DNA of 59,643 nt, filler included. It is 6 parts of 6 records of this genome, joined end to end, with 100 filler letters (N's around TTAATTAATTAA, not from the genome) between each part and the next. Parts side by side here need not be neighbours in the genome. Positions count along the whole stretch, not along the records: positions 34,468 to 43,601 come from SRR31156797_18726; 5 more parts are not named here. One strand, given 5' to 3'. Positions 1-59,643 of the stretch are shown one piece after another. Position 1 is the stretch's first letter. Each line of letters starts with the position of its first letter. The position numbers were made by a program, and so were the translations under genes. The notes beneath the pieces were generated by a model. The model had not been told where the DNA came from. It saw nothing but the letters and a program-made list of their open reading frames with translations, and did no database searches.

Positions 1-643
1 TGGTGACATGGAACAAAGACAAAGAGAAGAGGTAATTAGAGCTTTTAAAGGGGATACTTTAGAAGTACTTATTGCAACAGATGTAGCAGCTCGTGGACTT
101 GATGTAAAAGGAGTCTCTCACGTATTTAATTATCAGCTCCCATTTGATAGTGAAAGTTATGTACATAGAATCGGACGAACTGGTCGTGGAGGAAATGAAG
201 GAAGCGCAGTTTCAATTGTAACTCCTGCAGAGTTTAGATCACTACATAAGATCCAAAAAGATGTGGGAACAAAAATTGAAAGTAAAATCGTTCCAAACAA
301 AAGTGCTTTAAAAGATAAAGCATTACAAAGTTTTGTAGATAATATTGCGACACAAGAGATTGATGATACAGTTATAGAGATGATCGAAAATATGAAAGAC
401 CAATTTGATCTTTCAACAATCACTTATAAACTAGCTTCTATGCTTTTATCTCAATCTGCCATCAAAGGAAAAGATAGTATAGGAAAATCTAAAAAAGATA
501 TCGAATACCTACTCGAGCGTGCTGCAAAAGGTGGAGATAGATCTAGAAGTAAAAACTCTAGAAATAGAGGTCCTAGAAGTAGAAACTCTAGAAATTCTAA
601 TTCTAGAAACTCAAACAATAGAAGAAGAGATAGTAGAAGATAA
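1..643 (+). CDS. DEAD/DEAH-box RNA helicase, C-terminal part (5'-truncated by window)
   Basis: Helicase motifs V (ATDVAARGLD) and VI (YVHRIGRTGRGG); basic SRN-repeat tail. Confidence 0.93.
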   Translation, partial: GDMEQRQREEVIRAFKGDTLEVLIATDVAARGLDVKGVSHVFNYQLPFDSESYVHRIGRTGRGGNEGSAVSIVTPAEFRSLHKIQKDVGTKIESKIVPNKSALKDKALQSFVDNIATQEIDDTVIEMIENMKDQFDLSTITYKLASMLLSQSAIKGKDSIGKSKKDIEYLLERAAKGGDRSRSKNSRNRGPRSRNSRNSNSRNSNNRRRDSRR

Positions 644-665
644 CATAACAAGAGGGATTTAAAAA

Positions 666-1544
666 GTGACATTACAAAGAAAAGCCACAGTTATTTCAAG
701 TGCAGTTGCTGCATTTTTAACTTTGATGAAATTTGTTATAGGATTAGCAAGTGGATCAGTCGCAGTTCTTGCAAGTGCTGTTGACTCAATCCTCGATATG
801 TTTGTCTCACTTTTTAACTACTTCGCGATCTCAAACTCTGAAAAACCAGCAGATGACCAATTTAACTATGGTCGTGGTAAAATTGAAGCCTTAGCAAGTG
901 TTATTGAGGGTGTTATCATCTCAATGTCTGGGCTTTTTTTACTTTATACTGCTATCAAAAAATATTTCTCCGATGAAACATCTCAATACCTCAATATTTC
1001 ACTGATCGTGATGGTAATATCACTTTTTATCACTATAGCACTTGTTTCATATCTTAATGCTGTTGCAAAAAAGACAAATAATATGGTGATAAAAGCTGAT
1101 GCTCTTCATTATAAAACAGATGTTTGGGTCAATGGAGCCGTTTTAATCTCACTTGTTGGAGTATATTTTACAGGATGGGAGATCATAGATATCATTATTG
1201 GTGGTGGGATCTCTATCTTTATTATATATAGTGCTTATGAGCTTATCGAAGAGGGAGTCTTAGTACTACTAGATAGTGCTTTAGATGAAGAGGTTTCTGA
1301 AAAAATTGTTTCAATCATAGAAAAACAAGAAAGAGTCAATGATCATCACTTTTTAAAAACACGCGCTGCTGGAAATAAAAACTTTGTGGAGGTTCATTTA
1401 GTTTTTGATTGTTTAATTACTTTAATGGAAGCACATAGGGTTTCTGATCGAATAGAAGATGAGATCAAAAAAATTGACACTTCAAGAGAATGGATCATTA
1501 ATATTCACATGGATCCTTATGACGATTCAGATATTAATAATTAA
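666..1544 (+). CDS. Cation diffusion facilitator (FieF-like) metal exporter
   Basis: SVAVLASAVDSILD, FNYGRGKIEAL, ADALHYKTD motifs; C-terminal EAHRVSDRIE/IHMDP dimerisation domain. Confidence 0.9.
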   Translation: MTLQRKATVISSAVAAFLTLMKFVIGLASGSVAVLASAVDSILDMFVSLFNYFAISNSEKPADDQFNYGRGKIEALASVIEGVIISMSGLFLLYTAIKKYFSDETSQYLNISLIVMVISLFITIALVSYLNAVAKKTNNMVIKADALHYKTDVWVNGAVLISLVGVYFTGWEIIDIIIGGGISIFIIYSAYELIEEGVLVLLDSALDEEVSEKIVSIIEKQERVNDHHFLKTRAAGNKNFVEVHLVFDCLITLMEAHRVSDRIEDEIKKIDTSREWIINIHMDPYDDSDINN

Positions 1545-1596
1545 GAAAAGTGTATAATCGAAAAATTTAATAACATATAAAATAGGATAATAAAAT

Positions 1597-2943
1597 ATGG
1601 CAATAAGTTGGATGCAAAGACATAAAAAGTGGTTGATCGTGACTATTTGGATAAGTACGATCGCTTTCGTTGGAGCTGGTTTTGTTGGATGGGGTAGTTA
1701 TAACTATGGAAAATCTGATGGAGCAGTTGCAGTAGTTGGAGACAAAGAGGTACCAATGGCAGATCTCCAACATGAATATAGCAGTCTTTATGCCCAATAT
1801 CAAAATATGTTTGGTGGAAAATTCAATCAAGAGATGGCAAAACAACTTGGAGTTGAACAAGCTGCTCTTCAAAGAGTGATCAATAAATATCTTTTACTCA
1901 ACTACGCTGAAGAGCTTGGTCTGCTTACAACAGATGAAGAGGTGATTGAAGAGCTTGTAAAGATCCCATCATTTCAAAAAGATGGAAAGTTTGATAAAAA
2001 CACCTATCTTCAAGTTTTAAAACAAAATAGAAGAACTACTGCTGATTTTGAAGCACAACTCAAACAAGATATCTTAATCACAAAAGTACAAAAAATATTT
2101 GCACTAGAGCCTGATACAAAAGAGCTTAACAACCTTGGAAATATTTTATTTAGTGAATCTAAAGTATCAATCAATATTATTGATGGAGATGAGATCAAAA
2201 TAAATCCTTCAATGGAAGAGCTTGAAAAATATTATGAAGAGCATAAAGAGCAATATAAATCACCTGCTGGATTTGAAGTAGCGATCAAGAAAATAGAAAA
2301 CCTTGAAAATACAGATCAAAAAGAGATGAAAAAAGTTGCACTAAGAGAATATCTTGCACTCAAAAAAGAGGAAAGTACTTTTAGTGAGACAAAAACTATT
2401 TATGATCTTACCACTCTTTTAGACCAAGAAAGCATAGAGACTTTTAATCAAGCTAGTGAGAATGAAATATTAAAACCTTTTTACAAAGATGAAAACTTTT
2501 ATATTGTAAAAAAGATAAAAAATATCACTCCACAAGTATTACCATTTGATGTAGTAAAGTCTCAAATAAATAAAGCATATATCATTGCACAAAAAGAGAA
2601 AGAGTTAGAAGAAAAAGCAAAACAATCTTTAGAAAACTTTAGTGGAGTTGATATAGGATTTGTAAATAGAAATAGTGATGTAACTATTCAAGGTCTCTCA
2701 ACTGAAGAGATAAACCAAGTGTTAGAGAGTATTTTCAAATCAACAAAACAAACCAACTATATTAATCTAAAAGATAAAGTAGTTGCCTATAAAATCGAAG
2801 ATACAAAACTAGGATCTATGGATGATCAAAAAGAGAAACTTGTACTTTCAACTATCCAAAACTATAAATCAAATGCCATATCAGAACAACTGTTAGAGCA
2901 GTTGCAAAATCGATATGAAATAAAATCTTATATGACAGAGTAA
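1597..2943 (+). CDS. ppiD: PpiD/SurA N-terminal domain periplasmic chaperone
   Basis: MAISWMQRHKKWLIVTIWISTIAFVGAGFVGWG N-terminus typical of Campylobacterota PpiD; directly upstream of ftsA-ftsZ. Confidence 0.78.
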   Translation: MAISWMQRHKKWLIVTIWISTIAFVGAGFVGWGSYNYGKSDGAVAVVGDKEVPMADLQHEYSSLYAQYQNMFGGKFNQEMAKQLGVEQAALQRVINKYLLLNYAEELGLLTTDEEVIEELVKIPSFQKDGKFDKNTYLQVLKQNRRTTADFEAQLKQDILITKVQKIFALEPDTKELNNLGNILFSESKVSINIIDGDEIKINPSMEELEKYYEEHKEQYKSPAGFEVAIKKIENLENTDQKEMKKVALREYLALKKEESTFSETKTIYDLTTLLDQESIETFNQASENEILKPFYKDENFYIVKKIKNITPQVLPFDVVKSQINKAYIIAQKEKELEEKAKQSLENFSGVDIGFVNRNSDVTIQGLSTEEINQVLESIFKSTKQTNYINLKDKVVAYKIEDTKLGSMDDQKEKLVLSTIQNYKSNAISEQLLEQLQNRYEIKSYMTE

Positions 2944-2947
2944 GGCC

Positions 2948-4327
2948 TTGAATAATTCTATTTTAGCTATCGACATTGGAACAACAAATATCATTGCTAT
3001 TGTTGCCTCAAATGATTTTAGTAAAAAGATCAATATCTTAGGAGTTGGTCAAAGTAAAAGTGAAGGCTTAAAAAAAGGAAGCATTGTCGACATTGACCTT
3101 GCTAGTAGCTCTATTGATGAAGCAGTATCAACTGCACTCAATAGTTCAGGTACTCAAACAAAAAAAGCTACAGTTTCACTTAGTGGCGCAAACACAAAAA
3201 CACTTATGAGCAATGGAGTAGTGAATATTCCAAGTGGTCAAATTACCCTTAATGATATTAAACAAGTGCTAAAAATGGCACTTTATAATGCACAGGTGAT
3301 CTCAGATTATGAAGTGATCCATGTATTACCTATCTTTTTTAGAGTAGATGATGGTACAACTATCTCAAATCCACTTAATATGAATGGATCAAGAATAGAG
3401 GTTTCAGTCAATATCATCACGGCAAAAAAAACAGCACTTACAAATATACGAAATGCCCTACAAAGAATCAATTTAGAAGTTGATAAATTTGTTTTATGTG
3501 GATATGCAAATGCTATCTCAACACTCGATGATGATCAAAAAAAACTTGGAGCTTGTGTGATCAACCTAGGTGGAGCAACTACTCAGTTTGTGGTACAAAA
3601 AGGCTCTACAATTGTTTATAATGAGTTTCTACCAATAGGAAGTGAAAATATCACCAATGATATCGTCTCAACTTTTCACACTCCATATAGTGCTGCAAAT
3701 ATGATCAAAAAACAATATGCTACACTTTTACCATATAGTGATAAAGAGAATGAACAAAATATCAAAAAAGTAAAGCTTCCAACACTTGGAAATGAGAGTG
3801 AATCAAAAGAGATCGCACTAGAACAGATCCAACCGATCATCCATGCAAGAATCGAAGAAACACTTTCTATTATTCATGATAGACTTCTTGATAGTGCTGC
3901 GATTGAAAGTATTGATGGTGGAGTTATTTTAACTGGTGGTATGAGCTATATCCCTGGGATTAAAGAGCTTGCTTCTAAAATATTTAACAATATTCCAGTA
4001 AAAGTAGCAAATCCTAAAAATATCCAAAATGGATATATCAATTTTAATTCTCCAAGTATGTCTACAATTGTAGGATTATTACTGTATGAACTTGATTGTG
4101 AGAATACTTTTGAACTTGATAGTAATAGCAATTTACGTCAACTATTGACTCAAAAAACAATGCCTCAACCTCAGATGCAAACACAGCAAGAAGAAACTCC
4201 GATAATGCATGAAAAACATGAAAATGATACCTTATCAAATATACAAGATATCAAGAAAGTACCAAAAAAAGAGCCAAAAAAAGGTGCCTTTAGTGGTATG
4301 CTTGATAAGTTAGCGAAATGGATATAA
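2948..4327 (+). CDS. ftsA: Cell division protein FtsA
   Basis: AIDIGTT, INLGGATT, ILTGGMS actin-fold motifs; C-terminal amphipathic helix; adjacent to ftsZ. Confidence 0.96.
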   Translation: MNNSILAIDIGTTNIIAIVASNDFSKKINILGVGQSKSEGLKKGSIVDIDLASSSIDEAVSTALNSSGTQTKKATVSLSGANTKTLMSNGVVNIPSGQITLNDIKQVLKMALYNAQVISDYEVIHVLPIFFRVDDGTTISNPLNMNGSRIEVSVNIITAKKTALTNIRNALQRINLEVDKFVLCGYANAISTLDDDQKKLGACVINLGGATTQFVVQKGSTIVYNEFLPIGSENITNDIVSTFHTPYSAANMIKKQYATLLPYSDKENEQNIKKVKLPTLGNESESKEIALEQIQPIIHARIEETLSIIHDRLLDSAAIESIDGGVILTGGMSYIPGIKELASKIFNNIPVKVANPKNIQNGYINFNSPSMSTIVGLLLYELDCENTFELDSNSNLRQLLTQKTMPQPQMQTQQEETPIMHEKHENDTLSNIQDIKKVPKKEPKKGAFSGMLDKLAKWI

Positions 4328-4328
4328 A

Positions 4329-5495
4329 ATGGATGATAATCTTTTTAGTGAAGAAAATATAAAAATACAAAGACCATCAAAAGTTTTAGAACAAAATGCA
4401 GCAAAAATTGCTGTAGTTGGAGTTGGTGGTGGTGGTTGTAATATGGTCAACCATATGATTAGTGAGGGTGCTCACAAGATCGACCTTATTGCAGCCAATA
4501 CTGATCTTCAAGTTTTAAATCTCTCTAAAGCTCCTAAAAAGATCCAAATGGGAGTTGAACTTACCCGTGGGCTTGGAGCTGGGATGCGTCCTGAGATTGG
4601 TAGAGACTCAGCTCTTGAAAACTATCAAGAGATAAAAGAGTCTTTAGAGGGCGCTGATATTGTATTTATCGCAGCAGGTCTAGGTGGAGGAACTGGAACA
4701 GGAGCAGCAGCTGTTGTAGCAAAAGCTGCCAAAGAGGTTGGAGCTTTAACTGTTTCTGTTGTTACAAAACCTTTTAAATGGGAAGGAAAGAAAAGAACTG
4801 GACTTGCTAATCTTGGGCTTGAAGAGCTTAAAAAAGTAAGTGATTCTATTATCATTATCCAAAATGACAAGCTTCGAAATATAGTAGAGCAAAATATCGG
4901 GATGAAAGATGCTTTTAAAGTAGTAGATGATGTACTCTATCAAGCAGTAAATGGTATGAGTGAAGTGATCTTAAAGCCAGGAAGTGATGATATCAATGTA
5001 GACTTTTCTGATGTAAAGACTATTATGCAGCATAAAGGTCTTGCACTTATGGGAATAGGAAAAGCAAAAGGTGACAATGCAGCTCATGAAGCACTAGAAC
5101 AAGCTATTAAATCTCCGCTACTAGATGAGATCTCACTTGATGGTGCAAAAGGTATTATGATCCACTGGACCGTTAATCCAAATGTATCAATGTTTGCTAT
5201 TGGTGATGTGATGGAAAATATCAATGATACTCTTTCAGGAAACCCTGAAATTATCTTTGGGACTACAACTGATGATAATATAGCAGTAGATGAGATAAAA
5301 ATCACTATTGTTGCAACTGGATTTGAATCAACTGATGATTTTGAGATAGATGAAAATAGTGATACAAAAATATTACCACAAAGACAACAAAAGAAACCAA
5401 TAGATAGTGAAAGTCAATATGACCTTCCACCTCTTATGAGAGGATATGCTATAAAATATAGTTTAGAGAGTGAAAACAGTCCAACTGAGCTGTAA
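4329..5495 (+). CDS. ftsZ: Cell division protein FtsZ
   Basis: GVGGGGCN, GLGGGTGTG tubulin signature, INVDFSDV T7 loop. Confidence 0.99.
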   Translation: MDDNLFSEENIKIQRPSKVLEQNAAKIAVVGVGGGGCNMVNHMISEGAHKIDLIAANTDLQVLNLSKAPKKIQMGVELTRGLGAGMRPEIGRDSALENYQEIKESLEGADIVFIAAGLGGGTGTGAAAVVAKAAKEVGALTVSVVTKPFKWEGKKRTGLANLGLEELKKVSDSIIIIQNDKLRNIVEQNIGMKDAFKVVDDVLYQAVNGMSEVILKPGSDDINVDFSDVKTIMQHKGLALMGIGKAKGDNAAHEALEQAIKSPLLDEISLDGAKGIMIHWTVNPNVSMFAIGDVMENINDTLSGNPEIIFGTTTDDNIAVDEIKITIVATGFESTDDFEIDENSDTKILPQRQQKKPIDSESQYDLPPLMRGYAIKYSLESENSPTEL

Positions 5496-5497
5496 AA

Positions 5498-5860
5498 CTA
5501 CTCTTCAAATACGATAATATCGTATTGACTTTTTTTTACCACAAGAGCCTTTGACATCTCATTTGGCTCTTTTGCTTTAAGCTCTTCTACATACACTTCA
5601 AGCTGTCTAATTCTTGCTTCAAGTTTTAGGATCTTATTGACCCCAGCTATATTCACACCATCTTCTCTAGTTAAGGAGATGATATTTTTAATATTATCTA
5701 TATCCTCTTGGGAATAAAGTCGAATCTTCCCACTTGTTCTACTTGGAGTTACTAGCCCTTCCCTTTCATACTGCCGTAATGTTTGAGGATGAATACTAAG
5801 AATTGTAGCAACTTCACTTATTAGATACACTGGTTCACAATAAGACTTTCCAAACTCCAT
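5498..5860 (-). CDS. hspR: Heat-shock repressor HspR (MerR family)
   Basis: EPVYLISEVA..IHPQTLRQYEREGL..GVNIAGV; downstream of cbpA. Confidence 0.93.
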   Translation of the reverse strand: MEFGKSYCEPVYLISEVATILSIHPQTLRQYEREGLVTPSRTSGKIRLYSQEDIDNIKNIISLTREDGVNIAGVNKILKLEARIRQLEVYVEELKAKEPNEMSKALVVKKSQYDIIVFEE

Positions 5861-5864
5861 AGAT

Positions 5865-6779
5865 CTATACCTCCTGTGGTAATTTTTCCTCTAATACTTT
5901 TACAAGCTCTTCATCCATAGACTCTAACTTTGGAATCACTATATTTGCTTTTAAATATAGACTTCCTTTTTGTTTTGTTTTTCTATTGAGAGCTCCCATA
6001 TCTTTTACACGAAATTTTTGATTTTGTTTTGTGTTACTTGGTACTTTTAAAGTGATATCTTTTGTAAGTGTTGGGATCGTTACTTTTCCACCAAAAATAG
6101 CTGAACGTAAAGGGATATTAAAAGATTTTATAAGATCATCTCCATCTCTTTCATACTCATCACTCTCCTGTATATTCAAAGTAATAATAAGATCTCCTCT
6201 TGGATATCCACTTGCTTGTCTACCTTTCCCTTTTGCACGTATCTTTTGACCACTTGCAACCCCCTCAGGGATCTTTATATCAAAAGTTTCACCATTGATC
6301 GATACATTTTTTACTCCACCTAAAATAGCTGTAGTAAAATCGATTGAAAGATTAGCACTAATATCTAAATCAGGTTCATTGAAGCCTGAGCCAAATGGAT
6401 TTCCTGAGAAACCACTTGATCTAAAACCTCCGCCACCAAAGTTTCCACCCCCAAAACCAGATGAAGAAAATCCTCCACCCTCTCCAAACATTTGGCGTAA
6501 AATATCATTGATATCAACTCCAGCACCCTGCCCTCTTGCAAAATCATGGAAGTTTTGCCCTCCAAACATTGCATCACCATGCATATCATATTGTGCTTTT
6601 TTCTCTTTATCACCTAATACCTCATACGCTGCATTGATCTCTTTAAACTTTTCTTCTGCCTCTGGCGTTTTATTGATATCTGGATGATATTTTTTTGCTA
6701 ATGTTCTGTATGCTTTTTTAATCTCCGCTTCTGTAGCATTTTCATTTAAACCTAAAGTTTCATATAAACTTTTTCCCAT
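5865..6779 (-). CDS. cbpA: DnaJ-class co-chaperone CbpA
   Basis: J domain with HPD, G/F-rich linker, DnaJ C-domain, no zinc finger. Confidence 0.9.
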
Positions 6780-6813
6780 TTTTAAAATTCCTTGATAATA
6801 TATAATTTTTGGT

Positions 6814-6842
6814 ATTATAACATAAAGTTGAGTCTATGTCAA
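6814..6842 (-). promoter_or_regulatory. Sigma70 promoter of cbpA-hspR
   Basis: Minus strand TTGACA (6842-6837), 17-bp spacer, TATAAT (6819-6814) with extended TG. Confidence 0.85.
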
Positions 6843-6847
6843 TCAAG
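6827..6847. promoter_or_regulatory. HAIR operator (HspR binding site)
   Basis: GTTGAGT-N7-AATCAAG, 12/14 match to CTTGAGT-N7-ACTCAAG; overlaps the -35 box. Confidence 0.8.
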
Positions 6848-6882
6848 TTTATCTAAACATTGAGTTAGTTAGTATAAGAGTA

Positions 6883-7561
6883 CTATTTTTTGATCTTAAA
6901 ACTAATAGTTACCTTAGCACCTGTGTATTGAAGCTCTTTCTCGTTGTAAGTTTCGTTTTCTATTTTGATCTCTCCATCCATATGTGCAATAAGATTATAG
7001 GTCATATGAAGTCCGAGACCTGTTCCTTGAGATTGGTGTTTAGTTGTAAAGTATGGCTCAAATACTTTATCGATCACCTTATTATCTATTCCACCTGCAT
7101 TATCAAGAAACTCTATAAATATCTTTTCATTCTCTTGGTATACTTTTATAAAGAACTTTCTTTTAAACTTTTTATTTTTACAATTACTAAATGCATCTTT
7201 TGCATTATTAAAAATATTGATATAGCATTGAAGTAATTGATTTGGATACCCTTGAAGGTATAAATCTGCTATCTTTGTTACAAGTTCAATATTGTGATTT
7301 TTAGCAACTGGTTCTATTAAGATCAATAATTTTTTAATATTCTCTTTTATACTAAAATTAACAAGTTTTGTTTCCCCTTTAATAAAATCTCTAAAATCAT
7401 CTATAGTTCGTGAAAGGTATTGGGCATTGTCATTGATACTATCACAATATTTTTGGATAAGTTCATCAGTTAATTTCCCTATCTCATTTTGAAGAAGCAT
7501 CCCAGTAGCTGATGTGGATATCACTGAGAGTGGTTGTCTCCATTGGTGAGCAATATTTCCT
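6883..7561 (-). CDS. Sensor histidine kinase, C-terminal part (truncated at contig edge)
   Basis: Frame extends beyond the ORF call to the H-box GNIAHQWRQPLS; NNAKDA, DNAGGI, FEPYFTTK, GTGLGL boxes. Confidence 0.92.
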
Positions 7562-7661
7562 NNNNNNNNNNNNNNNNNNNNNNNNNNNNNNNNNNNNNNN
7601 NNNNNTTAATTAATTAANNNNNNNNNNNNNNNNNNNNNNNNNNNNNNNNNNNNNNNNNNNN
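7562..7661. other. Artificial contig linker
   Basis: 44 N + TTAATTAATTAA + 44 N. Confidence 0.98.
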
Positions 7662-8039
7662 TTTGCGGATGCGGCAGCACTCCTTGCGGTTTTCGATGCT
7701 TTCGTAGAAAAGGTTGACGCCTTTTTTGTTTACCATTTTTTCAACCTGGTCGCGCTCGGGGAAGTATATTTCAATGTTGATTTTGTAGCGGGCGTTTGTG
7801 CGTTCGATGATGTCGTAGGTCTCAGGAAAAACCCTACCGGTGTCGAGGGTGAAAATTTTGGCCTCCCTGTCGATGCCGGCCATTATTTGGGTGATTACCT
7901 GGTCTTCGGCACCCATGCTTGAGGCAAAGGCTATTTTTTCCTTATGGTTTTGGAGGAAGTATTCGAGTACTTCTTTTGTGCTTGAACCGTTCAGTTTATT
8001 GTTCAGATTATCAATGAGTTCAGTGTGATTGTTGTTCAT
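7662..8039 (-). CDS. cysH: APS/PAPS reductase CysH, N-terminal part (truncated)
   Basis: ASSMGAED, FTLDTGRVFPETY, ECCRIRK (CC motif of 4Fe-4S APS-type enzymes). Confidence 0.92.
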
Positions 8040-8063
8040 TGGTACCGGTTAAAAATGAATTTG

Positions 8064-8071
8064 CAAAGGTA
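8064..8071 (-). promoter_or_regulatory. Bacteroidota -7 promoter element for cysH
   Basis: TACCTTTG on minus strand fits TAnnTTTG, 25 bp upstream of the start. Confidence 0.6.
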
Positions 8072-8332
8072 AGATTTTCCTGAATTTGCGCTTGCATAAA
8101 AACCATGTTCTCACTGTGACTTCAGAAGTCAAACGCTTACTTTTACCTTTGAAGCAATTAGCTTCTTGATTTTTGATTACGCCGGTGACAATTTATTTTG
8201 GGTATCTTCAGAGCTGAAAAACCTGATTATCCATAGTTTGTAATGGCCTTTAAATACCTGAAAAGCCTGAAAATTTAATTGTCAATGCATGTATTGACCT
8301 TGCAGACAATCAAAAAAAAATCAAAGAAATTT

Positions 8333-8359
8333 TGTAATAAATTTGAACCCGCTGCGAAT
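8333..8359 (+). promoter_or_regulatory. Possible ECF-type autoregulatory promoter
   Basis: TGTAAT-N16-CGAAT just upstream of the ECF sigma gene; resemblance only. Confidence 0.3.
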
Positions 8360-8383
8360 CATTAGTAAAAGACAATTTATAAT

Positions 8384-8896
8384 TTGGATAACGCGGAAAT
8401 TAAAAAGGAATTTAATCTGCTAATTGAAGATAATCAGAATATTATCTTCAAAGTATCGCGTATGTATTGTCATAATGAAGCTTGCAGGGATGACTTGATT
8501 CAGGATATCCTGGTTCAATTGTGGCGATCCTACCCGAAATTCGACTCCAGTCGGAAATTTACAACCTGGATGTACCGGATTGCCCTGAATACCGCAATTT
8601 CGCAATTCAGAAAAAGCCAGGCTGAGAAGTTGGAATTTAGCGAAGTTTTACCTGATACCAAATCAGAAAATGATAATTCACCACATGAAAAACAAGAAGA
8701 AACCAGGCTCTTACATCTTGCCATTTCAAAACTTGGCAAAGCAGAAAAGGCAATTTGTATTTTATACATGGATAATTATCCATATGAAGAGATTGCTGAA
8801 ATAATTGGGATTACGGTTAGCAATGTAGGGGTGAAAATAAACCGCATCAAGAAGAAACTGAAAAAGCACTTAAAAGAGGTTGGATATGGATTTTGA
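8384..8896 (+). CDS. ECF RNA polymerase sigma factor
   Basis: DLIQDILVQLW, FTTWMYRIALNTAI (region 2), YEEIAEIIGITVSNVGVKINRIK (region 4). Confidence 0.95.
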   Translation: MDNAEIKKEFNLLIEDNQNIIFKVSRMYCHNEACRDDLIQDILVQLWRSYPKFDSSRKFTTWMYRIALNTAISQFRKSQAEKLEFSEVLPDTKSENDNSPHEKQEETRLLHLAISKLGKAEKAICILYMDNYPYEEIAEIIGITVSNVGVKINRIKKKLKKHLKEVGYGF

Positions 8897-9527
8897 TAAA
8901 ATCAAATCAAACTGGCAGGATTCATTCAATAGTGATCGATTGAGTGATGAGCAGATTTCTATAGCAGAAAGGGTGAAAAGTAAATCTGATCCCGTTTTTA
9001 AAAAGATCATGAGGAACTATACCTTTAGTCTGATTTCATTGCTCCTGATGTACGCCATGATAATCTTCGCCCTTTTTATCTTTCTCGATTCGACGATGGT
9101 ATACCTGTTGGCTTTCCTCATCACTGTACTGCTGGGTTTCGGAGCCGGATTTTCTATCAAATCTCTGTGGGAAATTAAGAAATCACTCAGCACTAACCAA
9201 AGTGTTAGAACCTCCCTGGAAAATACGATCAGGATCATGGAAAGATCGCTGCGTTTCGGCATGGGAAATATCTATAAATTTTTACTCATCCCCTTAGCAC
9301 TGATATTTGGTATAATTATCGGAATTTATATTGGTTCAGGGGATCAGAGCTTTCTGGAAACAATCTATTCCCTTGAAAATAAATCCCTCATAAAAATTAT
9401 CCTCGTGGTTGTACTGGGAAGTGCTGTAACAATTCCCCTATCACAAACCATGATAAAAAAAATGTATAAACAACATTATGAAGAACTTAAGAAATGCCTT
9501 TGTGAACTTGATGAAAATGAAACATAA
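8886..9527 (+). CDS. Membrane protein, probable anti-sigma factor (4 TM)
   Basis: Overlaps sigma stop; MDFDKIKSNWQ start typical of ECF partners; four hydrophobic segments. Confidence 0.65.
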   Translation: MDFDKIKSNWQDSFNSDRLSDEQISIAERVKSKSDPVFKKIMRNYTFSLISLLLMYAMIIFALFIFLDSTMVYLLAFLITVLLGFGAGFSIKSLWEIKKSLSTNQSVRTSLENTIRIMERSLRFGMGNIYKFLLIPLALIFGIIIGIYIGSGDQSFLETIYSLENKSLIKIILVVVLGSAVTIPLSQTMIKKMYKQHYEELKKCLCELDENET

Positions 9528-9533
9528 ACAGAA

Positions 9534-9749
9534 ATGGAACACATGAAAAAAAAGACGAAAATTATAGGAGCGTATATTATTGGCAGTGCCCTGATATGGG
9601 CAGCAGTCATTGTTGGATCGGCATCTGCATTAAAAGGAACGGAGTGCTATGCTGAGATACAGAACATATTCATTGGCGGGTTCATTTCGCATCTGATCCT
9701 CATCTGGGGGCCTCTTTCCCTTCAATTGAAGAAGTTGAAGGAAGAATAA
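9534..9749 (+). CDS. Small two-TM membrane protein
   Basis: Two hydrophobic helices; tight operon spacing. Confidence 0.65.
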   Translation: MEHMKKKTKIIGAYIIGSALIWAAVIVGSASALKGTECYAEIQNIFIGGFISHLILIWGPLSLQLKKLKEE

Positions 9750-9828
9750 TTGTTGTTGGGGCTAATAAATCAGCAATAAACTACGCCCTGGACTTTCTTT
9801 TTAGTTTTAACCATTAAAAATTATTACG

Positions 9829-10725
9829 ATGAGAAAATTATGGAGTTTTAGCTCTTGTATGCTATTCTTATGCCTGCTCTTCAGCGGTTTACCTGAAGTC
9901 AAATCCCAGAACCTGAAGAACTCAGTTTTGTGGAAAATTTCAGGGAACGGATTGGAACAACCCTCGTACCTGTTTGGCACAGTGCACATCATGGATTCTG
10001 CTTACTATTCCCTGCATAGCACAGTCAGGGAGAAAATTGATGCCAGTGATATCATGGTATTTGAAATCAATATCAGTGATCCTGCATATCAGCAAAAAGC
10101 GCTGGCACAGTCATATATGACAAATGACTCTCTGGAAAATATTCTGAGTGAGGAAGAATACAAGGAAATACAAAAATTCACAATGGATGAATTTGGTTTT
10201 CCTTTATCAGCCATCCACAAGATGAAACCCTTTTATATTGCATCTGTTTTCAATGCGCTGAGTTTGCCGAAGAATACGATGTCCTATGAGAAGGAGTTAC
10301 AGGATATTGCACTGGAAAGTAACATGGAGGTTACCGGGATTTCTACCATGGATAAGGAATCGGAAATCCTTGACCTGATGGATATGGAAACCCAGAAGCA
10401 AAGCCTGTTCGATGCCATCGAAGAGTATAAGAAAGGCTACCCACAAAGAGAGCAGGTATTCCAGGCATACCACAAAGCTGATCTCAATTCAATTTATGAT
10501 TTGATGAGAAAGGACTTTTCCCTGGCCGACAGTCTCGTATACGATATCATGTTTGTAAAGAGGCACGAGGTATGGCTACCTTCTATGCTTGCCATGATGG
10601 AAGAGCAATCATGTTTTTTTGCAGTAGGAGTGGGGCATTTGCCTGGAGAGGCGGGGCTTATTAAACTCCTTAGGCTGGAAGGCTTCCGGGTGAAACCGGT
10701 AAATATGGATTTTAAACTCTATTGA
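9829..10725 (+). CDS. TraB/GumN family protein
   Basis: LWKISGNGLEQPSYLFGTVH and FFAVGVGHLPGEAGLIKLLR motifs; signal peptide. Confidence 0.9.
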   Translation: MRKLWSFSSCMLFLCLLFSGLPEVKSQNLKNSVLWKISGNGLEQPSYLFGTVHIMDSAYYSLHSTVREKIDASDIMVFEINISDPAYQQKALAQSYMTNDSLENILSEEEYKEIQKFTMDEFGFPLSAIHKMKPFYIASVFNALSLPKNTMSYEKELQDIALESNMEVTGISTMDKESEILDLMDMETQKQSLFDAIEEYKKGYPQREQVFQAYHKADLNSIYDLMRKDFSLADSLVYDIMFVKRHEVWLPSMLAMMEEQSCFFAVGVGHLPGEAGLIKLLRLEGFRVKPVNMDFKLY

Positions 10726-10788
10726 TCGGGCAATCCATACCCGATGGTACACTAATATAAAATGAACAGAAAGATTAAAAACGACAAT

Positions 10789-12648
10789 ATGAAAAATTAT
10801 GTTTGCTTCCAACTTAATATGATCCTGATCACTGGTTCCATATGCTTATTTTCGGCCTTCAATGGCGCGGGACAGGTCCAAGGAACTGAAAATGAACTGA
10901 TTGCCTCCACATTTCTTGGAGGGAATGGATATGATGGCTTTGTATATGATGTGGATCAGTTCTCATTCTTATTACACCCTAACGGAGATATTTATTTGTG
11001 CGGAACTACTGAATCGCTTGACTTTCCGGTTAGTGAAGGAGCTTACCAAGAGTCTTTTGCAGGTGGAGATTCAGATTCTTTTATCGCAAGAATGAGCCCT
11101 GATTTGAGTGTTTTGAATGCTTCGACGTTTATTGGTGGAACTAACAAAGATTATATAACTGACATGTTAATCAGTGAAACAGGTGATATTTATATTTGTG
11201 GCTACACATATTCAAGTGACTTCCCTATTACTTCCAATGCCTTCGATACAACATTCAATGATACAGGATTAGGGGGCACGGATGTATTTGTTTCTGTTTT
11301 ACATGCCTCTCTTGATAGTCTCAAATTCTCGACTTTCCTGGGAGGATCTTTACCCGATGGCCGGCATCATGTTAGAATGATATTGGATCAAACGGGAAAT
11401 ATTGTTATTGGTGGAGGTACCATGTCTTATGATTTTCCTTTAAGTGCTGGTGCCCTGATTACCAATCCTCCTTCCCCATACAATGACCTGTTTTTAAGTG
11501 TGATGACACCTGAACTGGATGCTTTGCTGGCATCCACCTATTTCGGAGGAAGTGCTTTCGATCAATTAACAGATATTTTATTGGATGATGAAAACAATAT
11601 TATTTTTTGCGGGATGACCGGATCGGCAAATTTTCCGGTTACTAAAAATGCCTATGATATGAGTTTCAATGGCAAGGGAGATGTTTTTGTATCAAAAGTA
11701 AATATTAGTCTTAATAAGCTCATTGCCTCAACTTTTTTGGGTGGAGCAGATTTTGATCTGGCAAGGAGTATAGCTTTTGGTTCTCAGGGCTATATTTATA
11801 TTGGCGGAAGAACCGAATCAACAGATTTCCCAACCACGCCTGATACGTATGATTCAATATACAATGGCGGACTTAATGACGCATATGTTTCATGCCTGGA
11901 TGACAAATTGGAAAGCTTGGCTTGTTCTACACTGTTGGGTGGTTTTGAATGGGACGAAATAACAGATGTACTATATGATTCTGTTTCTGGTGGTATTTTT
12001 GTTACCGGGTTTACCGGACATAAATCATTTCCGGTAAGCTCCAGTGCCTATGATCCTGAATTTAACGGCGAGACCGATTGTGTTATTTGCCGGTTTAATT
12101 CTGAGCTTAGCGATTTATCTTCATCCACTTTTCTTGGTGGTTCATCTTATGATTTTGGAATTGAGCTGGTATTCTCCGAAGCCGGCAATTTACTGGTATG
12201 TGGGAATTCTGCTTCGTTAGATTTTCCGGTGACATCAGGGGTGTATGATGATTCTTTTAATGGCCTCTATGATGTTTTTGTGACTGAGATTGATAAAGAT
12301 CTTACGGGCTTGCCGGTTGGGATTGAAGTAACTGAGCAGCCCGGTAATACTGACGCTTTGGCATGTATTTCCGTTTCACCAAACCCTTTCCGCGAGACAA
12401 CCAGAATTTCAATTTCTGTTGATGATAAATTCCTCCTTCAGACAGGGATAGATATACAACTCAGGCTTATTGATCCGGAGACGGGAAACGTTGAGAATAT
12501 CCTGGATAGAAGGCCCAATGATCCTACATATGAATTCAATTATAGTCCCCGGGAATTGCAACCTGGTTATTATCTGCTTCAGTTGAACATGATCAAGAAT
12601 AGGATTTCCAGGCAAATTGCACTCCATGAAATTATTAAGGTTGGGTAA
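10789..12648 (+). CDS. SBBP-repeat beta-propeller protein with probable T9SS C-terminal domain
   Basis: Repeated STFLGG..D / G.T.S.DFP.T..AYD units; C-terminal SPNPF...GYYLL; start may be 10762. Confidence 0.82.
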   Translation: MKNYVCFQLNMILITGSICLFSAFNGAGQVQGTENELIASTFLGGNGYDGFVYDVDQFSFLLHPNGDIYLCGTTESLDFPVSEGAYQESFAGGDSDSFIARMSPDLSVLNASTFIGGTNKDYITDMLISETGDIYICGYTYSSDFPITSNAFDTTFNDTGLGGTDVFVSVLHASLDSLKFSTFLGGSLPDGRHHVRMILDQTGNIVIGGGTMSYDFPLSAGALITNPPSPYNDLFLSVMTPELDALLASTYFGGSAFDQLTDILLDDENNIIFCGMTGSANFPVTKNAYDMSFNGKGDVFVSKVNISLNKLIASTFLGGADFDLARSIAFGSQGYIYIGGRTESTDFPTTPDTYDSIYNGGLNDAYVSCLDDKLESLACSTLLGGFEWDEITDVLYDSVSGGIFVTGFTGHKSFPVSSSAYDPEFNGETDCVICRFNSELSDLSSSTFLGGSSYDFGIELVFSEAGNLLVCGNSASLDFPVTSGVYDDSFNGLYDVFVTEIDKDLTGLPVGIEVTEQPGNTDALACISVSPNPFRETTRISISVDDKFLLQTGIDIQLRLIDPETGNVENILDRRPNDPTYEFNYSPRELQPGYYLLQLNMIKNRISRQIALHEIIKVG

Positions 12649-12715
12649 AAATATTGATCTGGTTAATAGCCACATTTGAGCATAAAATTTCTATCAAAAA
12701 AAAGTTAATAAGCAA

Positions 12716-14536
12716 ATGAAAACTCTAATGAAAATTTGGAGCCTGATAGTGATAACTGTTTCATTCTGTGGGAATATTCAGGCTCAGGACCTATTTACAG
12801 AAGATTTTAACAATGGTGAAATCCCACCTGGGTGGATCATGGAAAATGGTGTGGATAACTGGGCGGTTATGCCATCCATGGCTGCAGGCGGTGCACCCGG
12901 CGAATTGAGATTATCAGGAGAACCTTATTTCAATAACACGTACATGATCATTTCCCCTGAGATCAGTCTGGAGGAATTCTCAAGCGTTTTTGTTCGTTTC
13001 AGGCATACATTTATTCCACATGACCTGGATACTACATATTGTAGTTTTGGGCTGGCCATAAGGTCGGCTGGAGGAGAGTGGAATACTGCCTGGGAGCTAT
13101 CAAACCCTTTGGGCCCTGTGCCTCCCTCAGGCAAATATGTTTTTCTGAATGTTGATCCTGCTCAGGAAACTTTCCAATTCTGCTTTTATTTCCAGGGTGA
13201 ATCGAGTGAGTTATATGATTGGTTTATTGACGATATCCTGGTTTTTAATGCTGTGAAACTGGATGCTGAAATTATCAGTCTAAGTATCCCGGGATATGGT
13301 ATTCAGTGTGAGTACAATGTTTCGGGAAAGATGAACAATAATGGCCTCTGCCAGATTAACGCCATTGAACTTGGTTACAGTATAGATAATGGCCAGGCAA
13401 TAAACAAACTGATAGATGATGTTGAGATTAATTTTGGGGAGAGCAGATATTTCTCCTTCGATGAATTCCAAAATCTATCGTCGGGTGAGCATACAATAAA
13501 AGTCTGGGTATCAGAAGTAAACTACCTGGGGGAAGATGATAATCCGTTGAATGACACGCTTTGCCATACGATACAGATCGCAAGCCAAACCTACCAGAGA
13601 AAGCTTCTTTTCGAAGAGTTTGCCAGCTCAAGTTGCATCCCCTGCGCAGGGTTTAATGAAAATATATTGCACCCGCTGCTCGAAAGCAACCCCGGTACTT
13701 ATGCACTGATCAAGTATCCAATGAATTACCCTTATCCGGAAGATCCGTATTATACCGAGGCAGCACAGAGCCGAAAAGATTATTACGGCACAACCCATTT
13801 GCCAAAACTATATACCGATGGCGGATTTGGCACCATGAGCCAGACCCAGTACGACATAGTGCTTGAGAGGCCTTCTCTTGTTGACATTGTGTCCGGATCA
13901 ATCCTTTACGGTACTTTTTTAGATGTATATGCAGGCCTGGAATTAGGGGTTGATATCGACCATGCCACACTTTATATGGCACTTACCGAGAAGACTACCA
14001 CAGGCAACATCCAGAACAATGGAGAGACTGAGTTCTACAATATATTGATGAACATGATCCCATCGGCTGAGGGTATTCCTGTTTCCGGGCAAACAGGTGA
14101 TATTTTAGAATTCAATTACGGGATTGACTTGTCGGATACATTCATAGAGGATTTTAATGATCTTGAGGCAATTGTATTTTTACAGGACAATCAAAGTAAA
14201 AAGGTATTTCAGTCTTCCATTTCGGATATTACTGTAGGCCTTCAGGAGGATGAACCCGTTTTGAACCAGGCCAAAGTATTTCCCAATCCATTTACCCGGT
14301 CAACAACCCTGGAACTCAGGGTTGAAAATGCAGGGGTTTTCAACATATATATTAGAAATTTACAGGGACAGGTGGTCCGAAGCTTGTCACACAGGGAAAT
14401 TGAGCATGGTACCAATAGTTTTATCTGGGATGGAACCTCTGAGTCAGGCGGCGAATTGGAACCGGGGGTTTATTTTATGCACATCAGATCGGACGGGATT
14501 AATCAGGTAAGGAAAATTATCAAGTGTAGCAGATAA
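12716..14536 (+). CDS. Omp28-related CxxC protein with T9SS/FlgD-like C-terminal domain
   Basis: LLFEEFASSSCIPC motif; VFPNPF..WDGT..PGVYF sorting domain; signal peptide. Confidence 0.8.
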   Translation: MKTLMKIWSLIVITVSFCGNIQAQDLFTEDFNNGEIPPGWIMENGVDNWAVMPSMAAGGAPGELRLSGEPYFNNTYMIISPEISLEEFSSVFVRFRHTFIPHDLDTTYCSFGLAIRSAGGEWNTAWELSNPLGPVPPSGKYVFLNVDPAQETFQFCFYFQGESSELYDWFIDDILVFNAVKLDAEIISLSIPGYGIQCEYNVSGKMNNNGLCQINAIELGYSIDNGQAINKLIDDVEINFGESRYFSFDEFQNLSSGEHTIKVWVSEVNYLGEDDNPLNDTLCHTIQIASQTYQRKLLFEEFASSSCIPCAGFNENILHPLLESNPGTYALIKYPMNYPYPEDPYYTEAAQSRKDYYGTTHLPKLYTDGGFGTMSQTQYDIVLERPSLVDIVSGSILYGTFLDVYAGLELGVDIDHATLYMALTEKTTTGNIQNNGETEFYNILMNMIPSAEGIPVSGQTGDILEFNYGIDLSDTFIEDFNDLEAIVFLQDNQSKKVFQSSISDITVGLQEDEPVLNQAKVFPNPFTRSTTLELRVENAGVFNIYIRNLQGQVVRSLSHREIEHGTNSFIWDGTSESGGELEPGVYFMHIRSDGINQVRKIIKCSR

Positions 14537-14592
14537 TCAGCTTAACCAATAGAAACAGATCATAATTTAAATTAGAAAAATAAATATTTAAT

Positions 14593-16020
14593 GTGATGAA
14601 AAATTTTGCATTGATTTTTTTCTTGTTGTTTTCATTATCATCGGTACAAGGACAAAAATCAGAAGAAACAAATGAAAAACAGACATGTAATTTCTTCCTG
14701 ATCATGGAAGAAAATAACAAAGTGATTATTGAAAAAGAAACCCTCACTGATGGTGAATACAAGGTTTTTAAAGATGACAGGATCCTTTCATATGTTATGG
14801 TATTTCCTCCTGGGAGCAAGTCAGGGGAGGTCATTCAAAAGTCCCAGCGGATCAGTGGCATCTTAGCTCTCTATTCAAATGAAAAGATAAAAGTCAGCAT
14901 CCTTCTAAAGGATGGTTTACAAAAAGAAATGCCAGACATTAACCTTGATGAGGCATATACAACCGACGTCAGACTTAACGTAACCGGAGCAAATGGCTAC
15001 GAAGATGCTTTCATTGTTGAAGGATATGAAACCCTTAAAAAAGATGACGGACCGGTACTGGATATTTTTTCGGGGAAAATATCTCTGAACCAGGGGGATT
15101 ATTCTTTTTTCGTAGAATGCATGGATGCAAAAGAAGGGGATGCAGTAATAGGAACTGTCCCTTATCAAATGCATCGTGGCTGGATTACCGTAGATTGTAA
15201 ATTCTCAAATGGAGTCAGTGGCATGTTCGTCGCTGACCTTGGTGCTGCAAATACTTTTATCCCTAAAAACATGCTACCTGAAGGCGATGAGATCTCAAGA
15301 CTTCAAATGGTTGAACATTCATCTGAGGGGGTTAAAGTCAGCAAGGCAGTTGCTGAAGGAGCTTCCGGAAAGGTGGAAAATATTGCTGGTATATCTGTAT
15401 TAAATAATTTTCAAATTGGAGATATAACCTTGAATGATTTTAAAGTAACCATATTGAATGACTTTCCGCAGCCCTTCATTGATGCAGGTATTGATGGTGT
15501 ACTGGGAAGGGACGTGCTTATGAAAGCTGATTTGTTTGAGATCTTAAACTTAAATATTGAAGGACCTGGCAAAACCCTGGTTTTTAAAAATGACAAGGGC
15601 GATTATCATGATTATTCTTATAGAGTACCCTTTAATATTGCAGGCGGCGGGAATATTTATTTTAAAGGAAAAATTAAGGATAGTGCAGTCAATTTCTTTT
15701 TTGATTCGGGTGCGGGAAGTTCAAGTATCAGTCAAGAATTTCTTGAAAACAACAAGATCGCCTATACTTCATCAGGAGCGGATAAAACAACCTTATATGG
15801 GATAGATGGGAAAGGAACCGATTATGATGAAGTTGAAATTCAAAACATCCAGATCGGAGATATTTTAATAGATAATATGTCATTCCATATGAGCGATGTT
15901 AATGTCTTGCAAAGTTTTGGCATGAAGCAAAATACCTGTTTGCTGGGTATGGACTTTCTCAGCAACTACGCCAAAATTGTTTTTGATTTTAGAACAAATG
16001 TCATGTTGCTTTGGGAGTAA
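14593..16020 (+). CDS. Exported retropepsin-like aspartyl protease (two domains)
   Basis: FVADLGA..DGVLGRDVL and FFFDSGA..LLGMDFL. Confidence 0.82.
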   Translation: MMKNFALIFFLLFSLSSVQGQKSEETNEKQTCNFFLIMEENNKVIIEKETLTDGEYKVFKDDRILSYVMVFPPGSKSGEVIQKSQRISGILALYSNEKIKVSILLKDGLQKEMPDINLDEAYTTDVRLNVTGANGYEDAFIVEGYETLKKDDGPVLDIFSGKISLNQGDYSFFVECMDAKEGDAVIGTVPYQMHRGWITVDCKFSNGVSGMFVADLGAANTFIPKNMLPEGDEISRLQMVEHSSEGVKVSKAVAEGASGKVENIAGISVLNNFQIGDITLNDFKVTILNDFPQPFIDAGIDGVLGRDVLMKADLFEILNLNIEGPGKTLVFKNDKGDYHDYSYRVPFNIAGGGNIYFKGKIKDSAVNFFFDSGAGSSSISQEFLENNKIAYTSSGADKTTLYGIDGKGTDYDEVEIQNIQIGDILIDNMSFHMSDVNVLQSFGMKQNTCLLGMDFLSNYAKIVFDFRTNVMLLWE

Positions 16021-16169
16021 TGAAAATCATATTTCTGATCGAAATAGTACTGTTTATAAACACTTCCTTTTGGCAATACACGAAGTACTTGTGGCTGGAT
16101 CCTTCACTATTCATATTCCTGTGGGAATTTGAAAATGTAACGATCAACATTGGTATTTTTTCGGGTTGA
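16020..16169 (+). CDS. Possible 49-aa hydrophobic ORF or gene remnant
   Basis: TAATG overlap with the protease stop; MKIIFLIEIVLFINTSFWQ...; below the ORF-track cutoff. Confidence 0.3.
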   Translation: MKIIFLIEIVLFINTSFWQYTKYLWLDPSLFIFLWEFENVTINIGIFSG

Positions 16170-16262
16170 ATTTTACTGAAATACCTGTTCACTTTTAAAG
16201 ATCAAATGTATAGGAGGTACTGATTAATTGTCCTCAACGGCCAAAAGGTAATAAAGTAATTG

Positions 16263-16631
16263 ATGATGAAAATCAAAAAGAGTAAACCAGCGGTAATCGG
16301 ATTATCATTCCTCATCGGACTGATCTTGTCTTGTGATAAAAATGACAATTCATTTAAAGGGAATGCAAAAGTTATTGATTTCAACCCTGAAAAATGTATG
16401 TGTTGCTGGGGATGGACAATTGTAATTGACAATGATACTATTATGTCAGATGATGTTGTAATCGGAGAAACTGTCGGATACGACATAAATAACCCGATCC
16501 AGGTTTACGTAGAGCTTGGAGAGGTGAAACAAAAATGTTCCGATCAGGAATTTGAAAATCCAGACCAATTAAGAGACTACTATGAAATAATCAGAATAGC
16601 TCAACCTAAATGTTTAAATTACAATTATTAA
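16263..16631 (+). CDS. Hypothetical lipoprotein
   Basis: Lipobox ILSC; conserved-looking KCMCCWGW motif. Confidence 0.65.
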   Translation: MMKIKKSKPAVIGLSFLIGLILSCDKNDNSFKGNAKVIDFNPEKCMCCWGWTIVIDNDTIMSDDVVIGETVGYDINNPIQVYVELGEVKQKCSDQEFENPDQLRDYYEIIRIAQPKCLNYNY

Positions 16632-17861
16632 ATGCTTTACATCAACAATAAAAAAAATAACACCAGGATTTTATACACGTCTTTAATGATGAAAGCTATG
16701 GGTATATTAAAGATATGTTGTTTCATATCCATTGGGCTATTACTTATAAATAGCTCCGCAGCTGCTCAGAACGAACGCCCGGTTATTAATTATCATCACT
16801 TACCCGGGAAAAACAACTGGCATATATCACATTATGATTCAAGTGCCAACTCGGGGTACATTAGTCTTAATAGTAAAATCTGGTTGATGCATTTCTTGCA
16901 TTGGTGGCCATTGACCGAAGACAGACAGAATATTTCAGTTACGTATGCCACAAGGTTACTTCAAAGTTTGTGGGGAATGCAGTTTACCCTTTCCGGTATT
17001 TCAGGAGAGTGCTGGGTAAATGGACATAGAGCATATTTTGTAGAAGGGGAATTAGGCAAAGTGGTTAAAACAAGGTTTATTTTATGGAATTGCCCGGAAA
17101 CAAACCGTCAATTTTTATCAGATTGTAATATCAATATCGCAACGAAAACACCGGAATCTTATCTCTCATTACAGTCAGATGAAATAACATCCTCAATACG
17201 TTGCCATAAATCCAACAGCACAACTCGTATTGATAGCCTCTCTGGAATAATCAATTATGACAGTTTAAATATTTCTTTCACTTTACCGGAAAATTGGAAT
17301 TCCGATTTGTTTGTGGTAAATGATCATTCAGATAAAGATATGCCGGGGTATTTTGAAGATGGGGTTGATAAAAGTAACGGAGTTATTTGGAACCTGATGG
17401 AAGGCACGGAAAAAAGAATTAGTTTTGTTTGGGGTGAAAGTGATAGGTCCCAGTCCGTTATATCAATGAACAAATCAATAGAGGAATATTTTAATGATAC
17501 CCTGTTGAGAAGTGAGGATACCCTGCAAATTTTGGGGTACTACCAAAATATTTCAGATCCTTTGTTCAAAGCAAAACAAAGTTACATCGAATGCAGTGGT
17601 GAGTTTGATTTCGTTACAGCCATTAAAAACCGAACAGCCATTGATACCAGTCGATATATGTATCAGGCGTTTTACTGGACTGCCAACAATGTTGAGCACA
17701 TGTTGATTGGGTTTATGGTTGCACATAATAATTTCTGGGGCGTTCCGGTTGATTTGAAACCATGTGAGAAACAATTCGAAAGTTTTATTCAGGAAGCCAT
17801 TCAATACTTTGTAAATATCCCATTTAACGAAAACTCATTGAAATCTGATAAGCCTGAATAA
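16632..17861 (+). CDS. Hypothetical exported protein
   Basis: 409-aa ORF, signal-like segment ending SAAAQ; true start likely near 16686. Confidence 0.65.
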   Translation: MLYINNKKNNTRILYTSLMMKAMGILKICCFISIGLLLINSSAAAQNERPVINYHHLPGKNNWHISHYDSSANSGYISLNSKIWLMHFLHWWPLTEDRQNISVTYATRLLQSLWGMQFTLSGISGECWVNGHRAYFVEGELGKVVKTRFILWNCPETNRQFLSDCNINIATKTPESYLSLQSDEITSSIRCHKSNSTTRIDSLSGIINYDSLNISFTLPENWNSDLFVVNDHSDKDMPGYFEDGVDKSNGVIWNLMEGTEKRISFVWGESDRSQSVISMNKSIEEYFNDTLLRSEDTLQILGYYQNISDPLFKAKQSYIECSGEFDFVTAIKNRTAIDTSRYMYQAFYWTANNVEHMLIGFMVAHNNFWGVPVDLKPCEKQFESFIQEAIQYFVNIPFNENSLKSDKPE

Positions 17862-18075
17862 GTCTGGTTGGGCCTGTAGCTCCGGTTTATGTTTATCCTG
17901 TATGAATTTACCTTGTCCAGGTAGAAATTTGACGAGTAAATGGGAAGTAAACAGAATGGTGTTTTATTAATGAGTTGTATAACCTAAGAAATGCCTTAGA
18001 TTTATGTACCAAAATTCATATTACATCGTCGTACAGAAGGCCTTATGATTTTTAAATAATTTAATAAACAAAAAC

Positions 18076-19044
18076 ATGAAAGAGAAACTGTTATTAATTT
18101 CATTAATGCTACTGGTATTTTTAAACATAGTAGTTACGAAGCTTCAGGCACAAACCATACCTGCCATTGTGTCTACTGAGTGGCTTGAAGAAAATATGGG
18201 AACTCCAGATATGGTGATGCTTGATGTAAGAGAATCTGAGAGCTATAAAGCTGGTCATATCCCCGGATCGATTAACATTCCTGCTTTTCCGAACTGGTAT
18301 ATAAACAATCCTGGTGAACAACTACCCTGGATGGAACTTCCTGAAAAAGAAATTCTATATACAACGATAAGTAAAGCTGGAATAACCGCTAACTCCATCG
18401 TCGTGATTATTGCCAGAACTTCTGATTCTGGAACCGGAAATCTGGGTGCCTATGGTTTGACAAAAGCTTCCAGGTCTGCAATTACCCTTATTTATGCCGG
18501 TATTGCGAAAGTGGTATTTTTAAATGGTGGATATGATAAATGGGAAGCTGAAGGAAAAATAGTCTCAACCAAACCTAAAATTCCTCTGGCGACTAACTAT
18601 GATGGAAAAATAAATGAATCCATTTTTGTTAAAAAGGCATATGTTGAAAACAGGCTTGGTAAATCAAGAATTATTGATACAAGGGATTGTGATACATACT
18701 TTGGATTAGAAACAGATTATTCCGCTAGTAGAGCGGGTCATATACCTACTGCAAAAGTTTTACCGGCGCCATGGTTTTGGCAATCAACCAAAGCTGAAAC
18801 CGGAGATATATCATATTTAGTGTGGAAAGACACCGAAGAAATCAAAGAAATTGCCCAGACGGTTCTTGGAGAAAATATGGAAGCAGAGATCATCGATTAT
18901 TGCGGTGTTGGAGGATACGCGAGCCCTGTATGGTTTTTGTTAACGCAGGTGGTTGGATATAAAAATGTTAAATTTTATGACGGCAGTATGCAGGAATGGA
19001 CATCCGATCCAAATGCACCTGTAACCAAATATAGGTATGAGTAA
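18076..19044 (+). CDS. Tandem-domain rhodanese/sulfurtransferase with signal peptide
   Basis: IVSTEWL, GHIPGS, LNGGYDKW, GHIPTA, YCGVGG, FYDGSMQEW. Confidence 0.9.
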   Translation: MKEKLLLISLMLLVFLNIVVTKLQAQTIPAIVSTEWLEENMGTPDMVMLDVRESESYKAGHIPGSINIPAFPNWYINNPGEQLPWMELPEKEILYTTISKAGITANSIVVIIARTSDSGTGNLGAYGLTKASRSAITLIYAGIAKVVFLNGGYDKWEAEGKIVSTKPKIPLATNYDGKINESIFVKKAYVENRLGKSRIIDTRDCDTYFGLETDYSASRAGHIPTAKVLPAPWFWQSTKAETGDISYLVWKDTEEIKEIAQTVLGENMEAEIIDYCGVGGYASPVWFLLTQVVGYKNVKFYDGSMQEWTSDPNAPVTKYRYE

Positions 19045-19474
19045 GCAAGTTTTATTGGAAGAGTAAAGAGGTGTTTTAATAACATCTAACTGGAATTTAA
19101 GAAAAAGAATTTGCTTTTTTGATTACAGAAAAAGAAGTGGCAATTTCAAAGTAATTTCTTTTAATTGAAAACCCTGAGATTTTTTAACAGTGTTTTCGCC
19201 GGTTCTATGAGGGTTCTTTTATAAAGCAGAACGCTTTTTAATGATCAGCCCGTAATACCCTATGCTGATGGAATGGACATAGATTGCAGGATGTGTTTGA
19301 CATTTTAACCCAAATCTCCCAAAATCCTGAAAGGCCCAAATGGACCGATTGAATGTTCTTAACGAATTCTACCCGAAAATCATATCTATGTTGTAGTAAA
19401 AGATGAAATTGAAAACAAATCTTTCAATTCCGGGTTGAAACAATATCATTCCACATCAAAACAATAGGGTAAAA

Positions 19475-20191
19475 ATGGTAAGAAACTTTTTTGTGATACT
19501 TTTGGCCATCTTCTTTGTCGCCTGTGATGACAGGGAAGGTGTTGAAAATATGAACAACAACCATAGCCAGCCACCGGTAACAAAGGGTAAATATCTTGCC
19601 CTTGGCGATTCTTACACCATTGGTGAAAGTGTTCCCGTTGAGGATAGGTTCCCTGTGCAATTGGTAGCAAGGCTCCGAAATTATGGTGTGCCTATGAACG
19701 AAGCTGAAATTATTGCAGTTACAGGTTGGACAACCGGGCAACTGATTGATGGTATTGCTGAAGAAAACCCACAGGGAAAATATGATCTGGTGACTTTATT
19801 AATCGGCGTAAATAACCAGTATCGTGGGCTCGACACGGCGAAATACCGGATGGAATATCAGCAGCTTTTGCAGCAAGCCATCGGGTTTGCAGACGGAAAC
19901 GAAAGCCATGTACTCGTGCTTTCCATTCCGGATTATGGTGTAACGCCTTTCGCCAGTGGCTTGAACACGGCAAAAATAGCCCGTGAAATTAATGATTTTA
20001 ATTCCATTAAATTGGATGAAACCAAAAAAACCGAAGCCCTGTATTTTGATATCACCGGTATCTCCAGGGAGGCAAAAAATAATTCCGAACTAATCGCCGG
20101 TGACGGATTGCACCCCTCCGGAGAAATGTATAAACGTTGGGTGGATGTGATTTTTTCGGATGCGAAAAATATCGTGCAATCAAACAATTGA
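19475..20191 (+). CDS. SGNH/GDSL hydrolase lipoprotein
   Basis: YLALGDSYT, LIGVNN, DGLHPS; lipobox FVAC. Confidence 0.92.
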   Translation: MVRNFFVILLAIFFVACDDREGVENMNNNHSQPPVTKGKYLALGDSYTIGESVPVEDRFPVQLVARLRNYGVPMNEAEIIAVTGWTTGQLIDGIAEENPQGKYDLVTLLIGVNNQYRGLDTAKYRMEYQQLLQQAIGFADGNESHVLVLSIPDYGVTPFASGLNTAKIAREINDFNSIKLDETKKTEALYFDITGISREAKNNSELIAGDGLHPSGEMYKRWVDVIFSDAKNIVQSNN

Positions 20192-20195
20192 AAAG

Positions 20196-21488
20196 ATGAA
20201 GAAATCCCTGGAATTTATTAATACGCACGCCTTTGCCCAGCAGCTGGATAGCCAGGACAACTTAAAAAGTTTTCAGGAACATTTTTTTGTTGGGGATGAA
20301 AACCTGATCTACCTCGATGGCAATTCCCTGGGGCGCTTACCCAAAAAAGCCATGGAACTCACCCGGGATGTTGTGCAACGGCAATGGGGTGATCGCCTCA
20401 TTCGCAGCTGGAATGAGGGTTGGTATTCATTATCTGAGAAAATAGCCGGAAAGGTTGCTAAAATAATCGGTGCAGATGCCGATGAAATTGCTGTTGGCGA
20501 TTCCACGTCCGTGAATTTGTATAAAACTGCTATGGCAGCTTTAAATCTCAATCCGGGGAAAAAGAAAATTGTTTCGGATGTATTGAATTTCCCCACCGAT
20601 ATTTATGTATTGCAGGGTATTGTTGATCAACTCGATGATGATTATCATATTGAACTGGCCCACTCCGAAGATGGTATTTCCGTAACGATGGAAGAACTGG
20701 AACGGGTGATTGATGAAGATACAGCCGTAGTGGTTTTGTCGGCTGTGGTTTTTAAAAGCTCGTTTATGTACGATATGAAGGCAGTCACTGACCTGGTGCA
20801 TCGAAAAGGCGCTTTGATCATTTGGGACCTGAGTCATGCTGCCGGAGCTGTTCCTGTTGATCTGAACGGCTCCGGAGCTAACATGGCCATTGGCTGTACC
20901 TATAAATACCTGAATGGCGGCCCCGGATCGCCGGCATATCTTTTTGTTTCAAAAAAGTTGCAGGATAAAATTACCTCGCCCATCTGGGGCTGGTTTGGTG
21001 ATCAAAATCCGTTTGCTTTCGATTTGGATTATCAGCCGGCTGAAGGAATCCGAAAGTTCATGGCTGGAACCCCTCCTGTATTATCACTTGCCGCAGTTGG
21101 GCCAGGTTTGGATCTGATTTTGGAAGCGGGCATGGAAAATCTGCGGGCAAAATCCGTATTGCAATCCAAATACCAGATTTACTTATGGGAGGAATTATTA
21201 AAGTCTTTGGGTTATAAACTGGGATCGCCATCTAATTCTGATCAGCGGGGCTCCCACATTTCCCTTCGCCAACCGGAGGCTTACCGCATCTGCAAATCGC
21301 TTATCGATCCCAAAAACAACAGCCCTGTCATCATCCCCGATTTTCGTGAACCGGATAATATTAGGCTGGGTATTGCGCCATTATATAACTCTTTTGAGGA
21401 TATATATCTGACGACGATCAGGCTTCAGGAGATTGTTTCAAAACGCCAGTATGAAAATTATCCCAGGAATAAGGCTGCTGTGACTTGA
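20196..21488 (+). CDS. kynU: Kynureninase
   Basis: YLDGNSLGRLP, WDLSHAAGAVP, GCTYKYLNGGPGSP; ATG at 20196 preferred. Confidence 0.95.
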   Translation: MKKSLEFINTHAFAQQLDSQDNLKSFQEHFFVGDENLIYLDGNSLGRLPKKAMELTRDVVQRQWGDRLIRSWNEGWYSLSEKIAGKVAKIIGADADEIAVGDSTSVNLYKTAMAALNLNPGKKKIVSDVLNFPTDIYVLQGIVDQLDDDYHIELAHSEDGISVTMEELERVIDEDTAVVVLSAVVFKSSFMYDMKAVTDLVHRKGALIIWDLSHAAGAVPVDLNGSGANMAIGCTYKYLNGGPGSPAYLFVSKKLQDKITSPIWGWFGDQNPFAFDLDYQPAEGIRKFMAGTPPVLSLAAVGPGLDLILEAGMENLRAKSVLQSKYQIYLWEELLKSLGYKLGSPSNSDQRGSHISLRQPEAYRICKSLIDPKNNSPVIIPDFREPDNIRLGIAPLYNSFEDIYLTTIRLQEIVSKRQYENYPRNKAAVT

Positions 21489-21550
21489 TTGCTTTTTCCC
21501 CAAGCATTGATTCTATCACCATTCAAATATCATTTTTCCCACGATTATGT

Positions 21551-21562
21551 ATAATTAGGGTA
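21551..21562 (+). repeat. 12-bp inverted repeat, left copy (ATAATTAGGGTA)
   Basis: Exact reverse complement at 24825-24836. Confidence 0.7.
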
Positions 21563-21675
21563 CTGTTATGTCTGATATTCTGGATTTTTCCTGATTGATC
21601 TTTTCTAATTCTGATCGATTTCATATCTTTGTCAATAGTAGACCCATAACCAAATTTAAATCATTTTATAATGCT

Positions 21676-24600
21676 ATGAAAAAAATGCTACTCACCCTGC
21701 TAATTGCGATTATCGCAAATGCAGGCCACACCCAGGAAAACCCAATTTTAACATTCACTGGTGCCAACAACACAACGCATGTCCAACTCGACAGTATAAA
21801 AATTACCAACCGCACACAAAACTGCGACACTGTCCTGTTTTGGCCCGATACGGTTCTCGACTTGTCAAATGTTGGGATAAGTGAAATCGGAAATTCTAAG
21901 GATCAGTTGCAGGTTTTCCAAAATCAGCCCAACCCTGTTGCGCATGAAACCAAAGTATCAATTCATGTTCCCAACAGGGAAATGACTGAGATATTAATTA
22001 CAGATGTAAATGGCAGAACCCATATCTCAAAAGAATTTCTACTGGACCGAGGTACACATGAATACCAATTTACGATGGGAGCAGGTAAAATGTATTTATT
22101 CACCGCAAGAAATACCAACGGGCAAAGCAGTATAAAAATCCTTGGAAGCAAGACCCAAAAAAACCGAAAACCAGTACTTAAATATATAGGGACGAGCGGC
22201 TCCTCATTTTCATATAAACAATTAAAAACTTCTGAGCATTTTGCTTTTAATCCTGGCGACCAGTTGCTCCTTAGCGGTTACTACGATATTCTTGAGTCCG
22301 GATTGATGGCGACTCCGGAATCAAACCAGATATTTGTGTTTCAGTTTGCGTATAATATTCCTTGTCCGGGAAAACCCATTGTTGATTATGGCGGGAAAGT
22401 TTACAGCACGGTGCAGATATTTAACCAATGCTGGCTGAAACAAAACCTGGATGTTGGGGGCATGATTCCTGGAGAAGATAATATGCAGGATAACGGATCA
22501 ATTGAGAAGTACTGTTATAATGATTCTCCGGCAAACTGTAATTTATTCGGCGGACTATACCAGTGGGAGGAAATGATGCAGTATTCTCAGAAATCTCCTA
22601 GCCAGGGTATTTGCCCGGATGGATGGCGCCTGCCAACTGACCGGGATTGGAATTTACTGGAAGGGGCGGCTGATAGTCATTATCCTGCAGGCGATCCCGA
22701 ATGGGACGATCTGGGATTTTGTGGTTTTGATGCCGGATTGCATTTAAAAACCACATCCGGCTGGAATGGGTTTGGCAATGGAACAGACCAGTATGGATTT
22801 GGAGCAGTTGGAGGTGGAAGCCGGGATCTTGCGGGAACTTTCAATTCAAGTAATTCCAGTGGTTACTGGTGGTCTTCAAGTGAATATTCCGATGATCGTG
22901 CTTATCAGCGAAGCGTGGGATTTAACTATAACTACGTTATTCGTGAAATATCCTTCAAGCCTTTCGGGTATTCTGTTCGCTGTCTTTTCGACAATAATGG
23001 GTATTCTCCCATTTCAGATTTTTCCACAGAACCAGCCTTTGGGTTTGTTCCTTTATCCGTCAGTTTTATTGATGAAACTTCTAATGACCCCGTTAGTTGG
23101 TTTTGGAATTTTGGTGATGGAAATTTTAGCTCTGACCAAAATCCTGAACATATATACCAGGAAACGGGGTCATATACAGTTTCGTTGGTCACATCAAATG
23201 TCTATGGCACTGATACAATTATAAAAGTTGATAATGTGCATGTAGTATCTCCCGGTGGAGGGTCGCCGTGCGAAGGTCTGGAAACCGTTGAATATGAAGG
23301 CAGGCTCTACAATACAGTGCTAATCGGAAACCAATGTTGGATGAAGGAGAATTTAAATGTTGGGGAAATGATACAGGGCGATGATAATATGGCCTTCAAT
23401 GAGACCATAGAAAAATATTGCTACGATAATGATCCGGTAAACTGCGATTTGTATGGCGGTTTGTATCAATGGGATGAGATTATGCAATACATCTTACAAC
23501 AGGGTGTGCAGGGTATTTGTCCCGAAGGGTGGCATATTCCAACCGATGCTGAATGGAAAACTCTTGAAGGCACGGTTGACAGCCTTTACCAGGAGGGCGA
23601 TCCGATTTGGGAAGAGTTAGGCACACGGGGTTATAATGCAGGTAAAAACCTGAAATCAGCTTACTGGTGGGAAAATGATGGGAATGGAACGAATATATAT
23701 GGATTTAGTGGACTTCCTGGTGGGCGTCGCGAACCTGATGGATCATTTGTTCTATTAAATAATACCGGACATTTTTGGTCATCAAGCGAATACGCTACAG
23801 CTACCCATGCCTGGTACCGTAGCCTGAAAAGTGAATTTGATGGCTCTGGAAGGACAAGTAGCTTCAAAACACGTGGTTTATCCGTGAGGTGTATGATTGC
23901 CGACTACGGCCTTTCACCCGATGGTGATTTTTCAGCTGTACCGGTATTTGGAACAGCTCCACTTTCAGTATATTTTACTGACCAATCCATGCATAATACT
24001 ACTGAATGGCATTGGGATTTTGGTGATGGCAATACAAGCACCGATCAAAACCCCGATCACATTTATCAGGATACCGGTTTTTATACCGTAACATTGATTG
24101 TCACCAACGCCTTTGGCTCAGATACAGTCACAAAAACAGATTTTGTAAATGTTGTTTCCGGTGGTGGGGGAGAGCCCTGTCCGGGTATGGAGACCATAAC
24201 ATACGAAGGGCAGGAGTATAACACGGTGCTGATTGATGACAGATGCTGGTTAAAGGAAAACCTGAATGTTGGTTTTATGATAACTGGACAAACGAACATG
24301 AGTAACAATGGAACGCTCGAGAAATATTGTTACGATAACAACCCTGTAAATTGTGAATTATATGGTGCATTGTACCAGTGGGATGAGGCGATGCAGTACA
24401 CAACACAGAAGGGAGAGCAGGGTATTTGCCCGGAAGGCTGGCATATTCCCACTGAAGAAGAACTAAAAATCCTTGAAGGAACTGTTGACAGTGTATACCC
24501 TGTAGGTGATCCCATTTGGGAAGAAAATGGTATGCGTGGTTTTGATGTAGGAAAGAAGCTTAAGTCGCTGAATTTTTGGAATAACAGCGGTTACGGAACA

Positions 24601-24819
24601 GATGCATACGGTTTTAGCCTGGTACCCGGAGGTCGTCGAGATCAGGATGGGACTTTTCTGCAGTTAGGAGATGTCGGTTCGTTCTGGTCGTCAAGTGAAT
24701 ATGTTACGGAAACACATGCATGGTACCGGCACCTGAAACACGATTTTGACGGTTCTTACAAAACCAGCAGTTACAAAACGCGTGGCTTTGCTGTGCGTTG
24801 TATCCATGATGACGAATAA
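21676..24819 (+). CDS. Exported protein with 3 FISUMP (Fib_succ_major) and 2 PKD domains
   Basis: Three Y.TV.I..QCW.K.NL...GICP.GW..P...SVRC units alternating with W.W.FGDG PKD units; TATCTTTG -7 element at 21624-21631 supports the 21676 start. Confidence 0.88.
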   Translation: MKKMLLTLLIAIIANAGHTQENPILTFTGANNTTHVQLDSIKITNRTQNCDTVLFWPDTVLDLSNVGISEIGNSKDQLQVFQNQPNPVAHETKVSIHVPNREMTEILITDVNGRTHISKEFLLDRGTHEYQFTMGAGKMYLFTARNTNGQSSIKILGSKTQKNRKPVLKYIGTSGSSFSYKQLKTSEHFAFNPGDQLLLSGYYDILESGLMATPESNQIFVFQFAYNIPCPGKPIVDYGGKVYSTVQIFNQCWLKQNLDVGGMIPGEDNMQDNGSIEKYCYNDSPANCNLFGGLYQWEEMMQYSQKSPSQGICPDGWRLPTDRDWNLLEGAADSHYPAGDPEWDDLGFCGFDAGLHLKTTSGWNGFGNGTDQYGFGAVGGGSRDLAGTFNSSNSSGYWWSSSEYSDDRAYQRSVGFNYNYVIREISFKPFGYSVRCLFDNNGYSPISDFSTEPAFGFVPLSVSFIDETSNDPVSWFWNFGDGNFSSDQNPEHIYQETGSYTVSLVTSNVYGTDTIIKVDNVHVVSPGGGSPCEGLETVEYEGRLYNTVLIGNQCWMKENLNVGEMIQGDDNMAFNETIEKYCYDNDPVNCDLYGGLYQWDEIMQYILQQGVQGICPEGWHIPTDAEWKTLEGTVDSLYQEGDPIWEELGTRGYNAGKNLKSAYWWENDGNGTNIYGFSGLPGGRREPDGSFVLLNNTGHFWSSSEYATATHAWYRSLKSEFDGSGRTSSFKTRGLSVRCMIADYGLSPDGDFSAVPVFGTAPLSVYFTDQSMHNTTEWHWDFGDGNTSTDQNPDHIYQDTGFYTVTLIVTNAFGSDTVTKTDFVNVVSGGGGEPCPGMETITYEGQEYNTVLIDDRCWLKENLNVGFMITGQTNMSNNGTLEKYCYDNNPVNCELYGALYQWDEAMQYTTQKGEQGICPEGWHIPTEEELKILEGTVDSVYPVGDPIWEENGMRGFDVGKKLKSLNFWNNSGYGTDAYGFSLVPGGRRDQDGTFLQLGDVGSFWSSSEYVTETHAWYRHLKHDFDGSYKTSSYKTRGFAVRCIHDDE

Positions 24820-24824
24820 GTAAT

Positions 24825-24836
24825 TACCCTAATTAT
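24825..24836 (-). repeat. 12-bp inverted repeat, right copy (TACCCTAATTAT)
   Basis: 5 bp after the stop codon; exact reverse complement of 21551-21562. Confidence 0.7.
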
Positions 24837-24861
24837 TACCCCACCAAAAAACAAAAGCCCT

Positions 24862-24961
24862 NNNNNNNNNNNNNNNNNNNNNNNNNNNNNNNNNNNNNNN
24901 NNNNNTTAATTAATTAANNNNNNNNNNNNNNNNNNNNNNNNNNNNNNNNNNNNNNNNNNNN
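24862..24961. other. Artificial contig linker
   Basis: 44 N + TTAATTAATTAA + 44 N. Confidence 0.98.
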
Positions 24962-25630
24962 AGCGTCTTTTTCATGTCCGAAAAGCTCATTGGCTAAAAG
25001 CTCTTCCGTAAAAGCCCCGCAGTTGAAAGCCATGAATTTTTCGTCTTTTCGCAAGCTCAAATTGTGAATCGTCCTGGCCGCCAATTCCTTGCCAACCCCG
25101 GTTTCGCCTATAATCAGTACGCTCGAATCAGTCGGCGCCACCTGTTGAATAAGTTGGGTGACCTTGCGTATCGGATCGCTCGATCCTACAATAAGCGGCC
25201 TGTCTTTTTCATGTATTTCCAACAGGATTTGTTTTAGCTTTACATTCTCCAGGAAAAGTCTTTTTTTCAATAAGGCTTCGCGAACCAGCTTGCGAACAAG
25301 ATCTATCTTGAACGGTTTGGGTATGTAATGGAATGCTCCTTGCCTCATGGCCTCCACTGCCGTATCAACCGTGGCGTAAGCCGTTATCATGATTACTTCA
25401 GTATGCGGTTGTTCCAACCGGGCCTTGTTAAGAACATGCAGACCGTCAACCTTTTTCATCTTCAAGTCAGTCAGTATAAGGTCGAACTCCTTTCTCTCAA
25501 TAAGAGAAACAGCCTGCTCGCCGGAAGACGCAGGCACGGTTTTATAGCCTTCCCTTTGAAGTATATGCTCCAAATTCTGGCGCGCCATGTCGTCATCTTC
25601 GACAACAAGTATTACTTCACTAGAAGTCAT
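24962..25630 (-). CDS. Sigma54-dependent NtrC-family response regulator (3'-truncated)
   Basis: REC domain (LTDLKM, KPF) + GETGVGKE Walker A + NCGAF..ELFGHEK. Confidence 0.95.
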
Positions 25631-27104
25631 GATTATTTTTAGTCTGCTTGAGGGGCAGGGTTATTATGAATTTTGTGCCGCCGCCAATTTCACTGTAGAC
25701 CGATACTTCGCCATTGTGCTTTTGAATTATGCCGTACGTAACATAAAGCCCCAAACCCGAACCTCCCTTTTCTTCTTTTGTGGAAAAAAACGGATCGAAA
25801 ATTTTTGCCAGCTTTTCCGATGGTATGCCAACTCCGGTATCCTTTATTTCCATTATCGCGTTATCTTTTTTGGGACTGTAATAAGCGCTTATGGTCAGTC
25901 TGCCCCCTGCGTCCTCCATGGCTTGCACGCCATTTAAGATCAAATTGATAAGGGCCTGGGATAAACGCCGCTGGTCCACTTCCAATTCCAGGGTGTAGGG
26001 AATATCTATTTCTATTTCCACATCGGGCGGTATTTCGCTATGAACGAGTTTTACGGTTTTCTCGACCAGCGTTTCCATGTCCGTAAGAACAGGTTCAAAC
26101 TCTCTTTCACGGGCGAATTCCAAAAGAGATTTTACAATATCGCGAGCTTTTTCCACCTGTTCCTCAATACCGGCCAGCAGCATTTTCTTGAATTCCAAAT
26201 CTCCTTCATTAATCTCTTCCAAAAGTATTTGGGTGGAACTGGATATGTTGCTCAAGGGATTGTTCAGTTCGTGGGCCACGCCGGAAGTAAGCGTTCCCAA
26301 TGCGGCCATCTTTTCACGTTGAAGCAGTTGCTCTGATTTCTTGTCAAGCTCCTTGATCATCATGTTCAAGACAGTGGTCAGGGATTGTATTTCCGAGGTT
26401 TTGGCGGAAGTTATGGGTATTTCACGTTGCTGGCCTTCAATAACTTCCTTGGCCGCTTTTTCAATTCTGGACAGTGGTGCAATGATTAGAAAAAACAGGT
26501 AATAGCCTACGCTTAGAGCCAAGAGGATAAAAGCTGCCAGAGGATAAAAAATGGACCTTTTTTGGTCTTCCACTAGCTGGTCGACACGGCGTCGTTCGGT
26601 TATCACCATTTCCAGCATGCTTTCCGTAAAAGACCTGCCCAAATCCCTGATTCTGGTGGTCAGAAAAAGCTCGGCCTCTCCACTGTCAACCGGAGAGGCG
26701 CTGCGTAGCTTTTCACTGAAAAGAGTGACGGCTTTTTTGTAATTGACCAGCATATTGTGGTTGCTTTTAAGCTTGGCGTTGCTGATGCTTCTGTGTTCGT
26801 TTTCGCTCAGACGTTGAAGCTTTTGTTCCGTCTTGGATAAAAATTCCATCATCAGGTCGAAATTTTCCATTTCCCCGTACAGGAAAAAGTTTTTCTCATA
26901 TCGGCGGACCTCCAGAGCATTATTGACCAGGTCGTCCGCCACTTCGATGAAGTTCATTTTTTCCTGGATAAGGGTATGCCGCCTGTATGTCATGACGGTA
27001 ATAACGAGCCCTCCCACCAGCAACAGCGAGAAGGCGATCGTGATCTTATGTCGCAGGGCCAAGGCAATACGGGTCTTCATGGCCGTCTCCTTGTGGTCGG
27101 ACAT
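25620..27104 (-). CDS. Membrane sensor histidine kinase (HAMP-HisKA-HATPase)
   Basis: Two TM segments, AHELNNPL H-box, DTGVGI, FDPFFSTK, GSGLGL. Confidence 0.95.
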   Translation of the reverse strand: MSDHKETAMKTRIALALRHKITIAFSLLLVGGLVITVMTYRRHTLIQEKMNFIEVADDLVNNALEVRRYEKNFFLYGEMENFDLMMEFLSKTEQKLQRLSENEHRSISNAKLKSNHNMLVNYKKAVTLFSEKLRSASPVDSGEAELFLTTRIRDLGRSFTESMLEMVITERRRVDQLVEDQKRSIFYPLAAFILLALSVGYYLFFLIIAPLSRIEKAAKEVIEGQQREIPITSAKTSEIQSLTTVLNMMIKELDKKSEQLLQREKMAALGTLTSGVAHELNNPLSNISSSTQILLEEINEGDLEFKKMLLAGIEEQVEKARDIVKSLLEFAREREFEPVLTDMETLVEKTVKLVHSEIPPDVEIEIDIPYTLELEVDQRRLSQALINLILNGVQAMEDAGGRLTISAYYSPKKDNAIMEIKDTGVGIPSEKLAKIFDPFFSTKEEKGGSGLGLYVTYGIIQKHNGEVSVYSEIGGGTKFIITLPLKQTKNNHDF

Positions 27105-27134
27105 ACTGTTATATTAGGCTGGTCCCTGATTTAT

Positions 27135-28943
27135 TTAAATACCATAGAACATGTAGACAACGCCAATGAGAACAGCGATGAAGATGACCGACATGATGGA
27201 ACCGGCCTTTATAAAATCGACGCTGCGGTACCTGCCCGGCCCCATGTACAAGGCGTTGACCTGGTGGGTCGGCAGAATGAACGAGTTGGAAGTAGCCATA
27301 CCCACTATCATGGCGGCCATTCGAGGATCCATGTTTGCCTGCTGGGCCATGCTCACTACGAGGGGCACAAGCAGAACCGTGGCCCCGACATTGGAAACCA
27401 CCAGGGTGAATACCGTGGAGATTACGGCAATAACCGTTAATAAAACAATGGGCGAAACCGGACCCAGCAACGACAAGGTCTTGGTGGCAATGTAGGCCGC
27501 GGTCCCGCTTTTCATCGTGGCAATGCCCAGGGGTATCAAACCGGCCAGGAGAAAGACCGTCCGCCAGTCAACCGCCTGGTAGGCTTCATCTATTGAAATG
27601 ACCCTGGTTAATATCATCCCCAGGGCGCCGGTCATCAGGCATACTGATAGCTGAATCTTAAAAAACATGACCATGGACAAGGCGACGGCCAGCCAAAGAC
27701 CGGCCAACAGAGCCTTTTGAGGCCGGAGAATTTCCGCGTCCATGGGTGAGGAAAAAAGAAAATCCCCGTTTTCCTGGAGAATATGAAATCTTTCCCATTG
27801 TCCCTGTAGTAAAATGGCGTCGCCGGGCTGCAGAATTATATCGGACAAGCCCGCATAATAGGTTTTTTCACCCCTGTATATGGCCAGACAATTAACCCTG
27901 AATTTTTGGCGAAAGTGGACCTGGGCCAGGGTTTTGCCCGCCAGTTCCGACCTTGGGGCCACAACCACTTCAACCGTGCCGGCCATGCTCGGAGACAGTT
28001 CTTCCTTGAATACATCCAGTTCGTATTTTATCGAAAATCCGAATTCCTGGGCCAGCCGCAGTACGTTTGTTTCAGGGCCTACTACTACAAAGTTGTCGCC
28101 GGCATGAATGTCGCAATCCCTTTCCGGAGCGAATATCATGCCCCCGGTTGCATGCCTGGCCACGGCTTGCAGATGAACGAGGTAGAGGTCCCTCATCATC
28201 TGCATGGTTATAAGTCTGTCGAAATGGTCCGGCGCTTTCAGTTCAAATTCTTCTCCCAACCGGCCGTAAGTGTGAGCCACCATATCCTGCGCAGCCTGGC
28301 CGTCTCCTTCGCCTTCCTTTTTACCGGGAAGCACAAACCTGCCGAAAATGACAAAATACATGATACCGGAAGCCACCAGGCACAGACCTATGGGCGTCAC
28401 TGAAAAAAGACCGAAAGGTTCAAGCCCGAAGGGCTTGATTAGATCGTTCAGCAAAATAAGCGGGCTCGATCCGACCAAGGTAACCGTTCCGCCGAGTATG
28501 GCGCAAAACCCGATAGGCATGAGCAGCTTGGACAGAGGAATATTCAATTGCTTGCTGATACGCTGAATGGCCGGCAGAAAAAGCGCGGCCGCGCCGATAT
28601 TTTGCATAAAACTGCTGATACCGGCCACGGTGGCGGATATCATTATAATGATCCGGGATTGGCTATCCCCTGCGATTTTGAGAATAGGGGATACAAGCCG
28701 GTTTATCAGCCCTGTTTTGTCAAGGCCCGCGCCGATGATGATTACGGCGATAATTGAGACCACGGCGTTACTGGACAGGCCGCTGAAAGCCTCGCCCGGA
28801 GTGACAAGTTTTAAAAGCGGCAGGGTGACCATCATCATTATCGCCACCACGTCCACCCGGACCCATTCCACAATAAATAAAAAGACCGCCACACCGATCA
28901 TGGCTATTACCATTATTATTTCCGTCGTCAATGTCGGTTCCAT
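27135..28943 (-). CDS. SLC13/DASS family transporter with TrkA-C domains
   Basis: SSFMQNIGA, GGTVTLVGSSP, VSNVGA, PTHQVNAL; central soluble TrkA-C region. Confidence 0.9.
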   Translation of the reverse strand: MEPTLTTEIIMVIAMIGVAVFLFIVEWVRVDVVAIMMMVTLPLLKLVTPGEAFSGLSSNAVVSIIAVIIIGAGLDKTGLINRLVSPILKIAGDSQSRIIIMISATVAGISSFMQNIGAAALFLPAIQRISKQLNIPLSKLLMPIGFCAILGGTVTLVGSSPLILLNDLIKPFGLEPFGLFSVTPIGLCLVASGIMYFVIFGRFVLPGKKEGEGDGQAAQDMVAHTYGRLGEEFELKAPDHFDRLITMQMMRDLYLVHLQAVARHATGGMIFAPERDCDIHAGDNFVVVGPETNVLRLAQEFGFSIKYELDVFKEELSPSMAGTVEVVVAPRSELAGKTLAQVHFRQKFRVNCLAIYRGEKTYYAGLSDIILQPGDAILLQGQWERFHILQENGDFLFSSPMDAEILRPQKALLAGLWLAVALSMVMFFKIQLSVCLMTGALGMILTRVISIDEAYQAVDWRTVFLLAGLIPLGIATMKSGTAAYIATKTLSLLGPVSPIVLLTVIAVISTVFTLVVSNVGATVLLVPLVVSMAQQANMDPRMAAMIVGMATSNSFILPTHQVNALYMGPGRYRSVDFIKAGSIMSVIFIAVLIGVVYMFYGI

Positions 28944-29196
28944 TTGGTTTGCTGCTCCCTTAATCTTTTATCCATGCAGGTTTGCCCCTGAAAGGGGCGT
29001 AGTATGAATCACTTATATCGGAACGTTTAAATCACTCATTTAATGTCGAAATTTATCGTGGAGTTGAGATGTCTCTCAGCACGCAAATTAAGGTCTTTTC
29101 GATTCAGACGGAGTCAGCCGTCCAATCGAAAAAACCTGATATGAAAAGTGTATATGTTAATAATCCCAAATTGCCGTTAATTATGCAAATTCAGGA

Positions 29197-30249
29197 TCAA
29201 AAAAAGGCCAGGGAAAAAACGGGAATGGCCGGGGCCGCGCCTGGAGCCCGTTCAACGTTTTCATCCGGCTCTGTCAAAACGTATTCCATACGCTTGAACT
29301 CCCGATGCAACTCTCTTATGACATCGGTCGCCTCGCCGAATTTTGTAATATGGTGAAAAACAACCCCCGCGTCCTCACACTGGGTTTGAAAATCGCCGGC
29401 CGCCTCAGAAGCCAGGACGGTAAAATCCTCTCTGAGTTTGTCCCTGTACGGAGTGACCAGAGGCAGGAAATCGTTCGGGATATACTTTGTGTTTACAGCC
29501 ACGATTTCGTATTTTAATCGGCCGGCCAGACCTATTGCATATTCTTTCAGGTCTTTTGAAAACGCGTGGCCGCGCCCCACCACCAGAAGCATCGGCGGTT
29601 CCTGCTCGATTCTTTCCAATACGCGAATAGCCTCTTCCGGCATATTGGCTTCCGCATAGGTCACCGCCTCGTGGTACTGGTCCATTTTTTCAGTAAACTT
29701 GGATACTCTGCTCTTCTTTTTCACCGTTACATCACTCATATTCTCACCTCGATCTTGTTTATTCCTTGTCTTGAGGGATACCAGGGGTATGGGAATCTTG
29801 TTGTGCAACTCTTGTGGCGGATTGCCCATGTTTTCTTCAGACGGACCGTCATAAACCGCCACGACAGCGTCCCGGTTGTTTTCGACAAATTGGACAATCT
29901 CTTTTTCAATGTCGCCGATCTTGATGGTAACGTTATAATCAACCGCTTCTTCGCCCGTCTCTTCGAAATACGTCAGCGACTGCGCCGCCTTTGTCATGAT
30001 GTTTTCAATATTTTCAGCCATCTTTGGCTCGCCTGCTTCGGCAAATGCCGCCGCCGCCATAGCGGCCTCAAAACCCGCGGCGCCGTCCTTCAAAGCCCTA
30101 AGCATGTCGCGCCATTTTTTATTGCTTCCAGGGTTTATTACTTGCAGGATTTCAACCTTGGCTCTAAGCCGCTGGGCCAGTCCCAGGGCGTACCTGGCCG
30201 CCTCCTCCCGCGGAACGCTGCCTTTTATAGCCAATAGTATTTTCTTCAT
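29197..30249 (-). CDS. Universal-stress-protein-like protein, apparently two fused units each with an 'AEA' motif
   Basis: MKKILLAI...A.YALGLA..L USP-type start; internal GAGGTG-5nt-ATG at 29739. Confidence 0.7.
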   Translation of the reverse strand: MKKILLAIKGSVPREEAARYALGLAQRLRAKVEILQVINPGSNKKWRDMLRALKDGAAGFEAAMAAAAFAEAGEPKMAENIENIMTKAAQSLTYFEETGEEAVDYNVTIKIGDIEKEIVQFVENNRDAVVAVYDGPSEENMGNPPQELHNKIPIPLVSLKTRNKQDRGENMSDVTVKKKSRVSKFTEKMDQYHEAVTYAEANMPEEAIRVLERIEQEPPMLLVVGRGHAFSKDLKEYAIGLAGRLKYEIVAVNTKYIPNDFLPLVTPYRDKLREDFTVLASEAAGDFQTQCEDAGVVFHHITKFGEATDVIRELHREFKRMEYVLTEPDENVERAPGAAPAIPVFSLAFF

Positions 30250-30332
30250 CTTAAAACTCCCGATTAAAACTCAGGCCGCATTCTCGCCCGAACTTAATCC
30301 GGGGAGACCTCCGCCTTTCGGAAACAGCAGCT

Positions 30333-30521
30333 TTACTCGTCAGCGGACGGCGCCCTCATTTCAGGACGCGGGCGGGGCGCGCCGGCGCGCACCTGTGCTC
30401 TTTTTCTGAGACGGGCTTGTTTGCGTTCGGTCAGCATTTCCAGGGCGGTCTTGTGTTCGCCTGCTTCGGCAAAGGTCGCCGCCATCATGTATTCTTCGAA
30501 TTTCTTAAAAAAGTCTTTCAT
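30333..30521 (-). CDS. Small hypothetical protein with AATFAEAGE motif
   Basis: GGGGGA RBS; first gene after the sigma54 promoter; motif shared with the next gene. Confidence 0.75.
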   Translation of the reverse strand: MKDFFKKFEEYMMAATFAEAGEHKTALEMLTERKQARLRKRAQVRAGAPRPRPEMRAPSADE

Positions 30522-30556
30522 GGTATTTCCCCCATCTTATTTTTAGCTCTTTTATT

Positions 30557-30572
30557 CCAATAACCATGCCAA
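30557..30572 (-). promoter_or_regulatory. Sigma54 (-24/-12) promoter
   Basis: TTGGCATGGTTATTGG: GG-N10-GG (variant of GG-N10-GC); the operon encodes a sigma54 activator. Confidence 0.65.
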
Positions 30573-30620
30573 ATTGAATAATTGACGCATCTTGTTGATA
30601 AAACAAATAAATCACCTCAA

Positions 30621-30754
30621 GTCGCGTTTCGCCTCAAATTTCCTCCCATCGTTGCGTTTTGTAACGCTTTTTTTGTAACGAACTTATTTATATATTTATT
30701 ACAAGGTGTTATAATCGCATTGCTAAAACGCAACCAGGCGTTGCGTTTCGCAAC
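30621..30754. promoter_or_regulatory. Array of palindromic enhancer-like sites GTTGCG-N3-YGYAAC
   Basis: GTCGCGTTTCGCCTC 30621, GTTGCGTTTTGTAAC 30651, ATTGCTAAAACGCAAC 30719, perfect GTTGCGTTTCGCAAC 30740. Confidence 0.7.
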
Positions 30755-30855
30755 ATAAAGAAGAAGGACGAATACTTTATTGTCAGGAAAAAGATGTTTG
30801 TTGTTGGGTCGGCCCTGATAATATATCATCATAGTATACGGCCGGGGGTGAGCTA

Positions 30856-32865
30856 ATGAAATTGTTCGGCAAATCCGATGATAATCAGACATTCGACGAC
30901 GATCTGATTCTTCTCGAAAAGTCGATCGAGGAAGCCGATATTCCGCCCAAGGTCCGAAGCCTGGCGCTTAACGAATTGGATAAGCTGCAAAAATGTCACC
31001 CTAGCACGGCCGAATACACTATCGGACAGAATTACCTGGATTACCTTCTCAACCTGCCCTGGTCCAAGAGCAGCGAAGACGACCTGGATATCAAAAGGGC
31101 TGAAGCAATATTGGACCAGGAGCATTTCGGGCTAGACAGGGCAAAGGACAGGATTCTTGAATACCTGGCCGTACGGACTTTATACGCCAGAAGCAAGGGC
31201 CGCATCCTGGTTGTGGATGACGAAGAGATTACCAGGAAAAACCTGGATTACGTATTATCCAAGGAAGGATACAACATTCGAACGGCCGCGAACGGCGAAG
31301 AAGCCCTGGCCGTGCTGGACAGGCAGGATTTCGACATAGTACTGACAGACATGAAAATGGGGCGGGTCGATGGAATACAGGTGCTGGAGCATGCCCGGAT
31401 AAAAAATCCCCAAACCCAGGTCGTAATGATTACAGGGTACGCCACGATTGACTCGGCCGTGGAAGTCATGAAAAAGGGCGCCTTCCATTACCTGACCAAG
31501 CCTTTTAAACTTGACGAAGTCCGGGAAACAATAAGTCGCATTGTCAGTGAAAAAACCCGGACCAGCGGAATACGGGGCCCGATACTCTGTTTTGTGGGGC
31601 CTCCGGGCACGGGCAAAACATCCCTGGCCCATTCAATCGCCCGGGCCCTGGGAAGAAAATTTATCAGGGTTTCCCTGGCCGGGATGAAAGATGAAGCAGA
31701 ACTAAGGGGCCACAGGCGAACTTACGCCGGGGCATTGCCCGGAAGAATAATACAGGAAATCAGAAGGGCCGGAGTGAATAACCCCGTTTTTCTGCTCGAT
31801 GAAGTGGACAAGGCCATACAGGGTTTCAAGGGAGATCCTACATCGGCTTTGCTGGAAGTGTTGGATCCCGAGCAAAACAGCGCCTTTACGGACTATTACC
31901 TGGATATTCCCTTTGACCTGTCCGCGGTTATCTTTATTGCCACGGCCAATATAATAGACCCCATTCCGCCGGCCTTGTTGGACAGGATGGAAATCCTGGC
32001 TCTTAGCGGGTACACGGATATGGAAAAAGCGGGAATCGCACTTAAATTTATTGTCCCCAAACAGATCAAGGAAAACGGCCTTACCGACAATCCCCCCGAA
32101 TTCACCCGGGAAGCGGTATTGCTGATAATACGGGAATACACTCGCGAGGCCGGATTAAGAAGTCTTGAGCGGGAGATAGCCAGGTTGTGCCGAAAACTTG
32201 CCCGGGAAACCCTGGTTAATGGGTCCGCCGACGGCCCCCAAAAAATCACCGGGGAACTGGTCCCTGACTATTTGGGTCCAAGGCGCTATTATCACGAAGT
32301 CGCGGCCGCGGTGGACAGGGTCGGCGTGGCCACAGGGTTGGTCTGGACGGAAAACGGCGGTGAAATTATATCCGTGGAAGCGACCATAATGCGCGGCCGT
32401 TCGGAATTAATACTTACCGGATCGCTTGGGGATGTCATGCAGGAATCCGCCCAGGCCGCCTTGAGTTTTTTACGGGCCAACACGAACCAGTTCGGCCTGG
32501 AAGAAGACTTTTTCCTGGACACGGATATTCACATTCACGTGCCGGCCGGCGCGATTCCAAAGGACGGCCCGTCAGCCGGATTGACCATCGCCCTGGCCCT
32601 GCTTTCCCGGTTGAAGAATATCCCCGCGAAACGGGACGCGGCCCTGACCGGCGAGCTTACACTCTCGGGCCGGGTTCTGCCGGTGGGCGGGATTCGGGAA
32701 AAAGTTTTGGCCGCCAAAAGGGCCGGGGTTAAAACTCTTGTCTTTCCGGAAAAAAACCGGGGCTCATTCAGCGATATTCCCCCGGAAGCTTATGAAGGAA
32801 TGGACGTTTATTTTGTGGATTCATTGGAAATGGCGGCGGAATATTCCCTGGTCAAATCCGAATAA
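30856..32865 (+). CDS. lon: Lon (endopeptidase La) lacking the N-domain, with an inserted receiver domain
   Basis: GPPGTGKTS, LLDEVDK, PKDGPSAG (Ser) and GGIREK (Lys); REC domain at about 31201-31550. Confidence 0.93.
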   Translation: MKLFGKSDDNQTFDDDLILLEKSIEEADIPPKVRSLALNELDKLQKCHPSTAEYTIGQNYLDYLLNLPWSKSSEDDLDIKRAEAILDQEHFGLDRAKDRILEYLAVRTLYARSKGRILVVDDEEITRKNLDYVLSKEGYNIRTAANGEEALAVLDRQDFDIVLTDMKMGRVDGIQVLEHARIKNPQTQVVMITGYATIDSAVEVMKKGAFHYLTKPFKLDEVRETISRIVSEKTRTSGIRGPILCFVGPPGTGKTSLAHSIARALGRKFIRVSLAGMKDEAELRGHRRTYAGALPGRIIQEIRRAGVNNPVFLLDEVDKAIQGFKGDPTSALLEVLDPEQNSAFTDYYLDIPFDLSAVIFIATANIIDPIPPALLDRMEILALSGYTDMEKAGIALKFIVPKQIKENGLTDNPPEFTREAVLLIIREYTREAGLRSLEREIARLCRKLARETLVNGSADGPQKITGELVPDYLGPRRYYHEVAAAVDRVGVATGLVWTENGGEIISVEATIMRGRSELILTGSLGDVMQESAQAALSFLRANTNQFGLEEDFFLDTDIHIHVPAGAIPKDGPSAGLTIALALLSRLKNIPAKRDAALTGELTLSGRVLPVGGIREKVLAAKRAGVKTLVFPEKNRGSFSDIPPEAYEGMDVYFVDSLEMAAEYSLVKSE

Positions 32866-32880
32866 GGTAGTCGCTATATA

Positions 32881-34281
32881 TCATTCTTCCACGGCCGCGT
32901 TTTTCCCGGCAATGCGACCGAAAACAATGCAATCCGGTATGGCGCAGCTTCCCAGTCTGCAGGCCCCGTGAATTCCTCCGGTTATTTCTCCGGCCGCGTA
33001 CAATCCTTTAATGGGCTGGTTGTCAAGATCCATAACCCGGGCCCGGGCGTCAATTCTAATACCGCCCATGGTGTGGTGGACCTTCGGCCAATGCCGCATG
33101 GCGTAAAATGGAGCATTAACGATGGGTTTTACGCCCGGTAGAAATGGTTTGCCCATTTCTTCATCAGCGCCGTTTTCTACATATTCATTGTAACGGTCTA
33201 CTGTCTCTTCCAGGTCGGCAAGCGGAATGCCGTAGTTTGAAGCAAGTTCTTCAAGGCTGTCGAATTTCTTGACCACTCCTTTTTTAAGACAGTGATCTAT
33301 GGTATGCCCCGACTGTTCCACAGCCGTTGCATCGGTAATGCCGATACAGGGGCGCCCTGTTTTGAGAATGGCGTCGGCCCGTATTTTACGGTCGGCCAGC
33401 TCATTCACCACGCGCTTTCCGGTCTCGGGATCAACCATAATTCCATAGGGAAAGGCAATATAGCTGCCGAAATCAGGTCCGGCGCCGTAACCCTTTTCAT
33501 CAGCAGACGCCCAGGGGCCAAGTTGAATCCAGGAGAGATGCACGGGCGCCGCTCCCAGGCGCATGGCTTCCTTCAGTGTTTCAGCCGTGGTGCATTCCTT
33601 GTTGGTGCTGCCGATTTCAGAAGTCAACCTGGGGTCCTGGGCGGTGCGAAAGACAACATCGTTGGCGAATCCCCCCGCGGCCAGAATGACTGCCTTGCCC
33701 GCCTTGATATATTTCAAGTCGCCGCTGCTTTTATCAGGGTATTTATATTTCTCGCGAACCAGAACGCCGCTAACCCTGCCGTCCGCATCGGTTAGAACTT
33801 TTTCCAGGTAATTTCTGGTCCGGATATTGACGCCCAGTTCCTTGAGTTTTTTTACTTGCTTGATAATTATTTCAGCTCCGGTGCGCCTGTGCGGCGTCAA
33901 GCAGCGGCGAACGGAATGACCGCCGAACATGTCCACGCCTTCTTCAAAACGGGCGCCCAGAAAATCCATGGTCCACTGAAGCGCCTCTGTGGATTGTTCC
34001 GCCACAATACGGACAAGTTCGGGATGGTTGAGCCCAAGGCCGGCCTTCATCATATCTTCGGCCATCAGTTCGGGAGAATCCTCAATGCCCAGTTCCGCCT
34101 GCCAGGGCGATCCGGCCGCGGCCATAACCCCGTCGCTGATAATGGAATTTCCGCCGTATCCATTCATTTTTTCCAAAATGACAACCGAAGCGCCGGCCAT
34201 TTTGGCTTCGATTCCAGCGGCCAGCCCGGCAAAACCGCTTCCTATTATCACCACGTCAGCGGCTTCATCCCATTTATACAT
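32881..34281 (-). CDS. Flavocytochrome c-type FAD reductase (fumarate/urocanate reductase superfamily), substrate unknown
   Basis: IIGSGFAG, LAAGGF, VHHTMGG, GLYAAGEITGGIHGACRLG; no haem motif or signal peptide. Confidence 0.88.
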   Translation of the reverse strand: MYKWDEAADVVIIGSGFAGLAAGIEAKMAGASVVILEKMNGYGGNSIISDGVMAAAGSPWQAELGIEDSPELMAEDMMKAGLGLNHPELVRIVAEQSTEALQWTMDFLGARFEEGVDMFGGHSVRRCLTPHRRTGAEIIIKQVKKLKELGVNIRTRNYLEKVLTDADGRVSGVLVREKYKYPDKSSGDLKYIKAGKAVILAAGGFANDVVFRTAQDPRLTSEIGSTNKECTTAETLKEAMRLGAAPVHLSWIQLGPWASADEKGYGAGPDFGSYIAFPYGIMVDPETGKRVVNELADRKIRADAILKTGRPCIGITDATAVEQSGHTIDHCLKKGVVKKFDSLEELASNYGIPLADLEETVDRYNEYVENGADEEMGKPFLPGVKPIVNAPFYAMRHWPKVHHTMGGIRIDARARVMDLDNQPIKGLYAAGEITGGIHGACRLGSCAIPDCIVFGRIAGKNAAVEE

Positions 34282-34367
34282 AGTCGGTCCTCCATTTACG
34301 TTTTTATATGTTTTGATGCTGGTTCAAGTATTTACATGCCATCTCAAAAATAGGAGTTTGGTGCAAG

Positions 34368-34467
34368 NNNNNNNNNNNNNNNNNNNNNNNNNNNNNNNNN
34401 NNNNNNNNNNNTTAATTAATTAANNNNNNNNNNNNNNNNNNNNNNNNNNNNNNNNNNNNNNNNNNNN
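34368..34467. other. Artificial contig linker
   Basis: 44 N + TTAATTAATTAA + 44 N. Confidence 0.98.
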
Positions 34468-34764
34468 TTCTGGAAGATCAAGATTCCCCTTCTGATGCCG
34501 ATCATCGGGATTGTCGCGATACTGACCTTTGTCAACAACTTCAATGCCTTCGATGCGGTCTATTCAATGGCGAACGTAAACGGTGCTCCCCAGTTTTCCA
34601 CCGATATCATGGGAACATTCTTCTACAGGATCGGGATCGCCGGCCAGCATCCGGTAGGCATTCCCGACAGGGGGCTGGGTGCCGCCGTAGCGACGCTGAC
34701 CTTCCTCATCCTGGCCCTCGGAGTGGGCTTCATCTTGAAACTGACCCGGAACCGGGTGGACTGA
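34468..34764 (+). CDS. Carbohydrate ABC permease, C-terminal part (truncated)
   Basis: FWKIKIPLLMP..FNAFD.VY..G.P..STD pattern of MalF-type permeases. Confidence 0.85.
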   Translation, partial: FWKIKIPLLMPIIGIVAILTFVNNFNAFDAVYSMANVNGAPQFSTDIMGTFFYRIGIAGQHPVGIPDRGLGAAVATLTFLILALGVGFILKLTRNRVD

Positions 34765-34776
34765 CAGGAGACTGAC

Positions 34777-35610
34777 ATGACGAAAATAAAACAACCGAAG
34801 AGGCATCTGTTTCACCATTCGATTCTATTGCTCTGGACCGCGATCGTCCTTTTTCCGATCTGGACCATGATCATCAACTCATTCAAAAGGAAGCTGGATA
34901 TTTACAAGGATCCCTTCGGCCTCCCGCCGAAATGGAATTTTAAGAGCTATATATCCGTTTTCCATGACAGCGATTTCTTTATCTACTTCAGAAACAGTAC
35001 GGTCGTGACAATAGGATCTATCCTCATCATCCTGTTCATCGGCTCACTGGCCGCCTATGCGATCGCCAACTGGCGGTCAAAGATATCGCGGGGCGTCTAT
35101 CTCTTCTTCATTGCCGGCATGATGGTTCCCATCCGTATCGGAAGCATCAACCTGCTGCAGATCATCAAGAACCTGGGGTTGTTAAATTCCACGGCCAGTC
35201 TCTTCCCCGTATACATCGCCATGGGGATGCCCATAGCCACCTTTGTCCTGACCGAGTTTATCAGGGAGGTTCCGGATGAGCTGTCCGAAGCAGCTCTGAT
35301 GGACGGAGCGGGGCATATGCGCATCTATCGTTCCATCATCCTGCCGGTTATGCGCCCGGCTCTGGGCAGCGTCGCCATATTCAATCTGGTTCCCATCTGG
35401 AACGATCTGTGGTTTCCCCTGATTTTTATCAACGAAGAGTCCCAGAAGACCCTGATACTCGGGGTGACCCGCCTCTTCGGACAGTATCAGACGGACTGGT
35501 CCAAGATACTGGCAGTCCTGACCCTGTCGGCCCTCCCCGTTATGATCCTCTACCTGCTGATGTCCAAACAGTTCATCCGGGGTCTGACGGCGGGTGCCGT
35601 AAAGGGTTAA
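34777..35610 (+). CDS. Carbohydrate ABC permease (MalG-type)
   Basis: EAALMDGA EAA loop, WNDLWFPL, FIRGLTAGAVKG. Confidence 0.93.
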   Translation: MTKIKQPKRHLFHHSILLLWTAIVLFPIWTMIINSFKRKLDIYKDPFGLPPKWNFKSYISVFHDSDFFIYFRNSTVVTIGSILIILFIGSLAAYAIANWRSKISRGVYLFFIAGMMVPIRIGSINLLQIIKNLGLLNSTASLFPVYIAMGMPIATFVLTEFIREVPDELSEAALMDGAGHMRIYRSIILPVMRPALGSVAIFNLVPIWNDLWFPLIFINEESQKTLILGVTRLFGQYQTDWSKILAVLTLSALPVMILYLLMSKQFIRGLTAGAVKG

Positions 35611-35619
35611 GGAGATACC

Positions 35620-36396
35620 ATGGCATTGATCAACTGTGACTTTTATTCCGATACGCTACAGATAAGCAGCGCCATGACCGTTTTCCTCCCTCCCGCCGCC
35701 GGAGAAGGGAGGAGATACAAAACCCTCTGGCTCCTGCACGGCTACCATGGAGACCACAGCAGCTGGCACCGGAGTACGGCCATTGAACGGTACGTATCTG
35801 ACAGGGAAATCGCCGTAGTCATGCCCGACGGGAATAACAGCTACTACACCGACATGGTTTACGGCAGGCCCTATTGGACTTTTATAAGCGAAGAGCTTCC
35901 GGAGATCGCAAGAAGCTATTTTCCCCTATCCTCCAGGCGAGAGGATAATTCGGTGGCGGGTCTCTCCATGGGAGGGTACGGCGCCTTCAAGCTGGCCTTC
36001 ACATATCCGGAGAGATACTGCTCGGCGGGAAGCTTCTCAGGAGCCCTGGACCTGCCTTCCTGGATGAAGGATTCGGTGGACGACAGGAACTGGAAATCGG
36101 TCTTCGGAGACAATCCCGATATCACGGATACGGGGAGCGATCTGAAGTGGCTCTCGGCCCGGAAAAAGGAGGACGGCGCGAAGCTACCCGCCTTGTATCA
36201 ATGCTGCGGAACCGACGATTTCCTATATCAAGACAACCTCACCTTCAAGGAGCATCTAAGCCGACTGCAGATCCCCTTCAGCTATGAAGAGGATCCGGGG
36301 TTCGAACACACATGGGAGTACTGGGATCTGAAAATTCAGCACTATCTGAAATGGTTGAAACAGATCGGCTTTGTAAGCGGGAAGAAGGAGAACTGA
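35620..36396 (+). CDS. Alpha/beta-hydrolase esterase (tributyrin/acetyl esterase family)
   Basis: LWLLHG, AGLSMGGYGA, CGTDD, HTWEYW. Confidence 0.9.
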   Translation: MALINCDFYSDTLQISSAMTVFLPPAAGEGRRYKTLWLLHGYHGDHSSWHRSTAIERYVSDREIAVVMPDGNNSYYTDMVYGRPYWTFISEELPEIARSYFPLSSRREDNSVAGLSMGGYGAFKLAFTYPERYCSAGSFSGALDLPSWMKDSVDDRNWKSVFGDNPDITDTGSDLKWLSARKKEDGAKLPALYQCCGTDDFLYQDNLTFKEHLSRLQIPFSYEEDPGFEHTWEYWDLKIQHYLKWLKQIGFVSGKKEN

Positions 36397-36532
36397 CCGG
36401 CCTTAACCTCCTCCCCGTACGTTCCCGCCATACGCTTCCCTTCGTAGACAGGGGACCAGAGAATCGGGCGTCATACGGGGCGAGTGGGGTGAACTTGAAT
36501 ACTTCCTTTTACTGATATAGTTTAGTACTAAT

Positions 36533-36706
36533 CTGCAGGTGCCCGCCGGGCTTAAAAGGGAATCGGGTGAAAGTCCCGAACACCCCCAGGTACTGTAAGA
36601 GGCAGGATTCACAGCATGGTTTGAAGGCTCTATCAAACCGGCCACTGGTAATACGGGAAGGCGCAGTGACATCGGGAAAGCCTTGAGTCAGGAGACCTGC
36701 CTGCAG
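36533..36706 (+). ncRNA. Cobalamin (B12) riboswitch
   Basis: AGGTGC..AAAAGGGAATCGGGTGAAAGTCCCGAAC..ACTGTAA..GCCACTGG..GGGAAGGC..GAGTCAGGAGACCTGCC; closing stem CTGCAGG/CCTGCAG. Confidence 0.93.
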
Positions 36707-36771
36707 GCCCTTCGTAGAAGGGTATCCATCATCATGATCTTCTGGGATGAAGAGGATGAGCAGGTCACACA

Positions 36772-37536
36772 ATGCGAAAAATAGCTATTTACGGAAAAGG
36801 GGGAATCGGTAAATCGACGGTCTGTTCGAATTTATCGGCGGCCCTGTCCCTGGGAGGATTGAATATCATGCAGGTGGGGTGCGATCCCAAGGCGGATTCG
36901 ACCCTCCATTTAACCGACGGAAAACCTCCCGCAACCGTTATCTCCTATCTGAAAGAAAAGGGTGTCTGCAACGACATCAAAGAGGTCGTAAAGCGGGGCT
37001 TCAATGGCATCGCCTGCATCGAATCCGGCGGCCCTCCCCCCGGTATAGGCTGCGCCGGCAAGGGGATTCTATCCACCTTCTCCGTGATAGAGGATCTCAA
37101 CGCCTTCGCCGCATACAAGCCGGATATTGTTCTGTTTGATGTTCTGGGTGACGTCGTCTGCGGCGGATTTACCATGCCCCTGAGAAAGGGATGGGCGGAG
37201 GAAGTCTATATCGTCACTTCCGGAGAAAAGATGTCCCTGTTTGCCGCCCGGAATATCAAGCAGGCACTGGATAATCTCGCAAACAGAGGATATGCGAAAC
37301 TGTGCGGGATAATCGGGAACTGCCGGGGCCTGCCGGACGAAGAGAGGATCCTTAAGGACTTTTCCGCTGAAATGGGCTCGGAGCTGATAGGCACACTCCC
37401 CCGGGACGATGAGCTCGCATACTGGGAAAGCCTTGATAAAACCGCCGTCGAAGGCAACGGGGAGGCGGCCATTTCTAAGGCCTTTTTCAGCCTGTCCCGC
37501 AGGATCGCGGCAGGGGGTATCAACGATGAACAGTGA
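36772..37536 (+). CDS. NifH-like Fe protein (nitrogenase-like reductase, H subunit)
   Basis: YGKGGIGKS, GCDPKADST, ESGGPPPGIGCAGKG, DVLGDVVCGGF with both 4Fe-4S cysteines. Confidence 0.93.
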   Translation: MRKIAIYGKGGIGKSTVCSNLSAALSLGGLNIMQVGCDPKADSTLHLTDGKPPATVISYLKEKGVCNDIKEVVKRGFNGIACIESGGPPPGIGCAGKGILSTFSVIEDLNAFAAYKPDIVLFDVLGDVVCGGFTMPLRKGWAEEVYIVTSGEKMSLFAARNIKQALDNLANRGYAKLCGIIGNCRGLPDEERILKDFSAEMGSELIGTLPRDDELAYWESLDKTAVEGNGEAAISKAFFSLSRRIAAGGINDEQ

Positions 37537-38857
37537 TCCCTTCGGGATTCCCGTCCGGGATCTGTCCAACAGCTCCACCCACTGGAGAAAAAAGATCATG
37601 CCCGACGATGCTCTTCATTTCATGCCTCCCCACGGAGGAACCTGGGGGCTTGTCAGAACCTCTCTGCAGCTGCCGGGATCCATTGTCCTGATGGCGGCCC
37701 CGCCGGTATGCGCGAGGATTACGGGCTTGAGAGAACTCCGTCTGGATTTCCGTGAGCGCTTCTTTTTTCTGAATGTGGGGGAAGAGGAGTTCGCCAACGG
37801 CAGTTCTGAATCAATGATCCTTGACGCGGTTGACGAAATTATCTCCTATCTTGATGAAAAACCGAAATTTCTGTTCTTCTGCGAAACCTGCCTTGATGAC
37901 CTTCTGGGCTCCGATTACCCCTGGCTGAGCGAACAGGTGGAGCGCCGATACGGCATCAGATCGACGTCCCTTCATCTGAAACCGACATCCGCCGAGGGGC
38001 GCCGGCCCGGAGGGCTTTTGACACAGAAGGCCATCTACGACCTGATAAGGCCTGTCTCCGGCCGGGACAAGGGGATCAACCTTATGGGTTCGGCCCTTCC
38101 CATCGACAGAAACAGCGAGTTTTACACCCTCGTTGAACGGGCGGGGATCGGCCCGGTACGCCACATATCGGAGTGTACCGCCCCGGAGGATTTTGACAGG
38201 ATGAGCGGCTCCTCCTGGAACATACTCTACCGCCCGGCGGCAAGACTTGCCGTCAGAAGCATGAAAGAGAACTACGGGATCCCCTATCTCCATCTTCCCG
38301 GAGCCTACGGACTGGAAACGGTGGACGAGAACTACCGCCTTCTGGAGGATTTCTTCGGAGTGGAACTTGAAACGAAACCCTTCAGGGAGGAGACGGAGGA
38401 GTTTCTCTCGGAGCAGAGAAACCTGTACCGGGGTATGGAGGTAGCCGTCGGAGCCAGCGTCTACACGGGCCCCTTTGAACTGGCCCGGGCATTAATCGAA
38501 TACGGAATGGATGTGCGCTATGTGTTCGCCAATGTCGTTATGGATATCGACAGCGAACCCATCCGGTGGCTGAAGGAGAAGAGAGGGGATCTTATGGTCT
38601 ATCCCAGTTCACATACAAGCATGGCCCGGTTTCACAGCCTAAGGAAAAAAGTGGATCTTGCCTTCGGTTACGAGGCAGGTTATTTCTGCTCCGAAGCCAA
38701 AACCGTCGATCTCAGTGCCGACAAGCCCTTCTTCGGATACTGGGGAATCAGGTCTCTCTTTCAGGAGATTCGAAACGCCCTGAGCTCGCCCCGAAGCCAT
38801 AGACAGTCGATGTACTCAAACTACGATCCTTCCGGGAGCCGACGATGCGGGGGTTAA
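37526..38857 (+). CDS. Nitrogenase component-1-like protein (D-type)
   Basis: APPVCAR, CETCLDDLLGSD, PFFGYWG; ATG at 37526 after GGGGG RBS overlaps the nifH-like stop. Confidence 0.85.
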   Translation: MNSDPFGIPVRDLSNSSTHWRKKIMPDDALHFMPPHGGTWGLVRTSLQLPGSIVLMAAPPVCARITGLRELRLDFRERFFFLNVGEEEFANGSSESMILDAVDEIISYLDEKPKFLFFCETCLDDLLGSDYPWLSEQVERRYGIRSTSLHLKPTSAEGRRPGGLLTQKAIYDLIRPVSGRDKGINLMGSALPIDRNSEFYTLVERAGIGPVRHISECTAPEDFDRMSGSSWNILYRPAARLAVRSMKENYGIPYLHLPGAYGLETVDENYRLLEDFFGVELETKPFREETEEFLSEQRNLYRGMEVAVGASVYTGPFELARALIEYGMDVRYVFANVVMDIDSEPIRWLKEKRGDLMVYPSSHTSMARFHSLRKKVDLAFGYEAGYFCSEAKTVDLSADKPFFGYWGIRSLFQEIRNALSSPRSHRQSMYSNYDPSGSRRCGG

Positions 38858-39984
38858 GCAAGATACTCCCTCCCTTCTCCACGGATATATCCGGAGCCTG
38901 TTCCGCCCTTTTCGATCTGGGCGGAATTGTGGTGGTCCATGAACCGGCCTGCTGCACAAGCTGTTTCACCACCTTCGATGAGCCGAGATACTACGGCAGC
39001 ACGAATCCTCTCTATAGCTCAGAACTGAGGGAAATTCATCTCTCGACCGGTGATGACGAGACCCTGATACGGAGGGTTGAAGCAGCCTCGAAGATTATGG
39101 ACTGTCGGTTCATTGCCATAATCGGAAGCCCCCTGTCCCTCTTTGCGGGGACGGATTACGAGGCATTGGCTTCCGAACTGGAGGGAAGGACCGGCGTGCC
39201 CTCCTTTTCCGTTGATACAGGGGGATTCGACTGGTATGAGAGAGGCGTATCCAAGGCCCTCCTGGAGCTGGTAAAGAAGTTTGTCCCCAATCCCCGGGCC
39301 GCGTCCGCCCGCCCGCGGAGAGATAAGCCTTTCATCAATATCATAGGCGCCACTCCCATGGACGGCATAAGGATCAAAGGAGCAGGCGGCTTGATCGAAC
39401 ATTACAGCAGGAGAGGCTATTCGATAAACGCGGTGCTGTCGGAAGGCTCTTCCATAGAGGAGATATCGGGAACGGCTGAGGGGGACCTGAATATCGTCAT
39501 CTCCGCATCCGGGCTGGAAACAGCAGAGTACCTGGAAAAGGAGTTCGGGATTCCCTACTCCTGCGGAGTCCCGATAGGAGAAGAGGATAGAATAGAGGCG
39601 GAACTGTATGCTCCGGTTGGCAAGGTCCTGATTATAGGTGACCAGATCGTCTCCAACTCCCTGCGGGACTGTTTAAACAACGATTTCGGGATACGGGAGA
39701 TAAGGGTATCCTCCTTCTTCTCCATGAATCCGACTCTGTCCCGGGAGAAGGATATAGAGCTGAGGGATGAAGATGCTCTTCGGGACCTCCTGGAAAAAGA
39801 GAGCTTTGACTTAATGATCGGTGATCCGGTGTTTTTCGGCTTCATAAGATATACGAGGGGGCTGAGGCATATACTCCTCCCCCATATCGCCGTATCCGGT
39901 TATTCGCCCTTTGAGCGGAGACCTAATCTAGTGGGACATGGGGGGTATCTTTTCCTGAAAGAGGCATTGGAGACCCTAATCTAG
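38845..39984 (+). CDS. Nitrogenase component-1-like protein (short K-type)
   Basis: DISGACSALFDLGG..HEPACC..DEPRY, INIIGATP, LNIVISASG..AEYLEKEFGIPY. Confidence 0.85.
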   Translation: MRGLSKILPPFSTDISGACSALFDLGGIVVVHEPACCTSCFTTFDEPRYYGSTNPLYSSELREIHLSTGDDETLIRRVEAASKIMDCRFIAIIGSPLSLFAGTDYEALASELEGRTGVPSFSVDTGGFDWYERGVSKALLELVKKFVPNPRAASARPRRDKPFINIIGATPMDGIRIKGAGGLIEHYSRRGYSINAVLSEGSSIEEISGTAEGDLNIVISASGLETAEYLEKEFGIPYSCGVPIGEEDRIEAELYAPVGKVLIIGDQIVSNSLRDCLNNDFGIREIRVSSFFSMNPTLSREKDIELRDEDALRDLLEKESFDLMIGDPVFFGFIRYTRGLRHILLPHIAVSGYSPFERRPNLVGHGGYLFLKEALETLI

Positions 39985-40772
39985 GAGGAAAGCCCCTCTC
40001 TCCGTACCTTTTCCATGGACAGCGACTCTATCATATTCCTGGTTATCCGGTGCTTCGGGTTCTGCAGCAAGCCGGGAGCCTTTCCTTCTTCTACGATCCG
40101 GCCGTCGGACATGACGACGATCCGATCGCTGAAGGCGCCCGCGAGTTCCAGATCATGAGTAATAAACAGATAGCTGAGTTTCAGCTCTTCCTGGATTCTC
40201 TTCAGCAGGTTAATAACCTGGGCCTGGACCGATACATCCAACATAGAGGTAGGTTCATCCAGAACGATCAATTCAGGCTTGAGAATCAGGGCTCGGGCCA
40301 CTACGACCCTCTGGAGCTGCCCTCCGCTGAGCTCATGGGGGTATCTGTTGAGTATCTCGCCGTGAAGGCCCACATGTTCCAGGAGGGTCCTGATAAAGTC
40401 ATACTCCTCCCTTCTGGAACAGATCCGGTGAATCCTTATCGCCTCAGCCAGGCTGTGGAACAGTTTGAACTGGGGATCCAGAGCGATATCGGGATGCTGG
40501 GAGACCATTTGAAGCCTGTTCCGGCAGGGCCGGAACGCCTTCCCCGATCGGCATCTGATCTCCTTGCCCTGCAGCCTGACAATCCCGGAATCGGCTCTTT
40601 CCAGTCCCAGAATGACGCGTCCCAGCGTTGTTTTCCCGCAGCCGCTTCGGCCTAAAACAGCCAGGGTTTCCCCTCTCTCGAGGTTGAGGGAGACACCGTC
40701 AAGAGCTTTCACCGACTGTTTGCGGAACACCCCCCGGGTGAATGTTTTGGAGACCGATCTCAGTTCAAGCAT
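39981..40772 (-). CDS. Peptide/nickel ABC ATPase (NikE/OppF-type)
   Basis: GRSGCGKT, YPHELSGGQLQR, LDEPTS. Confidence 0.93.
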   Translation of the reverse strand: MLELRSVSKTFTRGVFRKQSVKALDGVSLNLERGETLAVLGRSGCGKTTLGRVILGLERADSGIVRLQGKEIRCRSGKAFRPCRNRLQMVSQHPDIALDPQFKLFHSLAEAIRIHRICSRREEYDFIRTLLEHVGLHGEILNRYPHELSGGQLQRVVVARALILKPELIVLDEPTSMLDVSVQAQVINLLKRIQEELKLSYLFITHDLELAGAFSDRIVVMSDGRIVEEGKAPGLLQNPKHRITRNMIESLSMEKVRREGLSS

Positions 40773-41718
40773 GATCGCTCTCGTAGAGACAGCAGCTTAC
40801 CTTCCGGCCCTTTTCATCTGCGGCAGCTTCGGGATAATCGGTTTCGCAGACCCTTTTCTTCTTTGGACAGCGCGGATGGAAGGGACAGCCCCCGGGTATA
40901 TTCTCCATGGACGGGCTCATTCCCGGCATGGATTTGAATCCTCTCTCGGGCATGGCCGCCACAAGGCCTGAAGAGTAGGGATGGAAAGGGGTGTCGAAGA
41001 ACTCATTTGTCGGACCGGATTCAACGACCTTGCCGGCGTACATCACCACAATTTCATCGGAGATACTCTCTGCGAACTTCAAGTCATGTGTGATTATGAT
41101 AAGCCCGGCATTCGAAGTCTCCGCCACGTTAATAAGAAGAGAGGCGACGCTCTTTCTCAGCTCCGCATCCAGTCCTTTTGTAGGCTCGTCGGCTATGATC
41201 CACTCCGGATTCCGTACCATGGCGATTCCGCTGAGAACCCTCTGCTTCATCCCTCCGGAGAGCTGAAACGGGAAGTACTCTTCCTTATCCCTCAGATTCA
41301 GCTTTGACAGGATACCGAGTTTGCCATAGCTCTTCCTGCCGGAGTCCCTCCTGCCTTCCGCGGCCCTGAATGCTTCATAAATTTGTTTGTCAATTGAGTG
41401 TGTGGGGTTTAAGGACGCCCCTGGATTTTGAGGAATCAATGCGATCTCTTTGGACCGGATTGCGGACAGGTCATCCTTATTCAGAGTCAAAAGATCCCGG
41501 TCTCCGTACAGTACCCCTCCCTCTATAAGCGCATTTGCCGGAAGCAGTTTCAGGAGGGACATGGCCATCACCGATTTTCCGCAGCCCGTCTCACCTATGA
41601 CGGCGGTGATTTTATTTTTCCTGAATGAGAGAGACACGCCTCTTACCGCCTGTACTGACTCATGGGATGTCCGGAAGCTGACTTTCAGATCCTGAATGAT
41701 TATATCGCGTGAAGCCAT
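40765..41718 (-). CDS. Peptide/nickel ABC ATPase (NikD/OppD-type)
   Basis: GETGCGKS, LSGGMKQR, HPYS, GCPFHPRC. Confidence 0.93.
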   Translation of the reverse strand: MASRDIIIQDLKVSFRTSHESVQAVRGVSLSFRKNKITAVIGETGCGKSVMAMSLLKLLPANALIEGGVLYGDRDLLTLNKDDLSAIRSKEIALIPQNPGASLNPTHSIDKQIYEAFRAAEGRRDSGRKSYGKLGILSKLNLRDKEEYFPFQLSGGMKQRVLSGIAMVRNPEWIIADEPTKGLDAELRKSVASLLINVAETSNAGLIIITHDLKFAESISDEIVVMYAGKVVESGPTNEFFDTPFHPYSSGLVAAMPERGFKSMPGMSPSMENIPGGCPFHPRCPKKKRVCETDYPEAAADEKGRKVSCCLYESDHA

Positions 41719-41720
41719 TG

Positions 41721-42551
41721 CTACAGCCTCCTGCTGTCCAGACGGACGTCAAAGCAGTCTCTAAGGGCATCTCCCAGAATATTGATACAGAGACATGTGA
41801 GGAAAACAGCTAAACCGGGAGCGATGATCAACAAGGGAGCGCTTCGAAAATAGTCCAGAGCGTCCCGGGTCATCATACCCCAGTCCGGAACGGGAGGCTG
41901 AATACCAAAGCCCAAAAAACTCAGGGAGGCGATCGAAAGAACCGATGCGCTTACTCTGGTGGTAAACGCTACGATTATTTTCCCTGCCATATTGGGAACC
42001 AGATGTTTGAACAGTATCAAAAAATGGGACAAGCCCAGGAGCCTGAGGCCCTCGATAAAATCTTCTTCTCTCAGGCGGAGGGCTTCTCCCCGGACGATCC
42101 TGGAGAAACTGGTCCATGATGTGGCGACAAGGGCGATCAGGATACTCTTGATGCCCGGCCCCAGGGTGGCGCTCAAGGCCAGCATGACGACCAGAGAAGG
42201 AAGGCCCTGCATAATATTCGTGATAAACAGAAGTCCTGCATCGAGAGCCCTGCCGTAGTACCCCGCGTATATTCCGATGATCAATCCGACCAGCATACTG
42301 GCGGTACTGGCCAGGACCGCCAGGCCTATTGATCCTCTGCCGCCGTATAGTGTCCGTGCAAACAGATCTCGGCCCATTTGATCTGTCCCCAGGATATGTG
42401 CCCTCGTCGGAGGATCGAGCCTTGCCTTCAGATCAAGCTTCAGGGGGTCTTTATCGCTGATCAGTCCGGCAAAAGCAGTACTGCAGACGATCAGGGCCAG
42501 AAAGAAGAGCGCTCCGGCCGCCTGTTTTGTCAGAAACCTTTTTGTTATCAT
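41721..42551 (-). CDS. Peptide/nickel ABC permease (NikC/OppC-type)
   Basis: HILGTDQMGRD, LSFLGFGIQPP.PDWG, GDALRD. Confidence 0.93.
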   Translation of the reverse strand: MITKRFLTKQAAGALFFLALIVCSTAFAGLISDKDPLKLDLKARLDPPTRAHILGTDQMGRDLFARTLYGGRGSIGLAVLASTASMLVGLIIGIYAGYYGRALDAGLLFITNIMQGLPSLVVMLALSATLGPGIKSILIALVATSWTSFSRIVRGEALRLREEDFIEGLRLLGLSHFLILFKHLVPNMAGKIIVAFTTRVSASVLSIASLSFLGFGIQPPVPDWGMMTRDALDYFRSAPLLIIAPGLAVFLTCLCINILGDALRDCFDVRLDSRRL

Positions 42552-43501
42552 TCCGGAGACTCTCCCAGACGCAGTTTCGGATTCAGATAGAGATAGATCA
42601 AGTCAATCAGAAGATTGACCAGTACAAAGATGAAGCCGGTAAGCAGAACATATGCCTGAACGACGGGGTAATCTCTGTTGAGAATACCCTGCACGGCATA
42701 CTGCCCGATTCCCGGTATGGCAAAGATCGTCTCGACAATAACCGTACCGCCCAGGATATGCCCCCAGTAGGTTCCCAGTACGGTCACAACCGGCATCAGG
42801 GCATTTCGGAAGCCATGGTTCAGAATTATTCCGGAAGAAGGAAGACCTTTTGATTCGGCGGTCGTTATATAGGGTTTGTGAAGCTCATCCAGGAGACTGG
42901 CCCTGAATATTCTAATGGCTGACCCGGAAGTTCCGGCGGAAGCGACGAGGGACGGCAGGATATAGTGCCTGAAACTCCCCAGTCCCGATGTGGGCAGCCA
43001 GCCCAGCTTTTCCGAAAAAAGGGAGATGGCCACAATGGCCAGCCAGAAGCCGGGAATAGAGATCAGCAGCAAAGAGAAAACCCGGCCGAGTTTATCCGTA
43101 AGCGTATAGGCGAAGCATACCGAAAGATAGCCGCCGGTCAGACCGATACAGCTGGCTATCCCAAGAGCCGTTACGGCCAGTACAACAGTCCGGGACAACC
43201 GGTTCAGGATCTCCTTTCCGATGGGTCTTCCATCGTAAAAAGATCTTCCGAAATCGGCTTTTATCACCGAAAACAGCCACCTCCCGTATTGGGTATACAG
43301 GGGCTCGTTCAGTCCCAGCACCTCTCTTGTTTCTGCGATCTCCTGTTCGGTCGGTTCTACCAAACCGTCTGCGACCAGAATGAAGTAGGCTGGATCCCCG
43401 GGAGACGCCACACCCAGCAGGAACGCGAACAGGGAAATACAAATGCACACCGGAATGATGAAAAGCAGTTTTTTAACTATATATCGAAAGGTATGACCCA
43501 T
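42548..43501 (-). CDS. Peptide/nickel ABC permease (NikB/OppB-type)
   Basis: SPGDPA, DFGRSF, SIPGFWLA, VETIFAIPGIG, RDYPVVQ. Confidence 0.93.
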   Translation of the reverse strand: MGHTFRYIVKKLLFIIPVCICISLFAFLLGVASPGDPAYFILVADGLVEPTEQEIAETREVLGLNEPLYTQYGRWLFSVIKADFGRSFYDGRPIGKEILNRLSRTVVLAVTALGIASCIGLTGGYLSVCFAYTLTDKLGRVFSLLLISIPGFWLAIVAISLFSEKLGWLPTSGLGSFRHYILPSLVASAGTSGSAIRIFRASLLDELHKPYITTAESKGLPSSGIILNHGFRNALMPVVTVLGTYWGHILGGTVIVETIFAIPGIGQYAVQGILNRDYPVVQAYVLLTGFIFVLVNLLIDLIYLYLNPKLRLGESPE

Positions 43502-43528
43502 TATCCCAGCCTGATTATAAAATCAATG

Positions 43529-43559
43529 AGCCGGCAGGTAGAGTATAACCCTACCGGCT
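43529..43559 (-). other. Intergenic RNA stem-loop upstream of the permease
   Basis: GGUAGGGU-UAU-ACUCUACC 8-bp stem on the minus strand, typical after substrate-binding protein genes. Confidence 0.5.
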
Positions 43560-43571
43560 TAACATATGAAC

Positions 43572-43601
43572 TTATCTGACCCAATGGGCCTTATCCAAAG
43601 A
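43572..43601 (-). CDS. 3' end of upstream gene, probably the ABC substrate-binding protein
   Basis: Reads SLDKAHWVR* to the contig edge; identity inferred from position only. Confidence 0.35.
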   Translation of the reverse strand, partial: SLDKAHWVR

Positions 43602-43701
43602 NNNNNNNNNNNNNNNNNNNNNNNNNNNNNNNNNNNNNNNNNNNNTTAATTAATTAANNNNNNNNNNNNNNNNNNNNNNNNNNNNNNNNNNNNNNNNNNN
43701 N
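43602..43701. other. Artificial contig linker
   Basis: 44 N + TTAATTAATTAA + 44 N. Confidence 0.98.
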
Positions 43702-44386
43702 TATCGGAGGCCAGAAAACATACCAAATTAGCCACTTCATCCATCACGCCCAATCGTTTGGCCGGGATGCTCTTAAGGGCGTTATCCCTGATTACTTCAG
43801 GCATTTTTGAAACCAGTTCCGTTTCGATGAGACCGGGCAAAACGGCATTGCAGGTTATGCCGTTTCCGGCCTGTTCCAGGGCGATGGTTTTGGTCAGGCC
43901 CAGCAGTCCTGCCTTGCTGGCCGCGTACCCGCACTGAAAATGAAGCCCGCCGGTCGCGCCCAGGGAAGAAAAATTGATAATCCTCCCCCATTGCTTTTGG
44001 ATCATGGGTTCTATTACGGCTTTTATCATGTTAAAAGCGCCGGTCAGGTTAACGGAAATTTCCCACGTCCATTTTTCATAGGTCATTTTAGTGAAAGGAG
44101 CAATATTGTTTACAATACCGGCGTTATTGACCAGTACTTCAATATCGCCCCATTTTTGGCAAATGACGGCCATGTGTTCATTCACCTTGGTAGGGTCTGA
44201 GATATCAAAAGCATCGGACAGGGCCTTTCCGCCGTTTTTCCGGATCAATTCGGCGACGGCCTCAACATCCGGGTTGATATCAACCAAAACCACCCGTGCG
44301 CCTTCATCAGCTGCCATTAAGGCGGTCGCCCGCCCGATTCCCCGTGCGCAGCCGGTGATCAGGACATTTTTATCTTTGAGCAACAT
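43702..44386 (-). CDS. SDR oxidoreductase, FabG-like (3'-truncated)
   Basis: TGCARGIG, NNAGI, YAASK; ATG 44386 with GGGGGA RBS. Confidence 0.92.
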
Positions 44387-44415
44387 TTGATTCCCCCAAT
44401 TTGGTAAATTGGAAT

Positions 44416-44469
44416 AGCGCAACCCAACATACTGATATCGTCGGGTTACGCTGCGCTAACTCAACCTAC
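44416..44469 (-). repeat. GTAG-type REP with partial inverted partner (REPIN remnant)
   Basis: Minus strand GTAG-GTTGAGTTA-GCGCAGCG-TAACCCGAC (44469-44440); AGCGCAACCCAAC at 44416-44428 is an 11/13 inverted copy of its 3' half. Confidence 0.65.
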
Positions 44470-44493
44470 AAGATGCGATTTATGCATTCATTC

Positions 44494-45384
44494 CTATTCA
44501 GGCACGCCAAACGGCTTTTCTGATTTGGGCGCCTGGGAATAGTCGCCGAAGGGTGCATCCCTTTTGGCAATAGCGGCGGCCACGCCCTGTTCTTTTGACG
44601 TCTTAACGAAATCGAGCCCTTCCGGCGTATTTCTCATGTATCCATCCAGAATGGATCCCATAACCTGAGTGGTCTGCAGTCCCATGTTGTCATAAGCCTG
44701 GTTAACGATCAACTTCATTGCCGCCAACTGTGTGACCGGACACTGGGCCAAACGCTCCGCCCAGTATTGAACTTCATCATTGAGTTTTTCTATGGGGACG
44801 GCGCGGTTGATCAGGCCGATTTCATGGGCCTGCTTTCCGGACAGCCAGTCGCCGGTCAAGGCCAGTTCCTTTGTTTTGGTCAACCCAAGCCTGTAAAACC
44901 AGAGACCGGTCAGGTAACAGCCCCATACTCTTGAATAGGGCGTTCCAATCCGGGCGTCTTCCGATGCAATAACGATATCGGACAAAAGGGCCATGTCCGA
45001 TCCGCCCCCCACGCACCAACCGTGAATCCTGGCGATAACCGGCTTGGGACTGCGCCAAATCCCCATGAATTTTGGAACAGGGCCGGTAAATGGATTGGTA
45101 ACCATCATCATATCTTTTCCGGGATCCCACTGCTCGGCATCGGGATCTCCGCCCCAGCCTTCAAAATGATCCAGGTCATCAGAAAAATCAAACCCGGCGC
45201 AAAAGGCCTTTCCCGCTCCCTGAAGAATTATTACCCGGACGTCCTTGTCGGAATTGGCTTCTTTCAATGCAAGTTCCAACTCATCGGTCATGGGCGGTTT
45301 AATGGTATTAAACTTTTCCGGCCGGTTAAAAGTAATGGTCGCAATTTTATCATTTTTTTCATATAGAATTGTTTCGTAACTCAT
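44494..45384 (-). CDS. Crotonase/enoyl-CoA hydratase family protein
   Basis: ITFNRPEK, AFCAGFD, PKPVIARIHGWCVGGG. Confidence 0.92.
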   Translation of the reverse strand: MSYETILYEKNDKIATITFNRPEKFNTIKPPMTDELELALKEANSDKDVRVIILQGAGKAFCAGFDFSDDLDHFEGWGGDPDAEQWDPGKDMMMVTNPFTGPVPKFMGIWRSPKPVIARIHGWCVGGGSDMALLSDIVIASEDARIGTPYSRVWGCYLTGLWFYRLGLTKTKELALTGDWLSGKQAHEIGLINRAVPIEKLNDEVQYWAERLAQCPVTQLAAMKLIVNQAYDNMGLQTTQVMGSILDGYMRNTPEGLDFVKTSKEQGVAAAIAKRDAPFGDYSQAPKSEKPFGVPE

Positions 45385-45490
45385 CTTTGCTCCTCATAAA
45401 TTAATCATTTTTCATATTTTTTAACCAGCCTGAGACGGCCGGTTTCGCAAGCATTTTAATAATCGCCCTGGAACCGAAACAACGGAAATA

Positions 45491-46255
45491 CTAATCCCGA
45501 ATTCCTGCGCCGCCGTCTATCGGGATGGACGCCCCAACCAGGTAGTCGCTGGCCCCGGAAGCCAGAAAGACCGCCAGCCCCTGAATCTCTTCCACCTGGG
45601 CGAATCTGCCGATCGGTATCATTTTCTTGATATTTTTCATCATGGCTTCCTTGATTTTCGGGGCGAGATTTGTATCGAAAAACCCGGGGCATATTTCATT
45701 GACCTTTATATTATGTCTGATCAATTCCAGGGCCATGACCCGGGTCAGCATATGGGCGCCTCCCTTGGAAGAGCAATAGTCGCCGCTGTTTTGAAGCGGC
45801 TTATAGGAGGCCACCGACGTGATATTGATGATTTTGCCTTCTCCCTGCTTGATCATTTCCCTGGCCGCGGCTCTGGAACAATAGAACATTCCGGATTGAT
45901 TAACGGCCAGAGTTTGATTCCATTCTTCATCGGACAGGTTAACCAATGGCTTGGCCGCTCCGGATATACCCGCGTTATTGAAAAGGATATCGATTCGATT
46001 GAATTTGTCCATGCAGGTTTTTATCAGGGAATCCGCATCCTTGCTGCTGCCGACATCGCATCTGAAGGGTATGGCCCTGACGCCGGTTTTGCTTAATTCC
46101 CCGCAAGTTTCATTGGCCTGCTGTTCATCCAGATCCCCTATGACGATATCGGCCCCGGCGCCGGCAAGACCGGCGGCGATAGCCCGCCCAATACCCCGGG
46201 CGCCGCCTGTAATGACGGCTGTTTTTCCATCAAGATCAAAGATTCGGTTTTCCAT
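45491..46255 (-). CDS. SDR oxidoreductase (KduD/Gno-like)
   Basis: TGGARGIG, NNAGI, YCSSK, IDGG. Confidence 0.92.
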   Translation of the reverse strand: MENRIFDLDGKTAVITGGARGIGRAIAAGLAGAGADIVIGDLDEQQANETCGELSKTGVRAIPFRCDVGSSKDADSLIKTCMDKFNRIDILFNNAGISGAAKPLVNLSDEEWNQTLAVNQSGMFYCSRAAAREMIKQGEGKIINITSVASYKPLQNSGDYCSSKGGAHMLTRVMALELIRHNIKVNEICPGFFDTNLAPKIKEAMMKNIKKMIPIGRFAQVEEIQGLAVFLASGASDYLVGASIPIDGGAGIRD

Positions 46256-46349
46256 CAATTCCTCGCCTGATAAGGTTTTCTTCGGGCTCCCCTTCCTTAA
46301 TTATTGAAGAGGAGCCTCTGTTAAGGTGGTTTACATTAATCCTTAAAAA

Positions 46350-47159
46350 CTAAAGATCTGTTTTATTTTTCCCAACGCGCCCCTTGTCCGTTTTTTTGGC
46401 AAAATTACTCAACAACTCGGCTACCGGCGGATTTGCTATTCCGGAGTATCCCGTCATGGCTTCATAAGCCAGTTGATCGTCCAGGGGCCGGCCAATAACG
46501 TTCATGATCGTTTCCTTGGCGGAACGAATCGCCCAAGTGTCGTTGCGCAAGATAAACGCCGCCATTTTTTCCGCTTCTTCCATAAGTTTGTCATGAGGGA
46601 CGACTCGGGAAACCAGGTTGCATTGCAGCGCTCTTTGGGCGTCAATTGGTTCGGCAGTCAACAACAGCTCCATGGCGATGCCCACTCCGCAGACGTTTAC
46701 CAGCCGGACGATCCCTCCGTCGCCGTGGTGATATCCCCTACGGGCCTCGAAAGAACCGAACTTGGCATTTTCCGAGGCAATTCGGATGTCGCAGGCCAGG
46801 GCTGTTTCCAAGCCTCCGGCCAGGGCCCAGCCGTTGATCGCGCCGATAATCGGTTTGTATATTCGATGAAGCCCCCGGGTGATTCCGCCGAATCCGTCCT
46901 TGATTTTTTGCCGGGGAAACAAGGCGTTGTTTTGGGAAAGCCAGTGAGCGGCCAGGGTTTTAAGATCCGCGCCCGCACAAAAGGCTTCATCTCCCGTTCC
47001 CGTAACAATTGCCAGCTCCAGGCTGTCGTCCCGATCGAAATCCTCCCATGTTTCCCATAACAAGCCGTGAGTTTCGAGGTCAATGGCATTCATGGCTTCA
47101 GGCCGGTTTATGGTGATATAGGCGATTTTATTCTTTTTTTCATAAATTACCTTGGGCAT
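46350..47159 (-). CDS. Enoyl-CoA hydratase/isomerase
   Basis: AFCAGADL, GGLETAL and FEARRG (both catalytic Glu positions). Confidence 0.93.
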   Translation of the reverse strand: MPKVIYEKKNKIAYITINRPEAMNAIDLETHGLLWETWEDFDRDDSLELAIVTGTGDEAFCAGADLKTLAAHWLSQNNALFPRQKIKDGFGGITRGLHRIYKPIIGAINGWALAGGLETALACDIRIASENAKFGSFEARRGYHHGDGGIVRLVNVCGVGIAMELLLTAEPIDAQRALQCNLVSRVVPHDKLMEEAEKMAAFILRNDTWAIRSAKETIMNVIGRPLDDQLAYEAMTGYSGIANPPVAELLSNFAKKTDKGRVGKNKTDL

Positions 47160-47254
47160 TGTTCTTTCCTTATTATAATTCTTGTAAGAAGCTTTATAAA
47201 CATCAACCTCGATTTGGAATCGCTCGTTGCATGTTTGCTGAAGCGGGGTTAATC

Positions 47255-48832
47255 CTAATTATTCTGAAGGAAATTATCCTTGAGAACCCGCTTAAGCAGT
47301 TTACCGTTGGCCGACATGGGAAAACTTTCCACGAAATAAACGTTTTTAGGAACTTTGTAACCGGCCAGGTTCTCTTTACAATAAGAAATGACCTCCTCGG
47401 GGGCGGCTTCCGTTCCGGGATTCAGCATGACAAAGGCCGACACCGCTTCAATCCAATAATCGTCCGGCAAGCCGATCACGGCGACCTGGGCGACCTTTTC
47501 GTGTCTCAGTAAAATCCCTTCAACTTCCTGGGCTGATACGTTCTCGCCGCCGGATTTGATCATATCTTTCTTTCTGTCCACAAAATGAACATATCCGTCT
47601 TCATCCTTGTAACCCAAATCCCCGGAATGGAGCCATCCGCCGGCCAGGGCGGCATTGGTCTTTTCTTCATTTCGCCAATACCCGGTCATGACTGACGGCC
47701 CGCGCATGACCAATTCGCCGATCTTGCCGGGCGGCAATTCATTGTTATCGTCGTCAAAAACCTTAACGGTTAATGTGGTGTCGGGAATCCCGATCGAACT
47801 GATCTTTTCTTCGAAATTTTCGGGAACCGATGTCGTGCCCAGGGGAGAGCTTTCGGTTTGCCCCCAATAGTTGCGCCAATCAAGGTCCGGTTTGATCTTT
47901 TTCCATTTTTCCAAAATAACCGGTTGCATGACCGCTCCAAAGGAGATGCATTTTTTCAGGGATGAGAGATCAAACGATTCAAAGCCGGGAACCGTGGGCA
48001 AGGCCTGATATAGAGTAGGCGGATAAACCCACATGGTGACTTTATCCGAAACTGTTCGTTTCAACGTAACCATTGGATCAGGGGCGTATTCAACAATGGC
48101 TTTCATCCCGAACGTGATTGCTCCAAACAAAATTGTAGTCCCCGCCACATGAAACATGGGGATATCGATTATGATGACGTCGTCTCCTTTAAAATCACAA
48201 TCGCTGGCCAGATGCATCATGCTCATGTAGTAGGCGAGATGACTGGTCATGACCCCCTTGGGGAAGCTTTCCGTTCCAGTCGTATACATAAGGGTGGCCG
48301 TGTCGTCGGAATTAATAATTGCTTCCGGTTCCGAAGCCGGAAATTTGCCGCTGAAAAAGGAATCCACTTCCAGCCAGCCGTCCGGTTTTTCTCCGTCTTT
48401 TTTGAAATCAAACCAGCCGAAATGCTCAATGCCTGGAATATCCTGCATAACAGCCGTCACTTCAGGGATCAGGGAGTCTTCCACCAGCAGCATTTTGGGT
48501 TCGGAGTCGTTAATGATAAAAGAAATCTCGTCGCCCTTCAGCATGAAATTCAGCGGCACCGGGACGGCTCCGATTTTGGCAAGGCCCATACGGCAATAAA
48601 TGTAGTTCAAGCAATTGTGAGTAAAAAAGGCCACGCGGTCGCCGTTTTTCACCCCGAGTTCAAGAAATGCATTGGCCGCCTGGCAGCTTTTTTCATTCAG
48701 CGCCTTAAAACTGATCTCATCCTGCCCGGAAACAAGGGCGATTCTGTTCCCAAATCTTTCAGCCGACCTCGTTACCAGGTCGCCAATGACGGCTCTTCTC
48801 AATTGATTCTCTTGGAGTTCATTCATTTTCAT
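47255..48832 (-). CDS. Acyl-CoA synthetase (AMP-binding)
   Basis: YTTGTESFPKG, YWGQTE, GWLHSGDLG, SANGKLLK. Confidence 0.94.
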   Translation of the reverse strand: MKMNELQENQLRRAVIGDLVTRSAERFGNRIALVSGQDEISFKALNEKSCQAANAFLELGVKNGDRVAFFTHNCLNYIYCRMGLAKIGAVPVPLNFMLKGDEISFIINDSEPKMLLVEDSLIPEVTAVMQDIPGIEHFGWFDFKKDGEKPDGWLEVDSFFSGKFPASEPEAIINSDDTATLMYTTGTESFPKGVMTSHLAYYMSMMHLASDCDFKGDDVIIIDIPMFHVAGTTILFGAITFGMKAIVEYAPDPMVTLKRTVSDKVTMWVYPPTLYQALPTVPGFESFDLSSLKKCISFGAVMQPVILEKWKKIKPDLDWRNYWGQTESSPLGTTSVPENFEEKISSIGIPDTTLTVKVFDDDNNELPPGKIGELVMRGPSVMTGYWRNEEKTNAALAGGWLHSGDLGYKDEDGYVHFVDRKKDMIKSGGENVSAQEVEGILLRHEKVAQVAVIGLPDDYWIEAVSAFVMLNPGTEAAPEEVISYCKENLAGYKVPKNVYFVESFPMSANGKLLKRVLKDNFLQNN

Positions 48833-49099
48833 ACTTCCTCCTTTTCTCCGGAATTAAACCGTGTCACTGTTGGTTGATAAAACTACCCTAAACCCCGGTC
48901 ATCGATGAAATTGACCCAGGCGCCGCCTGACGATCTTAAAGACGACCCGCTCATGCGCATCCAATTGAATGCCTTTCGCTTTCAAATTGCGGCCATATTC
49001 GGCGCCGCCGAAAATGACCTGAATAAACATTTGACGGATTCTCACGGAATTAAAATTCCCAACAATATCTTCAGACATATTTGGTCATTTGTTCAAAGA

Positions 49100-49129
49100 A
49101 ATATACATACTCCATCGAACCAATGTCAA
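49100..49129 (-). promoter_or_regulatory. Probable sigma70 promoter of the acyl-CoA operon
   Basis: Minus strand TTGACA-N18-TATATT. Confidence 0.45.
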
Positions 49130-49306
49130 CTTCTTTTTATTAATTATTTTAATTTAATTATTTCAGATTATTATAAAGCTATCACACAATCTGCATTGAA
49201 TGCCCATCCAACGCAATTGCGCTTATTTGGGCGAAATGAAACAACTTGAAAACCTTCATATTCACAATTTTAATCCATTTTTCTGAACACTTGCCCAATT
49301 TTATTT

Positions 49307-50933
49307 GGACATCCATTTTTTATAGACTTATCTTCTTCCTTTCTGTTATCCTGTTTCAAGAGAGGCCAAGGAGTCGCTTATCACTATTGCCAGAAAAAAT
49401 ATCGCGCCTGAAGGAGTGGAAGGAGTCTATCACTGCATATCCCGGTGTGTGAGGCAGGCTTTTTTATGCGGATCGGACCAATATTCCGGGCGGTCATACG
49501 AACATCGCCGTGAGTGGATACGGACTAGGCTGGAAGAGTTATCCCACGTATTTGCTATTGAAATCTCGGCCTATGCCGTCATGTCCAACCACTTGCATGT
49601 GGTCCTGCGGACCAGGCCGGACTGGGTTGATGAATGGAATGACGAAGAAATCGCACTACGATGGCTGGCCGTCTTCAATGCGGGGCTCAGCAACGCCGAT
49701 TTAAAAGACGACATTAAAAATAAATTGCTACAGGCACTTCTCAAAAATAAGCCTCGCCTCAAGGAGATTCGATCCAGATTAAGCAGCGTGAGTTGGTTTA
49801 TGCGTTGCCTTAACGAATTCATCGCCCGAAAAGCAAACAGGGAAGATGGTTGCAGAGGGCGATTCTGGGAAGGCCGGTTCAAATGCTTGGCAATTCTCGA
49901 CAAATCCGCGGATTTAGCCTGTATGATTTATGTGGATCTCAATCCTATCCGGGCTAAAATTGCTGAAACACCGGAAGAAAGCGAGTTCACCAGCGCTTAT
50001 GAACGCATTGCGGCCATAAAGCAAAACTCAAAGGTTGATCAAACCGACACAACTCCAACACCCGGCTCATGGCTCTGCCCGATTGGAGACGAAAGCAGTG
50101 AAAAGCAACGCGGTATTTTGTCATTATCGTTAAGTGAATACCTTGATCTTTTGGATTGGACAGGCCGTCAAATAATACAAGGGAAACGAGGGGCCATCCC
50201 AGACAATTTCGGGCCTATCCTCGAACGATTCAAAATCAACCAAGATAAGTGGGTAAGCACGGTTCAAGGATTCGGTCGGATGTTCAAACGCGCCGCCGGC
50301 GGCGTGCAATCAATGACCGATGCCGCTAAAAGAATGGGCCTGCGCCGGCTGTGGGGCTTTCGCGCCGGCAGGGATGCATTCTCAATGAATTGACTCAGAA
50401 GATAAACAAAACAGATGGATAGGGAACTAATCTGATCTGCAAAAAACACATTAAAGCTCCCCTCAAAAAGACCAAATAATAACAATAACATAAAAGAAAA
50501 GAATTAATTTAATGATCCTGCTCATTATTAGATTGCTTCCCAGACCTCATCTCGTAAATATTCTTTGTAAAATGATGCACTTAAACTGAATTTTCCCGGA
50601 TAAGCCTCCGACGTCAGCCGATTGCCTCAGGATTGGCGCAAATTATAAGAATCCAAGGGATGTTAAACCTTACACGCAAAATAGCCTCAGGTGATTGAAT
50701 CAAGTTAATTACTTCTCCCCGATAAGTTAGCCGGCCAATTCGCCATATTAATTAAAATGCTTTAACCATTCAGATTTTCTCATAATTATCAACAAACAAC
50801 GTTTCTTAATGAGGCTCGGTTTCTCATTATTTCTTGCTGATTACTTACCAGCGGTCAGCAAGTTCAATTCCTATTACTATTTGTTTTTAATCTATTATTA
50901 GACAGTTAAATAAATGAATAAAAATGGGTGTCC
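49307..50933 (+). mobile_element. HUH/Y1 transposase element bounded by 14-bp terminal inverted repeats
   Basis: GGACATCCATTTTT (49307-49320) vs reverse complement GGACACCCATTTTT (50920-50933), 13/14 identical. Confidence 0.7.
49380..50393 (+). CDS. Y1/HUH transposase (REP-associated tyrosine transposase-like, IS200 fold)
   Basis: YHCISRCVR, AYAVMSNHLH (HuH), FWEGRFK, YVDLNPIRA (catalytic Tyr); start at ATC 49380 inferred, ORF track gives GTG 49416. Confidence 0.9.
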   Translation: MTIARKNIAPEGVEGVYHCISRCVRQAFLCGSDQYSGRSYEHRREWIRTRLEELSHVFAIEISAYAVMSNHLHVVLRTRPDWVDEWNDEEIALRWLAVFNAGLSNADLKDDIKNKLLQALLKNKPRLKEIRSRLSSVSWFMRCLNEFIARKANREDGCRGRFWEGRFKCLAILDKSADLACMIYVDLNPIRAKIAETPEESEFTSAYERIAAIKQNSKVDQTDTTPTPGSWLCPIGDESSEKQRGILSLSLSEYLDLLDWTGRQIIQGKRGAIPDNFGPILERFKINQDKWVSTVQGFGRMFKRAAGGVQSMTDAAKRMGLRRLWGFRAGRDAFSMN

Positions 50934-51014
50934 TTATTAATTTTAATGTGATCAAATTCGGGCAAATACTTTCACCGCAGGGTAATTTAATGTAAACTTA
51001 CTTAGGGGTGTCGG

Positions 51015-51650
51015 ATGGACTATAACCTTACGCCGAAACATATCCTTGTTTTGTGGAACCTGATATTCACCGGGGCGGAGCCCATGGTTTCAAAAGTTCA
51101 ACCGGCCATGACTCGCGTAGAACGTCAAGTTCTTGAAAAATCAGGTTTTATAGAACTGGACAAAAGAGGCAGGGCTTATCATATCGTACTTACAGACCTG
51201 GCCTGGGCCTGGGCGGCGGACAACCTGGACGCTCCCATTTCTCAGTCCAAGTATTCAACAATCGCCTTGGCAGGCGTCTTGAGCGCGTTGAAAAGGCACA
51301 TTGACTTAAATACTTTTTCACTGGCCGAATTCGCCTGTCCCGATGACGAATATGACGAGGCTGAAGCTGCGGAAACCGATGTCGACATTTCAGCGGCAAT
51401 AAGGCAAGCCTATTTATCAGCTTCGGGCGGCCGGTTATGCGTAAGGGTCAGGTTGGCCGACCTTGCGAATTTTGTGGACGGGGTTTCAAAGTCGGATTTG
51501 GATTACGAGCTTATCAGGATGCAAAGGGAGGGTCTTTATGGTCTGGTCCTTTGGTCTCTTGACGATCCCCAGGATATTAACCCGCCGGATGAGCAGGCGG
51601 CGGTTGATATAGGCGGAATTAAAAGACATATCGTATACATGGAGAATTAA
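51015..51650 (+). CDS. Hypothetical protein with two winged-helix-like domains
   Basis: LEKSGFIELDKRGRAYHIVLTD (wing) and IRQAYL..RVRLADL..AAVDIGG..HIVY C-domain. Confidence 0.7.
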   Translation: MDYNLTPKHILVLWNLIFTGAEPMVSKVQPAMTRVERQVLEKSGFIELDKRGRAYHIVLTDLAWAWAADNLDAPISQSKYSTIALAGVLSALKRHIDLNTFSLAEFACPDDEYDEAEAAETDVDISAAIRQAYLSASGGRLCVRVRLADLANFVDGVSKSDLDYELIRMQREGLYGLVLWSLDDPQDINPPDEQAAVDIGGIKRHIVYMEN

Positions 51651-51655
51651 CAGCA

Positions 51656-52490
51656 ATGAATGGTTTAGCGGCGCTCAGGGCGGCGAATTTCGATTGGGTC
51701 ATGCGTCTGGATGACGTTTGGAGAGACCTGACTTATCACGTTCCGGAACTTAATGCAGCCTTGAGAGAGGACATATTATACCGTTGCCGCCAGGTGGGTT
51801 CCGACCCCAAGGGCATTTCGCCGTTGGGGTGGGTTGTACTGGGCCCGGCCGGGGCCGGAAAAACCCATATGCTGGCCAGTTTGCGCCGCGATTGTTCATC
51901 TTTCGCCAATTTCGTCCTGGTGGATCTGACGGATGTAAACGATTTTTGGGAAAGCGTGCTTCTGGGATTCCTTAATTCATTGCGCGAGCCCGAAAACCAT
52001 CCCCAGTGCAGGATTGTGCTGGAAGAAATGATCCGGAAACTGGGTATATCCCAGGCCAAGGCGGCAAAAAACGTCTCAGCCATGTCAAGGGTGGGCCAGG
52101 CCGCCCTGACTCGCAACAGCAACAAGTTGATCCAGGCTTTAGGTCAAAAATTCATGCGACAGGTTGTGGAGCACCAGGACGTCATCCGGGCGCTGTTGTT
52201 ATTGAATTCGGAAGAGTTTTTATTGAGCAGCCTGGGGTACAACTGGCTGCAGGGGCTCGAATTGGGCGAGGATGAAGCCCGGCTGTCCGGTATGAAAAAA
52301 CAACGGCAGGAACCGATCAAAATATTGAAGGGGCTTTCCTGGGTGATGAGCCTGAGGGGGCCCACAATTCTGGCCCTGGACCAGATGGACGCCATTGTGA
52401 GCGAGCAGCACATTCTTTCCGGCATGACGGGAAAGGACGAGCCTACGGATGAGCAAAAAGCGGCCCAGGCCATTATTGAAGGAATGGGGC
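51656..52490 (+). CDS. P-loop ATPase (3'-truncated)
   Basis: Walker A GPAGAGKT, Walker B ILALDQMD; 5 bp after the previous gene. Confidence 0.82.
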
Positions 52491-52590
52491 NNNNNNNNNN
52501 NNNNNNNNNNNNNNNNNNNNNNNNNNNNNNNNNNTTAATTAATTAANNNNNNNNNNNNNNNNNNNNNNNNNNNNNNNNNNNNNNNNNNNN
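52491..52590. other. Artificial contig linker
   Basis: 44 N + TTAATTAATTAA + 44 N. Confidence 0.98.
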
Positions 52591-53642
52591 GGGACGATCT
52601 CGTTCTTCTTGAACATGACGGGGCGGCCGCTCTCGTTCAGGGACCAGAGAACCCCTCCGGCATCGGAAAGGTAAACCCGGTTTTTCGCGCTGATCAGGGC
52701 CCGGCTCCCTTCGTTCACACGGAACCAGCCGCTGTCCTCAAGGTCGGCGGTTGAGATCCTGCCCTTCAGGTAGGACGGGGTGGATACGGGTGTGAACCGG
52801 GCGCCCTCGGTACTGCTGTGGCTGATCCTGAGGCGGCCTGATCCGCTGCTGCTGAGTACGGTGACGATGCCGTTGGACTGGTCCAGGGAGAAGGAGCGCA
52901 TGTCTTCGACGGTCATGGCGTCCCGGACCTCTCCGTTCAGGCGGTCGATCAGGAAGAGGGAGCTGTCCTTCCGTCCCAGCAGATAGCGTTTGCCTTCCGT
53001 TTGCATGACGCTCAGCTCGTTCAGGTCGGCCTTGGTGGAGGACTCGTTCTTCAGGGACGCCGTGCGGATGTCGTAGAAGCGGAGATAGCCCGAGTTGCTG
53101 TAGGTCATCACCGTGGCTTCCTTGTCTCCGATATAGGCGAAGCTGAACAGGGCGCTCAGCCGTTTCAGGTAGGAGTATTCTCTGCCGGTCTGGCTGTTGT
53201 AGATCACAAGGCTGGGATTGTCCACGCCCGTGGTAAAAAGGAAGCGGCCCTTGCCCGAGTATTCGAACTGTATGGGACGCCCGGAAAGGGTTTTGGTAAA
53301 CTTGTTCCGGCCTGTTCTCCAGTCCCAGACGGAGAGGCCGCTGTAGCCGGGGCGCGTGACAAGGAGGGCCAGTTCATACTTTTCAGGATGAACCTTGACC
53401 TCGATGGAACCGCTCAGCCCCGTATCGAGTCTGTATTCGAGCTTTCTGCTCTGAAGATCCCAGACCTTGACCACCCCGGAATCGTCGCAGGAGACAAGGC
53501 GCCCGCTCCGTTCGTGGTAGGCCATGGAACCGACGGGACTGCTGTGTCCCGAATCTATGACGATTCTGTTGCCGCTCTGAGCCGTCAGGAAGCTCAGGCT
53601 GAACAGGGTGAGGAATAAGGCTGTGCAGATTGTCTTTTTCAT
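52591..53642 (-). CDS. Exported WD40/beta-propeller protein (3'-truncated)
   Basis: Signal peptide MKKTICTALFL; GHSSPV..LVSCDDSGVVKVWD WD repeat. Confidence 0.78.
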
Positions 53643-53643
53643 G

Positions 53644-54999
53644 TCAGGTCCTTGAAAAAAATAGAATATCATTCATGGTTGCGAAGATTATTATCGCGAA
53701 GACGATAACCGTCCCGATCATTTGATAACGGTACAGGGTCACGGGATTAGGCTTGCGCCGCAGTATCCCTTCCGTCAGGAAGAGGAGGATCTGCCCGCCG
53801 TCCAGAACGGGAATGGGCAGGAGGTTCATAATGAAAAGGGCTATATTGATCAGGCCGACGAAGCGGAAGAAGCTCAACAGTCCCTCGCCCGGGCTATTGT
53901 TGAATCCCGAGTAGGCCAGGTCTCCGGTCATGTAGGTGATCCTCAGTGGACCCGAAACGGCGGATTGGAGGTTAATGCCGCTGAACAGAAGCTTCAAGCC
54001 CTTCAGCGAGGCCCGGACGGTGCTCCAGGTTTCTCTCCATCCCTCTTTCAGGGCCGACAGGGGGCGGCCCGAAACGGTTCGCTTCGTCAGGTACGCAAAG
54101 CGAATGTTCCCGGCCGCTTCAGGATCGAAGCCTTCGAGCTTCACCGTTTGCCCGTTCCGTTCCACCGTGAGGGTCAGGAGCTCCCCCTCCGTCATCCCGG
54201 ACAGGGTATGCGAAAGGTCCAGGCCGTGGTCTATCCTCTGCCCGTTGGCGGATGTGATCAGGTCTCCCTCAACCAGTCCCGACGCAACGTTTACCCCGTC
54301 TTCCGTTGCTCTGACGACAGGGGCGATCCAGGGGTAGATGCCCAGGTATCCGGCTCCGCTGTCCTTGTTCATTTCGGGTACGGCCGTGATCTTGACGGTT
54401 CTGCCGGAGCGTTCCACCGTCAGGGCTATGGCCTCCCGGGGATGGATCACGATAGCTTCCTGGAGCTGGTCGAAGCGCTCTATCTCCACTCCGTTTACGG
54501 CGGTCACCAGATCCCCCGTCATCAGGCCGGCCTGATCGGCGGGGTAGTCGCCTCTCTCTGTGTAGGAAGAGGCCATCACGATACGGGACGGGTAGTAGTG
54601 AACCTTGTATCCGATAAGGGCGATCATGAAGAAAATCAGAGACGCGCAGATCAGGTTGGTGAACGGACCGGCAAGGGATACGAGGATGCGCTGCCACCAT
54701 GAGGCGGCGTACATATCGCCCTCGTCCGTGTCGATGCTTCTCGCCTTGCTCTCCCAGGCCTGGAGCATGGCCTGCTCTCCCTGCATCTTGCAGTACCCCC
54801 CCAGGGGGAAAAGGGATATCCTGTACTCCGTATCCCCCCATTTCCGGGCCCAGAGAATCTTGCCCCAGCCGATGGAGAAAGCTTCCACACGGATGCCTGA
54901 CAGACGGGCCAGGATAAAGTGGCCCGCCTCATGAACGACGACCACAAGGGAGAGTCCCAGGAGTCCGAGGAGGATTTTGACTATACCCAACATCAGCAA
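53644..54999 (-). CDS. rseP: RIP metalloprotease RseP
   Basis: HEAGH, AGPFTN, PDZ domains, NLLPIPVLDGG. Confidence 0.95.
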   Translation of the reverse strand: MLMLGIVKILLGLLGLSLVVVVHEAGHFILARLSGIRVEAFSIGWGKILWARKWGDTEYRISLFPLGGYCKMQGEQAMLQAWESKARSIDTDEGDMYAASWWQRILVSLAGPFTNLICASLIFFMIALIGYKVHYYPSRIVMASSYTERGDYPADQAGLMTGDLVTAVNGVEIERFDQLQEAIVIHPREAIALTVERSGRTVKITAVPEMNKDSGAGYLGIYPWIAPVVRATEDGVNVASGLVEGDLITSANGQRIDHGLDLSHTLSGMTEGELLTLTVERNGQTVKLEGFDPEAAGNIRFAYLTKRTVSGRPLSALKEGWRETWSTVRASLKGLKLLFSGINLQSAVSGPLRITYMTGDLAYSGFNNSPGEGLLSFFRFVGLINIALFIMNLLPIPVLDGGQILLFLTEGILRRKPNPVTLYRYQMIGTVIVFAIIIFATMNDILFFSRT

Positions 55000-56120
55000 G
55001 CGGCCTCCAGGTAGGAACGGGCGTCCCTTCGGGCGCCTTCGTCCTTGTTCAGTATCTCGCCTACCGTCAGGGAGGGCTGTGACCAGTCGGAGGCGAGCAC
55101 GTGCTCGGTCACTCCGGATATGGCGGTGTAGGGGATCCTCTCTTTCAGGAAGGCGTCGACGGCGATCTCGTTAGCCGCGTTATAGGCTATGGAGTAGGAA
55201 CCCTCCCTGCGGGCGCACTCGAAGGCCAGGCCCAGCATGGGGAACCTGACGAGGTCGGGTTCGAAGAACTCCAGGGTTTTTCCGGCCAGGTCCAGGTAGG
55301 TCCAGGGGACCTCCCGCATGGAGGGGTAGAAGAGGGCGTCCTGGATGGGAAGCCTCATATCCGGTTCGCTGATCTGGGCGTAGAGGGCCATGTCCTTGGT
55401 TCTGACCAGGGAGTGGACATAGCTCTGGGGGTGGATAAGGACCTTGATCCTGTCGATATCGAAATCGAAAAGCTGCTGGGCCTCAATGACCTCCAGGCCC
55501 TTGTTGGCCATGGTAGCCGAATCGATGGTGATCTTGGCTCCCATGTCCCATGTGGGATGGGCCAGGGCGTCCTCCAGGCTAATGGAGGAGAAGTCCTCGA
55601 TCGCTCTGTTTCGGAAGGGCCCGCCCGAGGCCGTCAGTATCAGCTCGGAGACCTGGTCCTTCCTGCGGGATTCCAGCAGCTGGAAGAGGGCGGAGTGCTC
55701 TGAGTCGACCGGGAGGAGGCGCCTGCCGTGGACCGAGGCGAGGTGCTTGATCAGGGGGCCGGCCAGGACCATGGACTCCTTGTTCGCCAGGGCCAGGTCT
55801 ATACCGCATTCCAGTATCCTGACCGAGGGGCGCAGGCCGCTGGCGCCGACGATGCCGTTGACGGCGATGTCCGCTCCCGACTCCTCTATCAACCTCAGGA
55901 TCCCTTCCTCGCCCTTGTGGGCGATTCGATCGGAATCGGGATCCCTGCCGCTGAGGCAGAGCATGGCCTCGGGAAAGTCGCGTCCATCGGATAACAGCTC
56001 CGTCTCGTTGGCATGGGCTTGCAGGCCCACGAGACGGAACTCGTCGGGATGGCTGCGTATTATATCGAGGGTGCTCCGGCCGATAGAGCCGGTGCAGCCC
56101 AGAATCAGTACTTTTATCAT
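54993..56120 (-). CDS. dxr: 1-deoxy-D-xylulose-5-phosphate reductoisomerase
   Basis: LGCTGSIG, LANKES, PVDSEHSA, TASGGPF, HPTWDMGAKITIDSATMANKGLE. Confidence 0.98.
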   Translation of the reverse strand: MIKVLILGCTGSIGRSTLDIIRSHPDEFRLVGLQAHANETELLSDGRDFPEAMLCLSGRDPDSDRIAHKGEEGILRLIEESGADIAVNGIVGASGLRPSVRILECGIDLALANKESMVLAGPLIKHLASVHGRRLLPVDSEHSALFQLLESRRKDQVSELILTASGGPFRNRAIEDFSSISLEDALAHPTWDMGAKITIDSATMANKGLEVIEAQQLFDFDIDRIKVLIHPQSYVHSLVRTKDMALYAQISEPDMRLPIQDALFYPSMREVPWTYLDLAGKTLEFFEPDLVRFPMLGLAFECARREGSYSIAYNAANEIAVDAFLKERIPYTAISGVTEHVLASDWSQPSLTVGEILNKDEGARRDARSYLEAAC

Positions 56121-56144
56121 AAATTATCCTCAGCTGACTCGGGT

Positions 56145-56990
56145 TCAAACGGTCATGTAATGGAGAAAGTAGTAGAATACCGGCGCCGTCAGAAGCAGGG
56201 AGTCTATGGAGTCCAGCAGTCCTCCCCGTCCCATGACTATGCTTCCCGAGTCCTTCACTCCCGAAGCCCTCTTGATTCCCGATTCGACCAGGTCTCCCAG
56301 GATGGTTGTGGCCCCGGCTGTCAGGCCGAGCACTGTTACCGCCCAGAGAGGTCCCTGTATTATATGAGGAAACAGATATCGGCTGGCAATGGTTACAACC
56401 AGGGAGGCGAAAATCCCGCCGGCGAAGCCGACGAGGCTCTTGTTGGGGCTGACGGTAAAGATATTTCTGCGGGAGTTCTTCCCGAAGAACACCCCGACGA
56501 ACCAGGCGTTCGAATCGTTCAGATAGACGGTGAGAACGAAAATGGCCAGGATGTGGCTCGCGTACTCGAAGCCGGTCAGTCTGATGATGTAGGTCAGTAA
56601 GAAACCGGGGTAGAACAGGCAGAGCAGGCTGCCCGCGGCGCCCTCCAGGAGTCCCTTGAAGCTGACGTTCGCCATGGCGAAGATGGGAACCGTCAGAACC
56701 AGGAGCACGGCGGCGAGGATGTACATCAGGAAAGCCGTCTCAGGGAGGACGCCCAGAACGATCAGATAGGTCATGACGGGCATCAGGCCGGAAGCGGCGG
56801 TGATAACCTTGACGGGTACCCGGAATCCGGCGTGGCGCAGCATCCGGGCCATTTCATTGGTTCCCAGGAGGGTGATCGCCAGGACGGCGACATTCACAAG
56901 GAGATGGTGGCCCCAGGATACCAGGATCATCAGGATGATCAGAGGCAGAGCCACGGCAAATAGTAGAAAGCGTTTCTGTGTATTGGTCAT
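56145..56990 (-). CDS. cdsA: Phosphatidate cytidylyltransferase
   Basis: SPNKS, GDLVESGIKRASGVKDSG..GRGGLLDSIDS. Confidence 0.96.
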   Translation of the reverse strand: MTNTQKRFLLFAVALPLIILMILVSWGHHLLVNVAVLAITLLGTNEMARMLRHAGFRVPVKVITAASGLMPVMTYLIVLGVLPETAFLMYILAAVLLVLTVPIFAMANVSFKGLLEGAAGSLLCLFYPGFLLTYIIRLTGFEYASHILAIFVLTVYLNDSNAWFVGVFFGKNSRRNIFTVSPNKSLVGFAGGIFASLVVTIASRYLFPHIIQGPLWAVTVLGLTAGATTILGDLVESGIKRASGVKDSGSIVMGRGGLLDSIDSLLLTAPVFYYFLHYMTV

Positions 56991-57688
56991 GATTTAACTC
57001 CGCCGAACCGTCTTTCGCGGCCCTTGAAACTGTCTATGGCTTCTTTCAGGTCAGCCGGACCGAAGTCGGGCCATAGCTTGTCGGAATAGTATAGCTCCGC
57101 ATAGGCGATCTGCCAGATCAGGAAATTGCTGATCCTCGTATCGCCGCCGGTTCTGATCATGAGATCCACCGGAGGCATATCGGGACAGTCCATGTTCTGT
57201 TCCAGTATCCCGCTGTTCAGAGCCTCTCCCGGACGGGAGGCTATGTGCTTGTTTACGGCGCGGACGATCTCGTCCCGGCCGCCGTAGTTTATCAGAAGGT
57301 TTACCGTCAGCCCGTCAAAGGAAGCGGTCTGCTCGGTAACCGTGGTTATCTCTTTCTGTATGTCAGGGGGGAGGCGCTTCAGGTCGCCGCTGTGGACGAC
57401 CCGGATGCCGTTGTCCTTGTAGAACTGGTACTCCTTCTTGAGATAGCTCTTGATGAGCACCATAAGGAAGGAGATCTCATCCTCCGTCCGCTTCCAGTTT
57501 TCCGTGGAAAAGACATAGAGGGAGAGGTTCTTTATCCCCATATCCGAGGCAGCCTTGACGACGGCCTTGGCTGCGTTCAGACCCTCCCTGTGGCCGGCGG
57601 AACGGATCTGGCCCCGGCTCTTCGCCCAACGGCCGTTCCCGTCCATGATGATCCCTATATGAGAGGGGTTGCTGTCGGCGGAATCCAT
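56987..57688 (-). CDS. uppS: Undecaprenyl diphosphate synthase
   Basis: HIGIIMDGNGRWA, FSTENWKR, IRTGG..RISNFLIWQ. Confidence 0.98.
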   Translation of the reverse strand: MDSADSNPSHIGIIMDGNGRWAKSRGQIRSAGHREGLNAAKAVVKAASDMGIKNLSLYVFSTENWKRTEDEISFLMVLIKSYLKKEYQFYKDNGIRVVHSGDLKRLPPDIQKEITTVTEQTASFDGLTVNLLINYGGRDEIVRAVNKHIASRPGEALNSGILEQNMDCPDMPPVDLMIRTGGDTRISNFLIWQIAYAELYYSDKLWPDFGPADLKEAIDSFKGRERRFGGVKS

Positions 57689-58230
57689 CAGATCTCCATT
57701 ATTTCCTTTTCTTTTTCGTCGATAAGCTTGCCGATGTCTTTGATGTACTGGTCTGTCAGTTTCTGGATCTCGTCCATTCCCTTCTTCTGCTCGTCCTCTG
57801 TGAACTCGCCCTTCTTGATGGCGTCGTTGGTGTCCCTTCTGATGTTGCGGATGGACACGCGGCTGTTTTCGCCGATGTTCTTGGCCTGTTTTACCAGTTC
57901 CTTACGTCTTTCCTCTGTGAGGGGGGGGATATTGATACGGATGACCTTGCCGTCGTTGTTGGGGTTCAGAGAGAGTTCCGAGGTCTGGATGGCCTTTTCG
58001 ATGTCACCCAGCGCGTTCTTGTCGAAGGGCTGGATAACGATCAGCCTGGCCTCGGGGATGGATATGTTGGCCACCTGGCTCATGGGGGTGGGGGTACCGT
58101 AGTATTCAACATTCACCTTGTCGAAGAGGCTGGCGGAGGCTCTTCCCGTTCTGATTGTGTTAAACTCGTCCTTAAGGGCCTTAAGGGTCTTTTTCATCCG
58201 CTCTTCTGCGTCTTTCTTTACCGTTTCCAT
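57688..58230 (-). CDS. frr: Ribosome recycling factor
   Basis: IRTGRA, YYGTPTP, PPLTEERRKELVK. Confidence 0.98.
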   Translation of the reverse strand: METVKKDAEERMKKTLKALKDEFNTIRTGRASASLFDKVNVEYYGTPTPMSQVANISIPEARLIVIQPFDKNALGDIEKAIQTSELSLNPNNDGKVIRINIPPLTEERRKELVKQAKNIGENSRVSIRNIRRDTNDAIKKGEFTEDEQKKGMDEIQKLTDQYIKDIGKLIDEKEKEIMEI

Positions 58231-58320
58231 AGTCTCTCCTTCAGCTGTCTGCGGCGGGATAACCGCTTATAAATGTAAACACCCCCTATGATAACACAGG
58301 GGGCGTCGGAATGAAAAGAT

Positions 58321-59163
58321 TTACGCCTCTTCGCCTACGCTCATGTAGATGTAGTCGGTCAGCTCAATCTTTCCGCCTGCGGCCTTGGCTACTTCAGCCA
58401 CAGCCTGGGATACGGAAAGCTTGTCGTTCTTTACGAAGGCCTGATCTACAAAACAGATCTGGGCCAGGTGCTTGTTCAGCTTACCCTTGACGATGCCGGC
58501 GATAACCTTCTCGGGCTTGTCCATATTGGCAGCCTGGGCCATGAAGATCTCTTCCTGCTCTTTCAGGTAGGACGCGTCTACGGCGCCGCGGTTCAGGTAG
58601 CTGGGGTTGAAAGCGGCCGCGTGGAGGGCCAGGTCCAGACCCAGGGCCTTGACCTCGTCCTTGGCAGCGGTTTCGGCGCTGTCGCAGCTCAGCTTTACCA
58701 TAACGCCGATCTGTCCGTTGTTGTGGAGGTAGTCCACAACAGCGTCGCTGTCGGAAACGTCCATGGACTTGATTCTCTTAACGCCCATGTTCTCTTTCAG
58801 CACGGAGATGGCTTCCTTGACCAGGAGCTCGACATCGCCGTTAACTTCGGCTACGCTGTTCTCGGCTACGAAAGCGGCGATCTTCTTACCGTTCTCGGCG
58901 AATACCTTGTTCTTGGCTACGAAGTCGGTCTCGCAGTTCAGCTCGATGGCGGCTGCGGTGCTTCCGGCAACGGCGGTGAATACGGCACCGGCTTCGGTGG
59001 AGCGTCCGCTTCTCTTGTCGGCGCTGGCCAGTCCCTTTTCCTTCAGGATCTTCTCGGCGGCGGCGAAATCGCCGTCGGCTTCGATCAGAGCCTTCTTGCA
59101 ATCCAGCATTCCTGCCAGGGTCTTGTCTCTCAGTTTCTTTACGTCAGCGGGTGATACTGCCAT
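58321..59163 (-). CDS. tsf: Elongation factor Ts
   Basis: VKKLRDKTLAGMLDCKKAL, ELNCETDFVA. Confidence 0.98.
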   Translation of the reverse strand: MAVSPADVKKLRDKTLAGMLDCKKALIEADGDFAAAEKILKEKGLASADKRSGRSTEAGAVFTAVAGSTAAAIELNCETDFVAKNKVFAENGKKIAAFVAENSVAEVNGDVELLVKEAISVLKENMGVKRIKSMDVSDSDAVVDYLHNNGQIGVMVKLSCDSAETAAKDEVKALGLDLALHAAAFNPSYLNRGAVDASYLKEQEEIFMAQAANMDKPEKVIAGIVKGKLNKHLAQICFVDQAFVKNDKLSVSQAVAEVAKAAGGKIELTDYIYMSVGEEA

Positions 59164-59172
59164 AGTGATCTC

Positions 59173-59643
59173 CTAGTCTTCGGTGGTATATACAACATCG
59201 CTGTCGTCGGCTGCTGCGGGAGCGGCTTCCTCAGCGGGTGCTTCTTCTGTCTGCTCAGCGGGAGCTTCTTCTTCGTTCAGGCTCTCGATAACTTCCAGGC
59301 CGATTTCGTTGTCGGCTTCCACAACGGCGTTGGCGATGATGGAGGTGAAGAGGCTGATAGCTCTGATGGCGTCGTCGTTACCGGGGATGGGGAAATCGAT
59401 GCCTTCGGGGTTGCAGTTGGTGTCCACGACAGCGACGATGGGAATGCCCATTCTCTTGGCTTCCGCAACGGCAATGGCCTCGGTCTTGGTGTCAATGATG
59501 AACACGACGCCGGGAAGCTCGGTCATGTTCTTGATACCGCCCAGGTTCTTTTCCAGTCTGCCCTTTTCTTTCATGAGCTTGGAAACTTCCTTCTTGGTGA
59601 GAGCCTCGAAGGTTCCGTCCACTTCCATCTTCTCAATTCTCTT
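59173..59643 (-). CDS. rpsB: 30S ribosomal protein S2, C-terminal part (5'-truncated by window)
   Basis: [26 protein letters not shown]. Confidence 0.97.

Follow-up and report, generated by a model that had tools for sequence, protein, structure and literature searches.

The REC-Lon gene studied here lies in a stretch of 59,643 nucleotides (the window), in which several contigs are separated by N44-TTAATTAATTAA-N44 spacers. Its own contig piece covers positions 24962-34367, on which we annotated the following features:

24962..25630, minus strand: NtrC-type sigma-54 response regulator with REC and the start of Sigma54_activat (Pfam: PF00158); only the first ~224 amino acids are present, as the piece starts at 24962 and the contig end cuts the gene
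25620..27104, minus strand: membrane sensor histidine kinase (494 aa; HisKA and HATPase_c), the presumed phosphodonor
27135..28943, minus strand: permease of the CitMHS/TrkA_C anion-transporter type (602 aa; Pfam), counterpart of DVU3299
29197..30249, minus strand: Usp-domain protein (350 aa) with two FAEAGE-type motifs
30333..30521, minus strand: 'FAEAGE' microprotein (62 aa), divergent from REC-Lon
30556..30571, minus strand: sigma-54-like promoter TGGCATGGTTATTGGA with a -12 element off consensus, 51 nt upstream of the small FAEAGE open reading frame
30651..30665, no strand assigned: second, imperfect copy of the regulator site, GTTGCGTTTTGTAAC
30740..30754, no strand assigned: perfect palindrome GTTGCGTTTCGCAAC, 116 nt upstream of the Lon start, which fits the published DVU3305 binding motif
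30856..32865, plus strand: REC-Lon gene (669 aa), encoding an ATP-dependent protease that derives from LonA, has no N-domain and contains an inserted receiver
30856..31194, plus strand: pre-ATPase helical region kept from LonA, a 3-helix bundle and the helix leading into the AAA+ module (residues 1-113)
31201..31566, plus strand: inserted receiver, REC (residues 116-237), from Pfam, BLASTP, the AlphaFold2 model and superposition on 3crn_B
31573..32220, plus strand: AAA+ module including the Lon lid at 405-455 (residues 240-455)
32245..32850, plus strand: S16 protease domain (residues 464-665) with S573 (32572-32574) and K616 (32701-32703)

The REC-Lon gene stands alone, and the kinase and regulator genes end the divergent Usp/transporter operon.

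Pfam detects Response_reg (Pfam: PF00072) at residues 117-226 of REC-Lon (E = 2.9e-30, model positions 1-110 of 111), AAA (Pfam: PF00004) at 244-381, Lon_lid (Pfam: PF22667) at 405-455 and Lon_C (Pfam: PF05362) at 464-665 (E = 6e-77). The protein starts at the pre-ATPase region and has no match to LON_substr_bdg (Pfam: PF02190) at E <= 0.01, in a search which does detect this domain in canonical LonAs. A preliminary description of the locus had already reported the missing substrate-binding N-domain and a complete REC inserted where the AAA+ module begins, and both are borne out here, the latter by Pfam, phmmer and model superposition alike. The endopeptidase La model TIGR00763 matches with 721.1 bits, above its cut-off of 608.05, in two stretches split by the insert, and the E. 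coli-type Lon model NF008053 scores 590, under its cut-off of 891.

In phmmer searches against the PDB, residues 19-109 correspond to residues 12-102 of B. subtilis Lon (PDB: 3m6a) and residues 236-666 to 103-531, and residues 16-109 align to 7-100 of 4ypl. As positions 102 and 103 of 3m6a are contiguous across the insert, about 126 residues (110-235) were cleanly inserted and not a single Lon residue was lost. The insertion point lies between the last pre-ATPase helix and the AAA+ strand 1 with Walker A, and the linkers flanking the receiver have only about 3-5 residues on each side. The N-terminus of REC-Lon corresponds to Meiothermus LonA from about residue 243 onward (PDB: 4ypn and 7yuh_A, with model residue 14 onward on chain residue 243 onward). 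Judging from these alignments and the model, the first ~240 residues of LonA, comprising the substrate-binding N-domain and the long helix, are lost from REC-Lon, while the 3-helix bundle, AAA+ motor, lid and Ser-Lys protease domain are retained. These retained parts are what REC-Lon shares with LonA (MEROPS S16) of B. subtilis, Meiothermus taiwanensis and E. coli, of which the N-truncated constructs 3m6a, 4ypl and 4ypn are especially close. It differs from LonA in having neither LON_substr_bdg nor the long helix, in the 126-residue receiver before strand 1 and in being an accessory copy.

The AlphaFold2 model of REC-Lon (pLDDT 85, pTM 0.78) places the pre-ATPase helices at residues 9-26, 31-46, 52-66, 79-89 and 94-112, and helix 5 of the receiver (219-237) continues directly into AAA+ strand 1 (243-247). 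Superposition of the range 14-385 on the LonA fragment 4ypn, which contains the 3-helix bundle and the AAA alpha/beta domain, covers 249 of 250 residues at 2.2 Å and omits ~123 residues, about the size of the REC insert. Residues 113-237 superpose on the CheY-like receiver 3crn_B over 125 residues at 1.2 Å (Z 23.2), and the model aligns with LonA 7yuh_A over 528 residues at 2.3 Å (Z 31.2, 50% identity).

The receiver has an acid pocket of D121 and D122, the phospho-acceptor D165 (codon 31348-31350), T193 and K215. The AAA+ motifs are Walker A GPPGTGKT with K254, Walker B with D315 and E316, and N365 and R377, which we take to be sensor-1 and arginine finger by labelling from LonA. No substitution is seen in any of the 70 aligned relatives at D122, D165, K215, G248/K254/T255, D315/E316, N365, R377, S573 or K616, and at least 90% of them keep D121 and T193. 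The Walker motifs and Ser-Lys dyad, which the preliminary description had called intact, are thus conserved in all of the aligned relatives. The conservation of the receiver residues argues for real phosphorylation of the receiver. Selection on ATP-dependent proteolysis is indicated by the invariant Walker A/B, arginine finger and Ser-Lys dyad, together with Lon_C, which is found in 115 of 120 listed family matches (570-729 aa); REC and AAA are present in all of the at least 120 matches listed.

The window consists of concatenated contigs, so an assembly or binning artefact might have fused a response-regulator gene to a Lon gene, and the preliminary description had itself raised misassembly at the REC borders. 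This is refuted. The gene lies well inside a single contig piece, a contig of 14,553 nt that comes from another study covers 30718-32865 unbroken, bridging both borders, with the whole gene at ~96% identity, and the same architecture of REC within the Lon AAA+ module recurs at 69 other genome loci.

These 69 loci are part of 79 which were fetched. The remaining 10 loci had seemed to encode short REC-less Lons, a reading which was dropped, as ORF calling and Pfam identified full-length canonical LonAs of 776-832 aa. A query spanning the junction found REC-Lon in 37 of the 301 genomes sampled from one phylum, and the family has a wide distribution among sulfate-reducer-type bacteria and Nitrospirota. 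In a tree on 537 shared columns one branch (SH-aLRT 99) splits 70 REC-Lons from 18 canonical LonAs, a topology compatible with a single origin. All five genomes tested have at least one full-length LonA with LON_substr_bdg beside REC-Lon (1-3 canonical LonAs each), which makes REC-Lon an extra paralogue.

For the gene neighbourhood we used the 30 well-flanked REC-Lon loci, defined by flanks of 7 kb or more on either side. A similar kinase of full length together with an NtrC-type regulator was found within 8 kb in 16 of these 30 loci, compared to none of 10 canonical LonA loci. By similarity to the proteins of the window, CitMHS is found in 12 and Usp in 13 of the 30. Neither kinase nor regulator lies within 8 kb in 12 of the 30 loci, and there are variant neighbourhoods: the neighbours are unrelated at L041, L057 and L006, the kinase of L062 is a different one, accompanied by Usp and TauE, and L047 is another TauE and Usp variant. 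The pairing of kinase and regulator with REC-Lon is therefore not obligatory.

The two receivers of the locus are closely related. The preliminary description had counted 57 identities in 107 positions between them; the 57 identities stand, and the length is corrected by BLASTP to 110 (57/110, gapless, E = 6e-48). In all three genomes searched (24, 72 and 53 receiver hits) the Lon receiver, itself excluded, matches the receiver of the syntenic NtrC-type regulator best, with 120-123 bits compared to 95-105 bits for the next best receiver. The consensus of helix 1 is nearly identical between Lon and NtrC receivers, and the helix-2 region differs. In comparison of the receivers themselves, same-locus pairs have 53.2% identity and cross-locus pairs 52.4%, a value reached by 45 of 2000 permutations; this same-locus excess is very small and so gives no clear co-variation signal for a shared kinase. 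That the locus kinase would feed both the sigma-54 regulator and REC-Lon is well supported by comparison.

The neighbouring kinase may not be the controller, if the receiver were served by another kinase or acetyl phosphate, or were a docking or assembly domain that replaces the N-domain and acts independently of phosphorylation. The loci without the pair, the unrelated neighbours at L041, L057 and L006 and the lack of clear co-variation all fit such a reading. The invariant D122, D165 and K215 and the well-kept D121 and T193 speak against it, as do the kinase/regulator linkage, which is specific to REC-Lon, and the receiver paralogy, which holds genome-wide, and we regard it as improbable. 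A further possibility is that the Lon receiver is a phosphate sink, which competes with the NtrC-type regulator for phosphoryl groups and tunes transcription, with proteolysis constitutive or secondary. Two receivers which are mutually closest paralogues and near-identical in helix 1 should indeed compete for one kinase, and since L088 and L091 carry the sigma-54/Usp/transporter module but no REC-Lon, the protease has the look of an optional modulator. However, a receiver alone would suffice as a sink, yet the ATPase and protease motifs are invariant and Lon_C is kept, so that we consider a sink rather unlikely.

The sigma-54-like promoter at 30556..30571 would drive the minus-strand operon. 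It is a candidate because of its position and its relatives; alone it is not above chance in the window, where the sigma-54 pattern has 17 matches compared to 25 expected. Directly upstream of REC-Lon (30755-30855) no consensus sigma-54 promoter was found by eye, and the sole promoter-like element noted upstream of the gene is a sigma-70-like TTTATA-17-TATAAT at 30687-30715. This agrees with Kazakov 2015 (PMC4641369), in whose covered passages DVU3303-3305 is marked as having no sigma-54 promoter. The published DVU3305 motif is represented by GTTGCGATATGCAAC at -89 of DVU3303 and by GTTGCGAAACGCAACA upstream of D. magneticus Lon (Tables S7 and S9 in the covered part of the Rajeev 2011 supplement; PMC3333781). 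The reverse complement of GTTGCGTTTCGCAAC is identical to bases 1-15 of the 16-base site listed for the upstream region of the D. magneticus gene annotated 'ATP-dependent protease Lon'. Across the loci we found 13 perfect regulator sites compared to 0.1 expected, nine of which lie within 400 nt upstream of REC-Lon.

By annotation, gene set and DNA motif, the system matches DVU3303-3305 of Desulfovibrio vulgaris, where DVU3303 is known by description. The family is therefore not new and has been noted in Desulfovibrio since 2011 (PMC3333781). In the passages covered, DVU3303 of strain Hildenborough is a response regulator with Lon protease, annotated 'ATP-dependent protease La, truncation' (PMC3333781, PMC4641369, PMC10102598). 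Both systems have a linked histidine kinase and a sigma-54 NtrC-type regulator, both have Lon facing a divergent sigma-54 operon with hypothetical, Usp and membrane/anion-transporter genes, and both have the regulator site GTTGCG-N3-YGCAAC upstream of Lon, which in the window is the site at -116. DVU3299 is annotated as 'putative anion transporter' in the part of Trotter 2023 covered (PMC10102598). They differ in that Lon, kinase and regulator form one operon in D. vulgaris, whereas in the window kinase and regulator belong to the divergent operon and Lon is alone.

The preliminary description knew of no functional description of such a fusion, which needs correcting. In the passages covered, Rajeev 2011 proposed that DVU3303-3305 form a 'three-component system', in which a Lon-type response regulator is combined with a kinase and a sigma-54 regulator (PMC3333781), and Trotter 2023 reported pairwise cofitness >0.9 for the three genes (PMC10102598), although this cofitness is possibly polar, because Lon is listed first in the DVU3303-DVU3305 operon. 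Genetic data on the REC-Lon family thus exist in a tractable organism. The idea of a branched pathway originates with Rajeev 2011, and the support which we would add to it consists of synteny and REC paralogy. With the window the family gains a further member, its insertion point is mapped precisely, and the FAEAGE proteins become a defined set of candidate clients; neither the insertion point nor these proteins are described in the covered passages of the DVU3303 papers. In the published literature we found no biochemistry (phosphotransfer, ATPase or protease) of the REC-Lon fusion. Two candidate sources on the fusion, PMC7824862 and PMC12471899, were unrelated.

The receiver itself resembles those of the NtrC-family activators. 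The best PDB receiver matches of REC-Lon are 1zy2, 4l4u and 1ny5 (E about 1e-23), and the best NCBIfam receiver match is AtoC. As in Aquifex NtrC1 (PDB: 1ny5 and 1zy2), NtrC and DctD, a helix links an NtrC-type receiver to an AAA+ core; in REC-Lon, however, the receiver is inserted after the first AAA+ helix and not N-terminal, and no sigma-54-interaction or DNA-binding domain was seen. Pfam detected neither Sigma54_activat (PF00158) nor HTH/HTH_8 in REC-Lon at E <= 0.01, and there was no NtrC1-like two-domain structural match among the 50 matches listed for the model. Sigma-54 activators have receivers which gate the assembly of the AAA+ ring in the NtrC family. The motif name for these activators in the covered table of Kazakov 2015 is the GAFTGA-type loop (PMC4641369).

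We propose that the membrane kinase encoded at 25620-27104 phosphorylates two paralogous receivers. With the first receiver phosphorylated, the sigma-54 activator would bind the GTTGCG-N3-CGCAAC sites between the divergent transcription units and switch on the operon of FAEAGE microprotein, Usp, anion transporter, kinase and regulator. The second target would be D165 of REC-Lon. The receiver, placed in the Lon ring from topology, seems to be rigidly held at the entry of the nucleotide-binding core, so that its phosphorylation is likely to switch ATPase-coupled proteolysis, most likely by altering how the subunits pack or the ring assembles, in the manner in which receivers control the AAA+ rings of NtrC-family activators. 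Our guess, leaning slightly to one side, is that phosphorylation activates rather than inhibits. In this way a single signal would govern how a few stress and transport proteins are both made and degraded. For the whole explanation, in which REC-Lon is an accessory LonA paralogue of the DVU3303 type, fed by a branching kinase and switched in its proteolysis by phosphorylation, we estimate a probability of roughly 60%.

Two-component control of AAA+ proteolysis is known from separate adaptor regulators such as RssB, which serves ClpXP in the degradation of sigma-S, and CpdR, which serves ClpXP in Caulobacter; both are response regulators that dock on ClpX. In these systems, as proposed for REC-Lon, it is a phosphorylatable receiver that determines which proteins an AAA+ protease degrades, or when, and the CpdR and RssB models give partial matches to the REC-Lon receiver. 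The adaptors act in trans, whereas the REC-Lon receiver is within the protease polypeptide and the protease is Lon. A receiver inside the protease motor would connect a sensor kinase directly, in cis, with regulated degradation. Phosphorylation also regulates Lon activity in Xanthomonas citri, but according to the covered part of the source this switch is a phosphorylated Ser on canonical LonA and not the Asp of a built-in receiver (PMC5784255).

The FAEAGE proteins are the candidate clients. The 62-aa microprotein carries a helical-hairpin motif at its N-terminus, then a K/R-rich linker, and ends in a conserved sequence of the RPxLR type; it has no family match in Pfam or NCBIfam. Across the loci these microproteins have 54-64 aa, and the same hairpin is also borne by Usp proteins. 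Possibly, though doubtfully, the N-domain-less REC-Lon is a dedicated signal-gated protease with the FAEAGE proteins as clients or adaptors, whose hairpin would be a portable docking tag and whose tail the engagement site. If true, one kinase would act on the FAEAGE proteins twice, inducing them by way of the sigma-54 regulator and setting their lifetime by way of REC-Lon. Against clients count the loci L088, L091 and L089, where the hairpin/Usp/transporter module occurs without REC-Lon, and the adjacency to REC-Lon may come merely from a shared divergent promoter region. A complex prediction of REC-Lon with the 62-aa protein (score 0.00, with alignments unused and an uncertain fold of the partner) speaks neither for nor against such clients. 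In the six-frame translation of the window the FAEAGE motif has just three occurrences, all in the two genes adjoining REC-Lon. It is found in 48 of the 69 REC-Lon loci (in 42 within 3 kb) compared to none of the 10 LonA loci, with no occurrence in reversed translations. By a hand count which ignores relatedness, 25 of 37 genomes with REC-Lon and 27 of 264 without it have the motif. FAEAGE is found beside REC-Lon even at loci without the kinase/regulator pair (L039, L042, L047 and L060).

REC-Lon, a LonA-derived protease with an inserted receiver (REC) domain, is encoded on the contig piece at 24962-34367. The window is a chain of six separate contigs, with spacers of N44-TTAATTAATTAA-N44 at 7562-7661, 24862-24961, 34368-34467, 43602-43701 and 52491-52590, so genes are neighbours only within a piece. 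The features of the REC-Lon piece are as follows.

Minus strand, cut by the contig end: NtrC-type regulator gene
25620-27104, minus strand: histidine kinase
27135-28943, minus strand: CitMHS/TrkA_C permease
29197-30249, minus strand: Usp protein
30333-30521, minus strand: 62-aa ORF (FAEAGE)
30651-30665: imperfect second copy of the regulator site
30740-30754: palindromic regulator site GTTGCGTTTCGCAAC, 116 nt before the Lon start
30856-32865, plus strand: REC-Lon, 669 aa (ORF listing)
REC-Lon residues 117-226: Response_reg (Pfam, E 2.9e-30)
REC-Lon residues 244-381: AAA (Pfam)
REC-Lon residues 405-455: Lon_lid (Pfam)
REC-Lon residues 464-665: Lon_C (Pfam, E 6e-77)
32881-34281, downstream, convergent with REC-Lon: FAD flavoprotein gene

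REC-Lon scores 721 bits against the endopeptidase La model (NCBIfam: TIGR00763, cut-off 608), and the match falls into two stretches because about 126 residues are inserted within Lon. In a phmmer search against PDB chains, the B. subtilis Lon construct 3m6a matched residues 19-109 with its positions 12-102 and residues 236-666 with the directly following positions 103-531, which places the insert between two consecutive Lon residues with no Lon residue deleted. The preliminary description had proposed a complete receiver inside the AAA+ module of a Lon protease lacking its N-domain, and both parts hold. The Pfam scan gave no match to LON_substr_bdg in REC-Lon. Residues 240-666 correspond to positions 347-771 of full-length Meiothermus LonA (phmmer), and in the structural alignment the REC-Lon model begins at about chain residue 243 of this protein, therefore the first ~240 residues of LonA are absent. 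Walker A and B and the Ser-Lys dyad are intact, as had been claimed: when 69 relatives are aligned with the window protein, D122, D165, K215, G248/K254/T255, D315/E316, N365, R377, S573 and K616 are invariant, and D121 and T193 are conserved in at least 90%. These comparisons show directly where the receiver is inserted, how the domains are ordered and that the catalytic and phospho-acceptor sites are intact.

An AlphaFold2 model built from the 70-row alignment (mean pLDDT 85, pTM 0.78) has helices at 9-26, 31-46, 52-66, 79-89 and 94-112, followed by receiver strand 1 (116-120), a long receiver helix 5 (219-237) and AAA+ strand 1 (243-247). With this spacing, both receiver linkers are just a few residues long. 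VIA-align matched the model to Meiothermus LonA (7yuh_A; Z 31.2, 2.3 Å, 528 residues), to 4ypn, described as "3-helix bundle and AAA alpha/beta domain" (Z 30.1, 2.2 Å, 249 of 250 residues, model range 14-385), and to the CheY-like receiver 3crn_B (Z 23.2, 1.2 Å, 125 residues, model 113-237); Foldseek was concordant. REC-Lon amounts to a receiver added to the N-truncated "AAA+ plus protease" Lon on which crystallographers have worked.

Misassembly at the receiver borders can be set aside, as a 14,553-nt Logan contig from a second study covers 30718-32865 unbroken, with 95 differences and one gap, and bridges both borders; the likely source run has no differences over the same stretch. With residues 1-260 as query, all of the best 120 matches have REC and AAA, and 115 of them (570-729 aa) also have Lon_C. 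REC-Lon is neither a chance product nor an artefact. The remaining five matches have 397-473 aa and no Lon_C, and at least one is labelled partial. The relatives P0118 (397 aa, on a 436-kb contig), P0048, P0113 and P0053 consist of the helical region, receiver and AAA without Lon_C, and some of these may be true protease-less forms and not contig-end fragments.

Among 79 related genome loci, 69 encode the receiver-containing form and ten a canonical LonA of 776-832 aa. The former belong to Desulfobacterales, other Thermodesulfobacteriota and Nitrospirota/Thermodesulfovibrionales, with one record labelled Nitrospinaceae. A query spanning both junctions found the family in 37 genomes out of 301 sampled from one phylum. 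In five of five REC-Lon genomes, one to three canonical N-domain LonAs are encoded too. In a tree of 537 shared columns, from which the fill threshold left out the receiver columns, one branch (SH-aLRT 99) parts 70 REC-Lons from 18 LonAs, eight of which come from the same five REC-Lon genomes.

Synteny was compared between ten LonA loci and the 30 REC-Lon loci flanked on both sides by 7 kb or more. An NtrC-type regulator is present at 18 of the 30, a full-length kinase resembling that of the window, including its sensor region, at 16, both together at 16 and neither at 12; both are absent from all ten LonA loci. The gene order of the window (regulator, kinase, CitMHS and Usp, divergent from REC-Lon) is repeated in Desulfobacterales loci. 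In place of these neighbours, locus L062 carries TauE, Usp and a HAMP kinase, and in L041, L057 and L006 the neighbours are unrelated.

The receiver of REC-Lon had been reported to match that of the adjoining regulator at 57 of 107 positions; the 57 matches are correct, over a gapless length of 110 (E 6e-48). When the window receiver was used as query in three genomes, the top match in each was the REC-Lon receiver and the runner-up the syntenic NtrC regulator, ~6.5 kb away (49-51% identity, 120-123 bits), followed by receivers of 95-105 bits, among 24, 72 and 53 receiver matches. Across 32 loci the helix-1 consensus is near-identical between the Lon and NtrC receivers, and in the helix-2 region that follows most positions have less than 20% identity between the two paralogues. 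Helix 1 is the main kinase-docking surface according to work on kinase-regulator specificity. The two receivers are paralogous, and their linkage and the regulator site are conserved. The proposal that the kinase feeds both regulator and protease is supported by this paralogy and by the linkage; a co-variation test of the two receivers gave 53.2% vs 52.4%, which we do not count as support for a shared kinase.

A counterpart has been published, the D. vulgaris "three-component system" DVU3303-3305. DVU3303 is annotated as "ATP-dependent protease La, truncation" and the system regulates DVU3302-3298, which encode hypothetical, membrane and UspA-type proteins (Rajeev et al. 2011, PMC3333781). DVU3302-3298 are listed as sigma-54 dependent and DVU3303-3305 are marked as lacking a sigma-54 promoter (Kazakov et al. 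2015, PMC4641369). Mutants of DVU3303-DVU3305 share a chlorate phenotype with pairwise cofitness >0.9, which is linked to DVU3299, a putative anion transporter among the targets (Trotter et al. 2023, PMC10102598). The interpretation in the preliminary description is thus largely right, yet it was already in print as a hypothesis with supporting genetics, so its statement that no functional description was known does not stand; a literature search, thin on subscription journals, found no biochemical or structural study of a receiver-Lon fusion. The window protein is a further member of a known REC-Lon family.

The regulator site is shared as well. In PMC3333781, the DVU3305 motif is GTTGCGATATGCAAC, at -89 of DVU3303, and the D. 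magneticus site upstream of "ATP-dependent protease Lon" is GTTGCGAAACGCAACA, whose first 15 bases are the reverse complement of the window site. The loci contain 13 perfect sites, where shuffles predict 0.1; nine lie no more than 400 nt upstream of REC-Lon, and the LonA loci have none. The small minus-strand ORF has a sigma-54-like element 51 nt upstream, and only a sigma-70-like element was seen ahead of REC-Lon, a pattern that fits the D. vulgaris promoters. At 30587-30718, a ~96% identical contig of sequencing run X2 keeps the flanking genes and has 129 other letters for these 130 nt; this segment of the divergent promoter region contains both the sigma-70-like element and the imperfect regulator site.

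In the mechanism that we infer, the locus kinase would phosphorylate the receivers of the NtrC-type regulator and REC-Lon alike, the regulator would drive the divergent operon and phosphorylation of D165 would change Lon activity. As the receiver is of the NtrC type and only very short linkers separate it from the pre-core helix on one side and from strand 1 of the nucleotide-binding domain on the other, the simplest model is that it would control subunit packing or ring assembly, and hence ATPase-coupled proteolysis, in the manner of AAA+ activators of the NtrC family. That the D. vulgaris phenotypes have equal sign is mildly in favour of activation by phosphorylation, although insertions in the operon's first gene could produce this result through polarity.

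The FAEAGE proteins named in the preliminary description do exist. Six-frame translation of the window shows a loose form of their helical-hairpin motif at three places, one in the 62-aa ORF and two in the Usp protein, both of which adjoin REC-Lon. A stricter motif is found at 48 of the 69 REC-Lon loci (within 3 kb in 42 of these), at none of ten LonA loci and nowhere in reversed translations. Considering the 42 loci with at least 3 kb on each side, it lies within 3 kb in 26 and anywhere in 32. In L001-L076, as in the window (30333-30521 and 29197-30249, both minus strand), the motif is carried by 54-64-aa microproteins and Usp proteins. The microprotein has no Pfam or NCBIfam family. The 34 small proteins that were aligned share a hairpin followed by a K/R-rich linker, and their C-termini close with a conserved RPxLR-type end. 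Sigma-54-type promoters precede FAEAGE genes, with TGGCAY-N5-TTGC within 160 nt upstream in 12 of the 34 vs 0.005 expected.

In a hand count of the 301 genomes, a raw tally that ignores relatedness, 25 have both REC-Lon and the motif, 12 REC-Lon only, 27 FAEAGE only and 237 neither. Each of the 25 double-positive genomes has a motif match on the same contig as the Lon gene and no more than ~10 kb from it. REC-Lon is a candidate protease of the FAEAGE hairpin proteins. The FAEAGE module is present without REC-Lon at loci L088, L091 and L089, which rules out the hairpin as a Lon-only tag. In L089 (G051:C21, 8394-9712), from a genome without REC-Lon, the motifs are on two single-domain receiver proteins adjoining a CBS protein, a Na/sulfate-type symporter and an LCIB-type carbonic anhydrase.

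Two observations concern other contig pieces of the window. At 36772-38857, a 254-aa ATPase, whose N-terminus resembles a NifH/BchL-family P-loop, is followed by a 482-aa ORF, and the two may be a nitrogenase-like or reductase pair. The 1074-aa ORF at 21595-24819 has three long internal repeats, each closing with a conserved Cys-containing block.

Follow-up and report, generated by a model that had tools for sequence, protein, structure and literature searches.

A full-length cobalamin riboswitch stands ahead of three overlapping genes, here named nflH, nflD and nflK, which belong to a large, uncharacterised family of nitrogenase-like proteins and carry a reduced set of cluster ligands; within that family the riboswitch is confined to one clade. 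The family was already noted in 2012 by Dos Santos et al., and its B12-riboswitch-headed subclade is new here. As far as can be judged from sequence, the data support placing nflHDK among nitrogenase-like reductases that have simple-cluster ligands, and not among nitrogenases. We give an even chance to the explanation we favor: the reductase would be coupled to a transporter, would act on a metal chelate or tetrapyrrole taken up from outside, and would have been recruited to the B12 regulon to supply cobalt or corrinoid.

Results

The window, the whole 59,643-nucleotide stretch of DNA analysed, consists of contigs concatenated with N spacers, and the finding lies on a single one of them (34468-43601). 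An independent 14.8-kb contig (run X2) reaches ~4.6 kb past the end of this contig. The trio belongs to a family of 427 clusters (50% identity, E<=1e-30), of which 26 sampled loci were annotated and 56 loci were surveyed by tblastn. The features of the contig are as follows.

36520..36718, + strand: cobalamin riboswitch (RF00174), aptamer domain with its B12 box GCCACTG (cmscan)
36719..36771, + strand: expression platform and leader (RNA fold, weak)
36772..37536, + strand: nflH, NifH-like ATPase and [4Fe-4S] electron donor, 254 aa, CAGKG for CAGRG (PF00142, E 5e-79)
37526..38857, + strand: nflD, NifD/E-like catalytic subunit, 443 aa (PF00148, E 5e-28)
38845..39984, + strand: nflK, NifK/N-like partner subunit, 379 aa (PF00148, E 3e-26)
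39981..40772, - strand: Nik/Opp-type ABC ATPase, NikE-like, convergent with nflK and overlapping it by 4 nt at the 3' end (PF00005, E 1e-30)
40765..41718, - strand: Nik/Opp-type ABC ATPase, NikD/OppD-like (PF00005 and oligo_HPY)
41721..42551, - strand: Nik/Opp-type permease, NikC-like (PF00528, E 3e-30)
42548..43501, - strand: Nik/Opp-type permease, NikB-like (NCBIfam)
43572..43601, - strand: end of an ORF entering from the contig end, last 9 codons and stop, SLDKAHWVR* (translation)

The riboswitch and its leader

Infernal cmscan matched RF00174 over the whole model (positions 1-189 of 189) at 93.9 bits against a gathering score of 31.5 (E 4e-22), bearing out the clear B12 riboswitch that had been called from the letters; it was the sole Rfam family above gathering score across the whole window, and a custom nhmmer riboswitch profile gave 107 bits at 36516-36724. 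The element does precede the trio, with its start at 36520 and not 36533, and the gap from the aptamer end to the nflH ATG (36772) is 53 nt rather than 65 nt. Before the ATG lie a purine-rich GAAGAGGATGAG (36749-36760) and GCAGGTC (36761-36767), both paired in the predicted fold, for which 36690-36790 gave a minimum free energy of -31.6 kcal/mol and a weak z of -1.9. No terminator-like site was predicted from the aptamer to the ATG, and control by the riboswitch is probably translational. By analogy with other B12 riboswitches, it would shut nflHDK off when B12 is plentiful.

Ligand patterns of the three subunits

The genes overlap as first read, by 11 nt (nflH/nflD) and 13 nt (nflD/nflK), and the nflD ATG at 37526 agrees with homologue N-termini. 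The Walker A motif, the switch motifs and the two cluster cysteines (C94 and C130) are invariant across all 53 family H sequences; the cysteines had already been seen in the window H. The replacement of the CAGRG Arg by Lys was also read correctly and is peculiar to the window H, Arg being present in 52/53; among the differences listed for the run X2 contig there is no change at this Lys codon. Only C62 (PPVC) and C122 (CETC) are invariant among 52 family D sequences, and residues 121-130 form the motif T-C-x-D-D-L-x-G-x-D. The NifD Cys275 motif 'qCHRS' aligns with a non-Cys stretch of the family profile, and no His is conserved at >=90% in the family D alignment (52 sequences). This agrees with the proposal that D keeps two P-cluster cysteines and lacks the FeMo-co ligands. 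For K, the length of 379 aa and the HEPACCTSC motif stand, but of its cysteines C37 alone is invariant (52/52), C36 and C40 being found only in the window; D14, D45, P47 and R48 are also invariant and E46 occurs in 51/52. The PF00148 match of nflK covers only profile positions 17-228 of 399. An AlphaFold2 model of nflD (pLDDT 86.4) has the nitrogenase component-1 fold, with TM 0.61-0.71.

Curated NCBIfam cut-offs for NifHDKEN, BchLNB/XYZ and CfbCD were reached by none of the three proteins. H scored 285.5 bits with CfbC (cut-off 402), 283.6 with nifH (394), 187 with BchL (345) and 159 with BchX (331), and the best match of D was nifE at 43 bits against a cut-off of 505, while true NifD, NifE and NifK from other genomes reached 427-638 bits with the same model library. 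In a PDB search D was about equally far from NifD, MarD and NifE (52-63 bits), and the best sequence match of K had E 1.7e-4. Together with the 2+1 cysteines and no NifB/E/N nearby, these scores agree with the sequence-only reading that this is not a nitrogenase. Its further label, a group-IV-type reductase, is a poor one, given the same 2+1 pattern and annotated loci with no NifB-like or sulfur-metabolism gene. Because the window is made of joined contigs, its remark that no nifB/E/N, bch or cfb gene is adjacent is good for 9.1 kb only; it holds within that contig and within the 21-kb loci of two relatives (L001 and L002), and does not extend beyond the contig ends.

These comparisons bear on two other explanations. 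D/K might be a NifEN-like scaffold or maturase, an idea from 2012, building or inserting a metal cofactor with metal from the adjoining transporter. nifE is indeed the top NCBIfam match of both D and K (~40-43 bits), but the score is far below the cut-off and D is no nearer NifE than NifD or MarD. No conserved recipient enzyme, NifB or radical SAM partner lies nearby (a radical SAM gene occurs in 1/26 sampled loci), we know of no B12-related metallocluster that needs such a scaffold, and we regard this role as very unlikely. Least likely of all that we considered is a B12-independent bypass. Here HDK would itself make what a B12-dependent pathway normally yields; it might, for instance, cleave a C-S bond of an imported compound as MAR does, to give methanethiol or methionine. 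There is precedent in MetE and NrdDG, B12-independent isozymes under B12 riboswitches. MAR is itself a nitrogenase-like enzyme supplying methionine synthesis (PMC13474568, PMC13753814). However, D has neither a Cys at the 275 position nor a conserved His, the pair that MAR needs, and the trio retains 3/6 P-cluster-type cysteines; MarD reaches no better than E 3e-15 with the family profile, NifB/MarB and sulfur-assimilation genes are absent from the window contig, L001 and L002, and the importers beside the trio look like systems for metal chelates and for nickel/cobalt, unlike those for methionine or sulfonate.

Coupling to importers across the family

In 24 of the 26 sampled loci a Peripla_BP_2 binding protein, a FecCD permease and an ABC ATPase adjoin HDK on the same strand; of the remaining two, L018 has two of the three parts among its annotated ORFs (the permease ORF being absent from these) and L025 has none. 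By tblastn, most of the 56 loci have an ABC ATPase adjoining HDK. Against the heme, B12 and siderophore models the importer-linked binding proteins score weakly (25-65 bits), and at one locus (L004) an outer-membrane receptor adjoining HDK has its nearest match in the heme receptor family (249.7 bits, cut-off 316.9). Fur-box-like sites, which would point to metal-responsive control, occur by a consensus match in 6 loci distant from the riboswitch clade and not in most loci; none was found in the window contig (34468-43601). This family-wide coupling to metal-chelate ABC importers, along with the riboswitch-headed importers described below, is the strongest functional clue, and it had escaped the sequence-only reading. 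Since the company of import pumps is almost universal, the trio probably aids the supply of cobalt or a B12-type compound, not nitrogen fixation.

The riboswitch-bearing subclade

The window, L001 and L002 fall in an 11-row clade with SH-aLRT 100 (IQ-TREE, quick search). All three members with upstream DNA, from two phyla, carry a riboswitch upstream of HDK (n=3, the other eight being metagenome proteins), and the custom nhmmer profile found none at that position in the other 54 loci. The association is therefore recurrent and not unique to the window. In L001 the order is riboswitch, an SBP-like ORF, a BtuC-like permease (232.7 bits), an ATPase (heme model 206 bits, corrinoid model 201 bits) and H-D-K; in L002 it is riboswitch, H-D-K, a NikA-like SBP, two permeases and two ATPases, with a riboswitch-CbiM/Q/O unit upstream and a riboswitch-cbi cluster ~12 kb beyond the operon end.

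In the window the Nik-type operon converges on the trio. Its NikB-like permease scored below cut-off with the Opp2B nickel permease (333.6/350), Opp1B nickel/cobalt (307.8/380) and NikB (301/447) models, as did the NikD/OppD-like ATPase (OppD 214 bits, NikD 178 bits). The ORF ending at the contig edge presumably encodes the substrate-binding protein of the operon. Pieces of the independent contig matched to the window place a second riboswitch-like element ~1.7 kb upstream, co-directional with the operon. The window NikB is 37% identical to the HDK-linked NikB of the second riboswitch-HDK genome (G002), and its best match in the first (G001) is 34%, with no close orthologue. Zhang et al. 2009 (PMC2667541), in the part drawn on here, treat B12-riboswitch-preceded NikABCDE as an exception to nickel specificity and state that NikA can bind heme.

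Discussion

Under the explanation that we favor, an H dimer with its [4Fe-4S] cluster and MgATP would dock on a D/K core, and low-potential electrons would pass through one inter-subunit cluster, putatively [4Fe-4S]. Its ligands would likely be D-C62, D-C122 and K-C37 and probably, as in DPOR, an invariant K carboxylate (D14 or D45). Electrons would then reach the substrate at the site held by FeMo-co or protochlorophyllide in relatives. Because the family occurs in operons with importers of the high-affinity heme/B12/siderophore class, the most likely substrate is a metal chelate taken up by the cell rather than N2, and among chelates a metallated tetrapyrrole or corrinoid is favored. The chelate would be reduced in the cytoplasm, presumably freeing the metal or making the macrocycle usable, and a cell short of B12 would make importer(s) and reductase and so acquire cobalt or a precursor of corrinoid type. 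Gene adjacency suggests that importer cargo and enzyme substrate are the same; a single cargo shared by the three riboswitch loci is not established, because their importers differ (FecCD-type vs Nik-type) and the NikB proteins are distant. Both G001 and G002 have CbiD, CbiB and cbi clusters and would be B12 makers, which fits a function in cobalt or corrinoid supply. Of the roles earlier read from B12 control, corrinoid salvage stays plausible and the bypass is weakest; cobalt-chelate acquisition is as plausible as salvage.

The same genomes might be taken to argue for a biosynthetic role, in which HDK would reduce a macrocycle in the anaerobic B12 pathway and stand in for a step that is missing, cobalt-precorrin-6A reductase (CbiJ) being the most obvious candidate. 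The linked transporters would then be mere cobalt pumps sharing the B12 regulon, like cbiMNQO in cbi operons. B12 riboswitches typically head biosynthetic operons, and the L002 operon sits between its riboswitch-CbiMQO unit and riboswitch-cbi cluster. The cbi clusters include CbiA, CbiC, CbiD and several tetrapyrrole methylases, that of G002 also CbiX and CbiG, and neither genome has a CbiJ (PF02571) match, an absence that suits a biosynthetic role equally well. The characterised simple-cluster enzymes of this kind (DPOR, COR, CfbCD) all act on tetrapyrrole macrocycles (PMC13474568). Nevertheless, CbiJ and an HDK homologue occur together in 29/55 family genomes, and one HDK-importer locus lies in a genome (G026) without CbiD or CbiB. 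The CbiJ gap is moreover widespread (9/38 CbiD-positive genomes and 3/5 CbiD-positive controls), and two of the three CbiJ-less controls (Thermus and Sulfolobus) have no PF00148 protein at all. Importer coupling across the family and the Fur-like sites also favor uptake over de novo synthesis, and we consider this biosynthetic role unlikely.

Somewhat more doubtful again is a corrinoid cobalt reductase or activator, which would take imported cob(III)alamin, cob(II)alamin or cobinamide to Co(I) for adenosylation or upper-ligand removal, leaving the macrocycle intact and the metal in place. NifH-type proteins give very low-potential electrons, such as Co(II)/Co(I) requires, and the L001 operon includes a riboswitch-headed BtuC/BtuD-like importer. 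Most family members lie outside B12 control, however, some of them in genomes without B12 synthesis genes, and to our knowledge adenosyltransferase systems need no dedicated ATP-driven reductase. The Nik-type importers of L002 and the window are, besides, no known corrinoid carriers according to the part of Zhang et al. drawn on here (PMC2667541).

Comparison with known systems

The complex-cluster Group IV enzymes (MAR, ISR, Nfa; IV-A, C, D, E, F) share a NifH-like reductase with a D/K heterotetramer, and they too serve nutrient (sulfur) acquisition in anaerobes by cleaving imported small molecules, ISR being co-induced with ABC transporters (PMC13474568). They differ from the nfl trio, which has 2+1 cysteines, a non-Cys residue at 275 and annotated loci without NifB or sulfur genes. 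Group VI NFL proteins of Elusimicrobia (Meheust et al. 2020) likewise have divergent D/K, at most 4/6 P-cluster cysteines and neither FeMo-co ligands nor NifB, and tetrapyrrole reduction was proposed for them (10.1101/765248). By that published description they are set apart, since their NifH is sister to group V (~40% identity to NifH) and their clusters are rich in radical SAM genes, whereas nflH favors NifH/CfbC models over BchL/BchX and such genes are rare in nfl loci.

CfbCD is also no nitrogenase, uses simple [4Fe-4S] chemistry to act on a corrin-like tetrapyrrole that carries a metal, and supplies the top model for nflH. Yet H falls short of the CfbC cut-off, D and K have no CfbD (TIGR03282) match at E<=0.01, CfbD forms homodimers and has no K partner (PMC13474568), and nfl loci lack cfbA, cfbB and cfbE in a family that extends beyond methanogens. 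DPOR (BchL/ChlL with BchNB/ChlNB) and COR (BchXYZ) share with the nfl system the H/D/K-type trio of genes, the use of ATP to drive electron transfer and the fold (TM 0.66 to BchB). A simple [4Fe-4S] cluster between subunits, held by fewer than six cysteines and probably by a carboxylate as well, and a pocket for the substrate where FeMo-co would sit are further likenesses. In contrast, H misses the BchL cut-off, K scores 38/490 with BchB, D has no BchN match, DPOR uses three Cys (BchN) and one Asp (BchB) (PMC13474568), and nfl loci lack bch genes in hosts that are non-phototrophs.

With the B12-riboswitch uptake systems (BtuFCD, NikABCDE-type, CbiMNQO) the likeness lies in regulation: a riboswitch heads a FecCD/BtuCD-like importer in L001 and a Nik-type one in L002, and a riboswitch-like element also stands ahead of the window's Nik-type operon on the independent contig. 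The linked importers differ in missing the curated BtuC, NikB and NikA cut-offs, and our literature search found no publication placing a nitrogenase-like reductase within a B12-riboswitch uptake operon or linking the riboswitch to this family.

The closest counterpart is the ABC-transporter-linked two-Cys/one-Cys clade of Dos Santos et al. 2012 (PMC3464626). In the part of that work drawn on here, function and regulation are absent, as are the B12-riboswitch subclade, the FecCD/Peripla_BP_2 identity of the transporters and the Fur-box-like sites. nflHDK matches the clade, as judged by ligand pattern, taxa and context rather than by sequence comparison. In its members (Mlab_1040/1039, Dhaf_1539/1540 and Coprococcus and Dorea homologues) the D/E-like subunit has two conserved cysteines, corresponding to NifD C88 and C154, and the K/N-like subunit one, corresponding to NifK C95. 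FeMo-co ligands are missing, ABC transporters are co-located, and the hosts are anaerobic Firmicutes, methanogens and gut bacteria.

The cobalamin riboswitch and the genes behind it

Within the contig at 34468-43601, a cobalamin riboswitch stands ahead of three overlapping nitrogenase-like (NFL) genes, nflH, nflD and nflK (together HDK). This arrangement had been proposed by a sequence-only reading and was upheld by an Infernal search with RF00174, which returned a full-length match; the gap to the first gene had been noted as 65 nt and was found to be 53 nt.

36520-36718, plus strand: cobalamin riboswitch RF00174, 93.9 bits against a gathering score of 31.5, E 4e-22, model positions 1-189 of 189
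36772-37536, plus strand: nflH, 254 aa, PF00142, starting 53 nt past the aptamer
37526-38857, plus strand: nflD, 443 aa, PF00148
38845-39984, plus strand: nflK, 379 aa, PF00148, aligned over just the N-terminal two thirds of that profile

The genes overlap by 11 nt (H/D) and 13 nt (D/K), and RF00174 was the sole Rfam family above its gathering score in a scan of the entire window. The riboswitch is predicted to bind cobalamin and to repress the genes downstream. Because the stretch from aptamer to ATG has no predicted terminator-like site, and the purine-rich stretch 5′ of the ATG is only weakly paired in the leader fold (36690-36790, z -1.9), we can only infer that control may be exerted at the level of translation. 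RNA-library contigs from sequencing run X6 (90-95% identity) span H, D, K and the neighbouring Nik genes, which is no proof of transcription or of a response to B12. The N spacers at 7562-7661, 24862-24961, 34368-34467, 43602-43701 and 52491-52590 each consist of paired 44-N runs around 12 bases, so the window is made of separate contigs and gene adjacency across the joins is artificial; no B12-related genes were found on its other contigs.

Conserved residues and predicted fold

A family alignment was built from 53 H, 52 D and 52 K sequences. The Walker A motif, both switch regions and both cluster cysteines are kept in every H. The window protein, alone among the 53, replaces the Arg of CAGRG with Lys (residue 97, 37060-37062), which we take to be the position of NifH Arg100; no difference at this codon is among those listed for an independent contig from run X2. 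The only invariant cysteines of D are C62 and C122, the latter within T-C-x-D-D-L-x-G-x-D; no His reaches 90% conservation across the 52 sequences, and the Cys275 motif of NifD ('qCHRS') pairs with a non-Cys stretch of the family D profile. Invariant in K are a single cysteine, C37, together with D14, D45, P47 and R48, and the other two cysteines of its HEPACCTSC motif were found in the window only. What had been seen by eye, namely an H subunit with both cluster cysteines and the Arg-to-Lys change, and a D subunit with two P-cluster-type cysteines but neither Cys275 nor His442, agrees with these alignments.

The predicted structure of nflD (pLDDT 86.4) adopts the nitrogenase component-1 fold, with TM scores of 0.61-0.71 to NifK, MarD, AnfK, NifE and BchB and no preferred neighbour, and a Foldseek search with it returned nothing nearer than the general nitrogenase fold. 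In profile comparisons D lies about as far from NifD as from NifE and MarD (52-63 bits), with BchN and BchB farther away. Judged from its residues, the enzyme is a nitrogenase-like reductase predicted to carry one simple inter-subunit cluster, the ligands of which are likely three cysteines and a carboxylate, recalling DPOR (BchLNB). Pairing of D with K would follow from homology.

Distribution of the riboswitch-headed form

A quick IQ-TREE phylogeny of 69 D sequences placed the window with L001, a locus of an Oceanispirochaeta MAG (genome G001), and L002, from a Chloroflexi MAG (G002), in an 11-row clade with SH-aLRT 100. The sequence-only reading had asked how often such riboswitches occur near homologues: the element is present in all three clade members with upstream DNA examined, which span two phyla, the other eight being metagenome proteins; two scans of metagenome contigs for clade members yielded no relatives, which leaves the count at three. 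Infernal found it in L001 and L002 only among the nine closest loci, and again only there when 55 whole genomes were scanned and compared with D positions in the first 28. An nhmmer profile made from 25 riboswitches placed none upstream of HDK at the other 54 loci; it did recover an independent riboswitch in L014, pointing away from the operon. The clade is rare. Its profile found G001 alone among 401 Spirochaetota genomes, where ordinary family members occur in 13 more, and G002 alone among 401 Chloroflexota genomes.

Importers probably under B12 control

In L001 the riboswitch is followed by an ORF resembling a substrate-binding protein (SBP), a BtuC-like permease, an ATPase, and then H, D and K. 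The product of that first ORF (L001 5869-7224) is a secreted protein of 451 aa in which dockerin/EF-hand-like repeats are joined to the SBP-like part, and it has no Pfam or NCBIfam match. In L002 the riboswitch lies directly 5′ of H-D-K, and these are followed by a NikA-like SBP, two permeases, two ATPases and a Fur-family gene. Four cobalamin riboswitches occur here within ~22 kb (L002 3252-3391, 5770-5909 and 9010-9149, and locus L107 at ~2640), heading a 190-aa ORF without known role, CbiM/Q/O, HDK with the Nik-type ABC genes, and a cbi cluster; the cbi-cluster riboswitch is ~12 kb past the last gene of the HDK operon. The first two of the four lie shortly 5′ of the HDK riboswitch. Between the riboswitches there are genes for a B12-binding-domain protein and for a LysR regulator.

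The window itself shows a converging arrangement, in which nflK and a NikE-like gene on the minus strand share 4 nt at their 3′ ends (39981-39984), leaving no room for terminators between the nflK and Nik-type operons. The NikB-type permease is nearest to nickel and nickel/cobalt models, slightly under cut-off, and the contig ends ~100 nt upstream of NikB, within the tail of another ORF. The independent X2 contig (14.8 kb) covers the full 9.1-kb window contig at ~99.6% identity and, ~1.7 kb beyond its end, holds a second riboswitch-like element with core matches of 57/63 and 24/26 letters. It runs in the same direction as the Nik-type operon, across a gap that fits an SBP gene of ~550 aa, and because of it both converging operons appear to be B12-controlled. 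The Nik permeases of the window and L002 are 37% identical and not best hits of one another, and we regard the two Nik systems as analogous, not orthologous. Zhang et al. 2009 treat NikABCDE behind B12 riboswitches as the exception to nickel specificity and describe NikA as able to bind heme (PMC2667541).

A PF00756 esterase (window 35620-36396, L001 12546-13298; 73% identical) adjoins HDK in the two spirochaete loci. In each it is accompanied by a sugar-type ABC permease and the strands differ, for which reason it was taken as neighbouring synteny and not counted as part of the system. The PF00756 family also includes enterochelin esterases, and some link to HDK is conceivable.

Size, hosts and gene context of the family

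A word-limited search had found 35 relatives of D; an exhaustive D profile search found 1727 cluster representatives (50% identity) at E<=1e-3 and 427 at E<=1e-30. These include D-K fusions of 770-1000 aa (P0070, P0078-P0079 and others), and one locus of Methanospirillum stamsii (L099, G016:C1:1719503-1723600) encodes a 671-aa H-D fusion with a K-like neighbour. Scanning a single genome of each species yielded 56 loci, in Spirochaetota, Chloroflexota, many Clostridia and Lachnospiraceae, Coriobacteriia, Desulfobacteraceae, Acidobacteriota and Methanospirillum, a spread of strict anaerobes that takes in gut, oral and rumen bacteria and one methanogen genus. The genes run H-D-K in all but two of the 56 loci (54), and in those two, L044 and L047, H is downstream of K. 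By Pfam, a same-strand Peripla_BP_2 SBP (often two), a FecCD permease and an ABC ATPase adjoin HDK in 24 of 26 loci, the exceptions being L018, with two of the three components, and L025, with none.

Several neighbours were seen in single loci or a few. L009 has a TonB gene, and L004 a TonB-dependent receptor nearest to a heme-receptor model (249.7 against a cut-off of 316.9). Just past the transporter-HDK cluster, five loci (L005, L007, L008, L025, L040) carry class I SAM methyltransferases whose weak top matches are UbiE/MenG, the corrinoid-protein-associated CpaM, BchM and BchU. G001 has a second HDK paralogue of the general-family type (G001:C2:1219163-1221223; L081, L086, L123), with a D 29% identical to that of the window, on a contig where the whole-genome scan found no riboswitch.

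Regulation across the family and B12 synthesis in the hosts

We scanned the loci with a Fur-box consensus and found 17 sites with at most two mismatches in 966 kb. Fur-box-like sites lie at L008 5400, L013 6176 and 6182, L014 6115, L015 6212, L023 6197 and L052 6142; the chance expectation (uniform) over such upstream stretches is well below one, though a chance match is likelier in AT-rich intergenic DNA. The window contig has no such box at up to three mismatches, and L001 and L002 nothing better than five. Part of the family may thus be controlled by metal status, a place that the riboswitch would fill in this clade.

Host B12 genes were read from G001 and G002 as stand-ins for the window organism. 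Both encode CbiD and CbiB, and their cbi clusters contain CbiA, CbiC, CbiD and a number of tetrapyrrole methylases, the cluster of G002 also having CbiX and CbiG and that of G001 adjoining hem genes, so that by gene content they are B12 producers. Neither has a match to CbiJ (PF02571), and from this arises the rival idea of HDK as a CbiJ-type biosynthetic reductase of the B12 pathway. However, the gap is common: CbiJ was not detected in 9 of 38 CbiD-positive genomes (G001, G002, G009, G016, G021, G027, G041, G048, G049) or in three of five CbiD-positive controls, and two of these three have no PF00148 protein at all. Moreover, CbiJ and the HDK family occur together in 29 genomes, and G026 (1.2 Mb) has the family without any B12 synthesis genes. 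We therefore consider a biosynthetic role unlikely.

A proposed role in metal-chelate use

The best-supported reading, to which we give roughly an even chance, is that HDK forms an ATP-driven reductase coupled to a transporter and working on a metal chelate that the cell has imported, and that in this clade it sits in the B12 regulon so as to supply cobalt or a corrinoid. As its substrate we favour a metallated tetrapyrrole or corrinoid, since the characterised simple-cluster relatives all reduce tetrapyrroles and the importers are of heme- and B12-carrying classes. Reduction of a corrinoid from Co(II) to Co(I) would be another use of such an enzyme, and one we think quite improbable.

As a mechanism for chelate reduction, the imported metallo-tetrapyrrole or otherwise inert chelate would be reduced in the cytoplasm at the expense of ATP, freeing the metal without oxygen. 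Regulation would then track the metal, being Fur-type where the cargo is iron, e.g., heme in anaerobes unable to use heme oxygenase, and by B12 riboswitch in this clade, where the cargo would be a cobalt compound or a corrinoid. More tentatively, the whole family may unload metal-chelate imports reductively, which would give NFL enzymes a third role, in nutrient-metal acquisition, beside nitrogen/sulfur assimilation and tetrapyrrole biosynthesis. A bolder variant of this idea would make the riboswitch clade the missing cobalt-precorrin-6A reductase of CbiJ-less B12 producers.

The riboswitch is the first ligand-defined regulatory handle on the HDK family. It would mark low B12 as the time of need and, combined with the importers, reduces the candidate substrates to a handful of cobalt and corrinoid compounds. 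An enzyme serving as a B12-independent bypass would be a further reading, which we hold to be the least probable of all those weighed here. If the enzyme does unload imported chelates, this would explain anaerobic use of heme and inert cobalt complexes without oxygen-dependent enzymes and would be a new reaction class for the nitrogenase superfamily, in a family that is large (427 clusters at the stricter threshold).

Comparison with known nitrogenase-like systems

Placement was by curated NCBIfam model scores and PDB profile scores, and none of the three proteins reached a curated NCBIfam cut-off.

Table. NCBIfam scores of the trio in bits, with curated cut-offs in brackets
nflH: CfbC 285.5 (402); nifH 283.6 (394); BchL 187 (345); BchX 159 (331)
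nflD: nifE 43 (505), top match; two nitrogenase alpha-subunit subfamily models 19-21 (486, 513); nifD equivalog, no match
nflK: nifE 40 and BchB 38 (BchB cut-off 490), top matches; nifD 23

With the same library, true NifD, NifK and NifE of related genomes scored 427-638 bits (NifD/NifK 427-584), and a more Nif-like D/K pair, assigned to no group, ~300 bits. The Mo, V and Fe nitrogenases (NifHDK, VnfHDGK, AnfHDGK) were rejected: the FeMo-co ligands are absent, the cysteines are 2+1 rather than three per subunit, and the cut-offs are missed. No NifB/E/N was found in the window contig, L001 or L002, and G001 and G002 contain no NifDK and no other PF00148 genes, the second paralogue of G001 apart. 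The view that the trio is not a nitrogenase is thus borne out, as is the reported lack of adjacent nifB/E/N or bch genes across these three loci. A NifEN-like scaffold, to which the nifE top matches of D and K might point, is very unlikely in our judgement.

DPOR and COR (BchXYZ) were rejected on the scores for BchL, BchX, BchB and BchZ (16 against 529), and the trio had no BchN or BchY match. CfbCD of F430 synthesis was likewise rejected: H falls short of the CfbC cut-off, neither D nor K matches TIGR03282 (CfbD) at E<=0.01, and, unlike in the case of homodimeric CfbD, a K gene is present, as it is in all 52 loci with a full-length K.

Two papers (PMC13753814, PMC13474568) describe Group IV NFL proteins as retaining, with few exceptions, six P-cluster-type cysteines together with a Cys/His pair, and as encoded, as a rule, beside an NflB (MarB/IsrB) maturase and sulfur-metabolism genes. 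MarD (9D9U, 9FMG) does match the family D profile (E 3.3e-15, 58.9 bits). MAR, ISR and other Group IV enzymes were set apart by the 2+1 invariant cysteines, ISR by description only. The earlier 'group-IV-type' label was dropped, given this pattern and the annotated loci, in which no NifB-like or sulfur-metabolism gene was seen.

In full-text searches, no publication came up that connects B12 riboswitches with nitrogenase-like genes. The word riboswitch is absent from a 2026 review of nitrogenase-like enzymes, and the family lies outside its functional scheme (PMC13474568). The family is already known though uncharacterised; its riboswitch-headed form is new. Group VI, of the Elusimicrobia type, is described in part of 10.1101/765248 as having an NflH sister to BchL/BchX and many adjoining radical SAM genes; as to these two features, the window H scores higher on NifH and CfbC than on BchL and BchX, and a radical SAM gene occurs in one of the 26 annotated family loci. 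A clade outlined in a section of Dos Santos 2012 has two cysteines in D (aC88, aC154) and one in K (bC95) without FeMo-co ligands, and occurs in anaerobes with an adjoining ABC transporter, its function being left open there (PMC3464626); its locus tags were found in full text only in that paper. Judged by description, our family fits this 2012 clade, with the same 2+1 cysteines, no FeMo-co ligands, transporter adjacency in 24-25 of 26 loci, and Methanomicrobiales methanogens, Desulfitobacteriaceae and Lachnospiraceae as taxa common to both.
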